Source of the DNA: Trypanosoma brucei
Taxonomy: Eukaryota
Assembly (NCBI GenBank): GCA_000002445.1
Contig: CP000069.1
Span: 384,001 to 448,000, forward strand
Direction: 5' to 3'
Length of the DNA stretch: 64,000 bases
In this document: piece after piece, positions 1 to 64,000 of the stretch
Layout: each line of letters opens with the position of its first letter
How positions within the stretch are numbered: position 1 is the first letter of the stretch
Translations under genes and position numbers: made by a program
Notes under the pieces: generated by a model
The model's input: the letters and a program-made list of their open reading frames with translations, nothing else
The model's database searches: none
Told to the model about the DNA's origin: nothing

Positions 1-67
1 AAATCTCCCCCTTCGTTGACATTCCCCTCAATACGCTCCCCACACCCATCGTCCCGCAGTTCTGCTC

Positions 68-376
68 CTACAGGTGGTAACTGAGGCACCCAATTGGTAC
101 GAACTTGCCGCATGCGGTCCCACAGATACCGCCACACGTCAAAGGGAGCCAGAAACACCGCTGAACCGTGTGGCTTCCGCAGGTAGTGTTGTACAAGAAA
201 GTGCATGCTTTTTTCGAGTGCAGTAGGTGTACGCAAATGAGCCGGCTCCACAACAACACCTGCCGCTGACCGTCCGTATGGTTCGACAGCTGGAAGCTGT
301 GAGATTCCATCGCCGGTGTTGTTGGCGCGGTTCCCGCCACAGAGAGCTGCCAGTTGACCACGCCTCGGTGGCTCAT
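68..376 (-). CDS. possible small Cys-rich hypothetical protein (102 aa)
   Basis: The ORF starts at an ATG (CAT at 374-376 on the + strand) and lies on the same strand as all other genes. A purine-rich + strand tract at about 601-648 gives a polypyrimidine tract upstream on the coding strand. I recognise no domain, so this is weak. Confidence 0.25.
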   Translation of the reverse strand: MSHRGVVNWQLSVAGTAPTTPAMESHSFQLSNHTDGQRQVLLWSRLICVHLLHSKKACTFLYNTTCGSHTVQRCFWLPLTCGGICGTACGKFVPIGCLSYHL

Positions 377-600
377 CTACCTTAAACTCACAAAAGGTAG
401 AGAATGGTGGGGTAGACAGGGCAGCGCGAACACTGAGGCCGCTCATCGCTGTCCCAGCCGCTGTTGGTAGGGCACACGGTAGACCGGGGGCAAAATCACG
501 AAAAATAGCGCAAACGCTTGATACCTTTTCTTCTTTTTTGACTATTGTTCGTGTGCTTCTCTACTCCCTCAATAAAGGATGCTAACGGCGAGCAGTAACA

Positions 601-648
601 ACAGCAAGAAAGAAAGAAAACACCCAAGAGAGAGGAGGAAAGAAAATG
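601..648 (-). promoter_or_regulatory. polypyrimidine tract downstream of the coiled-coil gene and upstream of ORF 68..376
   Basis: + strand acagcaagaaagaaagaaaacacccaagagagaggaggaaagaaaatg. Confidence 0.4.
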
Positions 649-780
649 CTGATAAACACTTTAACTTTTGTGAACAATCAATATATTTTCTTCACGATAT
701 CCATCCATTAACTTGAAGATAAAACAGTCCGTCAACTGCCTCCAACCTTGCAGCACTTCTCACCTTTCGTTATATGCAAA

Positions 781-3723
781 CTATGCCTGGAAAATGTATC
801 GGACACACTCCATCAGCACATCTATGAGGGACTCCCCGGAAGAACTACCGGGTACAGTCCCCAAATTTCTATTTGATCTACCATGTGCACCGGCATATGG
901 TTCGCCATGCAGCCACCTCTCTTCCTCCACTTCGCCATGTAACCCGAAACTCAGATTCATCGTTCTCTTGTTGTTTCCACCACCACCAACGCTCCTCTTG
1001 TGCATTTCACCCGGGGTAGTGGTGACTCCCGTTCCAGTTCTACTTGAATTAGTGCCGAGAAGTTGTGACTTCAAATAGTCTGCGATTCGGCATCGTACCC
1101 GCTGGCGCATCGCCTGGGGAATTGCTTTCCCGAAGCTAAAAGAAGCACTGATGTCACTACACGTGAATGAATTCGACTGGCACAAAGCCTCCCACCCACC
1201 GTTGACTCCAAGAAAATTTCGCGTAATGTCATCGCAAGCAGCACGCAGAATGTTCTCCCTTTCGCTTAACGCATCTTGCGGTGGGCTATCATAGGTAAGT
1301 CTAACTCTGTGATTCTTCTCTTTGGTGTTTTGAGAAGCTGCACGAGTAACGTACCTGTCGCCAACCACAGTAGCGTATGACTCTAGCTCATGGATGAATT
1401 CCACGAGCTCCGCTACCACACGCGCTACCCCTCGCTGAATAACCCACTGCTGTCGCTTGTTGCCCTCTGCAGCAGCGGCAAAAGCGCTACTCATGCGGCG
1501 GCGGTGCGTACTTTCCAGCTTCCGCAGGGTTTCTCTTTGCATGTCTTCCAGAGTTGCTATTTGCCGCTGCTGTTTTTGCTGTTGTTTTTCCACACGCTCC
1601 ATCAGCATCTTCCGGTCTTTAACCATTGCACAGTATTTGCGACGTTTAGCCTGCAACTGTTCCTCCAGCTCGGTAGTGCGCGCTAAAGCCTCATTCAGCC
1701 TGGCTTCAATACAGTTGTACTCACACGCAGGTGATTGAGGCGCGGTAAACCTCGCAGTGTGGGCATCAGCACGTTGTTCTTGTAAAGCGGTTGGCTGTGC
1801 TGCTGCAAGTAATACTTCCTGCTTCACTACTGTATTATGAAGAGGCAATCGCGCCGGACGTGTCACCCGGCTCCCATCCTTCATGTTCTGCACAGGAGGC
1901 CGACGATCCTGCCTTACGGGTTCTGACACATTCGTTTCGAGACGCTTCCTATTTTGTTCCTCATTCAGCTTAATTTGTTGCTTTAACATGCGGCACTCAA
2001 CATTTCTTCGACTGAGTTTATTCTGAAGAGCCTGCAACACCTTGGCTATCTGCTTCTCAAACAAAACATGGCGGCGGGACTCTTCTCCCGCCGCTGTGGC
2101 CCTTTCCTCCTTAACCTGCTGCAGCTCCGAACATGCTTCTCGAAACTGCTCCTGTGCGCGCAACAACGCCGCCTGTGCTCTCTCCTCTGCTTCTTCTTGT
2201 TGCTGCTGCTTCTCATCCAACTCCCGTTGCAACTGCTGAATGTGTACACGTTGCACAGCAGCCCTCTCGTCCGCGATTTGTTGCTGCTCGAGTAGTTCCT
2301 TTCGCGCGCTGACGGACAGCTGCTGGAGTTGAGTTCGTAGCCGTTCCCGCTCGGCAGACAACATCTGTTCACGTCCTTCGCTATCACTAAGACGTCTTTC
2401 CAGGGTGGCTACCATACTCTCCAGTTGCTTCCGGGTGCCATACATACTTCGCTCCGCTTCCGTGTGAAAGTGTGCGTGGAATGTTAGTTCTGTTTCGTCT
2501 TCACAGTTTTCCTCGTCTTCTGCTTCGAGGTACTCTTTATTCCGGAGCCGCTCCAGTGATGCACGCAGAATGACTGTCTCCTCCCGAGCCGCCTGGAGAC
2601 TGGCTCTAAGATGCGCTTGCTCTTCTGACATGTCTGCTATTCTTTGCTCGTTAACTTCGAAGGTGACTGTTAGCGTGGCATGGTTAACAGTCAACTGCTG
2701 TAATTCCTCTTGTAGCAATTTCGCCTCATTAGTAGCTTCTCGACCAGCAGCTTCGGCCTCCTCATACAGCTTCTTATATCGTTTCAGCTTCTTTTGGTTC
2801 TCTTCCCGTTCACGGATCAAAACTTCCTCAGCTTCGCGAGTGGACTCCCTGTACTGTAACTCGCATTTCTTCCTCAACTCCCGCTCACCCGCAAGATTGC
2901 TTTCCATTTGTTGCAACGCCGCCCGCAACGACCGCACCTCATCCACAAGTGTGGAAAACTCTTGCATTTCTTCATGAATGTACTGTAAGTCCGCTGTATA
3001 CTTTTCCTCACGCTCCTCAGCCTCTCGCCGCGCCTCCGAAAGCTGCGTTATTAGCTTTTTATTTTGCGCGTTCAAAGAGGTGATGTCAGCCTGCTGCTCA
3101 CGTGAGGCGCTTGCTGTCTGCTTTGAGGCGGTATCCGTTTCATTGCAGTCACGAAGTTGTTGGAGTAACAGACGCTTTTCCTCCCGTAACCCTGCAACCT
3201 CACCCTGTAGATGCGCTAATTCCAGGTCCCGTTGCTTCAGGGTATTGGCTTGTTCACGAAGCAAGTCATCTTTACGCTGAAGCGCCGTAAGTATGAGCTC
3301 AGCCATACTCTCATCATGTTCCGCTTTTGCCTCACCCCACCCCCTTTCGTTCTCATTTTCATTCCGTCCCCTTTCCGCCACCGTATACCGCCCACCACTG
3401 TATTCACTCGTCTCGTCCCCACTCACATTCGGTGAGCGAATCTCACTTCCGCAGAATTGTGATGAAACACAGGCACTATCATCCATGTTTATGGCTACCC
3501 CTTCAGTCACGGAATCGGGGCTGAACTCGTTGGAAGCCGGCATATCGGTAAAAATACCGTTTGAGTGACACGCAGGAGGGCGAGGTAGGAGGTTAGGAGG
3601 GAGGTACCGATATTGTTGATGTAGCGACGTTGGCTGCACACCTTGACGACAATCACGACTATGTTTGGATACGTTTCGTACATCATGTGAGCCCGATGGA
3701 AAATCCACCTCGTCCATTGCCAT
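781..3723 (-). CDS. large coiled-coil protein, hypothetical (about 980 aa)
   Basis: This is a long ORF with extended heptad-like E/L/Q/R-rich segments such as LQQLRDCNETDTASKQ and REEKRLLLQQ. The track start at 3744 decodes as GTG. The first in-frame ATG is codon 8, at 3723. Confidence 0.55.
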   Translation of the reverse strand: MAMDEVDFPSGSHDVRNVSKHSRDCRQGVQPTSLHQQYRYLPPNLLPRPPACHSNGIFTDMPASNEFSPDSVTEGVAINMDDSACVSSQFCGSEIRSPNVSGDETSEYSGGRYTVAERGRNENENERGWGEAKAEHDESMAELILTALQRKDDLLREQANTLKQRDLELAHLQGEVAGLREEKRLLLQQLRDCNETDTASKQTASASREQQADITSLNAQNKKLITQLSEARREAEEREEKYTADLQYIHEEMQEFSTLVDEVRSLRAALQQMESNLAGERELRKKCELQYRESTREAEEVLIREREENQKKLKRYKKLYEEAEAAGREATNEAKLLQEELQQLTVNHATLTVTFEVNEQRIADMSEEQAHLRASLQAAREETVILRASLERLRNKEYLEAEDEENCEDETELTFHAHFHTEAERSMYGTRKQLESMVATLERRLSDSEGREQMLSAERERLRTQLQQLSVSARKELLEQQQIADERAAVQRVHIQQLQRELDEKQQQQEEAEERAQAALLRAQEQFREACSELQQVKEERATAAGEESRRHVLFEKQIAKVLQALQNKLSRRNVECRMLKQQIKLNEEQNRKRLETNVSEPVRQDRRPPVQNMKDGSRVTRPARLPLHNTVVKQEVLLAAAQPTALQEQRADAHTARFTAPQSPACEYNCIEARLNEALARTTELEEQLQAKRRKYCAMVKDRKMLMERVEKQQQKQQRQIATLEDMQRETLRKLESTHRRRMSSAFAAAAEGNKRQQWVIQRGVARVVAELVEFIHELESYATVVGDRYVTRAASQNTKEKNHRVRLTYDSPPQDALSERENILRAACDDITRNFLGVNGGWEALCQSNSFTCSDISASFSFGKAIPQAMRQRVRCRIADYLKSQLLGTNSSRTGTGVTTTPGEMHKRSVGGGGNNKRTMNLSFGLHGEVEEERWLHGEPYAGAHGRSNRNLGTVPGSSSGESLIDVLMECVRYIFQA

Positions 3724-4040
3724 CGGAAGCACCCCTCCGGGCACCTTCGGCTGCCTTTCTCCCTTTGTCGCAGTTTCCGATAGCTACAAGAGAAAAAGCG
3801 AATAACATTCATATTTATATGGGAAAAGCTGTAGGTTAGAACTGGTTCCCCCCCATGGAAGACATCTACTGTCACGTGGAAAACAAAACAAAAACACAGA
3901 TAAGCATTTATTCGAGGTTTCCTCCAAAACTCAGCGCTCACACACTAAGTCCACACGACTTGGCGCTCGAAACTAAAGTTTTCCCCTCGGATGCGTGCAT
4001 AAAAAAAAAGGTTTAACCGCGGACCCTCTTCCTTCCACAG

Positions 4041-5675
4041 CTAGTCGACTGGTGAGGCCTCATTGAGAAATTTGAATACGTGTCTGTAGCACATAAGCAA
4101 TTCTCGTTTCGTCGCTGAGCGCCGCGATGCTGCGAGGTGCGCTTGCATGTAGCGAAGAAGCGGCTTCCTTGACGAAAGAAGCGACAAGAAAACTGTTTCA
4201 TCATCGTAGCCCATCCGCAGGAGCTTCCCCACTTCCTTTATGCTGTCATCACCAATATTACGATTACCGTTTACCCGTACGTTGTTTCCACCATTGCATA
4301 TAAACCGCGATAAGATGCCGTTTTTATCTTTGCAGTGTTTACGCCCTGCAAAATATTGTGAAACTTCGTCAGTTTGTTTGTACACGAAGTGCCTGCAGTT
4401 TGAAGAGCCGCAACGGCAGACAACAAAGTACTTCTTCAGTGCATTTTCACCATAAAAAAGTGGTGCCACTCTGTGCGAGTAGCTAATCGTCAACTCGGAG
4501 CCCGCTGGCACATCACGGGTGGTGAAGAAACTATTCGCATCCCCGAAGTACGGAAAGTTTTCTATTCGACTCAAGACTTCCTTACATTCGGAATATTCAC
4601 CTGTTGCAGCAGCCGCCGGCCAAAATTCTTTCGAAAGCCCACAGCAGCAATTGGGTTCACAACTATGGTTCATGAGATGGTGTGGCAGCGGTTGAGTGAC
4701 AAGCTCCATTAATGAACCTGTTGGGTGCGTGTAGTGAAATGTGTCTGGCAACCGCGTGTGCGTATCGCCAAGTAATAGCACCAACTGGGCGGCGTCCATA
4801 TATGTGCGCTGTGGGGCAACTACCACCCGAGTGCCGCGTGGTAACGCCTTTGTCGTGAAGAGTCCCCTGCTGTGGATGGGGCTACTTCCCACCCGAATAC
4901 AATCAAGTGTCGTGCCCTGCAGGAGGCCCCGAAAGTAGGGCGTTCCGTTTAAATTTTCCAAAAAAATATTTTCAGCCGAAACGGTCCCGCTGTTATCACT
5001 GGCGGTGAGCGACTCCCGCGAGTTGGCGCATTCCGCCTGATGAACAGTTGTGGTGGAAAGCGCTGCCGCTTGCGCGTAGGCCCCTGCAGCAATAAGCTGC
5101 TGTATTGAAGCTTCAACGTCCATAGGGGAAGACAAGGATGTCCGCAGCAGAACCGGCGACGGTGTTGCCGATGTTGAGTTGCCTCCTGATGTCGATAGTG
5201 GCGGCGCTACACTATACCGCGTATAAAAGGAGACACGCCCCATAGTGTAGCCAACATAGGCCATGGCGTTCAGTATGCCGTAGGTTATGGGGCCGACAAG
5301 GGGCATTGCCAAAGCCCCCAGCACAAATGCAGAAAGGCGTAAAGACGATGCGGCAGCATGTGGCTGAGGTGGTTGCATCACACCTTCGTCCAGCGATTCC
5401 CACGAGCCACATGACACTGCTTCCCCCTCAGAGGATGCAACAAACAAGTCAGGGAACATCAGCTGCTCTCGGTCTGCATAATTGGTGCGCTTTGTACGGC
5501 GCGGCAATCTCTGAGATTTGGGCTTCTCCGAGTCCGATCCAGATAAAGAGGTAACAGCACAACCCGAACAAAGCCTATTACACAATAAATGGGTGGTCGT
5601 GACGGTATTTAATCTCTGTAATACACTCTTCCGGTTTGCTGTTATTCGTCCCCCAACTACACCACCAAGTACCAT
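4041..5675 (-). CDS. SET-domain protein, putative protein-lysine N-methyltransferase
   Basis: The SET motifs NHSCEPNC and GSELTISYSH are present, followed by a Cys-rich post-SET-like CRCGSSNCRH. The first 31 track codons are F/L-rich and translate the polypyrimidine tract, and the track start is non-ATG. The first ATG (MVLGG) is at 5675, with an AG dinucleotide about 12 nt upstream. Confidence 0.65.
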   Translation of the reverse strand: MVLGGVVGGRITANRKSVLQRLNTVTTTHLLCNRLCSGCAVTSLSGSDSEKPKSQRLPRRTKRTNYADREQLMFPDLFVASSEGEAVSCGSWESLDEGVMQPPQPHAAASSLRLSAFVLGALAMPLVGPITYGILNAMAYVGYTMGRVSFYTRYSVAPPLSTSGGNSTSATPSPVLLRTSLSSPMDVEASIQQLIAAGAYAQAAALSTTTVHQAECANSRESLTASDNSGTVSAENIFLENLNGTPYFRGLLQGTTLDCIRVGSSPIHSRGLFTTKALPRGTRVVVAPQRTYMDAAQLVLLLGDTHTRLPDTFHYTHPTGSLMELVTQPLPHHLMNHSCEPNCCCGLSKEFWPAAAATGEYSECKEVLSRIENFPYFGDANSFFTTRDVPAGSELTISYSHRVAPLFYGENALKKYFVVCRCGSSNCRHFVYKQTDEVSQYFAGRKHCKDKNGILSRFICNGGNNVRVNGNRNIGDDSIKEVGKLLRMGYDDETVFLSLLSSRKPLLRYMQAHLAASRRSATKRELLMCYRHVFKFLNEASPVD

Positions 5676-5985
5676 ATTAGGTCCACCTGCCCCACACCCC
5701 TTTCTTCCTATTACACATATCAGTGCAAAAACAAAAAAACAAGCATCAGGTATCGTCGTGACAAGCACAGAAACGTGGCAAAGGCAAAATGTTCAGTCGA
5801 CACCTGATGTATCCTTTTGTTTTGGTCTTGTTAGGTTCCACCCGTCACTCCACTCACGCCTTGGAAGTGGCTGACGAACTGACGATACGGTGGCTGCCAC
5901 CTCAAAATATGAGACGGAGCCCAAGGAAGGGGGAATGCAACGTAATGCAGCGATGTGAAGACCATATGATGAAGCAATCAAGTGC

Positions 5986-8900
5986 TCAGAAAAGCACATC
6001 GGGCCCATGCCCTTGCTTCGTGTTAACACCTTTTGTCACCTGTAGGGATCTTGAAAGTGTGCCTTTCTCAGGCTCAGCGGCTCCTCCCACCTGCGAAGTG
6101 GCGTTGAAATCGCACGCAGCATGCGCATGAAAGTTGCGTATGTCAACTCGATGGCGCCGTAACAACTCAGCGAGGTTCGGTGAAGGCAAATAACTGGGTA
6201 GTACGGTGGGAATGAGAAAGAGTTTTTCATTCGTTCCGCCGGTGTTAACTCTTGGCACCCCTTTTGTTGGTATAATTGTCCCATCGACGTCCCCCATGGC
6301 CACCAGAGTGCTGGGTGGGGAGAGAAACTGGCAGCCGATATCACGGAGTAGATTTTCTATCGACTGGCCGCGGCGAGAAGCCACGAGCCTCGCTAACAAT
6401 TCCGCTCCTGGGCAATGTCCCACCGCCGCCGCTGCCGCTGGAGGTCTCAATTGTGGTTGTTGAGCGTTAGACCACGCGTTAAGTTTTGCGACCACCCGTT
6501 GAATGTAATCGGCGAAACTCACAACATTTCGCAAAGAGTTTTGGTACTCATGCAACACAATCAGCAGTGTACTCTGAACTACCTCATCCACAGATGGTGC
6601 GTCGTCGTCCAACACTACCTTTAGAATTCCCCTCCTCGTTTGCCGCCCCTTCCCGCCGCTGCCACTGTACGTACACTGCGGGCACACATCGGACACAACG
6701 CACCAATGCAAACTTTCCTCCTCACAAGCACCTCCCGCATCGTCTTTACGACATCGGTTCCCACTTTCGCTAGATTGATCGGTTGCCGTGCCGCCTGCCT
6801 CGCACTCATCATCAGCATCGACGGGTACGCCTCGCCACGGCTTTCCGGCATAAACCCTCATAACACTCTTCAGTTTCTGCACACTCAATGGAGTTGGAAA
6901 GCGCCACACTCCCCAATCATGTAGCATCACTGCATGCGCTCGTGTATGCGCGGTGTTCGTCAGTAGAGCGGCGTCAAAACCAGTGGAGGCAGCGGCAAGA
7001 TATCCTGCGAGAACAAACAGCGAGGGCGGCAATTCACTACCTGCGGGTTCAGTGGAGGCGCCAGGGCGCTCAGTGTCCAAAACCCAGACATGTAACGCTT
7101 GCAGCGTCATACCACTATCTTTTATTGGCGCTGCGCGAGTTACTGTGTAGGAGGGAGCATTTCCTATAAGCGTGCCCGCAACGGCCATCGGCAGCATCGC
7201 TGTCCCCCCTTCACCACGTGGTCGCCATTGTAGAGCGTTAAGAAACGACAAGGGGGATACATTACAGGATCTAAGTTCAACCGCCACATCGCTACGACTG
7301 ATGCTACTGACACTATTAGTCCCCCTCTTACGTAGTAGAAGGTCAGATAACGTGCCGCTACAGAAAGATCCCACCCACTCACGCCGCATACCGAACTGCA
7401 CAGCAAAGGAAAGTCGAGTAAGGTGGGTTACGCTCCGACAGTGATGATGGAAGCTTTTTTCCCGAAACCACAAATTGTGGCACACATAGCAGTAATAATC
7501 CTTATTACAAGGTGCTGTTTCCCCCTCCTCCGTTTCACAGCTGTGGTACTCGTGTTGAGAGGACCTCACAGTTGGCAAAGTTACCTTCCATTGAACCGCT
7601 CCAGTGAAGGTCACACGATGTATGCTTAGCAGTGCGTGTTGTTCGTCACTACCATCACTATTCACTCCACTGCTACTCACATCTTCATCAACACCGGGCG
7701 CAGGTACAGGCTCGCCTGACAAGATGACACCGTTACCAGTTGAACGGCAGATGCTACAGTCCTCATGGTCAGCATCGGCGGCTGCAGCCGCAATCGGTTT
7801 GGGAAAAAATTCTTCATAGCCCATACGCCGTGCGTCACTAAGAAGAAGGGAATGCTCCCGACCGTAGCTATCGTGCCATGTTACACAGGTATCAGATGCA
7901 GCAGAGGAATCTCCCTCAGTTTCTGTAAAGCGGAGACTAAACGTACGGTTGACCGTCCTTACACCCGGAACTGGAAGTGAACGATCCAAAGAAGCTACTT
8001 TTTCATGAGCCTCTGCCCGCCGAATCGATTCCGTCTCCCCATCGTTTCTGTCCTGCTCACCTGGTAAACGTACGGCTGATGACGCCGGTGGTGATGTGGG
8101 AGGCAGCATTGCCACCAGCCGTGTTAGTATATTCTGAATTGACACCAAAAGACTTATTCCAATAGGAGCTAATACAACCGCAGCCAAATTTCTTCCCTTT
8201 TCCGCTTCCATTAACCCTGCGGGGTCACAAGGCAGTGCGACCGCCGATAACAACCGGTCCTCTTCCTTACCTGAGTTGCCGCCTCTTCTGTCTCCATCCA
8301 CAGACCCATTAACCTCGCTACCAAATCGAACGACACCTGAACGCCTCGTGGAAAAAAGTTCAATCTGTTGAACATTGGTATCGGCTAGATATGGCGTAAT
8401 GACGTCGCGCAGCACCTCTGGTGTCAGGCGTTCAAGTAAACTCTGCTGATGCCGCTGGTCGCTGTGTAGCTCCACCGAAAAGGAGCATGTACGGTCTGCA
8501 TCCTCCTGCAGGGCACCAAGGTTACGCAGCATCCGCCTCTGGTGTGCACGGTGGGATGCATCCTCGCCACGCATGGTGTTCCTTGCAAATGCGGCTACGA
8601 AAGCTGCGCAAAGCCGGTCTTGTACGTGTCCAAATGTAAGCAGCGGTTTCTTGGACCTCTGATTCTGCTTTGGAGCCCTGGGCAATTGCGGTTGAAGTTT
8701 TCGGATAAGTTGTTCATCTTGTGTATACCATTGTGTCATAGTCCGGTGCTGTGATGAAGGACGGTGGGCGGAATGCTCAAGCGCGCAACGGTGAAGCCGC
8801 AGCAACGAATTGGCAAGTAGAACACGGTACGATTCAGGGAAGGTGGAGAGCACAAGCTGCTTAATAAGTGAGGCGCTGGGGCGGCGTTCCACCCTGTCAT

Positions 8901-9393
8901 GCTCACCATATAGCGCAAATACGTCATCTTTATCGCCACCCCCCACACCACTAGTGACAGCTTTTTCCTTATTCACAGTTTCATGTGAGTCGGAACCCTG
9001 TGTGACAAGTCTCCACAGGCGTAACGCGCACTGTGCCACGCTGCTATCTACAGTGCGAAGTGCCCTACCGTTCACGCGAAATTTTCGAAAAAAGGCCACC
9101 ACATCCGCACTGCTAGTACATGCGTACCATTCATAAAGGATTGAAAGCAGCATGAGTGGTTCACTCAGAGTGTGCCCACTGGTGCTTTTGCCCCTCTCTC
9201 CGATTTTAGAAGCTGTACTCCGCTGAATCAGAAGTGACTGCAAGTATTGTGCTGCTGGTGCACCTTCGCAGCTTTTGGAATCCCCAACCTGGACAGACAC
9301 GCGTGGATAGAGAAGTAACGCCGGAACAGTCATTGCGCAGGCGATAAGTATCGCATCCTCGATGCAGGCAAACTGCAAAGCATAGTACAACAT
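5986..9393 (-). CDS. hypothetical protein (about 1135 aa) with a U1/matrin-type C2H2 zinc finger-like motif
   Basis: This is a long ORF. It contains the motif CYVCHNLWFREKSFHHHCRSVTHL, which has C-x2-C-x12-H-x5-H spacing. The track start at 9432 decodes as TTG and overlaps the upstream helicase ORF. The first ATG (MLYYALQ) is at 9393, which removes the overlap. Confidence 0.55.
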   Translation of the reverse strand: MLYYALQFACIEDAILIACAMTVPALLLYPRVSVQVGDSKSCEGAPAAQYLQSLLIQRSTASKIGERGKSTSGHTLSEPLMLLSILYEWYACTSSADVVAFFRKFRVNGRALRTVDSSVAQCALRLWRLVTQGSDSHETVNKEKAVTSGVGGGDKDDVFALYGEHDRVERRPSASLIKQLVLSTFPESYRVLLANSLLRLHRCALEHSAHRPSSQHRTMTQWYTQDEQLIRKLQPQLPRAPKQNQRSKKPLLTFGHVQDRLCAAFVAAFARNTMRGEDASHRAHQRRMLRNLGALQEDADRTCSFSVELHSDQRHQQSLLERLTPEVLRDVITPYLADTNVQQIELFSTRRSGVVRFGSEVNGSVDGDRRGGNSGKEEDRLLSAVALPCDPAGLMEAEKGRNLAAVVLAPIGISLLVSIQNILTRLVAMLPPTSPPASSAVRLPGEQDRNDGETESIRRAEAHEKVASLDRSLPVPGVRTVNRTFSLRFTETEGDSSAASDTCVTWHDSYGREHSLLLSDARRMGYEEFFPKPIAAAAADADHEDCSICRSTGNGVILSGEPVPAPGVDEDVSSSGVNSDGSDEQHALLSIHRVTFTGAVQWKVTLPTVRSSQHEYHSCETEEGETAPCNKDYYCYVCHNLWFREKSFHHHCRSVTHLTRLSFAVQFGMRREWVGSFCSGTLSDLLLRKRGTNSVSSISRSDVAVELRSCNVSPLSFLNALQWRPRGEGGTAMLPMAVAGTLIGNAPSYTVTRAAPIKDSGMTLQALHVWVLDTERPGASTEPAGSELPPSLFVLAGYLAAASTGFDAALLTNTAHTRAHAVMLHDWGVWRFPTPLSVQKLKSVMRVYAGKPWRGVPVDADDECEAGGTATDQSSESGNRCRKDDAGGACEEESLHWCVVSDVCPQCTYSGSGGKGRQTRRGILKVVLDDDAPSVDEVVQSTLLIVLHEYQNSLRNVVSFADYIQRVVAKLNAWSNAQQPQLRPPAAAAAVGHCPGAELLARLVASRRGQSIENLLRDIGCQFLSPPSTLVAMGDVDGTIIPTKGVPRVNTGGTNEKLFLIPTVLPSYLPSPNLAELLRRHRVDIRNFHAHAACDFNATSQVGGAAEPEKGTLSRSLQVTKGVNTKQGHGPDVLF

Positions 9394-9403
9394 TAATGCT
9401 TGC

Positions 9404-12370
9404 TCATGAGGTATGGGGGAAGTATGAGACAAACTCCCCCTTTGCGGTTAAACAAACGTCGTTGTAGAGGTCGATCAAACGTGGCATGTCCTTAGATAAT
9501 TCAAGGCAGCTATCACCTATACAATGAACATCGTCACCACTCCTTTGTTTCGGGCTTTTGGAGCACTGTAGAAGTCCCAGGTCTAAGAGCTGTCGGATGC
9601 CCTGTGCTATCGCCTTCGGTTTAGGTGCATCTGGTAGTAATAACAACAGCGAACTTGCCTGGTGAGGAAACAAGTACTTGACCCGAAGCAGCAATGAAGC
9701 TACATTGGCTGCGGCACTCTCAGGAATTGTGTGTGCAGGCGCCGCCGGAACCAAGCCGCTCAAACTCCTCTGGTTGCTGGTCAGAAAGAAAGCTTTCCCG
9801 CTTTCATTGTCTTCCCCCCTATTATCCTTTACTTTCCCATCATCACCCTTTTCGTCTGAAGTGACTAGCTCTTCCTGTCCACAATTGCCGTAGTGGGTCC
9901 CCACAACCTCCTTTTGGAGTGTGAACATACGCCTCGGAGCCAAACGAATAACAAAACTATCGCAGGTCCTTCCAGCCCTCCCCGCACGCTGCCGTGAGCT
10001 GCTAACGCTGACGACAGCCGTGCTGCGGAGCGTGACACCTGTTAATGGATCAGAAAAGAATCGCCGCTCGAGGCAAGAGTCTACAACACAACGCACGTTA
10101 GGAATGGTGACGGAGCTCTCAGCAACGTTCGTTGACAAAATAATTCGATAAGGGAACGGAGAGGTAGTTTCACGTAGTTGTCGTTGTGGACTTCCAACTG
10201 CCGTGGCGTGCAGGAGGGCAACAGAAAATGAACATCCTTCGTACTCCAAAAATGTGACATTTCCGCTACCCGCGTTGTCGTAAGCATAGTTCATCGTGCT
10301 ATCAACACTAATTTTGGTGGTGGTACCCGCAGGTTCTGCATGTCGCTGGGTATCATTAGTCCCTTCGTCGTTTACAAGCGTTTTTCTGCACAGAACTTCA
10401 AGAGATTGCAACACAAGGGACATTTCAGCAAACCCGGGAAGAAACACCAATATGCTCTCCGGTTGCTCGTTGTTTTGATCTTGAGTAATCCCCCCTTTCT
10501 CTTGCACGGCACCACTCCCCTCAGTCGTGTGGGGCTTTGACCTACAGCTGGCTAGGTTCGCGATGCTTTGTAGCGTGAAGAGTACAAATTGTGCCAGTGC
10601 ACGTGCCTGAGGAGAATGTATCTCGGGGCTAAAACGTATATATGAAAAGAAGTGCACCAACGAAGCCATCACTCGGCGTGCGGGCGGTAGCAACAGGGGA
10701 CACAACCTTCCATTTAGCGAGGATACTACTTTACTTCCGTTATCCGCACTCTTCTCATCAGCACCCAACAGCTGCGACGACTCCAGGGCGCTGGGAAGGT
10801 CGTCGATGAAATACTCCTCAAGACGATAGGGACCACTTCCCGCTAAGCCGCTGCGCACTGCAACGTCCGAAACCTCATCCGGTAGCTGGGCTGCCTCATT
10901 GCCTAGAGAGAGAACATACGGTTTGCAGAAAGCGGAAAGATTCCTCGTTGCTTCAGACGGTGGTGCGCTAAACTGCGCACCTATGAGATAAGATACCATT
11001 TGCTCTGCCGAAAGCGTGGCAGACATCAAAATCAGATGGCGCATGCCCCAAGATTGTTCCCTGTCTTCACCATGCTCTCGTTGGTAAGCCCTAAGCAACT
11101 GTTGTTTTGCCCACGCAAGAAGCAAATCCGTTTCCATATCACGACAGTGTGCCTCATCGATGATCAGTGTCGTGTGAGACAGTAAACTGTGGTCGTGCTG
11201 CAAAGCGTTGAGTATGTAGCCGGGCGTAGCGTATATGATTTCACTTGCAGCTGAGAAACAGCTGTCGCCGCCGACTGCGTAGCCCACGCGGTCGCCAACG
11301 TTGGATGCCGCCGGTGTTGACGAAGACGACGCCAAAATTGCTGCTGTAAACTTTGCCAGCTCCACGCACGCAAGACGCGTGGGTTGTGACACTATAATAC
11401 AAAGCCTACTGCTCGCACCAAACACTGTAGCGTACTCCCGCGTGCTGACATTAACAGGGAACGGAGAAGGCGGCAGAAACGTCTCAACTGACCTCATTAC
11501 ACCTTCTTTAGAATCGATGACACTACTACTGGCGGCAGAGGACACAATTTTCGCTTTGTGAGAGATGTCAATTCGTTGTAACATGCGCTGCCAGTGGCTG
11601 TCCAGAAGAAACAGTGGAACCAAGCTGCTTTTCCCCGAGCCAGTCGGCGCGTTGCACACAAACACGTCCGTTACTGGCTGCGGAAAATCAGTTAAAATTG
11701 CGGCGGGTTCGTTTCCTCCGTTATTCTTTAACCGTTTAGCGCTTGCAGGAGGAAGGGGGACTGCTGAGTTTGCGAGAAACAAATTGGTCCATTCGGATCG
11801 CTTCTGCCATACGCCCAGGCGCTGAAGTGACGGATAACTCTGCGCCACGCACTGCCAATCCATTTGTTTGCGGAGTACATTCTCTCGCAATTTACTAATA
11901 AGCGATGATGAAACAACAGGCTTTCCCTGTGCAACAAAGGCTCGGGGTTTTGGAACCACCCTCCCACGAGCCTCGAGCGGGGTATTCGATTTTGCAGTCG
12001 ATGTGAAAATTTCCGCAAGCATAGTACCAACAGGCTTTGGAGACACGCCAACGGTGGGCCCCGCTTTTGGCTTCTTCCGCTTAGAAATTGTCTCAAGCAG
12101 TTTACTCATGCCGTGAGCGCCGTTCTTGCTAGAAATAGTGCGTTCGTTAACGTCACATCTTCCTTCAAGGTCTGTGGTGGGTTCGGTGCAATTCGGTGAA
12201 TTAACAACTGGGTTCTCGACCGGTTCTGTCGCTTCTGTCAGATTGTCAACACGCGTGAAGTTGTCACCTGAGCCTATTTTAGTTGAATACGGTCTATTTA
12301 TCTGATATAGAACGATACGCCGCAACAGCGTACGGTGATCTTCGCGTAGCACCAACACAAAGCGATGCAT
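9404..12370 (-). CDS. DEAH-box ATP-dependent RNA helicase
   Basis: The ATG start is verified (CAT at 12368-12370). The helicase motifs are I APTGSGKS, II IIDEAHCRD (DEAH), III SATL, V-like STNVAESSVTIPNV and VI QRAGRAGR. Confidence 0.8.
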   Translation of the reverse strand: MHRFVLVLREDHRTLLRRIVLYQINRPYSTKIGSGDNFTRVDNLTEATEPVENPVVNSPNCTEPTTDLEGRCDVNERTISSKNGAHGMSKLLETISKRKKPKAGPTVGVSPKPVGTMLAEIFTSTAKSNTPLEARGRVVPKPRAFVAQGKPVVSSSLISKLRENVLRKQMDWQCVAQSYPSLQRLGVWQKRSEWTNLFLANSAVPLPPASAKRLKNNGGNEPAAILTDFPQPVTDVFVCNAPTGSGKSSLVPLFLLDSHWQRMLQRIDISHKAKIVSSAASSSVIDSKEGVMRSVETFLPPSPFPVNVSTREYATVFGASSRLCIIVSQPTRLACVELAKFTAAILASSSSTPAASNVGDRVGYAVGGDSCFSAASEIIYATPGYILNALQHDHSLLSHTTLIIDEAHCRDMETDLLLAWAKQQLLRAYQREHGEDREQSWGMRHLILMSATLSAEQMVSYLIGAQFSAPPSEATRNLSAFCKPYVLSLGNEAAQLPDEVSDVAVRSGLAGSGPYRLEEYFIDDLPSALESSQLLGADEKSADNGSKVVSSLNGRLCPLLLPPARRVMASLVHFFSYIRFSPEIHSPQARALAQFVLFTLQSIANLASCRSKPHTTEGSGAVQEKGGITQDQNNEQPESILVFLPGFAEMSLVLQSLEVLCRKTLVNDEGTNDTQRHAEPAGTTTKISVDSTMNYAYDNAGSGNVTFLEYEGCSFSVALLHATAVGSPQRQLRETTSPFPYRIILSTNVAESSVTIPNVRCVVDSCLERRFFSDPLTGVTLRSTAVVSVSSSRQRAGRAGRTCDSFVIRLAPRRMFTLQKEVVGTHYGNCGQEELVTSDEKGDDGKVKDNRGEDNESGKAFFLTSNQRSLSGLVPAAPAHTIPESAAANVASLLLRVKYLFPHQASSLLLLLPDAPKPKAIAQGIRQLLDLGLLQCSKSPKQRSGDDVHCIGDSCLELSKDMPRLIDLYNDVCLTAKGEFVSYFPHTS

Positions 12371-12547
12371 GATGACAGTAATTGGTCACTTTGTTGGCAA
12401 GGAGGGGGGCGTTCAATTGAAACAGTATCAGAGCAGAGAAGGATTCAGAGAATCAATCAACGGAGCCGGGGTATGAACATTATGTCCAATAGCGGTGGCA
12501 GACAGGAAGAGCAGCATTAAAAAACAGAAGATATAAGGCCGAATTTT

Positions 12548-12610
12548 TACAAAAAAAGAGGGAACCATTAAAAACGAAAAGAAGTTAATTAAAAGAGAAC
12601 TTGTGTGCAA
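12548..12610 (-). promoter_or_regulatory. polypyrimidine tract upstream of the DEAH helicase gene
   Basis: A + strand purine-rich stretch (aaaaaaagagggaaccattaaaaacgaaaagaagttaattaaaagagaac) lies about 180-240 nt upstream of the ATG at 12370. Confidence 0.5.
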
Positions 12611-12909
12611 ACTGCCCACAAAATCAGACGACAGTTACCGGCAAAAAAAAGAAAGAATCGTAAAACGACACTTACATAAAAAGTAAATTCTGGAGAAGGA
12701 ACCAATTCGACGGGAAAAATCACGCACACTACCAAACAGCCTCTACAAATTACCAACGTTCATGAAAACTGCGCGAGTGACAGCAAACGAGTTGGCCACC
12801 GCTGAGTACCTTACACTAACAACAAATATATTTTTAAAAAAAGTATAGTCTCAGACAGATATTATGGCAAAGCGAACCAAAGGGCAGAAACTCGGCGGTT
12901 TCTTTTATT

Positions 12910-14283
12910 CATTGCAACATCATGAAGCGGCGCTAAGTGATGTGTGTTTGGGTCACTATCGCACGACTCAGCTGCCGGCCGCACTCATCAAGAGAGAGAG
13001 AGAGGTACGCATGTATGTATATATATATATATTACAAAGTGAGTGTGCAGCCAAAGGGACATTGCGTGTGTGAGCGTGTGCCCGGGACGGGTGGCGAAAA
13101 TACAGGTCAAAAGGGAGCACTTCACGACAGTGATAACACAAGCACGTATCCGAACAACTTTCACAAACCCCATCCATATTCAGAATAAGGAAAAAACATG
13201 GAAGTACAAACAATTTGGATATGAAAACGCTTTTCTTTGGCATTATTGGGGCAGGGTGTGTATGCAGAGCCCACTGTTTCTAATGGGATTCGAACCCTTC
13301 TGCAGCTCCCAGGCACAGGACTATTGGATAGATCTGTCAACAGAAAACATTTCCGTTAGTGAGAAGGTCTGATCAAGGTCTATAGCTTTTGAAGCACTGA
13401 GCTGTGGCACTTGTTTGAACCTTTTCCTCTTCAACATGTCGCGAGTTTCGATTAGAAGTTTACCATACGACAACGACTGGTTGTTCATAAGCATGCACGT
13501 GATACACTGCGTGGCCGCACCACCAGCGCCTGTAGAACCCGTACCAAATGTGGCAGTGTTCTTAACATCAGCAGATGTTTGCTCATCAGCACAACCAGAA
13601 ATCATCATCACATCCCCCAGAACATCATTTCCCTCACGAATTCGCTTCATGTGTGGCGTACCCGATGCTTGCTCACCTCCACTGCAGACATAGGTAAAAG
13701 GAAGATCCATAATGGAGCCTGAGTGGCAACAATCGAACACAGCTGTGAGTCGTACCTTTTCAGGAAGCCTAGAGAAGAGAAGTTTGTGTATATCATCATC
13801 AACAATGCATCCACTTTTCTGGAAGTCCACAGGGGCAATGCATTGATCGTACTTCTCGTCACTGTCGCCTCTGGATTTGCATTGTGTACCATGACCAGAG
13901 TAATGGAAGAAAAGGACATCACCTGGTTTTGCATCCTTCACGAGCCACGCCATGTAACGTACGATATTGTCGCGGGTTGGCTGGTCGGTCCTCCCGGGGA
14001 AATTGTCCTCGTCGACGAGTATGACGGCTTCGTTGATTGGGAGCCCCTTTTTCTGCAGTGTGGCGAGCATTTGCTTGACATCATTGCAGCAACCGGAGAG
14101 CGCTGCAGAAGTTCCATAGTAATTAATTCCAATAAATAAAGCTCGAACTGTTTGGCCAGGAAGAGGTGTCGCGACCCATGGTTGTTCGCCGTGAGCATCC
14201 CCCGCATTTGCAACAGCGGCATCTACGTCCACCTTGGGGGGAGGTGGTTGAAGTCCCAGAGCTTGTACAAGGTACGGCTGGGC
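12910..14283 (-). repeat. segmental duplication block A (MCA3 body plus 3' flank)
   Basis: It is near-identical to 15759..17136, apart from an AT-dinucleotide indel near 13016 and a divergent patch at 14182..14217. Homology ends abruptly at about 14284, inside the N-terminal coding region. Confidence 0.9.
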
Positions 14284-14394
14284 TGTCTGCCACAGTTCCA
14301 TACCAATTTTCACAAAATCATTGGTGCCCTTTGCACTACTTGCTTTTGATATTGTAGAGCAGAGACTCAAAAGACACCTTGGGTCCACGGCCAT
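13321..14394 (-). CDS. MCA3: metacaspase (clan CD, family C14), 357 aa; matches MCA3
   Basis: The His/Cys catalytic dyad contexts HYSGHGTQ and DCCHSGS are present, and the ATG at 14392-14394 is verified. The 357-aa length and the N-terminus differing from its 347-aa neighbour match the T. brucei MCA2/MCA3 pair as I recall it. Confidence 0.85.
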   Translation of the reverse strand: MAVDPRCLLSLCSTISKASSAKGTNDFVKIGMELWQTAQPYLVQALGLQPPPPKVDVDAAVANAGDAHGEQPWVATPLPGQTVRALFIGINYYGTSAALSGCCNDVKQMLATLQKKGLPINEAVILVDEDNFPGRTDQPTRDNIVRYMAWLVKDAKPGDVLFFHYSGHGTQCKSRGDSDEKYDQCIAPVDFQKSGCIVDDDIHKLLFSRLPEKVRLTAVFDCCHSGSIMDLPFTYVCSGGEQASGTPHMKRIREGNDVLGDVMMISGCADEQTSADVKNTATFGTGSTGAGGAATQCITCMLMNNQSLSYGKLLIETRDMLKRKRFKQVPQLSASKAIDLDQTFSLTEMFSVDRSIQ

Positions 14395-14430
14395 CTATAT
14401 GTACCTTTTCCTTGTAAATGTTAATGTTGT

Positions 14431-14713
14431 AGCAAGAGCTTCTACCACTGTATTATTTTACTGCAGTGTTTAGTACTGAGGGTCTGAAGGGAAGTCATGG
14501 GGGAACAGAGTGCCGAACAAGATACCTTGGAATAAGCAGAAAACAACTGCAACCGATGATAACATAGCATTTGGTTTACTCACATTACCTTCCCCCGCCC
14601 CGTCATATGCGCCCTTCTGTGGGCTGCATGAAGAAAGGGAATGGGGAATGAATCAATAGTGTGTTGAAAATACCACAATTCCTCGAAACATCCTGTTGCC
14701 ATCACTCTGCAAA
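14431..14713. repeat. duplicated 283-bp upstream block (copy 1, upstream of MCA3)
   Basis: It is near-identical to 17281..17564. It lies 37 bp upstream of the MCA3 ATG and 64 bp upstream of the MCA2 ATG. Confidence 0.85.
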
Positions 14714-15758
14714 TTCTGGTCTTGCACGTGATGGTGTTGTTCAGTGAAGGCCTTGTTTGAGTGAGGTAAGAAACTAGCTACCACATTCCTTTTCAAAAGA
14801 AAAAAAAGAGGGGAAATAATCAGGAAAGCGAAAGCTAAACGTTCTTCTCCCCCGCATTAAACACAGCATAAGAAAATCATGTATGCCCACCGCAGCAGGG
14901 ATCCGGTGCACACACGAAAAAAGCGATGCAAAGACACTTCATCGGTTTCTCTTTCCCACCCTTTGTGGCAAAACAAGCAGCCTCTATTTTCCCTCCACCA
15001 AGCTTTTGTGTGGAATCGTTGCCATACCATAAAGGAGATGTCTAACGTCCCGTCTTCTCCACCCCTTTGATTTCAGGCTTGTTTTCCTCTTCCCTTCTCA
15101 AATCTGCAACAGTAAACAACACACTCCAACATTCCTTAACGACACTCCATCAGTTATGATGGCATCGAGTAACGATTGGTAGGAATATATTGTCGCTCAT
15201 TGGAGGAAGAAGAGGGGGAGGAGTAAGAAACAGAGGGATGGGTGGGTGGGTTTGCTCCGTACTGTTATCCAAAATTGTAGAATAATTAAAATGACAAAGG
15301 TAAAACACACATAAAAAGTAAATTGTGTTGACGAGGTGACAACCCCTCACCGAAACAACAACAAAAAGGGGCGCCCATACCAAGTCACAGGGAATTACAC
15401 CCCGCCAGAGTTATTCAAAAGTTAAAGTGGGCAAACAAGAAAACGCACTCCAGAGCGAGTGCAAAAGTGGATAGTTGCCACACAAACACACAAAAGGAGC
15501 TACTAAGAGGCGAAAAAAAAAATGACAGAGCATTTTATAAGATAACAGTCTCAACACGAATAAAAAAATTTCAACTAAGCGACACCTGTTTCATGAAAGA
15601 AGGCGCCGCCAAGCATATTACACAGGATAAAGATCCGTAGGAAGCAGGAAGGGGTGAGGAACATCAGTCAGCCTCCCCACCAAAAAAAACAACAACAACA
15701 TCATCAGACATTTAAACAAAGACCCAGATAACACCCTCACAACAGCCACTTGTGCTTA

Positions 15759-17136
15759 TTGCAACATCATGAAGCGGCGCTAAGTGATGTGTGTTTGGGT
15801 CACTATCGCACGACTCAGCTGCCGGCCGCACTCATCAAGAGAGAGAGAGAGGTACGCATGTATGTATATATATGTATATATATTACAAAGTGAGAGTGTG
15901 CAGCCAAAGGGACATTGCGTGTGTGAGCGTGTGCCCGGGACGGGTGGCGAAAATACAGGTCAAAAGGGAGCACTTCACGACAGTGATAACACAAGCACGT
16001 ATCCGAACAACTTTCACAAACCCCATCCATATTCAGAATAAGGAAAAAACATGGAAGTACAAACAATTTGGATATGAAAACGCTTTTCTTTGGCATTATT
16101 GGGGCAGGGTGTGTATGCAGAGCCCACTGTTTCTAATGGGATTCGAACCCTTCTGCAGCTCCCAGGCACAGGACTATTGGATAGATCTGTCAACAGAAAA
16201 CATTTCCGTTAGTGAGAAGGTCTGATCAAGGTCTATAGCTTTTGAAGCACTGAGCTGTGGCACTTGTTTGAATCCTTTCCTCTTCAACATGTCGCGAGTT
16301 TCGATTAGAAGTTTACCATACGACAACGACTGGTTGTTCATAAGCATGCACGTGATACACTGCGTGGCCGCACCACCAGCGCCTGTAGAACCCGTACCAA
16401 ATGTGGCAGTGTTCTTAACATCAGCAGATGTTTGCTCATCAGCACAACCAGAAATCATCATCACATCCCCCAGAACATCATTTCCCTCACGAATTCGCTT
16501 CATGTGTGGCGTACCCGATGCTTGCTCACCTCCACTGCAGACATAGGTAAAAGGAAGATCCATAATGGAACCTGAGTGGCAACAATCGAACACAGCTGTG
16601 AGTCGTACCTTTTCAGGAAGCCTAGAGAAGAGAAGTTTGTGTATATCATCATCAACAATGCATCCACTTTTCTGGAAGTCCACAGGGGCAATGCATTGAT
16701 CGTACTTCTCGTCACTGTCGCCTCTGGATTTGCATTGTGTACCATGACCAGAGTAATGGAAGAAAAGGACATCACCTGGTTTTGCATCCTTCACGAGCCA
16801 CGCCATGTAACGTACGATATTGTCGCGGGTTGGCTGGTCGGTCCTCCCGGGGAAATTGTCCTCGTCGACGAGTATGACGGCTTCGTTGATTGGGAGCCCC
16901 TTTTTCTGCAGTGTGGCGAGCATTTGCTTGACATCATTGCAGCAACCGGAGAGCGCTGCGGAAGTTCCATAGTAATTAATTCCAATAAATAAAGCTCGAA
17001 CTGTTTGGCCAGGAAGAGGTGTCGCGACCCATGGCTGGTGGCCATGAAGGCCTTTTGCGTCTCTGAAAGCGGCATCTACGTCAACCCTCCGGGGAGGTGG
17101 TTGAAGTCCCAGAGCTTGTACAAGGTACGGCTGGGA
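15759..17136 (-). repeat. segmental duplication block B (MCA2 body plus 3' flank)
   Basis: Partner of 12910..14283. Confidence 0.9.
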
Positions 17137-17217
17137 GCTCACTGCGTTTAACCAGCCGAGCCCCACATAATCAGCTAACTGGCCCGCATCACAGAGTTGT
17201 GTAATTAAGGAGCACAT
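16174..17217 (-). CDS. MCA2: metacaspase (clan CD, family C14), 347 aa; matches MCA2
   Basis: From residue 29 onward it is identical to the 13321..14394 protein except for a small divergent patch and a single R to G change (MLKRKGFKQV). The catalytic His and Cys are intact, and the ATG at 17215-17217 is verified. Confidence 0.85.
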   Translation of the reverse strand: MCSLITQLCDAGQLADYVGLGWLNAVSSQPYLVQALGLQPPPRRVDVDAAFRDAKGLHGHQPWVATPLPGQTVRALFIGINYYGTSAALSGCCNDVKQMLATLQKKGLPINEAVILVDEDNFPGRTDQPTRDNIVRYMAWLVKDAKPGDVLFFHYSGHGTQCKSRGDSDEKYDQCIAPVDFQKSGCIVDDDIHKLLFSRLPEKVRLTAVFDCCHSGSIMDLPFTYVCSGGEQASGTPHMKRIREGNDVLGDVMMISGCADEQTSADVKNTATFGTGSTGAGGAATQCITCMLMNNQSLSYGKLLIETRDMLKRKGFKQVPQLSASKAIDLDQTFSLTEMFSVDRSIQ

Positions 17218-17280
17218 ATTATTTTTCTACTGTCTGCGGATGTGCGTGGAAAATTATGCCTCAAGTGTATGTTAGTATCG

Positions 17281-17564
17281 TAGCAAAAGCTTCTACCACT
17301 GTATTATTTTACTGCAGTGTTTAGTACTGAGGGTCTGAAGGGAAGTCATGGGGGAACAGAGTGCCGAACAAGATACCTTGGAATAAGCAGAAAACAACTG
17401 CAACCGATGATAACATAGCATTTGGTTTACTCACATTACCTTCCCCCGCCCCGTCATATGCGCCCTTCTGTGGGCTGCATGAAGAAAGGGAATGGGGAAT
17501 GAATCAATAGTGTGTTGAAAATACCACAATTCCTCGAAACATCCTGTTGCCATCACTCTGCAAA
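17281..17564. repeat. duplicated 284-bp upstream block (copy 2, upstream of MCA2)
   Basis: Partner of 14431..14713. Confidence 0.85.
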
Positions 17565-18053
17565 CATACAGCCGGGGCGTTTTTACCCACTCATCCGCAT
17601 ATGTATTCGTTTTTCTCCTGCAATTAACCTGAATTTGTTTCGTTCTACTTATTAGTGGTTCCTAAGTACCTTTTTATTCTTGTCTGCCGCCCGGGACGCA
17701 TTTCCCCCTCTTGAATAACCTACCGACACCACCGTCACATTATCATTTCCCACCATACTTTTCGATTTCCGTTCTAGTTTCTTTCCTGCCAATATATTTT
17801 CGTTAGTATTTAGAAGCCTTAACAAAGAACGCCATTGTAAAAGGATGCTGCGGGGAAAGACAACAAAAGACACCGCGTTCCTGTAGGTGTGTGACCGGTG
17901 GCACGAAATTCATGTAGGACGAGTTTCGGATAATTCCATAAAGGGAAAAGAAAACAAAGTAATTGTGCTCCTGTTTCGTCACCCCTTGCCCTCGCGTTTG
18001 TTGCTTCCCCCTTCTGTTTCGGTCCATTAGGCTCCTTGCGCTATCCTTTGCAG

Positions 18054-20411
18054 CTATGATACTTCGGTGCTTTTTAAGCTCTCTTGCATGTTGGCCAGTT
18101 CTTGCTCTTGTTCCAAAAGCCACTCCATCCCGCCCTTTGAATTGAATTCTTCGTGTGCTTTTGCATACTTGGCCAACTCCTTTGAAAGCTTCTTCAGTTC
18201 CTTTTCCCCAACTACTTCACCACGTGAGTTACTGGTGGGGAGTCCAGTTTCCTCGTCGAAGGTGGCGTACACACTCCCGCTTTGCATCTTGAAGTAATCT
18301 TTCGGAGAGGATGTGTAATTCCTCCACTTTTCCACAAGCTTCTTCTTTGTCTCAATTTGGTTCTGCAACTTCCTCCGCCTGTCGTTGGCCTGTTGCTCTC
18401 TCCGCTCAGAGATTTCCCGCAGCAAAACGGCTGGGTCGTCTCTCTTCCACGTGGTTGGCCCATTGGGACTGTCCTCTATTCGGATACCGGCCTGTGCAAG
18501 CCATTCGTCCCGGATAGCGTCACATAAGGGAAGAAAGTTTGCTGTTGTACCGCTAGCCTTAGCTTCACTACGTACTGAATCGCGGAAGCGAAGCAAAGCT
18601 TCCATCACAGGTACCAATTGGTCATCCGTTTGTCGTGTTTTTGTGAAACCAACCATGTCATTCCCATCCACCACACCAAATACCTGTAGTATCCGGGTAA
18701 CATAACGACCGACCTTGTGCACCAATGTGGCACTGGGGCGTTGTCCTGTGACAAGATACCGGTTTGTCTCGCTCACAAGTCCCATGATCGCTTCCATAGC
18801 GGTGGGGGTGTCAAAGTTGTTGCGCAATGCCGCGTCCACGGCGCTCTCGGTGGAAATCCAGGCCTCATTCAACTTGCGGTCGTGCTCATTGAAGCCCTGT
18901 ATTTCTTTCAGTGTATCACTTCGAAGCACCATATCAACACTTCCAAAGAAAGAACGCAAAACTCTTTCGCGCTCCTTTGCCTCGTCAATGCTTTGATCAG
19001 AGAAATTCATTGCCTTATTCCATTGGTTTGCAAGAAAAAGGAGCCGCATCGTACGCGGAGTTACACCCAGGTCATCCAAAGCATGACGAATAGTAATGAA
19101 ATTCTTCAGACTCTTGCTCATCTTCAGCCCTTTAATGTGTAGGTGACCGCAGTGCAAAAAATAGTTCACCCATTGATGTTGCATACTGTATGCTTCACTC
19201 TGTGCACACTCGTTGTCATGGTGTGGAAACTTCAGGTCGCATCCACCACTATGAATATCCATATTTGTGCCGAGTATATCAGAGGCCATAACCGAGCACT
19301 CAATGTGCCAACCCGGTCTTCCGGCACCCCAAGGTGAAGGCCAGTGGGGTTCACCAGGCTTTGAGAATTTCCACAGCGCGAAATCGTTGGGACTCCGCTT
19401 CTCACCGGCAACACATGCGGCAAGTGCGCCCTCACCTTCCGCCATTTCGGCTTCGGTCGTGTTGCATTCATCGCGCTCGCTTATGGGCTTTAGCTTTGGA
19501 TAGTTGTGCCCCGCCCGTATGAAAGCGGTCGTATCAAAGAACACCGAAGTTTCGCCAGAATAGGCGAAACCGTTGTCCATAATCCTTTGAATAAAGTTGA
19601 CCACTTGCGGAACATACTCTGTCACGCGCGTAATGACATCAGGATCCTTCACCCCGAGGCGCTTCATATCTTCAAAAAAAAGCCGCTCATAACGCCGTGC
19701 ATGATCATCAAATATTTTTTGGTCGGTCACAGTGTGACCCTCGAGCTGGTCCAGCAGGTCACCGTTAATACCTGAGGCCGCATCAAACAGTTCGTCAAAG
19801 TCGCCAGCCTTAATAGCGCTTTGAATACGACCACTTGTGTCACTGAACTGTGTTTCCTTAAGTGCGAGTTCCATGATTTTCTCTTCCCTCTCCATCCGAA
19901 CACGGCTAGAAGTACCCTCTGGCAGCGCTTGCGACAACTTTTCCCTCGTCTCCGAGAGGGCACGCGAAGCCGATCTCTGCGCTTCCACTGTAAATTTAAC
20001 AAGTTTCTCCATATTACCACCCTCAAGAGTCACATCGCGAAAATGACGCAAAAGTGAAGAAACCCTCGCCCGCTTAATAATCTTATCGTCAATATCCGTA
20101 ATATTCATCTGATAAATTACTTTATACCCAAAGAAATCTTCCATAATGCGCCGTAGGATATCAAAAGTAAGGTAAGCGCGCGCATGGCCCATATGAGAGA
20201 CATCATATACCGTTGGCCCACAAGTGTACCACCGCACCAACCGCCCCTCACGAGGTGCAAACTTCTCAAGGCACTCAGTCATGGAATTAAGAACACAAAC
20301 ATCATTGCCATCAACATTCAAAGGCGGATACCACGGCGGATGTCGAGAACGTTTCACAGGTTCACACACATTCAAACCATCTGCTAATAACAAACCGTCA
20401 CTTTCCTTCAT
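18054..20411 (-). CDS. cysteinyl-tRNA synthetase (class I aaRS), 785 aa
   Basis: The HIGH-type motif HMGHARAY sits in the CysRS-typical context YTCGPTVYD, and the KMSKS motif is present. Track codons 1-27 (FVSFTTFRFSL...) translate the polypyrimidine tract. The true ATG (MKESDG) is at 20409-20411. Confidence 0.85.
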   Translation of the reverse strand: MKESDGLLLADGLNVCEPVKRSRHPPWYPPLNVDGNDVCVLNSMTECLEKFAPREGRLVRWYTCGPTVYDVSHMGHARAYLTFDILRRIMEDFFGYKVIYQMNITDIDDKIIKRARVSSLLRHFRDVTLEGGNMEKLVKFTVEAQRSASRALSETREKLSQALPEGTSSRVRMEREEKIMELALKETQFSDTSGRIQSAIKAGDFDELFDAASGINGDLLDQLEGHTVTDQKIFDDHARRYERLFFEDMKRLGVKDPDVITRVTEYVPQVVNFIQRIMDNGFAYSGETSVFFDTTAFIRAGHNYPKLKPISERDECNTTEAEMAEGEGALAACVAGEKRSPNDFALWKFSKPGEPHWPSPWGAGRPGWHIECSVMASDILGTNMDIHSGGCDLKFPHHDNECAQSEAYSMQHQWVNYFLHCGHLHIKGLKMSKSLKNFITIRHALDDLGVTPRTMRLLFLANQWNKAMNFSDQSIDEAKERERVLRSFFGSVDMVLRSDTLKEIQGFNEHDRKLNEAWISTESAVDAALRNNFDTPTAMEAIMGLVSETNRYLVTGQRPSATLVHKVGRYVTRILQVFGVVDGNDMVGFTKTRQTDDQLVPVMEALLRFRDSVRSEAKASGTTANFLPLCDAIRDEWLAQAGIRIEDSPNGPTTWKRDDPAVLLREISERREQQANDRRRKLQNQIETKKKLVEKWRNYTSSPKDYFKMQSGSVYATFDEETGLPTSNSRGEVVGEKELKKLSKELAKYAKAHEEFNSKGGMEWLLEQEQELANMQESLKSTEVS

Positions 20412-20414
20412 CGC

Positions 20415-20560
20415 AAAGCTGCAATTAAAAGAAAACGAAGTTCTGAAAAAATAACGTAAAGAAAAACGAAACGTTGTAAAAGATACAAACAACTAAAAAA
20501 AGTAAAAAAAAAGAACTAAAGCAAAAAAAGGAAAGGAAAAAAGAAAATAGCAAACAAATA
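20415..20560 (-). promoter_or_regulatory. long polypyrimidine tract immediately upstream of the CysRS ATG
   Basis: The + strand is A/G-rich (aaaagaaaacgaag...ggaaaggaaaaaagaaaatagc). The ORF track translates it as an F/S/T-rich pseudo-N-terminus. Confidence 0.6.
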
Positions 20561-20803
20561 AAAAAACACACGCGTGGCTAAGACGGCATCAGCACTCACT
20601 GTACCGGAGCGCAGCACATTCTGCTATGCACATACCACACGCACATGCCCTCCAGGTGTATTACAGTTCCACTACACAGCCGCTCGCCGAAGAAGATAGA
20701 ATTGAGGGGGAGTAAAAAGGGAAGGAAATAAAAACAAAAACCAAGCAATAATGAACGAGAAACACCAATCACAAGGTGAAGCGCAACCCAAGACCACGCC
20801 ACC

Positions 20804-22387
<1,584 letters not shown>

Positions 22388-22467
22388 CTATGCACATACC
22401 ACACGCACATGCCCTCCAGGTGTATTACAGTTCCACTACACAGCCGCTCGCCGAAGAAGATAGAATT

Positions 22468-22510
22468 GAGGGGGAGTAAAAAGGGAAGGAAATAAAAACA
22501 AAAACCAAGC
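22468..22510 (-). promoter_or_regulatory. polypyrimidine tract (trans-splicing and polyadenylation signal) of the CATL repeat unit; recurs in every unit
   Basis: The + strand gggggagtaaaaagggaaggaaataaaaacaaaaaccaagc equals CT-rich on the coding strand. It lies about 310 nt upstream of each CATL ATG and about 60 nt downstream of the preceding copy's stop. AG dinucleotides follow on the coding strand. Confidence 0.6.
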
Positions 22511-22567
22511 AATAATGAACGAGAAACACCAATCACAAGGTGAAGCGCAACCCAAGACCACGCCACC

Positions 22568-24151
<1,584 letters not shown>

Positions 24152-24331
24152 CTATGCACATACCACACGCACATGCCCTCCAGGTGTATTACAGTTCCAC
24201 TACACAGCCGCTCGCCGAAGAAGATAGAATTGAGGGGGAGTAAAAAGGGAAGGAAATAAAAACAAAAACCAAGCAATAATGAACGAGAAACACCAATCAC
24301 AAGGTGAAGCGCAACCCAAGACCACGCCACC

Positions 24332-25915
<1,584 letters not shown>

Positions 25916-26095
25916 CTATGCACATACCACACGCACATGCCCTCCAGGTGTATTACAGTTCCACTACACAGCCGCTCGCCGAAGAAGATAGAATTGAGGG
26001 GGAGTAAAAAGGGAAGGAAATAAAAAAAAAAACCAAGCAATAATGAACGAGAAACACCAATCACAAGGTGAAGCGCAACCCAAGACTACGCCACC

Positions 26096-27676
<1,581 letters not shown>

Positions 27677-27856
27677 CTATGCACATACCACACGCACATG
27701 CCCTCCAGGTGTATTACAGTTCCACTACACAGCCGCTCGCCGAAGAAGATAGAATTGAGGGGGAGTAAAAAGGGAAGGAAATAAAAAAAAAAACCAAGCA
27801 ATAATGAACGAGAAACACCAATCACAAGGTGAAGCGCAACCCAAGACTACGCCACC

Positions 27857-29437
<1,581 letters not shown>

Positions 29438-29617
29438 CTATGCACATACCACACGCACATGCCCTCCAGGTGTATTACAGTTCCACTACACAGCCGCTCG
29501 CCGAAGAAGATAGAATTGAGGGGGAGTAAAAAGGGAAGGAAATAAAAACAAAAACCAAGCAATAATGAACGAGAAACACCAATCACAAGGTGAAGCGCAA
29601 CCCAAGACCACGCCACC

Positions 29618-31201
<1,584 letters not shown>

Positions 31202-31381
31202 CTATGCACATACCACACGCACATGCCCTCCAGGTGTATTACAGTTCCACTACACAGCCGCTCGCCGAAGAAGATAGAATTGAGGGGGAGTAAAAAGGGA
31301 AGGAAATAAAAACAAAAACCAAGCAATAATGAACGAGAAACACCAATCACAAGGTGAAGCGCAACCCAAGACCACGCCACC

Positions 31382-32965
<1,584 letters not shown>

Positions 32966-33145
32966 CTATGCACATACCACACGCACATGCCCTCCAGGTG
33001 TATTACAGTTCCACTACACAGCCGCTCGCCGAAGAAGATAGAATTGAGGGGGAGTAAAAAGGGAAGGAAATAAAAAAAAAAACCAAGCAATAATGAACGA
33101 GAAACACCAATCACAAGGTGAAGCGCAACCCAAGACTACGCCACC

Positions 33146-34726
<1,581 letters not shown>

Positions 34727-34906
34727 CTATGCACATACCACACGCACATGCCCTCCAGGTGTATTACAGTTTCACTACACAGCCGCTCGCCGAAGAAGAT
34801 AGAATTGAGGGGGAGTAAAAAGGGAAGGAAATAAAAAAAAAAACCAAGCAATAATGAACGAGAAACACCAATCACAAGGTGAAGCGCAACCCAAGACTAC
34901 GCCACC

Positions 34907-36487
<1,581 letters not shown>

Positions 36488-36667
36488 CTATGCACATACC
36501 ACACGCACATGCCCTCCAGGTGTATTACAGTTCCACTACACAGCCGCTCGCCGAAGAAGATAGAATTGAGGGGGAGTAAAAAGGGAAGGAAATAAAAAAA
36601 AAAACCAAGCAATAATGAACGAGAAACACCAATCACAAGGTGAAGCGCAACCCAAGACTACGCCACC

Positions 36668-38248
<1,581 letters not shown>

Positions 38249-38428
38249 CTATGCACATACCACACGCACATGCCCTCCAGGTGTATTACAGTTCCACTAC
38301 ACAGCCGCTCGCCGAAGAAGATAGAATTGAGGGGGAGTAAAAAGGGAAGGAAATAAAAAAAAAAACCAAGCAATAATGAACGAGAAACACCAATCACAAG
38401 GTGAAGCGCAACCCAAGACTACGCCACC

Positions 38429-40009
<1,581 letters not shown>

Positions 40010-40198
40010 CTATGCACATACCACACGCACATGCCCTCCAGGTGTATTACAGCTCCAAGATATAGCATCCTGTGTGGGATGTTTTATTTTCTTTTTTAAT
40101 AAAAAAATTTTGATGTTTTTGTTTATTTTTATTTTTATTGATGCTGCCTTTTTTATTGTTATTTGAAGAGAAGAAAATTACTTTTTATTGCATATTAA

Positions 40199-40219
40199 TA
40201 TATATATATATATATATAT
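40199..40219. repeat. (TA)n microsatellite
   Basis: About 10 TA units, inside the T-rich tract at the array's right boundary. Confidence 0.9.
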
Positions 40220-40348
40220 TAGGTTTTTTCTATTTTTAGGATATATATATTTTTTCTCCTTTTTTTGTGTACAGCAGGAGTGACGGTGTCTATTTGTGTT
40301 ATGCTTATGCGTGGTAGCGTTGTTGATGTCGAATTTTTTTTGTGGCCT

Positions 40349-40375
40349 TATATATATATATATATATATATATAT
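40349..40375. repeat. (TA)n microsatellite
   Basis: About 13 TA units. Confidence 0.9.
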
Positions 40376-40851
40376 TAGTTGTCTAATAAATTATGTATAA
40401 CTTTTTGTATTTGGTGATTACCTTTTTACTTTGAGAGATGCGTTGGTTCTCTCTCTATTTTTTTAAGTGTTGTAAAAATTGTGTATATCCTTATGTTTAA
40501 TACTTTGTAAAATTAGATTGTCTTTCTATGATGAAGGGGCATCTCAGAGGGGCCTACTTTTAATTCGTGCCAGTGTGTTCCAGAGAACGGTGTAAGCTAA
40601 GTGTGTTGTGTGTCTTAGATTGAGGTGCATGATGGAAAAGATGATGTATTGAGGTTTGTGTTGGTTAACAGTGATACAGAAGGGCTGTCAGTCTCAGGAA
40701 AGCAGTTTCTCGGGGGCGGGGAGGGGGAGTAGGCGATAGAAATAAGAAGCAATTAAAAAAATAAAAAATGTTACCTTCACGACGGTACAGGCTCGATGGT
40801 CGCCCGTTTTCGATATCCAACATTACACATACTGTTTAGATGAATGAAGAT

Positions 40852-43647
40852 CTACCCTGATGCGATATTTGCCGCCGTTTGTTCTAACACCCACCAAAGT
40901 GATACCGCCATATCCGTCAGAGTGATCTGTCTCCTATTTTCTGTGGAGTGAGAACGCGAAGTAAGGGGGTAGTCGTCAAAAACCTCAACGGTGCGTGGGG
41001 TGACGAACCGTAGCGTCGCAAATGGTGTCAATTCCCTGTGACTTCCCATCGTTTCAACTTTGCAAATCTTCTTTTCCCCGCCTTCTCCATCTCCCTGGCC
41101 CACATTCTCTCCTCGCTGCTGTTTGCTTCGCCGCAGACTGAGGCGCCGAGGCGGGCCTCTTTCAAGTCCGTGGGTAGGAGGTGATTCAGAAGCTTCGACA
41201 CCGCTGCTGTCTACATCCACACTTTGGCCCTGTTTCTTCACTAAACGTACCGAAGGAGAGGTACGAAATGACCTCTCGGCACGTTCGACAAGTTTCCAGA
41301 AACCACTACAGAATTGTCCCGGGATGACCGTGTCTCCCAAGACACAAACTTTGAAAACCTCCCACCACCCCGCGCCGCTGCTGGCGTTGGCAGCTCCATC
41401 ATAAGGCGCGGCACCAGTTGCGGCGCTACGGTCGCTCTTTCTCTCCTTTTGGCGTTGGACAAGCGTAGCAAAGAGGCCTATGGCAACAAGCAAAGATTGA
41501 TGTTGCTGATGCTCGGGCATAAGGCAGAGGGCAAAACCCGAGGCCCGCAGGCATCGGACGACTGGCCAAGGTGTAGCAAGAGCTAAATCAATTGCATTTG
41601 ATGTTGCTTCGACTGCCCATGCATCAACCACTGGAAATATGTCACGTGGGAGAGTGCTGCATAGTAGTAGAGCCTCGAGTTGGAGATGCAGTGCACACTC
41701 AATAAGGCACTCGAGTTCTTCCTCACTTCGGCTGAAGAATGCAGAACAGGGAGCGCCCAAAGTGTCCCCACAACTTGCGGCATCTGTTGTAAAGCGTGAG
41801 ACTGGGTAATGTGCATTGGTATTTGATTTCTCAACTCTTGATAAGTGCCCGTTTGACTTTCTCTCGTGGACAGATTGTTGCTTTGTGAATAACCCACGGC
41901 ATCCAATGAGTCGGCGGGCGGTTGTGGACAAGGTAAACGTAATTGCTGCCAGGGGATCACGACCGACGGACGCTCGTGAGCCTCGCTGCAATGGCACGGT
42001 AAAAAGGGTGGGGCCTTGCTGTTGCTGTTGCTGGTGTATTGGGGCCCGCCGATTGTTATTATTTGCCGCTGCCGTTGTGGTTGGTGGTAGCAATTCAACG
42101 ATGCGCCGCGATTCAGCAACATCTATGCGTACGAAGCTACATGTCGCAGCGCACATAGCACTCCAGCACCGCAACGGTGAAGTTCCTCCCGCATGAAGAG
42201 AGCCGTGCACAGCATGCCGTCTCGCTCTACCTACCCACTTTTCTTGAAGTCTTTCATCGTCTTGTGAGCTTCTGCTTGTCCGAGGAAGAAGGGGTAACAC
42301 GTCGTTTGACCCCATGTGTGCTTCATCAAGCAAACGAACAACCAAAACTATGTCTCCAGCACCCTGTGAAGTTGGAGGTGATGAGGGCATCCGCAGCACA
42401 ACGCCTGAACAAGAAACGACGCATGAGTAGAAGTCCCCCTCTTGAGTGGATTTTCCCGCGCCCCTGTACCCGGTAAGAGCCCGCGGAAGCCAAACGCCCA
42501 CGCGTGACCCACGTCCAATCAGGTTGAAGTTTAACAGAAAAAACGGTGGGGGAAGTCGAAGTCGATACGGCTGCTGCTGTTGTGCTTCCTCAACTAGCAG
42601 GCAGCACAGTATACTGCAGAATGCCTTGAGGTGCGAGGAAAACCGCGGATCCATTTGCACAAGGTTGTGAAGGTGAGGAATGCTCTCAATGAGTGTCGCG
42701 TTTCCCACTAGTGCCACAATCTTAATTGCACAGGAGAAGTAATATGCGCGAGCGAACCGTTTCCCGCACTTGTCAACTGTGGCAAACCAATCACCCAATA
42801 GACCAGTGGCGGCACGTTGCACTTGAGTGCGTTCCTTAGACCGTATGTGAAAAGCTGAAGGGGCACCGCAAACATTGCCGAACTCAGCCTTCTCAGTAAC
42901 CTTCTCATCACTATGAACAAAACTCGTCTTATTGTCGTCACCACCTTCCTCACTATCAGTGGCCGCAGGAATTTCATGTAACTGCAGGAACCACAAAACA
43001 GCCTCCACCCAAGAGGAATTTGTTCCTGCTCCCGCAGTCGGACCAGGCGTCTCTAGTATTTCACCCCCTTGCTTTCCGGGGGACCACTCCTTAGCCCACA
43101 GCGAACCGCTGTGAAAAAGAAGGGCAAGAAAGAGTTGATCAGACCCTAGTAGATGCCTCCAAATTTCAATACAGCGCCTCCACCGCTGGGCGCTGCTGCA
43201 AGCAGAACTGCCCTTATTACTAAAAGACGTAGCATTAAGCGATGCTTTTGTGCTGCACACTCCGTTACCATCATTCTCATGTTCGCGCTGAGCCGTCAAC
43301 AACTTCTCCTCAGCTTCAACCTCCGCCTTCACCTCTGCTCCTTCGTATGTGGTTGTGTCGGCTTCCCAATCATCGTTTTCCACTACTTCTCCTACAAGGT
43401 GCTTGACAAGTGTCGGTAGGAGCCTTTCAAGTGCTCGGGACATATCCAAACCCACACCGCACCCCTCTGCGCTCTGTTTCCCGAGTCGTAGCCTCACACT
43501 TAGTTTTCCTGCTTTCCCGCTTTTGTTTTCTTTTTGACCTTCCGTGCTATTGTTACTGCTATTTCGCCCATTGCGGTGTTCATGTTGATGAGAGCGTGAG
43601 TAATGAAAGAGGACGTGCGTGGGAAAAAATGCCGATGACAAATACAT
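40852..43647 (-). CDS. hypothetical protein (931 aa) with low-complexity Gln/Asn/Ala runs
   Basis: This is a long ORF with a verified ATG (CAT at 43645-43647). It contains QQQQQQ and AAANNNNRR tracts. I recognise no catalytic motif. Confidence 0.5.
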   Translation of the reverse strand: MYLSSAFFPTHVLFHYSRSHQHEHRNGRNSSNNSTEGQKENKSGKAGKLSVRLRLGKQSAEGCGVGLDMSRALERLLPTLVKHLVGEVVENDDWEADTTTYEGAEVKAEVEAEEKLLTAQREHENDGNGVCSTKASLNATSFSNKGSSACSSAQRWRRCIEIWRHLLGSDQLFLALLFHSGSLWAKEWSPGKQGGEILETPGPTAGAGTNSSWVEAVLWFLQLHEIPAATDSEEGGDDNKTSFVHSDEKVTEKAEFGNVCGAPSAFHIRSKERTQVQRAATGLLGDWFATVDKCGKRFARAYYFSCAIKIVALVGNATLIESIPHLHNLVQMDPRFSSHLKAFCSILCCLLVEEAQQQQPYRLRLPPPFFLLNFNLIGRGSRVGVWLPRALTGYRGAGKSTQEGDFYSCVVSCSGVVLRMPSSPPTSQGAGDIVLVVRLLDEAHMGSNDVLPLLPRTSRSSQDDERLQEKWVGRARRHAVHGSLHAGGTSPLRCWSAMCAATCSFVRIDVAESRRIVELLPPTTTAAANNNNRRAPIHQQQQQQGPTLFTVPLQRGSRASVGRDPLAAITFTLSTTARRLIGCRGLFTKQQSVHERKSNGHLSRVEKSNTNAHYPVSRFTTDAASCGDTLGAPCSAFFSRSEEELECLIECALHLQLEALLLCSTLPRDIFPVVDAWAVEATSNAIDLALATPWPVVRCLRASGFALCLMPEHQQHQSLLVAIGLFATLVQRQKERKSDRSAATGAAPYDGAANASSGAGWWEVFKVCVLGDTVIPGQFCSGFWKLVERAERSFRTSPSVRLVKKQGQSVDVDSSGVEASESPPTHGLERGPPRRLSLRRSKQQRGENVGQGDGEGGEKKICKVETMGSHRELTPFATLRFVTPRTVEVFDDYPLTSRSHSTENRRQITLTDMAVSLWWVLEQTAANIASG

Positions 43648-43758
43648 TTAGTTTGTGATTGGAGGGAGATGAAGGAATGAAACGAAGCAGAGGCTGTGGG
43701 AACGTGCGAATATATTTCGCAACCACAAAGTCATTCGCAGAGTTCAGCCAAGGACGCG

Positions 43759-43789
<31 letters not shown>

Positions 43790-43800
43790 GACACACACAC
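43759..43800. repeat. compound (TC)10(AC)n microsatellite
   Basis: tctctctctctctctctctc is followed by acacacacacagacacacacac, in the intergenic region between the 931-aa gene and GLX2. Confidence 0.9.
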
Positions 43801-44109
43801 AGTTTCTTCATTCAGTTCCCGTCCACAGAGAAAAGCTCGAAAAGAACAACCACTCTCTTGGTCACCGCACCGTGCCCCCAAAGAAAATCAAAGAAAAAGA
43901 AAAAAACAACTCCAATAGTAGTATTGTATTCATTTTCCCTTGCGTGGACAACTAGTACCACAACAAACTTATAGAATCCATCGCCGCAAAGTCTCCAAAC
44001 ACTCTCGACCCAACAACATGTGATCACGGCACATTAATGGTTCACACCAGTCCCAGCACTTTTTTTTTTTGGCGTGACACGTCGTAGGTACCACACCATA
44101 GTTCGCGCC

Positions 44110-45000
44110 TTACGGACACGTATTATAGAGGAAGTCCATCAATTTCACGGCGGTTTCGCCCTTATTCATAACACGCACGAATGCTTCATCGCATGTACGG
44201 AGAAAGAGATTCTGTCGTTTCTCCTCCGCGAGTGTACTTGGCACAGTTGGAACGTTGCCTGCAACACTCTCTGTGTAACGGCGCAATTGCGCCTCAACAA
44301 ATGATACATCGGGATGTGAAGCGGGGAGAGCATCACGCGAGAAACGAAGAAAATTGACGGTATACTCGTGTCCAGGGAATATATACGTATGATTGTCTCG
44401 TTTTTGCACATCCGTCGCATCACACGCACTGCTCTCACAGGCACCGTTAAGATTGTACACCTTCCGCAGGGCGCTACACATAAGTACGGCGTCGCCCTCA
44501 AAAAAGGCACCAATGCCACCGACAAACATTGTATCACCGGTGAAGAGTGCAATACCATTCTCCGCCTTTTGCGGGTGGTACACCTTGTATAGAACGTGAC
44601 CACTTGTGTGACATGGGGCGTCCAGCACATCTACCTTTAATTCCCCAATAGAGAAGTGATCACCTTCACGGACCTTTTCTGTGACACCTGGTATGGGTTC
44701 GTTCGCACCGCCGATAATACGGAATGCCCCCATAGCATTCAGTTTTTTCTGAAGGCTGATGTTTCCACCCGAATGATCGTGGTGTTTATGAGTGGAAAGG
44801 ATTGTACGAAGATCGGTCGTGCGGTCGACGCCACCGAGGCGCCGTACATAATCAATTACTGGGTCGATGTCCACTGAAACGTCGACGGCAGCCAGTGTGT
44901 TTGTTGCCTTGTCGTGAATGACATACGAGTAGTTATCCTTCAATACAGGTATTACTGCCACAGTAAAGGCGGTCCCGATGCTCTTCACTACAACTTCCAT
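44110..45000 (-). CDS. GLX2: hydroxyacylglutathione hydrolase (glyoxalase II), metallo-beta-lactamase fold, 296 aa
   Basis: The metal-binding motif HKHHDHSGGN is the MBL/GloB-type THxHxDHxGG motif, with downstream His/Asp ligand contexts (GHVLYKV, FTGDTMF, PGHEY). The ATG at 44998-45000 is verified. Confidence 0.75.
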   Translation of the reverse strand: MEVVVKSIGTAFTVAVIPVLKDNYSYVIHDKATNTLAAVDVSVDIDPVIDYVRRLGGVDRTTDLRTILSTHKHHDHSGGNISLQKKLNAMGAFRIIGGANEPIPGVTEKVREGDHFSIGELKVDVLDAPCHTSGHVLYKVYHPQKAENGIALFTGDTMFVGGIGAFFEGDAVLMCSALRKVYNLNGACESSACDATDVQKRDNHTYIFPGHEYTVNFLRFSRDALPASHPDVSFVEAQLRRYTESVAGNVPTVPSTLAEEKRQNLFLRTCDEAFVRVMNKGETAVKLMDFLYNTCP

Positions 45001-45987
45001 TTTCGGTGGTGGCAGTCCACCTCAAAAATTGTTATCGAAGTTGTGAATAAACGGACAACCCCCCCCCTCCTCTTCAGTGTATAGCCTTTCCACCACCTTT
45101 TGCCCTGACTCTACAAATTGTGTTTGACAATATTGTATACGGAACCGTATTTAGCGCTTCACAGTGAGGACGCTACTGGCAACGATGGCGACGGTGGTTT
45201 TGATAACCGATTTCAAGTGGGAACGGAGTAACGAATGCAAACCTTTTTTTTCTTTCTTCTGTTCCTTGGTTACCGAATCCAACGCCCTAACTCTCCACTG
45301 GGTCTGATGTTAAAACTAAAAACTCAAAACAGATGCTTTTCAGAACCTGATGGGTGTGTGTGAGGGGAGGGATGGGAGAAATAACTGTGAAGGTTGTCGT
45401 CAGAGTGGAAAGTAACCAAACGAGTTTTGGTGAAGAAAGGTCTAGTAAATAAACAATTGAGGAGAGAGGGGGAAAAAAAAATACTACAACCATAACAATA
45501 AGCGAAGAGGCAAAAACATACGCCGCCAGCGCATATTCGACCATCAACGAGGGGATGTGTGGTGAATTTCCGTTACAACCAGATGATAGCGGAGGGAGAG
45601 AAAGGAGCAAATTTCTTCTTTCCCTCTTTTTTTTTTCTACTATCGCCGCAAAAAAAAAAAAGAGAATGATAACAATCAGATCATCGGCGCCCACGAAACT
45701 TCTCAAACACACAGACGTGGATAACCCTCCACCAATATTGCATCACTACCCCTCTTTTTTTTTTCCTTCCTTGCTGCACTCAATTTTGGCACCTCAAGCT
45801 CTCTCAACACCCTTGTTTTTTTTTCTCCACTTTCTTCCCCTCCTCCTCGCTTCTCTCCCCTGTTCCTTCCAGAACCAGTATCATTTTTGAGAGCCCGCAC
45901 AAGGATGCATATAAAATAACCACATATTGCTTGTCCTTCCCTTCTCCATCTCTTTTTTTCTTACCTTCACTTCAGAATACACACCAA

Positions 45988-47199
45988 CTACGAATAAAAA
46001 TCATATTGTTCATCACCCGTCTTGCGAGTGACTGTACGATAGGCACTTTCAATGTCTTTTGGTAGGACAACATATCTGTTCTTCCGCACCGCCAACATAC
46101 CCGCCTCATGACAAATGGACTGAATATCTGCACCTGTAAGCCGTTCCGGTCGCGTGACAAATTCCTCCAAGTCAACCTCAGGTGAAAGGTTCATTCGAGA
46201 TGTACAAACCTGGAAGACAAGCCGTTTCTGACGGCGATCGGGGTAGGGGAATTCGATCTTGCGATCAAGACGTCCAGGCCGAAGGATTGCGGGGTCCAGC
46301 GTATCCCAGCGATTGGTCGCCATGATAACTTTCACGTTAGTTGTCTGATCAAAACCATCCATTTGGGCCAACAGCTCAATTAACACCCGTTGAACCTCAC
46401 GATCAGCACCGGTTTGCGCATCAAAACGTTTGGTTGCAATGCTGTCAACCTCGTCTATAAAAATAATTGCCGGGGCATTTTCTCGTGCAAGTCGAAACAC
46501 ATCACGCACCTTACGCGGACCCTCGCCAAGGTACTTCTGCACAAATTCCGAACCCACCACACTAATGAAGGCCGCATTCGTGTGATGTGCAACAGCTTTC
46601 ACAAGCATTGTTTTGCCGGTGCCGGGTGGGCCGTAGAGCAAAACGCCACGTGGAGGGTCGATTCCAATCTGGTCGTATAGTGAGGCATGTGTAAGAGGTA
46701 ACTCAACCGCTTCCCGAATTTCTTGTTTTTGCATGTCGAGCCCACCCACATCACTGTACGTCACGTTTGGCCTATCTTCTTTACGGAGAACGTGGACCGC
46801 CGAGTCTATTTCATTGGGAAGAATCTGGACGCATGAATTGCTGCCCTTATGCAACCCCACACTTGCGCCAGGTTTCAGTTTTTCCTTGTCCAAGGTGCTT
46901 AAAATGCGTACATAGTAGTTGCTGCTCGAACTACCACCTACAATACCACGACCCGCCTCTACTGCCTCCACAAAAGTGCCAAGTACCAACGGGACAGCTT
47001 GAATTCGTTTCACTTCCTGTTTGGCTGCGCTCTCCTCCTTTTGGAGATGGTGCGTTTCTGTTTTGCAGATCATCGTCTTGAGTTCAAGGTTTTGTATGCT
47101 TCGCACCAGCCGCTCATGTTCTTCATACAAACTCAACGTCGCCGCGGGGGTACCACCTGCAACTGCGGCATTTGTTGTTTGCGCTAAAAGTGAAGTCAT
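45988..47199 (-). CDS. RPT3: 26S proteasome regulatory subunit ATPase Rpt3 (PSMC4 orthologue), AAA+ family
   Basis: Walker A GPPGTGKT and Walker B IIFIDEVD are present. The region from [53 protein letters not shown] onward aligns closely with my memory of human PSMC4. There is an N-terminal coiled coil. The track start at 47214 is GTG, and the first ATG (MTSLLAQ) is at 47199. Confidence 0.85.
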
Positions 47200-47805
47200 C
47201 CACCCCTTCTTCACTACCTTACGTACGAAGAAACAATCACGTGTTCAGTACGCTTCTTTTTCTTCTTCCCTTTCCTGTCCTGTAGAGTCGGTTTGGTGCC
47301 TCAAAGCAAAACTCGGCCCGTTATTTTTTCTGTGCCCTCCACACACACGGAGCTTTATGTATCTTTCCCTCTTTCTTTCTTTTTTTTTGTTTTCCACAAT
47401 AATTTCTTATTTATCTTCACTACCGCAAGATATATATATATATATATATTGCTCTCGCCACAAAATAAAAGAGTTCCCCGCACTCAACTGATAGTCAAAT
47501 GATCGAATAACTCGTCAAATACAGACCAATCCCACCTCTCCTTCGTTTTGTCGTGTTGTTCCTTTTTTTTTTTGATAGCGGAAGGGCAGGTATGTAACAT
47601 ATGTAATGTTTGGTAAGGTGATGTGAGTGACAGAGGTAGAGGCAGAGATGGATGGATGGATGTAAAGATGGTAGAACATTTTTTTTTTAAAAAAGAGAAG
47701 CAAATATCAGTTTAAATTTATGCACATAACCAATGGCCATCATCACGTCGCAATACTGCAAAATATAAATATATAATATCAAATATACATCCACCACAAA
47801 ATAAG

Positions 47806-47830
47806 TATATATATATATATATATATATAT
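47806..47830. repeat. (TA)12 microsatellite
   Basis: Direct read. A second (TA)n of about 10 units lies at about 47430..47449. Confidence 0.9.
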
Positions 47831-48653
47831 GTTTATTTTAGCGGATGGAACAAAATTTACGGGTGAGAAAAAGAAGCCACAGCGCCCCTCTACACAGTTG
47901 ACAGCTCACCCCATCATTGCCAGTGGCTAGAGAAAAAAAGTAAAAAAAAACATAGGTTCACAAAATTATTAAAAACAGTGAAATTCAGAGATACAATATA
48001 TTTAGATATATATGATGTATATGTATACCCTGTCAGTGAAATGCACATACATATACAAATCAGATAAACGAACGCGAAAGACGATCGTAGCAAATAAATA
48101 CAAAAATACCGATACCCACACGCATATAAATAAATATGTATATTTGTGTGCGTATATTAGTAGTAGGAGGGGGGAAGCAATGACGTTAACGAGCAGAGAT
48201 ATCTCGTTTTCATTAAAAAAAAAACAAACTTTTCCCTCCACGTTTGCGCGGTCTTTCTTCCACTACCGCACTGTAACGTCGTACAAGTGGAGACTGGACC
48301 TTAACGGATTATGCGGTGGGGAATTTTTTCACAAAGGAGGTGTGAAGCGCAAAAATAATAATAATAGGAGTTGTTGTTATTGAAAAATATGGGAACTGCA
48401 GTACGGGGGTAGGGAAGAAGATAAAATATAAAAAAAGAAGTGAGTCAGCCTCCGAATATATCTTTCGTCCAGCTGCCTCTACGCCACGTTTTCGCCTCAC
48501 TTTCCTTTCCATTGCATGAATCGACGTTCATCCAATTCGACAGTTATACCGCTTTGGTGTCTTTCCCAACCTTCCTCTTCCTCTTTATTTCTTTCTTTGT
48601 GTGTGTCCTCACCAGCGATTCATCCATTTGACTTGCGCCAGTTATTTCTTTTC

Positions 48654-50132
48654 CTACTCGTGCGCCTCTTCATAGTACACATGGGCCTCCGATACGTCAA
48701 CACATCCGCGCTGCCACCTTTTTTGGGCATGGGCTCGCTCGATCCTTGCAATCAGCTGATCTGCAGTTTCACGCAAGTTACTCAATGGTATTTTTCCTTC
48801 CGACGTGCCACCGCTGGAAACTGCACCGGCCATGGTATTGACAGAATCATTACGAGGCATCACACGAGCACCGGCGTCAGTCTCCCAGGAGACACGATTT
48901 CGACTCCGTTCAACACTGTATTGCTGTTTTGCTCCCCAATGCGTAGCTATGCATGGCGGAAGGAAGTTACCTTGGCGGGTACCTCCAGTGAGGGGATTGC
49001 AAGAAAGTTGTGGAGGTTGCGACAGGGGATTAAGCCGGGCCGGGCGGAGCACCGGGAGGGGCCGTTTCTTCTTTTTCCTCACATTTTCCGGTGACTCGGC
49101 ATCAGGATCGGATTCGGCGTACACATTGCTGCGCGTATTGGTTGAAATCACCCTACCCGAGGAGCCAACGTGCCCACTAGTGATGGTGATAGTCGGAGCG
49201 TGAGCTGCAGTACACATATCGACGGTGCTATCTGAAGAGCTTGACGTTTCCTCACCGAATGACGTACTGCTATCAGATGTGCAAACAGGAGCTGTGTTCG
49301 TGGTTACCTTTTTTGATTGGTGCCGGCAAGAGACTTCCATATCTGAACTACATGTTTGAATCATCTCACAGCACTGCTCTAGTGCGCTGCGCAGCTTTCC
49401 TGAAGCGGCATATGGATCCTTCAGAGCATCGGTAATCAGTTTCCTCATTTCCACCAAGACTTTGCTCATGCGAGCCTCATTACAGTTGCCGTCACACACG
49501 TCTTGCCTCGAAACATCCTCAGCACATTCCTCATCAGGGATCGACTGTGTCTCCTCACTCTTCTGTACAGACCCTTTTCGTAGCACCATGAGTATTTTCA
49601 TGCACCGCCGCCTGTACACGGCAGCGGTCCTTCGGAGGTCACCAATTTCTCTCAGAAGAAGCATTACTCCGTTCAGTGCGCTCGTGGTATCAAACACGTC
49701 CTGTACCTCTCCTGCACTATAGTTTCCATCATCCCACCCCTTCGGCAATACACACAGGTGTTCGCAGGCACGCATGATACGGTGTGATGTGCTTTTATGT
49801 TCAGAAGCTCCATATACCGCAAAATTAAGCCCATCCCTGCAAACGTCTCCCCGCGAGCCATACTCATTCACCACTAGTTGCCGCAATGCTTCCTTCAGTG
49901 ACAGCACCATTCCTTGCGAAGGCGCCCCAATGGAATGGGAGTTGCTGACGCCTTGTCTCTTAGTAATTGGAATGCGAATCTGCTCATCTATGTATCCAGC
50001 GATTAGCAGGCAGAACGCTCGCGTGTTTTGATTGCCAATAGGACGTCTGGCACTTTTCCCCAGCAGATCGTCTGCAGGAACGGCAGCAGCATCGGTCACA
50101 ACCTTCAAACAATCACAAGAAGGCGCGCACAT
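48654..50132 (-). CDS. hypothetical protein (about 492 aa from first ATG; 597-aa maximal ORF)
   Basis: This is a long minus-strand ORF with no recognised domain. The track start is TTG. The first in-frame ATG is codon 106 (MCAPSC), so the true start is uncertain. Confidence 0.45.
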   Translation of the reverse strand: MCAPSCDCLKVVTDAAAVPADDLLGKSARRPIGNQNTRAFCLLIAGYIDEQIRIPITKRQGVSNSHSIGAPSQGMVLSLKEALRQLVVNEYGSRGDVCRDGLNFAVYGASEHKSTSHRIMRACEHLCVLPKGWDDGNYSAGEVQDVFDTTSALNGVMLLLREIGDLRRTAAVYRRRCMKILMVLRKGSVQKSEETQSIPDEECAEDVSRQDVCDGNCNEARMSKVLVEMRKLITDALKDPYAASGKLRSALEQCCEMIQTCSSDMEVSCRHQSKKVTTNTAPVCTSDSSTSFGEETSSSSDSTVDMCTAAHAPTITITSGHVGSSGRVISTNTRSNVYAESDPDAESPENVRKKKKRPLPVLRPARLNPLSQPPQLSCNPLTGGTRQGNFLPPCIATHWGAKQQYSVERSRNRVSWETDAGARVMPRNDSVNTMAGAVSSGGTSEGKIPLSNLRETADQLIARIERAHAQKRWQRGCVDVSEAHVYYEEAHE

Positions 50133-51315
50133 GCTCCAGCCAACTCCCGCGCTTTTACGTGGAGTATGTGTATACCAATCGGAACGGTTTATTCCTGCTG
50201 TTGGTGATAAAGAAAAAGTTGTGCAAGTGTATGTATATATATGTGGTTTGAATATGGTGATAAAGCCTTGTCCCCTCCGACCTGTACTGCGCCACCAATA
50301 TTTGCTCGAGTTGATTGTACGTTGTATAGTAAGCACGACAAGAATGTGGCTACCAACCTGCAATTGCGCAAGTTCCTGTGGGTTGCGGCTTTTTGCAGAT
50401 GGGCAAGAGAAGGGAAGGTAAAAGACCCTTTCAAAGTGGCGACGCAAAGAAACTAGAACAGTGGTGGCCGGCTAGCTTCCATTGCGTTTATACAAGTATT
50501 TGTTGATTCGAGTTGAGAAGAGAAAAGCCATGGGATCGAAGGGAAACATATATGCGAAAAGAAAGATTAGGGGAAAGGAGGGGGAAACACCACAAGAAGA
50601 CGACAAAGACAAGAAAACGGAGGGAATAAGTATTTATCAGGACTAACACCAACGTCGGCGGCCGAATGAATCAGGTGAGAAAAGGGGGGGATAATTTAGC
50701 AAATTGTAGACAAATATGTCAAAGATGTGATGGGGGAAAATGGTGATAACCTCTTGTAGGCAAATAAATGGATATGTGTACCCATCTGTAGCCTTGTGGG
50801 CGTGTCTGTAAATGAGTGCACGTGATATGAGCACTTGTTTATCAGAAATGAACATAACAACAGACCAGATGAGAGATTAATGCCGCAAAACACTACAAAA
50901 CAAAAACGGCCGCATGGGTGCAACAACGCTTACACGCCTCCATGGTGACAAAACAAGCGGGATGATATATCAAAAAGCGAGGAACCGATGGGAAAATACC
51001 TACGGAAAAGAGGAAAGCATTTCGTGCCCTACTCCGTGTTACTTTCTGCAAGAAAAACATGGCAAACAAGCTAGTATGTGCACATCCACCTTCTCAAATG
51101 GATATTTAGCATATAACCAGGCACTCAGACAACAATAAAAGGGAAGGAACCCCGTGCACGCACACACGCAAACAACCCTTTGCGCCCCTTTCGTTGCAGC
51201 ATCCGCCTGACTCCCACACCCGCTTAAGACATAAGAAAAATGCACATCTCCACATCATCGAAACACGAAGCAGGCTTTTCCTCATCCTGACACTCCCTTA
51301 CTGAACATTTGTAGA

Positions 51316-54300
51316 CTAATATGCAGTTTTAGCTGATCCACGCAAAAGATGAAACAAATCATTTACGCGGTTTGGGAATAAAGTATCGTCGCGTCCATCA
51401 CCACTTTCTTCACCGACGGCCTTCCGACAGCGTTCATACAAAACGATGTACGGAGTCTCATGCGGTCCGACGACACCGCTGGAACCTTTGAGGACAGCAT
51501 CAATATCCTTGGACTGTACCGACGATATGTGCGAGTCATTTGCTAACGCCCACAAGCCATCTTCGTCATTCTCCCTCTCCCCCTTTACCTCCGGGCATTC
51601 CTTCCCAGTTGAATCAGCGCCTGAAGGATGAAAAAGAAGTGAAAAATAGTGTCCGGAGTACACACCGGGCCCATTATGCAGCAAAACACCCCTCAGTTTG
51701 TATTGCACTTGGATGTCAACAAGCTCATCGCATTCTCCACGCTCCTCACGATGTGCGTTAGGATCAGGTGAGGTAATCATATTACCCATATTTCCATCAT
51801 CTTGACTACTATGGAGCGGTGAGCGACTTGATTTCCTTTCCACTCGAACTGGAACATGCAAACACTTCTCGATAGCCACTGCGTCCATCACTTTTTCGTG
51901 TGACTCCGAAGCGTGCGAGTACTGAAAGCGGTTCAGCTGCAAAATGAGGTAGTGTGGAATCCCTTCAACGGCGCTCTCTTCCACAACCCCTTGGGACTGT
52001 TCATCTTCCTCATTCTCAAAATGTGCACCTAACCCTGCCGAATGATTAACCGTTCCGTGCATGGCGGTGAACATCTCCGCCTGCTCATTGCTGCAACAAG
52101 ATTCACAGAATATCATATTTTCACCTTGAAGGACCTCCCTTGACTCGCGGTAGTTCAGAACCCTGCCGAGTAATTGCTGCAAGGACCGCTGAAAAGGCAC
52201 CCCTGCATTATTCTCATTCTCCTCAGCGTCGCACGACGCACAATCAGATTTACTTTCTACCCCTCTCATGGAAGCGTTATCCGTGTGATATGTGGTTATG
52301 GCCACACGACCATCGGCAGATAGTGCTATTTCTGTACTTTTGGAAATCTCCCGCTCATCGTTGGCAGTTGGCCCCTGAGCAGCGACACACGCAGATGATG
52401 TTACATGTGCTGCACCGTCACCATCACGGCGCAGTGGAACAGTAACAATCCAAAATGGGGCCCGCCGTGAGCGTGCCGCTCCGCATCCACTGCACTTAAT
52501 GGTGGACACGAGGTTCCCACCAAACCACCTTGAAACAAGCATGGGCCGCTGCTTCTCGTCTTTGCGTTTCCCAAACTTGGTGCCCGAATCAGAGCAGTCT
52601 TCATTGCTCTCATCTTGTCCCTCTATGTTGTCATTTTTTTCTGTAAACACGAAGTTGTCGATACGATCCATCAATGCCATAGCAAATTCGGAGGTATCGT
52701 GCTGGCGACCGTCGTTAAACGGCGGCGGCAAACATTGCTGCAGACGGTATGTATCAATGGCACAGCTATTATACCCGTTGCGTAGATGCCAGTGCATTTG
52801 GCTTAGAATAAGTGCTACCATAACAACTAGTTCGTCGGCACCACGAGAAAGCTTGTGGAAAACCGCCGTCGTCACTTTAGTTGAATCAACATTATTTTTT
52901 TTATTACTGTTGATGTCAGCGTTGCCGCCAGCGTCTTCGCCAACTTGCCCATCAGCAGCGCCTCGCTCGCTGAGTACCTGGAGGACACCGCGCACCAATT
53001 CCAAGCTAAAATATTTCGCGGTGAAAAGAAGCTGAAGAAAGCTATTTACGAAGCATGTATTTCCAGCATTCCTAAGGCCCAAGAAAAGTTGACAAACCGC
53101 AGAGACCGCCTCTCCCGATTCCTTACCACGCCGAGCAGCAGCCAAGTTGCCTAATCCGTCTGCCATTTCGAAGTTGTCGGCATTTCTTCTGGGGCCATCG
53201 AGTGACGGGGCTAATTTGACACCAGGTGCCGCATACAGTGGTTTCATTACCTCTCCGCTCGGGCAGCAGCTGGAAAGTTGTTTTCGACCCGCACCGTCGG
53301 CCCCACCTGATGAGTTTTTGTAATAATCTAGGAAAAGTCGGGGGATATGTCCCCGAAAGAGATTCGCCACTGTACTCAACTCATCTCTCGTCATATTTAC
53401 CGGCGTGCAGCACCGCTGCAGAGCTGGGAACACACTAAAGCATGCAAGGGAGAAGATGAGATGTGGCGTGGTGGATTTGGTAAACCTCCACACTTCTTCC
53501 GAAATCATTTCGAGGGCAATGCGTCCCACCATACTAATATCACCGACCACTGGCCTCGTCACCTCGGCCAAGTTCCCCAATGATTCTGTTATCAAGTGTA
53601 CGAAGGAGGGCACATCATTGTGCATTGAAGTCTTTAAGAGGGAACAAAACGCACTCACTGTGTACAAGCCGCTGCCATCCGCGGCTGGGCCGCCAACTGC
53701 ACACCCAGGAATGCTATCGGCAGGAATCGTATCATTAAGTGCAAAAATATGGAGCATCTTCAGTATTGAGTACGCCCTTTGGAGTAGCAAATGGATTACT
53801 ATTTGCTCGGATCGCCCATTATTGTTGTGACGGCAGTCAAATGGATCCTTGTGGCATCCGAAAAATTGCGCAGCAACCGGAACGCCATTCCGTTGCGCAA
53901 GCGGTGACTTTTTGAAATCGCTTATTTTCCTTGCGGCAGTCGAAAGGATCTCTCCCGCAACTCTGTGCAAACACCAAAGTGCTACGTCTAGTGGTGGAAG
54001 GGATGACTCAATACTGTCTGTCTCATCGTCGTGTGATAAGGGAGAAGTTGCTGTCTCTACTCTTCTTCTTCGTCTCCCTCGCCCACTGAAGGTTTCCTGC
54101 CGTGGCTTCGCGAAGTTGACGCCGAACGCGAGAAACCCAGAAACAGCTCCAGCAAAAAGCGATGGTTCAGCTGACCCAGCAAGGCTACTAAGAACGATCC
54201 CGGCAATGGTCCCATCGGCAGTCGCAAAATTGTTCTCCCCTGACCCCTCACTACTAACCTCATCCCTGCTCATTCCGGTTTCCCGTGAGCGGGTGAAGAC

Positions 54301-54606
54301 ATCCATCCGGGAATTATGGTAGGCCGTCTGCAGGGCGCTGCGCACCAAAGCTAACCCTAGCGGTGAAACATTTTCCACGTAATTACGACTCCTTTCGACG
54401 CGCATTCCAATATCTGATATGCGGCCAACAATAAAGTTTATGACATCGCGTTGACATGGTAGTGTAACTTTCTGAGATTGCCTAAAAAGGGCTGGTGAAT
54501 TAAGTTGCAGCAAAATATCAATAAGTGATGGTTGCGCACGCCGTTCCGCCTCTCCTTCCTCTATGGAGTATTGCTGCGAAAGAAAGTCACTGCCCGCACT
54601 AACCAT
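51316..54606 (-). CDS. ubiquitin carboxyl-terminal hydrolase (USP family, peptidase C19)
   Basis: The Cys box GLRNAGNTCFVNSFLQLLF and the His box YKLRGVLLHNGPGVYSGHYFSL are present. The track start at 54639 is TTG, and the first ATG (MVSAGS) is at 54606. Confidence 0.8.
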   Translation of the reverse strand: MVSAGSDFLSQQYSIEEGEAERRAQPSLIDILLQLNSPALFRQSQKVTLPCQRDVINFIVGRISDIGMRVERSRNYVENVSPLGLALVRSALQTAYHNSRMDVFTRSRETGMSRDEVSSEGSGENNFATADGTIAGIVLSSLAGSAEPSLFAGAVSGFLAFGVNFAKPRQETFSGRGRRRRRVETATSPLSHDDETDSIESSLPPLDVALWCLHRVAGEILSTAARKISDFKKSPLAQRNGVPVAAQFFGCHKDPFDCRHNNNGRSEQIVIHLLLQRAYSILKMLHIFALNDTIPADSIPGCAVGGPAADGSGLYTVSAFCSLLKTSMHNDVPSFVHLITESLGNLAEVTRPVVGDISMVGRIALEMISEEVWRFTKSTTPHLIFSLACFSVFPALQRCCTPVNMTRDELSTVANLFRGHIPRLFLDYYKNSSGGADGAGRKQLSSCCPSGEVMKPLYAAPGVKLAPSLDGPRRNADNFEMADGLGNLAAARRGKESGEAVSAVCQLFLGLRNAGNTCFVNSFLQLLFTAKYFSLELVRGVLQVLSERGAADGQVGEDAGGNADINSNKKNNVDSTKVTTAVFHKLSRGADELVVMVALILSQMHWHLRNGYNSCAIDTYRLQQCLPPPFNDGRQHDTSEFAMALMDRIDNFVFTEKNDNIEGQDESNEDCSDSGTKFGKRKDEKQRPMLVSRWFGGNLVSTIKCSGCGAARSRRAPFWIVTVPLRRDGDGAAHVTSSACVAAQGPTANDEREISKSTEIALSADGRVAITTYHTDNASMRGVESKSDCASCDAEENENNAGVPFQRSLQQLLGRVLNYRESREVLQGENMIFCESCCSNEQAEMFTAMHGTVNHSAGLGAHFENEEDEQSQGVVEESAVEGIPHYLILQLNRFQYSHASESHEKVMDAVAIEKCLHVPVRVERKSSRSPLHSSQDDGNMGNMITSPDPNAHREERGECDELVDIQVQYKLRGVLLHNGPGVYSGHYFSLLFHPSGADSTGKECPEVKGERENDEDGLWALANDSHISSVQSKDIDAVLKGSSGVVGPHETPYIVLYERCRKAVGEESGDGRDDTLFPNRVNDLFHLLRGSAKTAY

Positions 54607-55497
54607 CACACGGTCGGGTATTCCCTCCGGCTTCCGCAAGGAAAAAAGTCTTTCCTCACCCTCGTCTCCAGCAAACTGTGCAAATGTACGTACTCACGTA
54701 CAGTTTTTATTCCTCACTCTTTAAAAAAAAAAAAGCGTATCGGCTCACGCGTCCTGCACTAGCACTTTGACGCCCTTGAGAATAAATGGGTGCCTATTTA
54801 TTTGCCTTACGGCCGTCTCACAATGTTTTTTGTTACTTCCCTACTTTATAATAGCAACAACAATTGTAACCGTTGCTGTTACTGCCCTTATATATAGGGT
54901 CTTAATGTGTATTCCCCTACTCTCGCTCAAGAGAAATGAAAAAAGGGGGTGAATAATCGAAAGACCACAACACATGTACGTACGCTGACGGGGAAAAGAT
55001 AGAAGGAAGAATGCACAGAATTCACCAAGGTGAAAGCGGAGGAGTTTGCGTGCAGATGGGATTGAGGAAGGAACAAGTGCACGTTCAATGAAGTTTCGGT
55101 TTTTACTTCACACGTGCATTTAGATTCTCCACCTCTCCACTTGACAGGCACGGGCAGACGTAAGACTACGCAAACCCCAAAAATTCACAACGACACAGAA
55201 AGATGTCTTTCCTTTTTCTGCTTGCCCCCACGTATTAACCTTTCCACTCAGCAAACCTCGTAGGTAAGTCACTGACTATTGCAGTGGTGCGCAGGCGATA
55301 GTGGAGAGTAAATCATAAAGTCAAGAGCCAAAGTCATTAGTCCCATCCGCTGCGCAGGCCTTCTCAACAAAAATGAGCTCACTGGTGATATCCATTATTT
55401 TCAACTTCTCACCGGTATCCGCGCATATGTGGCAACGAGAAATCGAAGAAAGACAAACTCCCATTGTGAGGATTCAAATTAGTCTGTACGAAACTGA

Positions 55498-57717
55498 TCA
55501 GCTAAGCGCAAGCAAGGAGGACCTCGCTTTAAACTCTCGCATGTTAACGGTCGCCATTCCCGTCAATTGCAGTTCCACTAACGATCGTATCAGCGATTCA
55601 TCCGAAAGCTGACAAATTCGCTGTATTAGAGAAAGTGGCACAAATTGCTGCTTAACGTTAGAGCTTGCCATCGCATGGGAGGTGAGAAGGTGCAATACTC
55701 GCACCGAGTCAGGAATTAGGGGACTGAAAAAGTTATTGTACGTCACACCACAGTACGTGTCTCCATGCCGCAGAGCCTCACTTGGAGTACCCTCATCACA
55801 TTTACCGCCGGCACACGGAAAGGCTCTTACAGCCTTCTGCACTTCCTCCAACGAGTCGTGCGGTGGGAGCACGGCCAAAAGGGTGGAGCGGAGCAACTCT
55901 GTTGCCAGCGACACCTTTGCGCCGGGTACGGCCATAATTGGTGGTAAAGAAAGGGGCCTTCTCATTACGTACTGTTGTTCCTGAGAAAGTTCGTCGCGAA
56001 TATACGCCCCAGAGCCTGTTAATGCGTTAGGCACGAACACCGGAACGCAGCTGGTCAGTGCCTTGGACAAATCGGTAGGCCCCACCGACTTCGGCGATAA
56101 GCGCTCCACATACGCGGTCAAACCGGGTATACGTTTCAGCCGCGTCAGCCTACCGAAAACAAGGTCTTCGTACAGTACAGCGAACGCAACAGCCTCATTC
56201 AATAGATGACCATCTGCCCATTCACAAGCGGCAGCGAAGAGGATGTTCAGAAGCTCGATGCTATTAGAAAGCTGTGTCATATTCTCATGGTAGCCTCTCG
56301 ATGTCCCCTGCACCACATTTGCTGGAGAAGTTGTGACATCATTAGCCTCACTCATTGTGGCATGCATCGAGGAGGATAGTGCGAAGGGAGAGAGCAGTGA
56401 ATGGAGACCCACCACGACATCCGAAAGTTGGTGTCGAAACGCCCAGAGCGACTGCAACTGCCGAAGCAACAACGGCGGCAGTATCACTGGGAAACGGCGA
56501 AGGGCCTCTCGCAGAAAGCAACAGAAGGGTAAATTTTCGTACCGAACAAAAAATAAACTCGGTTTGGACCCTTGCAATTTCGCGGCGTTTTCTTGCTCGT
56601 TTTTTCCATGGTTCACGCTGTTGCCGTCGCAACTACCATCCGCCTCGACACCACGTGATTCCATTGGAGCGCTCAGCCACAATTTAAGACGCTCAAGGAA
56701 TGGTACACATTCATTTTCCTCACCACCACCACTATCAACATCCTGCCGGCGGTGCAACATTCGATCAGCAGATCCTTGGAACAGTTTCACGCAATAGTGA
56801 CAACTCATAGGACCTCTCAGCGACTCCTCAAGCAGTGCGCCGCCGTAAGCGAGATCGTCCGGGAGCAGAAGTACAGAGAAGCGAATACGAGTGCGTCGAG
56901 TTGACTGCCTCACGCGACATAGAGCAGATAGCGAACTAATGTCATACAGAAGCAGTGTCAGAGGATCTTTTGTACGCCGCGACCTTTCAGTTGCAGAACT
57001 ACAGTTTCCGCCACCTACAGCAGCACGTTGTGCATTTCCCGCATTTGCACAGCACCGAACAATAAACAGTGCATATTTAACGCATAGACCGCAACCCCGT
57101 CCATGCAGTTGTACCTGTGCGCGACGTCTTGGGTTATGGAAGTCTGTGTGTGCGACTCGCTCCGCTAATCCGGATTTTTCATCATCGTCTCTACGGCGCT
57201 TCGCGCCCGAAAGGTAAATGTTACTGCAGTCGACACCTGTATCCCCTTCTCCTTCTTTCCCATCCTCCGCGTAAACGGCATCGCACCAATTCCGCGCCGC
57301 CTCTATACAATTAAGTCGTAGCACGCTGGCACTGGCATTGTAGGCACTTGCCCCCCGAGAACTGTCTTCAAGGCCCCGACAGTCGGGCATCAAGTTTACG
57401 GTGAAGACACGAAATCCCCGTCTCTCAAAGTCTTGTACGAGCGCGACTCGCTCCTGATGGGATGTAGAGGGTGCGAGAGAAACCTCTGCTGCTATAGCAA
57501 GTGGCAGGAACCCGTAGCAACCAAGTAGAGTGTTGGGTATCTGGAGAGAATCACTTTTAGTGTCACCGTCTCCGTCGGCCCGATTCAAAACTGTTGAAGG
57601 GCTCTCCTCCCAGGCCTCTCCACGGAGAAAGGCAAGTAGTGCATTGATTCCTTCGGACATGAGTAGGGCCGCGACTCGCGCAGCAGCTCCATCGAGTATA
57701 GCGAGAACATCACTCAT
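55498..57717 (-). CDS. hypothetical protein (739 aa)
   Basis: This is a long ORF with a verified ATG (CAT at 57715-57717). I recognise no domain. Confidence 0.5.
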   Translation of the reverse strand: MSDVLAILDGAAARVAALLMSEGINALLAFLRGEAWEESPSTVLNRADGDGDTKSDSLQIPNTLLGCYGFLPLAIAAEVSLAPSTSHQERVALVQDFERRGFRVFTVNLMPDCRGLEDSSRGASAYNASASVLRLNCIEAARNWCDAVYAEDGKEGEGDTGVDCSNIYLSGAKRRRDDDEKSGLAERVAHTDFHNPRRRAQVQLHGRGCGLCVKYALFIVRCCANAGNAQRAAVGGGNCSSATERSRRTKDPLTLLLYDISSLSALCRVRQSTRRTRIRFSVLLLPDDLAYGGALLEESLRGPMSCHYCVKLFQGSADRMLHRRQDVDSGGGEENECVPFLERLKLWLSAPMESRGVEADGSCDGNSVNHGKNEQENAAKLQGSKPSLFFVRYENLPFCCFLREALRRFPVILPPLLLRQLQSLWAFRHQLSDVVVGLHSLLSPFALSSSMHATMSEANDVTTSPANVVQGTSRGYHENMTQLSNSIELLNILFAAACEWADGHLLNEAVAFAVLYEDLVFGRLTRLKRIPGLTAYVERLSPKSVGPTDLSKALTSCVPVFVPNALTGSGAYIRDELSQEQQYVMRRPLSLPPIMAVPGAKVSLATELLRSTLLAVLPPHDSLEEVQKAVRAFPCAGGKCDEGTPSEALRHGDTYCGVTYNNFFSPLIPDSVRVLHLLTSHAMASSNVKQQFVPLSLIQRICQLSDESLIRSLVELQLTGMATVNMREFKARSSLLALS

Positions 57718-58123
57718 TCACTTCTTACAAAACACAAGAGAGCACGAACGGTGTCTCTCCCGTCTTTGTTGTGATTTCGATAGAGAAATTGGGTGACAAA
57801 AAAAAAAGGTCAGGTATGCATAAAAGCACAAACACATATGTATTTATTTATTAAGACATTCACATAATTCACAAAATCTGTCTTTTTCGGAGAAAGGGAG
57901 TGACATGGTGTGTTTCACGCACGCCCTGAGCTTTGGTGACGAGGAAGCAACGAGACCTTTATAATGATAACTTGTCGAACTCGGTAACACCCTCGCCATC
58001 GCCACAACACGGCACGCTCACGCGCACCACGACACGGTAGCAGAAAAAGTACTTGTTTAAGCTACAAAACGTAATTTCAGCACCCGCGCAACGGCGTGCC
58101 CCTTTTCGCTCTCATACAGTCAA

Positions 58124-59530
58124 CTAAGCGGGGGTGATTGTTTCTGCCGACGCCACGGCGTGGCAGTACTTCGAGCAATATAGGGTCCCGTCGACGGTGG
58201 AACTCCCACAATCACGATGCATTTTATTCCCACACCTGCACACCAACAATTCCTCCACTTCGCCGTACAATTCACACACGACGCAACACAGGGGCTCCCC
58301 AGGGTTCGTTGTAAAACCGTCCACGGAAGTGGCGTTATTTGCCCCATTCTTCGATGCAACACTTCGCTTCATGTTCGTGAGTGCGGGAAACAATACTTGC
58401 CCCACGTCACCGAACATTTGTATGTACGATTTATGCTCTTCTGCTGCCTCTTTTTCACGCTGTTTTGACGCAGCGGCTGTTCCCGCAGCCACAGCATCCC
58501 TACTCGTCTTCGCTGCACGCACCGCAGCATCATCCATATTGAGCTTCGTTGCGATACGAGCCATGCGCGCTTCCTCACGCTTTTTCCTGTCCCTGTAGTA
58601 TTTATCGTCGCTGTAGTCATCGTCACTGCTCCCGCCTCCCTCACTATCGCTGCTGCCACTAGTGCTACTATCGCTACTGTCAGCGGCGCTGTCACCATTC
58701 CTATCGCTAACATCAGCGGCAGCGTTCACATCTATGTTCTCTACCTTTTCGGCAAGCGCTTCACCTTCTCCATCACCATCACCGGCATCCGTAACTTCAC
58801 CTGATGCTGCTTTTAGGGGTCGTCTTTCAGGCACTACAGGCGGCTTGGGAAGTGGTGGCACGTCATGCACCTCCAATTCATCGTCTTGAACCATGGGCGA
58901 AACCGCGGTGGCCCTCGGAGAAACGGAACACTTTACGGTTACTTTGGTGAGTTTGATTGCACACTTGAGAAAGTGCAGTAGGCGTCTGTGAGAGTCAGCA
59001 CTCACGACGCGCTTTCCAACCAGTTGCGCAAGCAATATATTGCCTGCTGTGCCCCAGCAATTCATCATACGGGTAGCCACAGACGATGGCCCCCCTAAAG
59101 AACTTTTGTTATCGCCGGAACCGGAGAAGGAGCTGACGACTTGGTCCACAATACCAGCCACCACGGCATCAGGTAATAATATCTGCCGCTGGAAGCTAAG
59201 TGGTAGTTCTACTCGCTGCTCTATATTTGCTGCTTTACTGCCCAATCTCCGTTTTTCGTAGTTGTCACGATGTAGCCGCCTTGCGTATTCTGTAGCTATA
59301 TCCATAAGCATTTCAACTCCTTGTAATGCCATAACGTCCTCACCACCGCTGCCGGCATTGCCAGCTAAAGCTCCATGTAGAGGTTGGACTGCATCACTTC
59401 CATCTTGCTCTTTTTTCATTATATGAAGAGCACCGAGGAGTCTCATTGCCTGCGAAATCTCGAGGCGACGACCTTGCCATCGCTGAATCGCAACGACGGC
59501 AACACTGCGAAGATCGGACCTCCGCCCCAT
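58124..59530 (-). CDS. hypothetical protein with an acidic Ser/Asp-rich tract and a C-terminal Cys/His cluster (zinc finger-like)
   Basis: The C-terminus reads CCVVCELYGEVEELLVCRCGNKMHRDCGSSTVDGTLYCSKYCH, an 8-ligand Cys/His pattern, and is preceded by SDSSTSGSSDSEGGGSSDDDYSDD. The track start is TTG. Codons 1-20 translate the polypyrimidine tract. The likely ATG (MGRRSD) is at 59530, just after an AG. Confidence 0.45.
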   Translation of the reverse strand: MGRRSDLRSVAVVAIQRWQGRRLEISQAMRLLGALHIMKKEQDGSDAVQPLHGALAGNAGSGGEDVMALQGVEMLMDIATEYARRLHRDNYEKRRLGSKAANIEQRVELPLSFQRQILLPDAVVAGIVDQVVSSFSGSGDNKSSLGGPSSVATRMMNCWGTAGNILLAQLVGKRVVSADSHRRLLHFLKCAIKLTKVTVKCSVSPRATAVSPMVQDDELEVHDVPPLPKPPVVPERRPLKAASGEVTDAGDGDGEGEALAEKVENIDVNAAADVSDRNGDSAADSSDSSTSGSSDSEGGGSSDDDYSDDKYYRDRKKREEARMARIATKLNMDDAAVRAAKTSRDAVAAGTAAASKQREKEAAEEHKSYIQMFGDVGQVLFPALTNMKRSVASKNGANNATSVDGFTTNPGEPLCCVVCELYGEVEELLVCRCGNKMHRDCGSSTVDGTLYCSKYCHAVASAETITPA

Positions 59531-59903
59531 TAATGGGTCACTTGTGCAGTCGAAGTAAAGGAAGAAGTTAAGCATGAGCGCATGGTCCAAGGAAAATTAC
59601 GTACACGCATCTCCGTTATTCGTTTATGAACATGCTCAGCGTTAATATGAGCCAAGGAAAATGACGGGGAGGGAGGCAGAATAATACGCAAACAAGTGCT
59701 TGCACGCTTCGGTACACACCCCTCACCAATAACAAAAAATAGTAGTAAGAGTGACAGAGGGTTTTACCTTATGGTGTTGCATTCTCCTGAATCCTAACTT
59801 CATGCTATATCCGAAACCTCCGGTACCCGCAAGTAATTCAGTAATGGTTTACAACCCCAACGATTATTACTCTTTTCACGTGTTTATGTTGTCAACGGTA
59901 AAA

Positions 59904-61928
59904 TTACTTTGGGTTTTGTTTGCTCAGCAGCACAACCCGGCGTCGTGACACACAACGCTCACTAACTCCCAGGGGATAATAAAGTACACGGCACCACATG
60001 GGGGTTCTCTCAGCATCTAGTAACCAGTGTGTTTGACCCTCCCCAATTTCATATTTGAAGACGTCACGCGGAAAATCAGCACTTTCCTGGTCGTCTTCGT
60101 TAGGGCTGACGGTGTCGAATACAGCGTCACAATCCTTTGCAACATCTTGCACAAATTGCTCGGGTATTGCCTTATTAAGATCATTCACCCCTTCAGCACC
60201 ACATTGACATGTCGCGTTGCCATCACCTGACGCAAAGGGAAGCGGCATGGCACAGTCCACACCCAGACTCCGTATAAAGGCAATCCGAGCATGAAGTGGA
60301 TCGAGAAAAAATGATGAGGGAAAGCGGTACCACTCACGGCCTACGCAAAGTGTATAAAGAGTTTTCTCGCCCTTCTGTGGGGCATCACTTGCCTTTCGCC
60401 TGGCCAGCTCTCGTACCGTAGCGTAATTGTCATAGAGCTTCTGCTGTGGTCCCACGTAGAATTTGTGGATGGCCGCTGTGCGTGATAGGGAAACCGTTAC
60501 AATAAAAGACAACACAATGCAGCCCGTAGTGAGAAAGAAGGTGTGGCGCATGCGTTGGAGCCAACAGCCAGGGAGTTGTTTGCGGCGGCCACTGGGTTCA
60601 GCTCTCGTACTCGCGCTATGTAGCACCGCTCCGTTCTCGCTGTTCACAGATCTCGCGGTTCCTGCAAACGTAAGGTGTGTAAATGACAACGCAGCGGCCA
60701 GTGCGAGAAATGGAAAAGCGGGGGACATAAACCGCTCTTCTTTGTGTGACACCTTCAGCCAAAAGGCAAACCACAAAAAGAAGGGTGAAATGTAAAGCAA
60801 TCCTCGTCCACGCGAAACCGTAGGTTCGACTGGCCTAGTATCTGGCTTGGTGGTCGGCGACTTCTGTGTTTTCCGCCCCTTTTCCCCAGTCGTCTCTCCA
60901 GCATCAATCTCATCAGAATTCGTTGTCGCATTACTCACCCATGATGTCGTCGAGGGCTTAAGCAATACGACAAAGGGAGATAGAAGGCAAGCAACAAACA
61001 TCAGATGCGCGTTCAAGAGTAAATTCTTAAAAAAGAAGTACCACGGTTCGACACCGTAGAGCTCGGGACCACGTCCCTCACCTCCCATAAACATGTTGTA
61101 CCGCACGAGATTCAAAGCGCTCCACGTGATTTTGCCATTGCCACCATGGCAACCATTGTAATATAGTGTGTCAAAATACACGGAAAGTGGCACAACAACT
61201 GCGAGTGAAAGTAATAGCGAAACGGTAGAGGCGAGGGGAAACCTCACGAGCATATCCAATGCCATCGGCACCGCCAGCAAGGCGGCGAAAGGCCAACCAA
61301 TCACTGTGGATGAGACAACGGAGAATACGGTGCCGAAAATAGCGAAATTTATGGCCTGGAACTGCGAGCCACCCATCACCGACCTTTTCATTCTTGATGG
61401 AACCTTCCCTTCGACACGGGTGATACATTTCACAAGACTGCCGTCCGTTCGTAGCCAGCAACCCACCGCAACAAAGTAATTTATCATGGCGTAACTTGTG
61501 GGCAGGATACTCACTGCTGCATGTGTGATGGGGTAATTAAACAAAAGAAGTGTGAGTGCTGCCGCTGCAACTCGTTTACCAAACACCTTCCTAACGCCAC
61601 CAACGAAAAAAATCTCGCTTAGCGCCGTGACAACACCGCTAAATGCTCGAAGGAGAAAGTACACATCTATGTTACGCAGCCCTGAGGGGTTGTATATGCT
61701 AACAGCCTTGCTAATTATCGTTATAGGACCGACGTAGAGCCATGAAAAAAACCACGACCGCAGCGCAAAGCGAGGACAGTTCTCCCACGTTTGAAGGCCA
61801 CTGCCGTACATCAAGAAGTGCATCGGCTCCAAGAAATTGAATGTTTCATCGCAATCAGCAATAGGAAGAATGTACGAGGCAAAACAATGACTAAGCACTA
61901 AAAGCACCGCCCCGAGAAAGAGCCACAT
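59904..61928 (-). CDS. ALG9: ALG9-like alpha-1,2-mannosyltransferase (GT22 family), multi-pass membrane protein
   Basis: The N-terminal CDETFNFLEPMHFLMYGSGLQTWENCPRFALRS matches the ALG9 signature DETFNYWEP..YG.GFQTWEYSP. GPELYGVEPWYFF matches GPDLYGTEPWYFY and HKEERFMSPAFPFL matches HKEERFLFPVYPL. The track start is GTG, and the ATG (MWLFLG) is at 61928. Confidence 0.75.
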   Translation of the reverse strand: MWLFLGAVLLVLSHCFASYILPIADCDETFNFLEPMHFLMYGSGLQTWENCPRFALRSWFFSWLYVGPITIISKAVSIYNPSGLRNIDVYFLLRAFSGVVTALSEIFFVGGVRKVFGKRVAAAALTLLLFNYPITHAAVSILPTSYAMINYFVAVGCWLRTDGSLVKCITRVEGKVPSRMKRSVMGGSQFQAINFAIFGTVFSVVSSTVIGWPFAALLAVPMALDMLVRFPLASTVSLLLSLAVVVPLSVYFDTLYYNGCHGGNGKITWSALNLVRYNMFMGGEGRGPELYGVEPWYFFFKNLLLNAHLMFVACLLSPFVVLLKPSTTSWVSNATTNSDEIDAGETTGEKGRKTQKSPTTKPDTRPVEPTVSRGRGLLYISPFFLWFAFWLKVSHKEERFMSPAFPFLALAAALSFTHLTFAGTARSVNSENGAVLHSASTRAEPSGRRKQLPGCWLQRMRHTFFLTTGCIVLSFIVTVSLSRTAAIHKFYVGPQQKLYDNYATVRELARRKASDAPQKGEKTLYTLCVGREWYRFPSSFFLDPLHARIAFIRSLGVDCAMPLPFASGDGNATCQCGAEGVNDLNKAIPEQFVQDVAKDCDAVFDTVSPNEDDQESADFPRDVFKYEIGEGQTHWLLDAERTPMWCRVLYYPLGVSERCVSRRRVVLLSKQNPK

Positions 61929-62392
61929 GCCAAGCACCTTTTGACGAAACTAATTTGTACCCCCTTTTCCTCCTATGACTTCAAGGACACACAAACACAA
62001 AGACAAAAAAGAAAAAAACGTACACACACACACACACAGACACAGAGGTGCACACGTGGGGATATCACACCTTTGTCTTCCTTTTGAAATAATCAATTAT
62101 GTTTACTGAGAGTAAGAAGAAAAAAAGCAAAGAACAATTAGGATGATACAGTTCGTGAAGAGGGCACAAAGGAACAGAGAATCTTGGAAAAGGAAAAATA
62201 AAATATCAAATGTCAGACGCAAATAATACTCAACTTCACGTCACATTACTTTATTCGGGTTGCGAAACATAAGGATAAAGAGACAACGTGTGTGTTGGTA
62301 TAACAATAATGAAGGACTTCCTCAATTTAATTTTTCTCAACCGATAAGAAAAAAATCAGAAGGACAAGACCAAGCATACACAAGTCCCAATT

Positions 62393-62414
62393 CCCTCCCT
62401 CCCTCCCTCCCTCC
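62393..62414. repeat. (CCCT)5 tetranucleotide repeat
   Basis: ccctccctccctccctccctcc, in an ORF-poor region. A (GAAG)n/(GGAA)n run lies nearby at about 62554..62575, and a (CA)8 run at about 62023..62038. Confidence 0.85.
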
Positions 62415-64000
62415 ATTTCGTTCATTCACTCGTTGGCGCGCACGTGTATACAGATGCGGACGTTACTGGTGTAACTGCTGCCAAACTTCTTGTCGAGCGA
62501 CGGAGCGCAAAAAGGAGCCAAAGCAAGGAAGCAAAAATAGAAATATAAATAACGAAGGAAGGAAGGAAGGAAGGGAAAAAGCACAAGGCACACTGCAATG
62601 CACCACGAATACACGACCTCAAAAGAAAAGGTAAGAAAAGAAAAGAAAGAGCAACAGAAGAGAGAAAAAAAAAGAGGGGATATTAGACGTAAAGCAGTAT
62701 AAACACCGTGTGGATCATCTCCTTCGTTTCGCTTGAAATGACGAAGAGATGCAACTGACAATTCCAATAGTGACTTTTTGTTCAGGCACTTAATCCACCC
62801 ACCGGCACCGACACTCGCTAAAACGTCTAAGACAGTAATGGACGACTCACATGCAAGCACGTACACTCCTGCACGCAGGCATGTGGTTAAGGGAGGGGGA
62901 GAAACCTGAGATCCCAAAGGCTTACACCGGATGTGAGAAATCATCAAACATGAAACGTAGCTGGAATCAAAAAGAAAAAAGCACATAAATAAGTTAGCCG
63001 CGAAATAAAGCTTGCGAAGCGAACACATGGACTCACACGAATTGGGGGGGGGGGAAGAAGGATAAGAGGTATCCAAGTTGGTTTTCGGGGTTACGAGGTG
63101 ATGAAACGCAAAGACGTACAGCAAACAAGCAAAAGCAGCAGCAGAAGAATACCCCTTATGTGCTTCCCACCATTAATTTCCGCATGTCACTTCTCCACAC
63201 AATGCCACACGCCCATAAATACCTTACAACTTTTAGACGTCTCTCGTCACCGCTGCCATTATTGCTATCGTTCGTTTACTCAGTTTGAGCATCTCTCTGA
63301 ACTGCTTTCAGTTTCTTCATCTTTGCGTTTGGTGAGTTATTGTTGTTATCATTACCTCATTTATTCGATTCAGCTTTTATTATCCCTTGTTTCATTTGTT
63401 CCTCTTCTTTTTCTCGTTGCACCCTCCCCCTTTTTATCGATACTATTTTTCTCCGCATTTTCAACAACTATGGTGCAGCTTTCTCCCTCCCTTCTTCCTC
63501 TTGCCGCCCTCTTTACTGCTAGACACACACATACATATGAACACAAACACGCAAGTACACGTACACATACACACCAAGACGAAAAGATGGACGAGGGCGT
63601 ACAAACAATTGAGTTTATATATTTGATACACGCACAACACACATGTATGTGCATATTATATAAAGATGAGTATATGGAGAACAAATGTTGTTTAATTGAT
63701 GTGCCTAATATTGGAAAAAAATGAGACAAAAAAACTAGGTGAGGCCAGCGCACCCCGACAAGCATGACGACGAGAGAATAACCACAGGGAGAAAATAATC
63801 AACCACACATCAGCAGCGATCTGACTATTCACTGGTTTAGTCTATGGTTTTGTATGCCGTAATGGCCTCTCCGTCAACCGTCCGACCTGGTACAAAACAG
63901 AGGTAGTTGTCATGTTGAGCTTCTGACGCACTTCGTTGTGCTTCACCCCAACGCAATGGTGGCTGCAGCTCTGATGCGAGCCAATTCCAACCAAAGGCTC

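What the first reader, a model, noticed from the sequence alone, without database searches (positions are those of the whole stretch)
12910..17564. MCA3/MCA2: tandem metacaspase paralogues homogenised over the body and 3'UTR, with a sharp breakpoint that replaces the N-terminus and upstream region
The 1.37-kb blocks 12910..14283 and 15759..17136 cover about 320 codons of each gene plus about 410 nt of 3' flank. Over that span they are essentially identical. The only amino-acid difference is R versus G in MLKRK[R/G]FKQV. The 3' flank differs by an AT-dinucleotide indel (atatatat versus atatgtatatatat). Identity ends abruptly at about 14284/17137. The N-terminal 38 residues of MCA3 and 28 residues of MCA2 are unrelated, and the proximal upstream sequence is unrelated too. 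A separate 283-bp block further upstream (14431..14713 and 17281..17564) is duplicated again. This mosaic of conversion tracts with discrete breakpoints implies that the catalytic bodies are kept identical by gene conversion. The N-terminal extensions (MCA3 MAVDPRCLLSLCSTISKASSAKGTNDFVKIGMELW and MCA2 MCSLITQLCDAGQLADYVGLGWLNAV) evolve or are maintained separately. Both N-termini carry Cys residues near the start that could be lipidation sites, which would fit membrane or endosome targeting.
Basis: partly seen in the sequence, partly recalled or inferred. Interest (0 to 1): 0.5.

Follow-up and report, generated by a model that had tools for sequence, protein, structure and literature searches.

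The report
Trypanosoma brucei MCA2/MCA3 metacaspase tandem pair
These are the two well-studied neighbouring metacaspase genes MCA2 and MCA3 of Trypanosoma brucei: ongoing gene conversion keeps their catalytic parts and flanks nearly identical while the N-terminal ends stay different, which confirms and refines what was already known.

Summary
The duplication is real. The window is T. b. brucei TREU927 chromosome 6, and the two ORFs are exactly MCA3 (Tb927.6.930) and MCA2 (Tb927.6.940).

- Near-perfect identity covers codons 72-357 plus 410 nt of 3' flank, with 4 substitutions and 2 indels.
- It ends at 14181/17034, not at 14284/17137.
- Next come a 56-nt patch at 61% identity (10 amino-acid differences), a 45-nt perfect island, and about 154 nt of strongly diverged sequence.
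- Further upstream lies a 277-nt perfectly identical block.

Gene conversion is supported. Against T. b. gambiense, 8 sites in the identical blocks are shared by both paralogues within a strain but differ between strains, and none is paralogue-specific. The diverged zone shows the reverse pattern.

The N-termini are not unrelated. MCA2 codons 1-25 align in frame with MCA3 codons 11-38 (48% nt identity, 0 of 5000 shuffles). MCA3 keeps the ancestral N-terminus. MCA2 has lost the first 10 codons, including the conserved Cys7.

Published work already reports 89% identity, divergence only at the N-terminus, and palmitoylation of MCA3. T. theileri and T. melophagium show the same mosaic. Interest is low to moderate.

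The parts
13321..14394 (-). MCA3 coding sequence (Tb927.6.930), 357 aa, with the ancestral-type N-terminus
   Evidence: ORF. Identical to TREU927 MCA3, P0123. Pfam Peptidase_C14, E = 1.2e-42. Its N-terminus scores 43.4 bits against a profile of orthologue N-termini built without it, reached by 0 of 2000 shuffles.
16174..17217 (-). MCA2 coding sequence (Tb927.6.940), 347 aa, with an N-terminus shortened by 10 codons
   Evidence: ORF. Identical to TREU927 MCA2, P0125. Matches PDB 4AFR/4AFP/4AF8 over 347/347 residues apart from the engineered C213 mutation and G315R. An in-frame TAG lies 4 codons upstream of the ATG (read from the sequence).
12911..14181 (-). Homogenised tract, MCA3 copy: codons 72-357, the stop codon and 410 nt of 3' flank
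   Evidence: Differs from 15758-17034 by 4 substitutions and 2 indels. Against DAL972 it holds 6 concerted sites and 0 paralogue-specific sites.
15758..17034 (-). Homogenised tract, MCA2 copy: codons 62-347, the stop codon and 3' flank
   Evidence: Same alignment.
14182..14237 (-). Zone B, MCA3 copy (codons 53-71). Its counterpart is 17035-17090 in MCA2 (codons 43-61), which includes the MCA2 Lys55 autoprocessing site.
   Evidence: 34/56 nt identical with no indel. Third codon positions are 9/19 identical. All differences are paralogue-specific in both strains. MCA2 K55 corresponds to MCA3 G65. Lys55 is named as an autoprocessing site in the review PMC12914765.
14238..14282 (-). Perfect 45-nt island (counterpart 17091-17135). 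It encodes QPYLVQALGLQPPP, including the active-site-blocking Tyr (MCA2 Tyr31, MCA3 Tyr41).
   Evidence: Identical in all four sequences, two paralogues in each of two strains. Third positions are 15/15 identical between the paralogues but 3/15 identical with T. congolense. The role of Tyr31 is from PMC4357240.
14283..14436 (-). Zone A, MCA3 copy: the proximal 5' UTR (42 nt) and codons 1-37. The counterpart is 17136-17287 in MCA2 (proximal 5' UTR plus codons 1-27).
   Evidence: About 50% identity, and every difference is paralogue-specific in both strains. Residual in-frame homology at an offset of +10 codons: 36/75 nt identical against 18.6 +/- 3.7 for shuffles.
14437..14713 (-). Upstream block U, MCA3 copy: 277 nt identical to 17288-17564. 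It holds two polypyrimidine tracts, each followed by an AG, so it probably carries the trans-splice acceptor and the distal 5' UTR.
   Evidence: Two concerted sites against DAL972, at 14657 and 14602. PolyY/AG map. The splice-site role is inferred.
17288..17564 (-). Upstream block U, MCA2 copy
14714..15757 (-). Unique 1044-nt spacer between the MCA2 3' flank and the MCA3 upstream block
   Evidence: No similarity to any other part of the window. 97.3% identical to the DAL972 orthologous spacer, which gives the neutral distance between the strains.

Best explanation
This is the known tandem pair of type I metacaspase genes MCA2 and MCA3 of T. brucei. It lies between the cysteinyl-tRNA synthetase gene and a large DEAD/DEAH-type helicase gene.

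A single ancestral gene with a long N-terminus (consensus MGFDxxC) was duplicated long ago. Since then, repeated non-reciprocal recombination (gene conversion) has homogenised three tracts:
- a 277-nt upstream block that probably carries the trans-splicing signal;
- a 45-nt island encoding the active-site plug QPYLVQ;
- 1.27 kb comprising codons 72-357 plus 410 nt of 3' flank.

Two short stretches have escaped conversion and have diverged almost to saturation: the proximal 5' UTR with codons 1-37, and codons 53-71. MCA3 keeps the ancestral N-terminus, including the conserved Cys7. MCA2 has lost the first 10 codons and now starts at the equivalent of MCA3 Leu11.

The outcome is one shared catalytic body and shared UTR ends, with two different N-terminal gatekeeper or address modules. 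Conversions that would erase this difference are presumably removed by selection.

Shown here: the mosaic, the concerted site pattern, the residual N-terminal homology, and the polarity (MCA3 ancestral). Inferred: selection as the reason the N-terminal zones escape conversion, the splice-signal role of block U, and the independence of the duplication from the one in T. theileri.
For: - Identity of the genes.
- Mosaic structure.
- Conversion after the strains split: 8 concerted and 0 paralogue-specific sites in the identical blocks, against 0 concerted and about 130 paralogue-specific sites in 14182-14436.
- R/G315 and I/V346 variants occur in both paralogues across strains and clones.
- Within-genome paralogue divergence is 0-0.3% at substitutions. 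The neutral divergence between strains is 2.1-2.7%.
- Identity is not just selective constraint. Third codon positions are 283/286 identical in the body and 15/15 in the island, compared with 118/286 and 3/15 against T. congolense. The non-coding blocks have no counterpart in the T. congolense flanks.
- The duplication is old. Third positions in zones A and B are only 22/46 identical, close to the level between T. brucei and T. congolense.
- Polarity: the MCA3 N-terminus matches the orthologue profile at 43 bits, the MCA2 N-terminus at only 3.3 bits. The in-frame +10-codon homology is the best of all offsets. Cys7 is conserved in every long-form orthologue aligned. T. conorhini has a single copy at the syntenic locus.
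- The same mosaic occurs in T. theileri and T. melophagium: 63 orthology against 7 concerted sites in the 5' flank plus the first 120 nt of coding sequence, and about 155 concerted against about 8 orthology sites in the body plus 250 nt of 3' flank.
- Function, from the literature: 89% identity with divergence only at the N-terminus, MCA3 palmitoylated, and MCA3 alone processing MCA4 in vivo (PMC3220528). The N-terminal 70 residues act as a gatekeeper and Tyr31 blocks the S1 pocket (PMC4357240).
Against: - Only two complete genomes could be compared, and the 8 concerted sites are few in absolute terms.
- Selection as the reason for escape from conversion is inferred. Once divergence is high, conversion tracts also stop there for purely mechanical reasons, because homology is lacking.
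- The MCA2 N-terminus scores only marginally against the orthologue profile (p about 0.03). Its homology therefore rests mainly on the comparison with MCA3.
- Whether T. congolense has an MCA2-type copy could not be seen, because the contig ends 475 nt upstream of its gene. The age of the duplication is therefore only roughly bounded.
- The published statement that MCA3 is palmitoylated and MCA2 is not may rest on peptides from the identical body. This is my own caveat; the primary paper was not held.
Confidence: 0.85

Rival explanations
1. Recent duplication followed by replacement. The pair is young, which would explain the identical bodies. In one copy, the N-terminus and proximal upstream region were replaced by unrelated DNA at a sharp breakpoint.
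For: Zone A is only about 50% identical and needs gaps to align. The alignment of the coding parts with unequal lengths is no better than shuffles ('coding' test).
Against: - In-frame ungapped homology at exactly +10 codons: 30/63 identical, the best of 112 offsets tested. Overall 36/75 against 18.6 +/- 3.7 for shuffles, reached by 0 of 5000.
- The protein local alignment score was reached by 2 of 1000 shuffles.
- A second diverged patch (zone B) without indels lies on the other side of a perfect island. A single replacement breakpoint does not explain this.
- Concerted sites against DAL972 require homogenisation after the strains split, so the identity is not simply youth.
- No donor sequence exists in the window.
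Confidence: 0.05
2. Purifying selection alone, without recombination, keeps the bodies and UTR blocks identical.
For: The catalytic domain is strongly conserved across trypanosomatids.
Against: - Synonymous third positions are 283/286 identical between the paralogues but 118/286 identical with T. congolense.
- The 410-nt 3' flank and the 277-nt upstream block are identical yet have no counterpart in T. congolense.
- Eight strain-specific variants are shared by both paralogues.
Confidence: 0.02
3. Assembly artefact. The identical bodies are a collapse or copy-paste of more divergent copies in the reference assembly.
For: The T. equiperdum short-read contig is visibly scrambled at this locus. 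It has 20 N, out-of-order N-terminal pieces and a 249-aa 'MCA2' in the MCA3 position.
Against: - Two independent assemblies, TREU927 and DAL972, give the same two-gene structure with the same boundaries.
- Independently cloned genes (UniProt Q8T8E6 and Q8T8E7, and the PDB construct) agree with them.
- Each copy carries private variants: 4 SNPs and a 2-nt indel in TREU927 MCA3.
Confidence: 0.03
4. Unequal crossing-over, with cycles of array expansion and contraction, homogenises the copies rather than non-crossover gene conversion.
For: - Copy number at this locus varies among species: one in T. conorhini, two in T. brucei and T. theileri, four in T. melophagium, three or more in T. cruzi, and long arrays in T. 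vivax.
- This shows that unequal exchange does happen at this locus.
Against: - Crossing-over in the body would swap or lose an N-terminal type or the unique 1044-nt spacer. Both strains instead keep the same two N-termini, the same spacer and the same order.
- Three separate homogenised tracts interrupted by unconverted zones fit short conversion tracts better.
Confidence: 0.1

Closest known systems
T. brucei metacaspases MCA2 and MCA3 (Tb927.6.940 and Tb927.6.930), as described by Szallies 2002, Helms 2006, Moss 2007, Proto 2011 and McLuskey 2012
   Same: - The protein sequences are identical to the TREU927 entries.
- I compute 316/357 = 88.5% identity, matching the published 89% with divergence only at the N-terminus (PMC3220528).
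- All published functional residues sit at the published numbers: Tyr31, Lys55, Cys92, Asp95, Ser156, His158, Cys213, Lys268, and Asp173/189/190/220.
   Different: Nothing differs at the protein level. What this analysis adds is at the DNA level: a five-part mosaic, evidence for conversion after the strains split, and MCA2's N-terminus as a truncated, diverged derivative of the ancestral MCA3-type N-terminus. I found no paper in the searchable library that states these points.
Concerted evolution and gene conversion in T. brucei tandem gene arrays (Jackson 2007, PMC1855330)
   Same: Coding sequence and UTRs are homogenised within the genome. Conversion tracts can span start or stop codons or lie wholly within UTRs. 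Divergent copies come with remodelled flanks.
   Different: That study does not mention the metacaspase pair (0 occurrences of the gene IDs or of 'caspase'). Here the array has only two members, and the unconverted part is an internal island of about 255 nt flanked on both sides by converted tracts.
The T. theileri and T. melophagium tandem metacaspase pairs (357 aa plus 351 aa) at the syntenic locus
   Same: They lie between CysRS and the helicase. The N-terminal 40 or so codons and the 5' flank follow orthology. The body and about 250 nt of 3' flank follow species, which indicates concerted evolution. The boundary falls just upstream of the PYxVQ motif.
   Different: - The gene order is reversed: the ancestral-type copy lies next to CysRS.
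- The derived copy has an internal deletion of 6-7 residues and keeps the MGCDxGC start, instead of losing 10 N-terminal codons.
- There is no homogenised upstream block.
- The duplication was probably independent (inferred).

Membership tests
Metacaspase (peptidase family C14B, type I) | Caspase-like Peptidase_C14 domain | tested here: met
   PF00656, E = 1.2e-42 and 146.7 bits for both ORFs. The top PDB hits are TbMCA2 structures at E about 1e-239, followed by yeast and plant metacaspases.
Metacaspase (peptidase family C14B, type I) | Catalytic His-Cys dyad and the four Ca2+-binding aspartates | tested here: met
   MCA2 has His158, Cys213 and Asp173/189/190/220. MCA3 has the same residues at +10. 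Numbering follows PMC4357240.
Metacaspase (peptidase family C14B, type I) | Arg/Lys-specific, Ca2+-dependent peptidase activity | not testable with these tools
   Reported for recombinant MCA2 and MCA3 in PMC3220528.
Paralogues under concerted evolution (gene conversion) | Paralogues within a genome share variants that distinguish genomes | tested here: met
   8 concerted and 0 paralogue-specific sites in the identical blocks, TREU927 against DAL972.
Paralogues under concerted evolution (gene conversion) | Identity extends to synonymous and non-coding sites that are not conserved between species | tested here: met
   Third positions are 283/286 identical between the paralogues and 118/286 with T. 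congolense. The non-coding flanks are not alignable with T. congolense.
Paralogues under concerted evolution (gene conversion) | Discrete tract boundaries, with unconverted segments showing an orthology pattern | tested here: met
   In 14182-14436 all of about 130 informative sites are paralogue-specific in both strains.
Paralogues under concerted evolution (gene conversion) | Direct observation of conversion events, and of non-crossover versus crossover products | not testable with these tools
   This needs population long-read data or experimental crosses.
N-terminally S-acylated (palmitoylated) membrane-associated proteins | Cysteine(s) close to the N-terminus | tested here: met
   MCA3 has Cys7 and Cys12. 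Cys7 is conserved in every long-form orthologue aligned. MCA2 has Cys2, equivalent to MCA3 Cys12, and Cys9.
N-terminally S-acylated (palmitoylated) membrane-associated proteins | Hydroxylamine-sensitive acylation shown experimentally on those cysteines | not testable with these tools
   PMC3220528 cites a palmitoyl-proteome study for MCA3 being the only active palmitoylated MCA. The primary paper was not held. The sites have not been mapped as far as I could read.

The most novel reading that the evidence does not exclude
At the CysRS-helicase locus of trypanosomes, tandem metacaspase paralogues may recurrently evolve as one shared, conversion-homogenised catalytic body plus 3' UTR carrying alternative N-terminal modules.
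- The conversion boundary sits just upstream of the PYxVQ active-site plug in two lineages that were probably duplicated independently: T. brucei, and T. theileri with T. melophagium.
- In T. brucei, the derived copy MCA2 lost the ancestral 10-residue tip with the conserved Cys7. That loss would explain why only MCA3 is membrane-bound and processes MCA4.
- The second unconverted patch carries the paralogue-specific Lys55 autoprocessing site.

On this reading the mosaic would be a selectively maintained device for sub-functionalising localisation and activation without letting the enzyme core diverge.
Probability: 0.35. Interest if true: 0.45.

Novelty: already known. Interest (0 to 1): 0.25.

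Why it matters
The gene pair, its 89% identity, its N-terminus-only divergence and the palmitoylation of MCA3 are all published. Gene conversion in T. brucei tandem arrays is textbook. The finding therefore mainly rediscovers known biology.

What this check adds is modest but practical.
- Only about 255 nt (14182-14436 and 17035-17287) distinguish the two genes. RNA-seq reads, RNAi fragments, probes, and proteomic peptides (including those from palmitoyl-proteome studies) that fall outside this zone cannot tell MCA2 from MCA3.
- MCA3 is the ancestral form and MCA2 is a truncated derivative lacking Cys7. This gives a concrete and testable reason for their different behaviour in vivo.
- The same conversion-protected N-terminal module in the T. 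theileri group suggests the arrangement is selected rather than accidental.

Tried and rejected
- Exact-protein look-ups of the window's MCA2 and MCA3 returned nothing. The identical TREU927 entries do exist in the cluster table, so I reached the locus through the DAL972 proteins instead.
- The T. congolense contig ends 475 nt upstream of its gene and contains no internal repeat. I could not establish whether an MCA2-type copy exists there.
- The T. equiperdum contig is scrambled and contains N, so it was unusable as a third genome.
- A profile of orthologue N-termini scores the MCA2 N-terminus only marginally (3.3-3.8 bits, p about 0.03). The first two attempts at this test failed on a command-line option conflict.
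- A global DNA alignment of the coding parts with unequal lengths was not significant. The in-frame ungapped test was significant.
- Mapped splice and polyA sites for Tb927.6.930/940 were not found in the supplements of three transcriptome papers. The splice-acceptor role of block U therefore remains an inference from polyY/AG motifs.
- The McLuskey 2012 paper and my guessed id for the palmitoyl-proteome paper were not held. Structural and acylation statements come from secondary sources.
- The AlphaFold2 model of MCA3 from a 17-sequence alignment has pLDDT of 39-65 over the first 50 residues. That is too weak to say how the N-terminus packs, so I ran no fold search.
- I considered an ancient duplication shared with T. 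theileri. I judge it less likely because the gene order is reversed, the indels differ, and T. conorhini has a single copy. It is not excluded.
- I considered whether MCA3 lost Lys55 to avoid cutting off its own anchor. I dropped the idea because MCA3 has other Lys/Arg residues at positions 17, 22, 29 and 54.

Full report
**What is there**

The window carries two minus-strand ORFs, 13321-14394 (357 aa) and 16174-17217 (347 aa). Upstream in the direction of transcription is a cysteinyl-tRNA synthetase gene (18054-20492). Downstream is a DEAD/DEAH-type helicase gene that starts at 12370. Both ORFs hit Pfam Peptidase_C14 at E = 1.2e-42. The 347-aa ORF matches the crystallised T. brucei metacaspase MCA2 (PDB 4AFR, 4AFP, 4AF8) over all 347 residues, apart from the engineered Cys213 mutation and G315R. 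The two proteins are letter-for-letter the TREU927 entries for MCA3 and MCA2. The window is therefore T. b. brucei TREU927 chromosome 6, genes Tb927.6.930 and Tb927.6.940. The gene number for MCA3 is confirmed in PMC2771046 and in a supplement of PMC2916883.

**Checking the observation**

The duplication is real and far beyond chance. Segments 12911-14713 and 15758-17564 align as one blastn HSP of 1822 columns at 94% identity, and nothing else in the window resembles them. In gene sense, using MCA3 coordinates:

1. Block U, 14713-14437: 277 nt, 100% identical to 17564-17288.
2. Zone A, 14436-14283: 42 nt of proximal 5' UTR plus codons 1-37, about 50% identical and requiring gaps.
3. An island, 14282-14238: 45 nt, perfectly identical.
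4. Zone B, 14237-14182: codons 53-71, 34/56 nt identical, no indel.
5. The body and 3' flank, 14181-12911: codons 72-357, the stop codon and 410 nt of flank. It differs from 17034-15758 by 4 substitutions and two indels of 4 and 2 nt.

A unique 1044-nt spacer (14714-15757) separates the two units.

So is the statement that R/G is the only amino-acid difference over about 320 codons. There are 11 differences, ten of them in MCA3 residues 38-70. Overall identity is 316/357 = 88.5%. This is the published figure of 89% with divergence only at the N-terminus (PMC3220528).

**Is it gene conversion?**

I fetched the orthologous locus of T. b. gambiense DAL972 (L001). It has the same order: CysRS, MCA2, MCA3, helicase. 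I then aligned the four units.

- Inside the identical blocks, eight sites have one base in both TREU927 paralogues and another base in both DAL972 paralogues: 14657, 14602, 13714, 13558, 13329, 13250, 12966 and 12932. No site there is paralogue-specific.
- Inside 14182-14436, all of about 130 informative sites are paralogue-specific and none is concerted.
- The boundaries are the same in both subspecies.

This is the classic signature of homogenisation after the lineages split. Block U must have been converted separately from the body, because the zone between them was not overwritten.

Amino-acid variants behave the same way. I/V346 is I in both TREU927 genes and V in both DAL972 genes. R/G315 occurs in MCA3 of TREU927 and in the PDB clone of MCA2.

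Within-genome divergence in the blocks is 0 of 277 nt and 4 of 1271 nt. This is below the neutral distance between the strains, which is 2.1-2.7% in the unique spacer.

Purifying selection cannot explain the identity. Third codon positions are 283/286 identical in the body and 15/15 in the island, against 118/286 and 3/15 between T. brucei and T. congolense. The non-coding blocks have no counterpart in the T. congolense flanks.

Assembly collapse is unlikely. Two independent assemblies and independently cloned genes agree, and each copy carries private variants.

**The N-termini are diverged homologues, not unrelated sequence**

In an alignment with orthologues from ten other Trypanosoma species or paralogues and from Leptomonas, MCA3 aligns from residue 1. 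The consensus is MGFDxxC...NYxxxGxxLxKxAxPYxVQYLG. The MCA3 N-terminus scores 43.4 bits against a profile built without it, reached by 0 of 2000 shuffles.

The MCA2 N-terminus scores only 3.3-3.8 bits (p about 0.03). Against MCA3 directly, its local alignment score of 34 compares with 18.1 +/- 3.7 for shuffles, reached by 2 of 1000.

At the DNA level, the best of all ungapped offsets is exactly +30 nt, which is in frame (30/63 identical; the next best offset gives 24). With the one 3-codon gap, 36/75 nt are identical against 18.6 +/- 3.7 expected, reached by 0 of 5000 shuffles.

MCA2 Met1 therefore corresponds to MCA3 Leu11. Four codons upstream of the MCA2 ATG there is an in-frame TAG (sequence). 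MCA2 is thus a derivative that has lost the first ten codons, including Cys7, which is conserved in every long-form orthologue. MCA2 Cys2 corresponds to MCA3 Cys12, and MCA2 Cys9 is new.

All three codon positions are about equally diverged in zone A. Third positions in zones A and B together are 22/46 identical. This is only slightly more similar than T. brucei compared with T. congolense. The duplication is therefore old, and the identical bodies say nothing about its age.

**Mapping onto function**

This section rests on the literature and on residue positions. According to McLuskey and Mottram (PMC4357240), the first 70 residues of MCA2 form an N-terminal region that lies on the enzyme surface, crosses the active site and acts as a gatekeeper. 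Tyr31 sterically blocks the S1 pocket.

- Tyr31 (Tyr41 in MCA3) lies in the perfect island, QPYLVQALGLQPPP.
- MCA2 autoprocesses after Lys55 and Lys268 (review PMC12914765). Lys55 lies in zone B and is Gly65 in MCA3. It is Glu in T. b. gambiense MCA2.
- Proto et al. 2011 (PMC3220528) report several relevant points. The N-terminal difference does not change substrate specificity. Only MCA3 processes the membrane-bound pseudopeptidase MCA4 in vivo. MCA3 is the only active T. brucei metacaspase found palmitoylated. MCA2, MCA3 and MCA4 are expressed more strongly in bloodstream forms.

Loss of the Cys7-bearing tip in MCA2 offers a simple sequence-level reason, but this is inference. One caveat of my own: peptides from the identical body cannot distinguish the two proteins in proteomic lists.

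**The non-coding blocks**

Block U contains two polypyrimidine tracts, each followed by an AG (14648-14630 then AG at 14625; 14543-14529 then AG at 14527). The copies upstream of MCA2 are identical. It is therefore probably the trans-splicing signal plus the distal 5' UTR. Together with the shared 410-nt 3' flank, this would give both mRNAs the same processing and regulatory ends. I could not retrieve mapped splice or polyA sites, so this remains inferred.

**Wider context**

- The syntenic locus holds one gene in T. conorhini.
- At least one gene lies next to the helicase in T. congolense, where the contig is truncated.
- T. cruzi has three copies about 4.5 kb apart.
- T. theileri has a 357-aa plus 351-aa pair.
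- T. melophagium has that pair twice.
- T. vivax has long arrays of 340- and 350-aa genes elsewhere in its genome.

In T. theileri and T. melophagium the four-sequence test gives the same mosaic. The 5' flank plus the first 120 nt of coding sequence show 63 orthology sites against 7 concerted sites. The rest of the coding sequence plus about 250 nt of 3' flank show about 155 concerted against about 8 orthology sites. That boundary also lies just upstream of the PYxVQ motif.

Gene order there is reversed, with the ancestral-type copy next to CysRS. The derived copy has an internal deletion rather than a terminal truncation. I therefore regard that duplication as probably independent, though this is not proven.

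**Comparison with what is known, and verdict**

The genes, their near-identity, the N-terminus-only divergence, the gatekeeper role of the N-terminus and the palmitoylation of MCA3 are all published. Gene conversion with tracts spanning coding sequence and UTRs is well documented for T. brucei tandem arrays (Jackson 2007, PMC1855330). That paper does not mention this pair, and I found no open-access paper describing concerted evolution of MCA2 and MCA3.

Its details do not hold: a single sharp breakpoint, unrelated N-termini, and one amino-acid difference. I rate the feature as already known and of low to moderate interest.

The most novel reading still open is that a conversion-protected N-terminal module is a recurrent, selected way of sub-functionalising trypanosome metacaspases. 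It would need more genomes and N-terminal swap experiments to establish.

Noticed in passing
window 9404-9432, C-run at about 9415-9419 (gene sense, minus strand): The helicase gene downstream of MCA3 is split in this window into two overlapping ORFs, 9404-12370 (988 aa) and 5986-9432 (1148 aa). The cause is one extra C in a run of C. T. b. gambiense (L001) and T. equiperdum (L011) have CCCC and an intact 2127-aa ORF. This is either a reference sequencing error or a strain-specific frameshift.
   Followed up: partly
L003:8001-11252 (T. theileri); L004:1329-4557 and 8001-11229 (T. melophagium): Tandem 357-aa plus 351-aa metacaspase pairs at the syntenic locus show the same conversion mosaic: the N-terminus follows orthology, and the body plus 3' flank follow species. 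T. melophagium carries the whole pair twice, about 6.7 kb apart and 98-100% identical.
   Followed up: yes
L005-L008 (T. vivax SOPI01000095.1 and SOPI01000705.1): Long head-to-tail arrays of 14 or more metacaspase genes per 21-kb locus, 340 and 350 aa long, at a period of about 1.54 kb. The 340-aa type lacks the ancestral MGFDxxC N-terminal tip, which parallels the MCA2 truncation.
   Followed up: no
L011:1-2673 (T. equiperdum CZPT02000448.1): The gene annotated 'MCA2' (249 aa) sits next to the helicase, in the MCA3 position. Upstream of it are 20 N and out-of-order pieces of both the MCA2-type and MCA3-type N-terminal zones. The two genes were probably collapsed in the short-read assembly.
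   Followed up: partly
L001:4170-5213 (T. b. gambiense MCA2): T. b. gambiense MCA2, and the identical UniProt Q8T8E7 sequence, have Glu instead of the Lys55 autoprocessing residue, plus Q71R. The published Lys55 cleavage site is therefore not conserved even within T. brucei.
   Followed up: no
window 16270-16272 (MCA2 codon 315): The crystallised MCA2 construct has Arg315, as TREU927 MCA3 does, whereas TREU927 MCA2 has Gly315. The R/G variant thus segregates across both paralogues.
   Followed up: partly
L009:5468-6539, 10001-11077, 14512-15542 (T. cruzi): Three metacaspase copies lie about 4.5 kb apart downstream of CysRS. The first is broken into several tblastn pieces, so it is probably frameshifted, and it was not called as a gene.
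   Followed up: no
window 13321-14394 (MCA3 residues 1-75) and 16174-17217 (MCA2 residues 1-75): MCA2 has no Lys or Arg before residue 43. MCA3 has Lys/Arg at residues 6, 17, 22 and 29, and then none between 54 and 84. For proteases that cut after Lys/Arg, the two N-terminal regions therefore offer different self-cleavage options.
   Followed up: no
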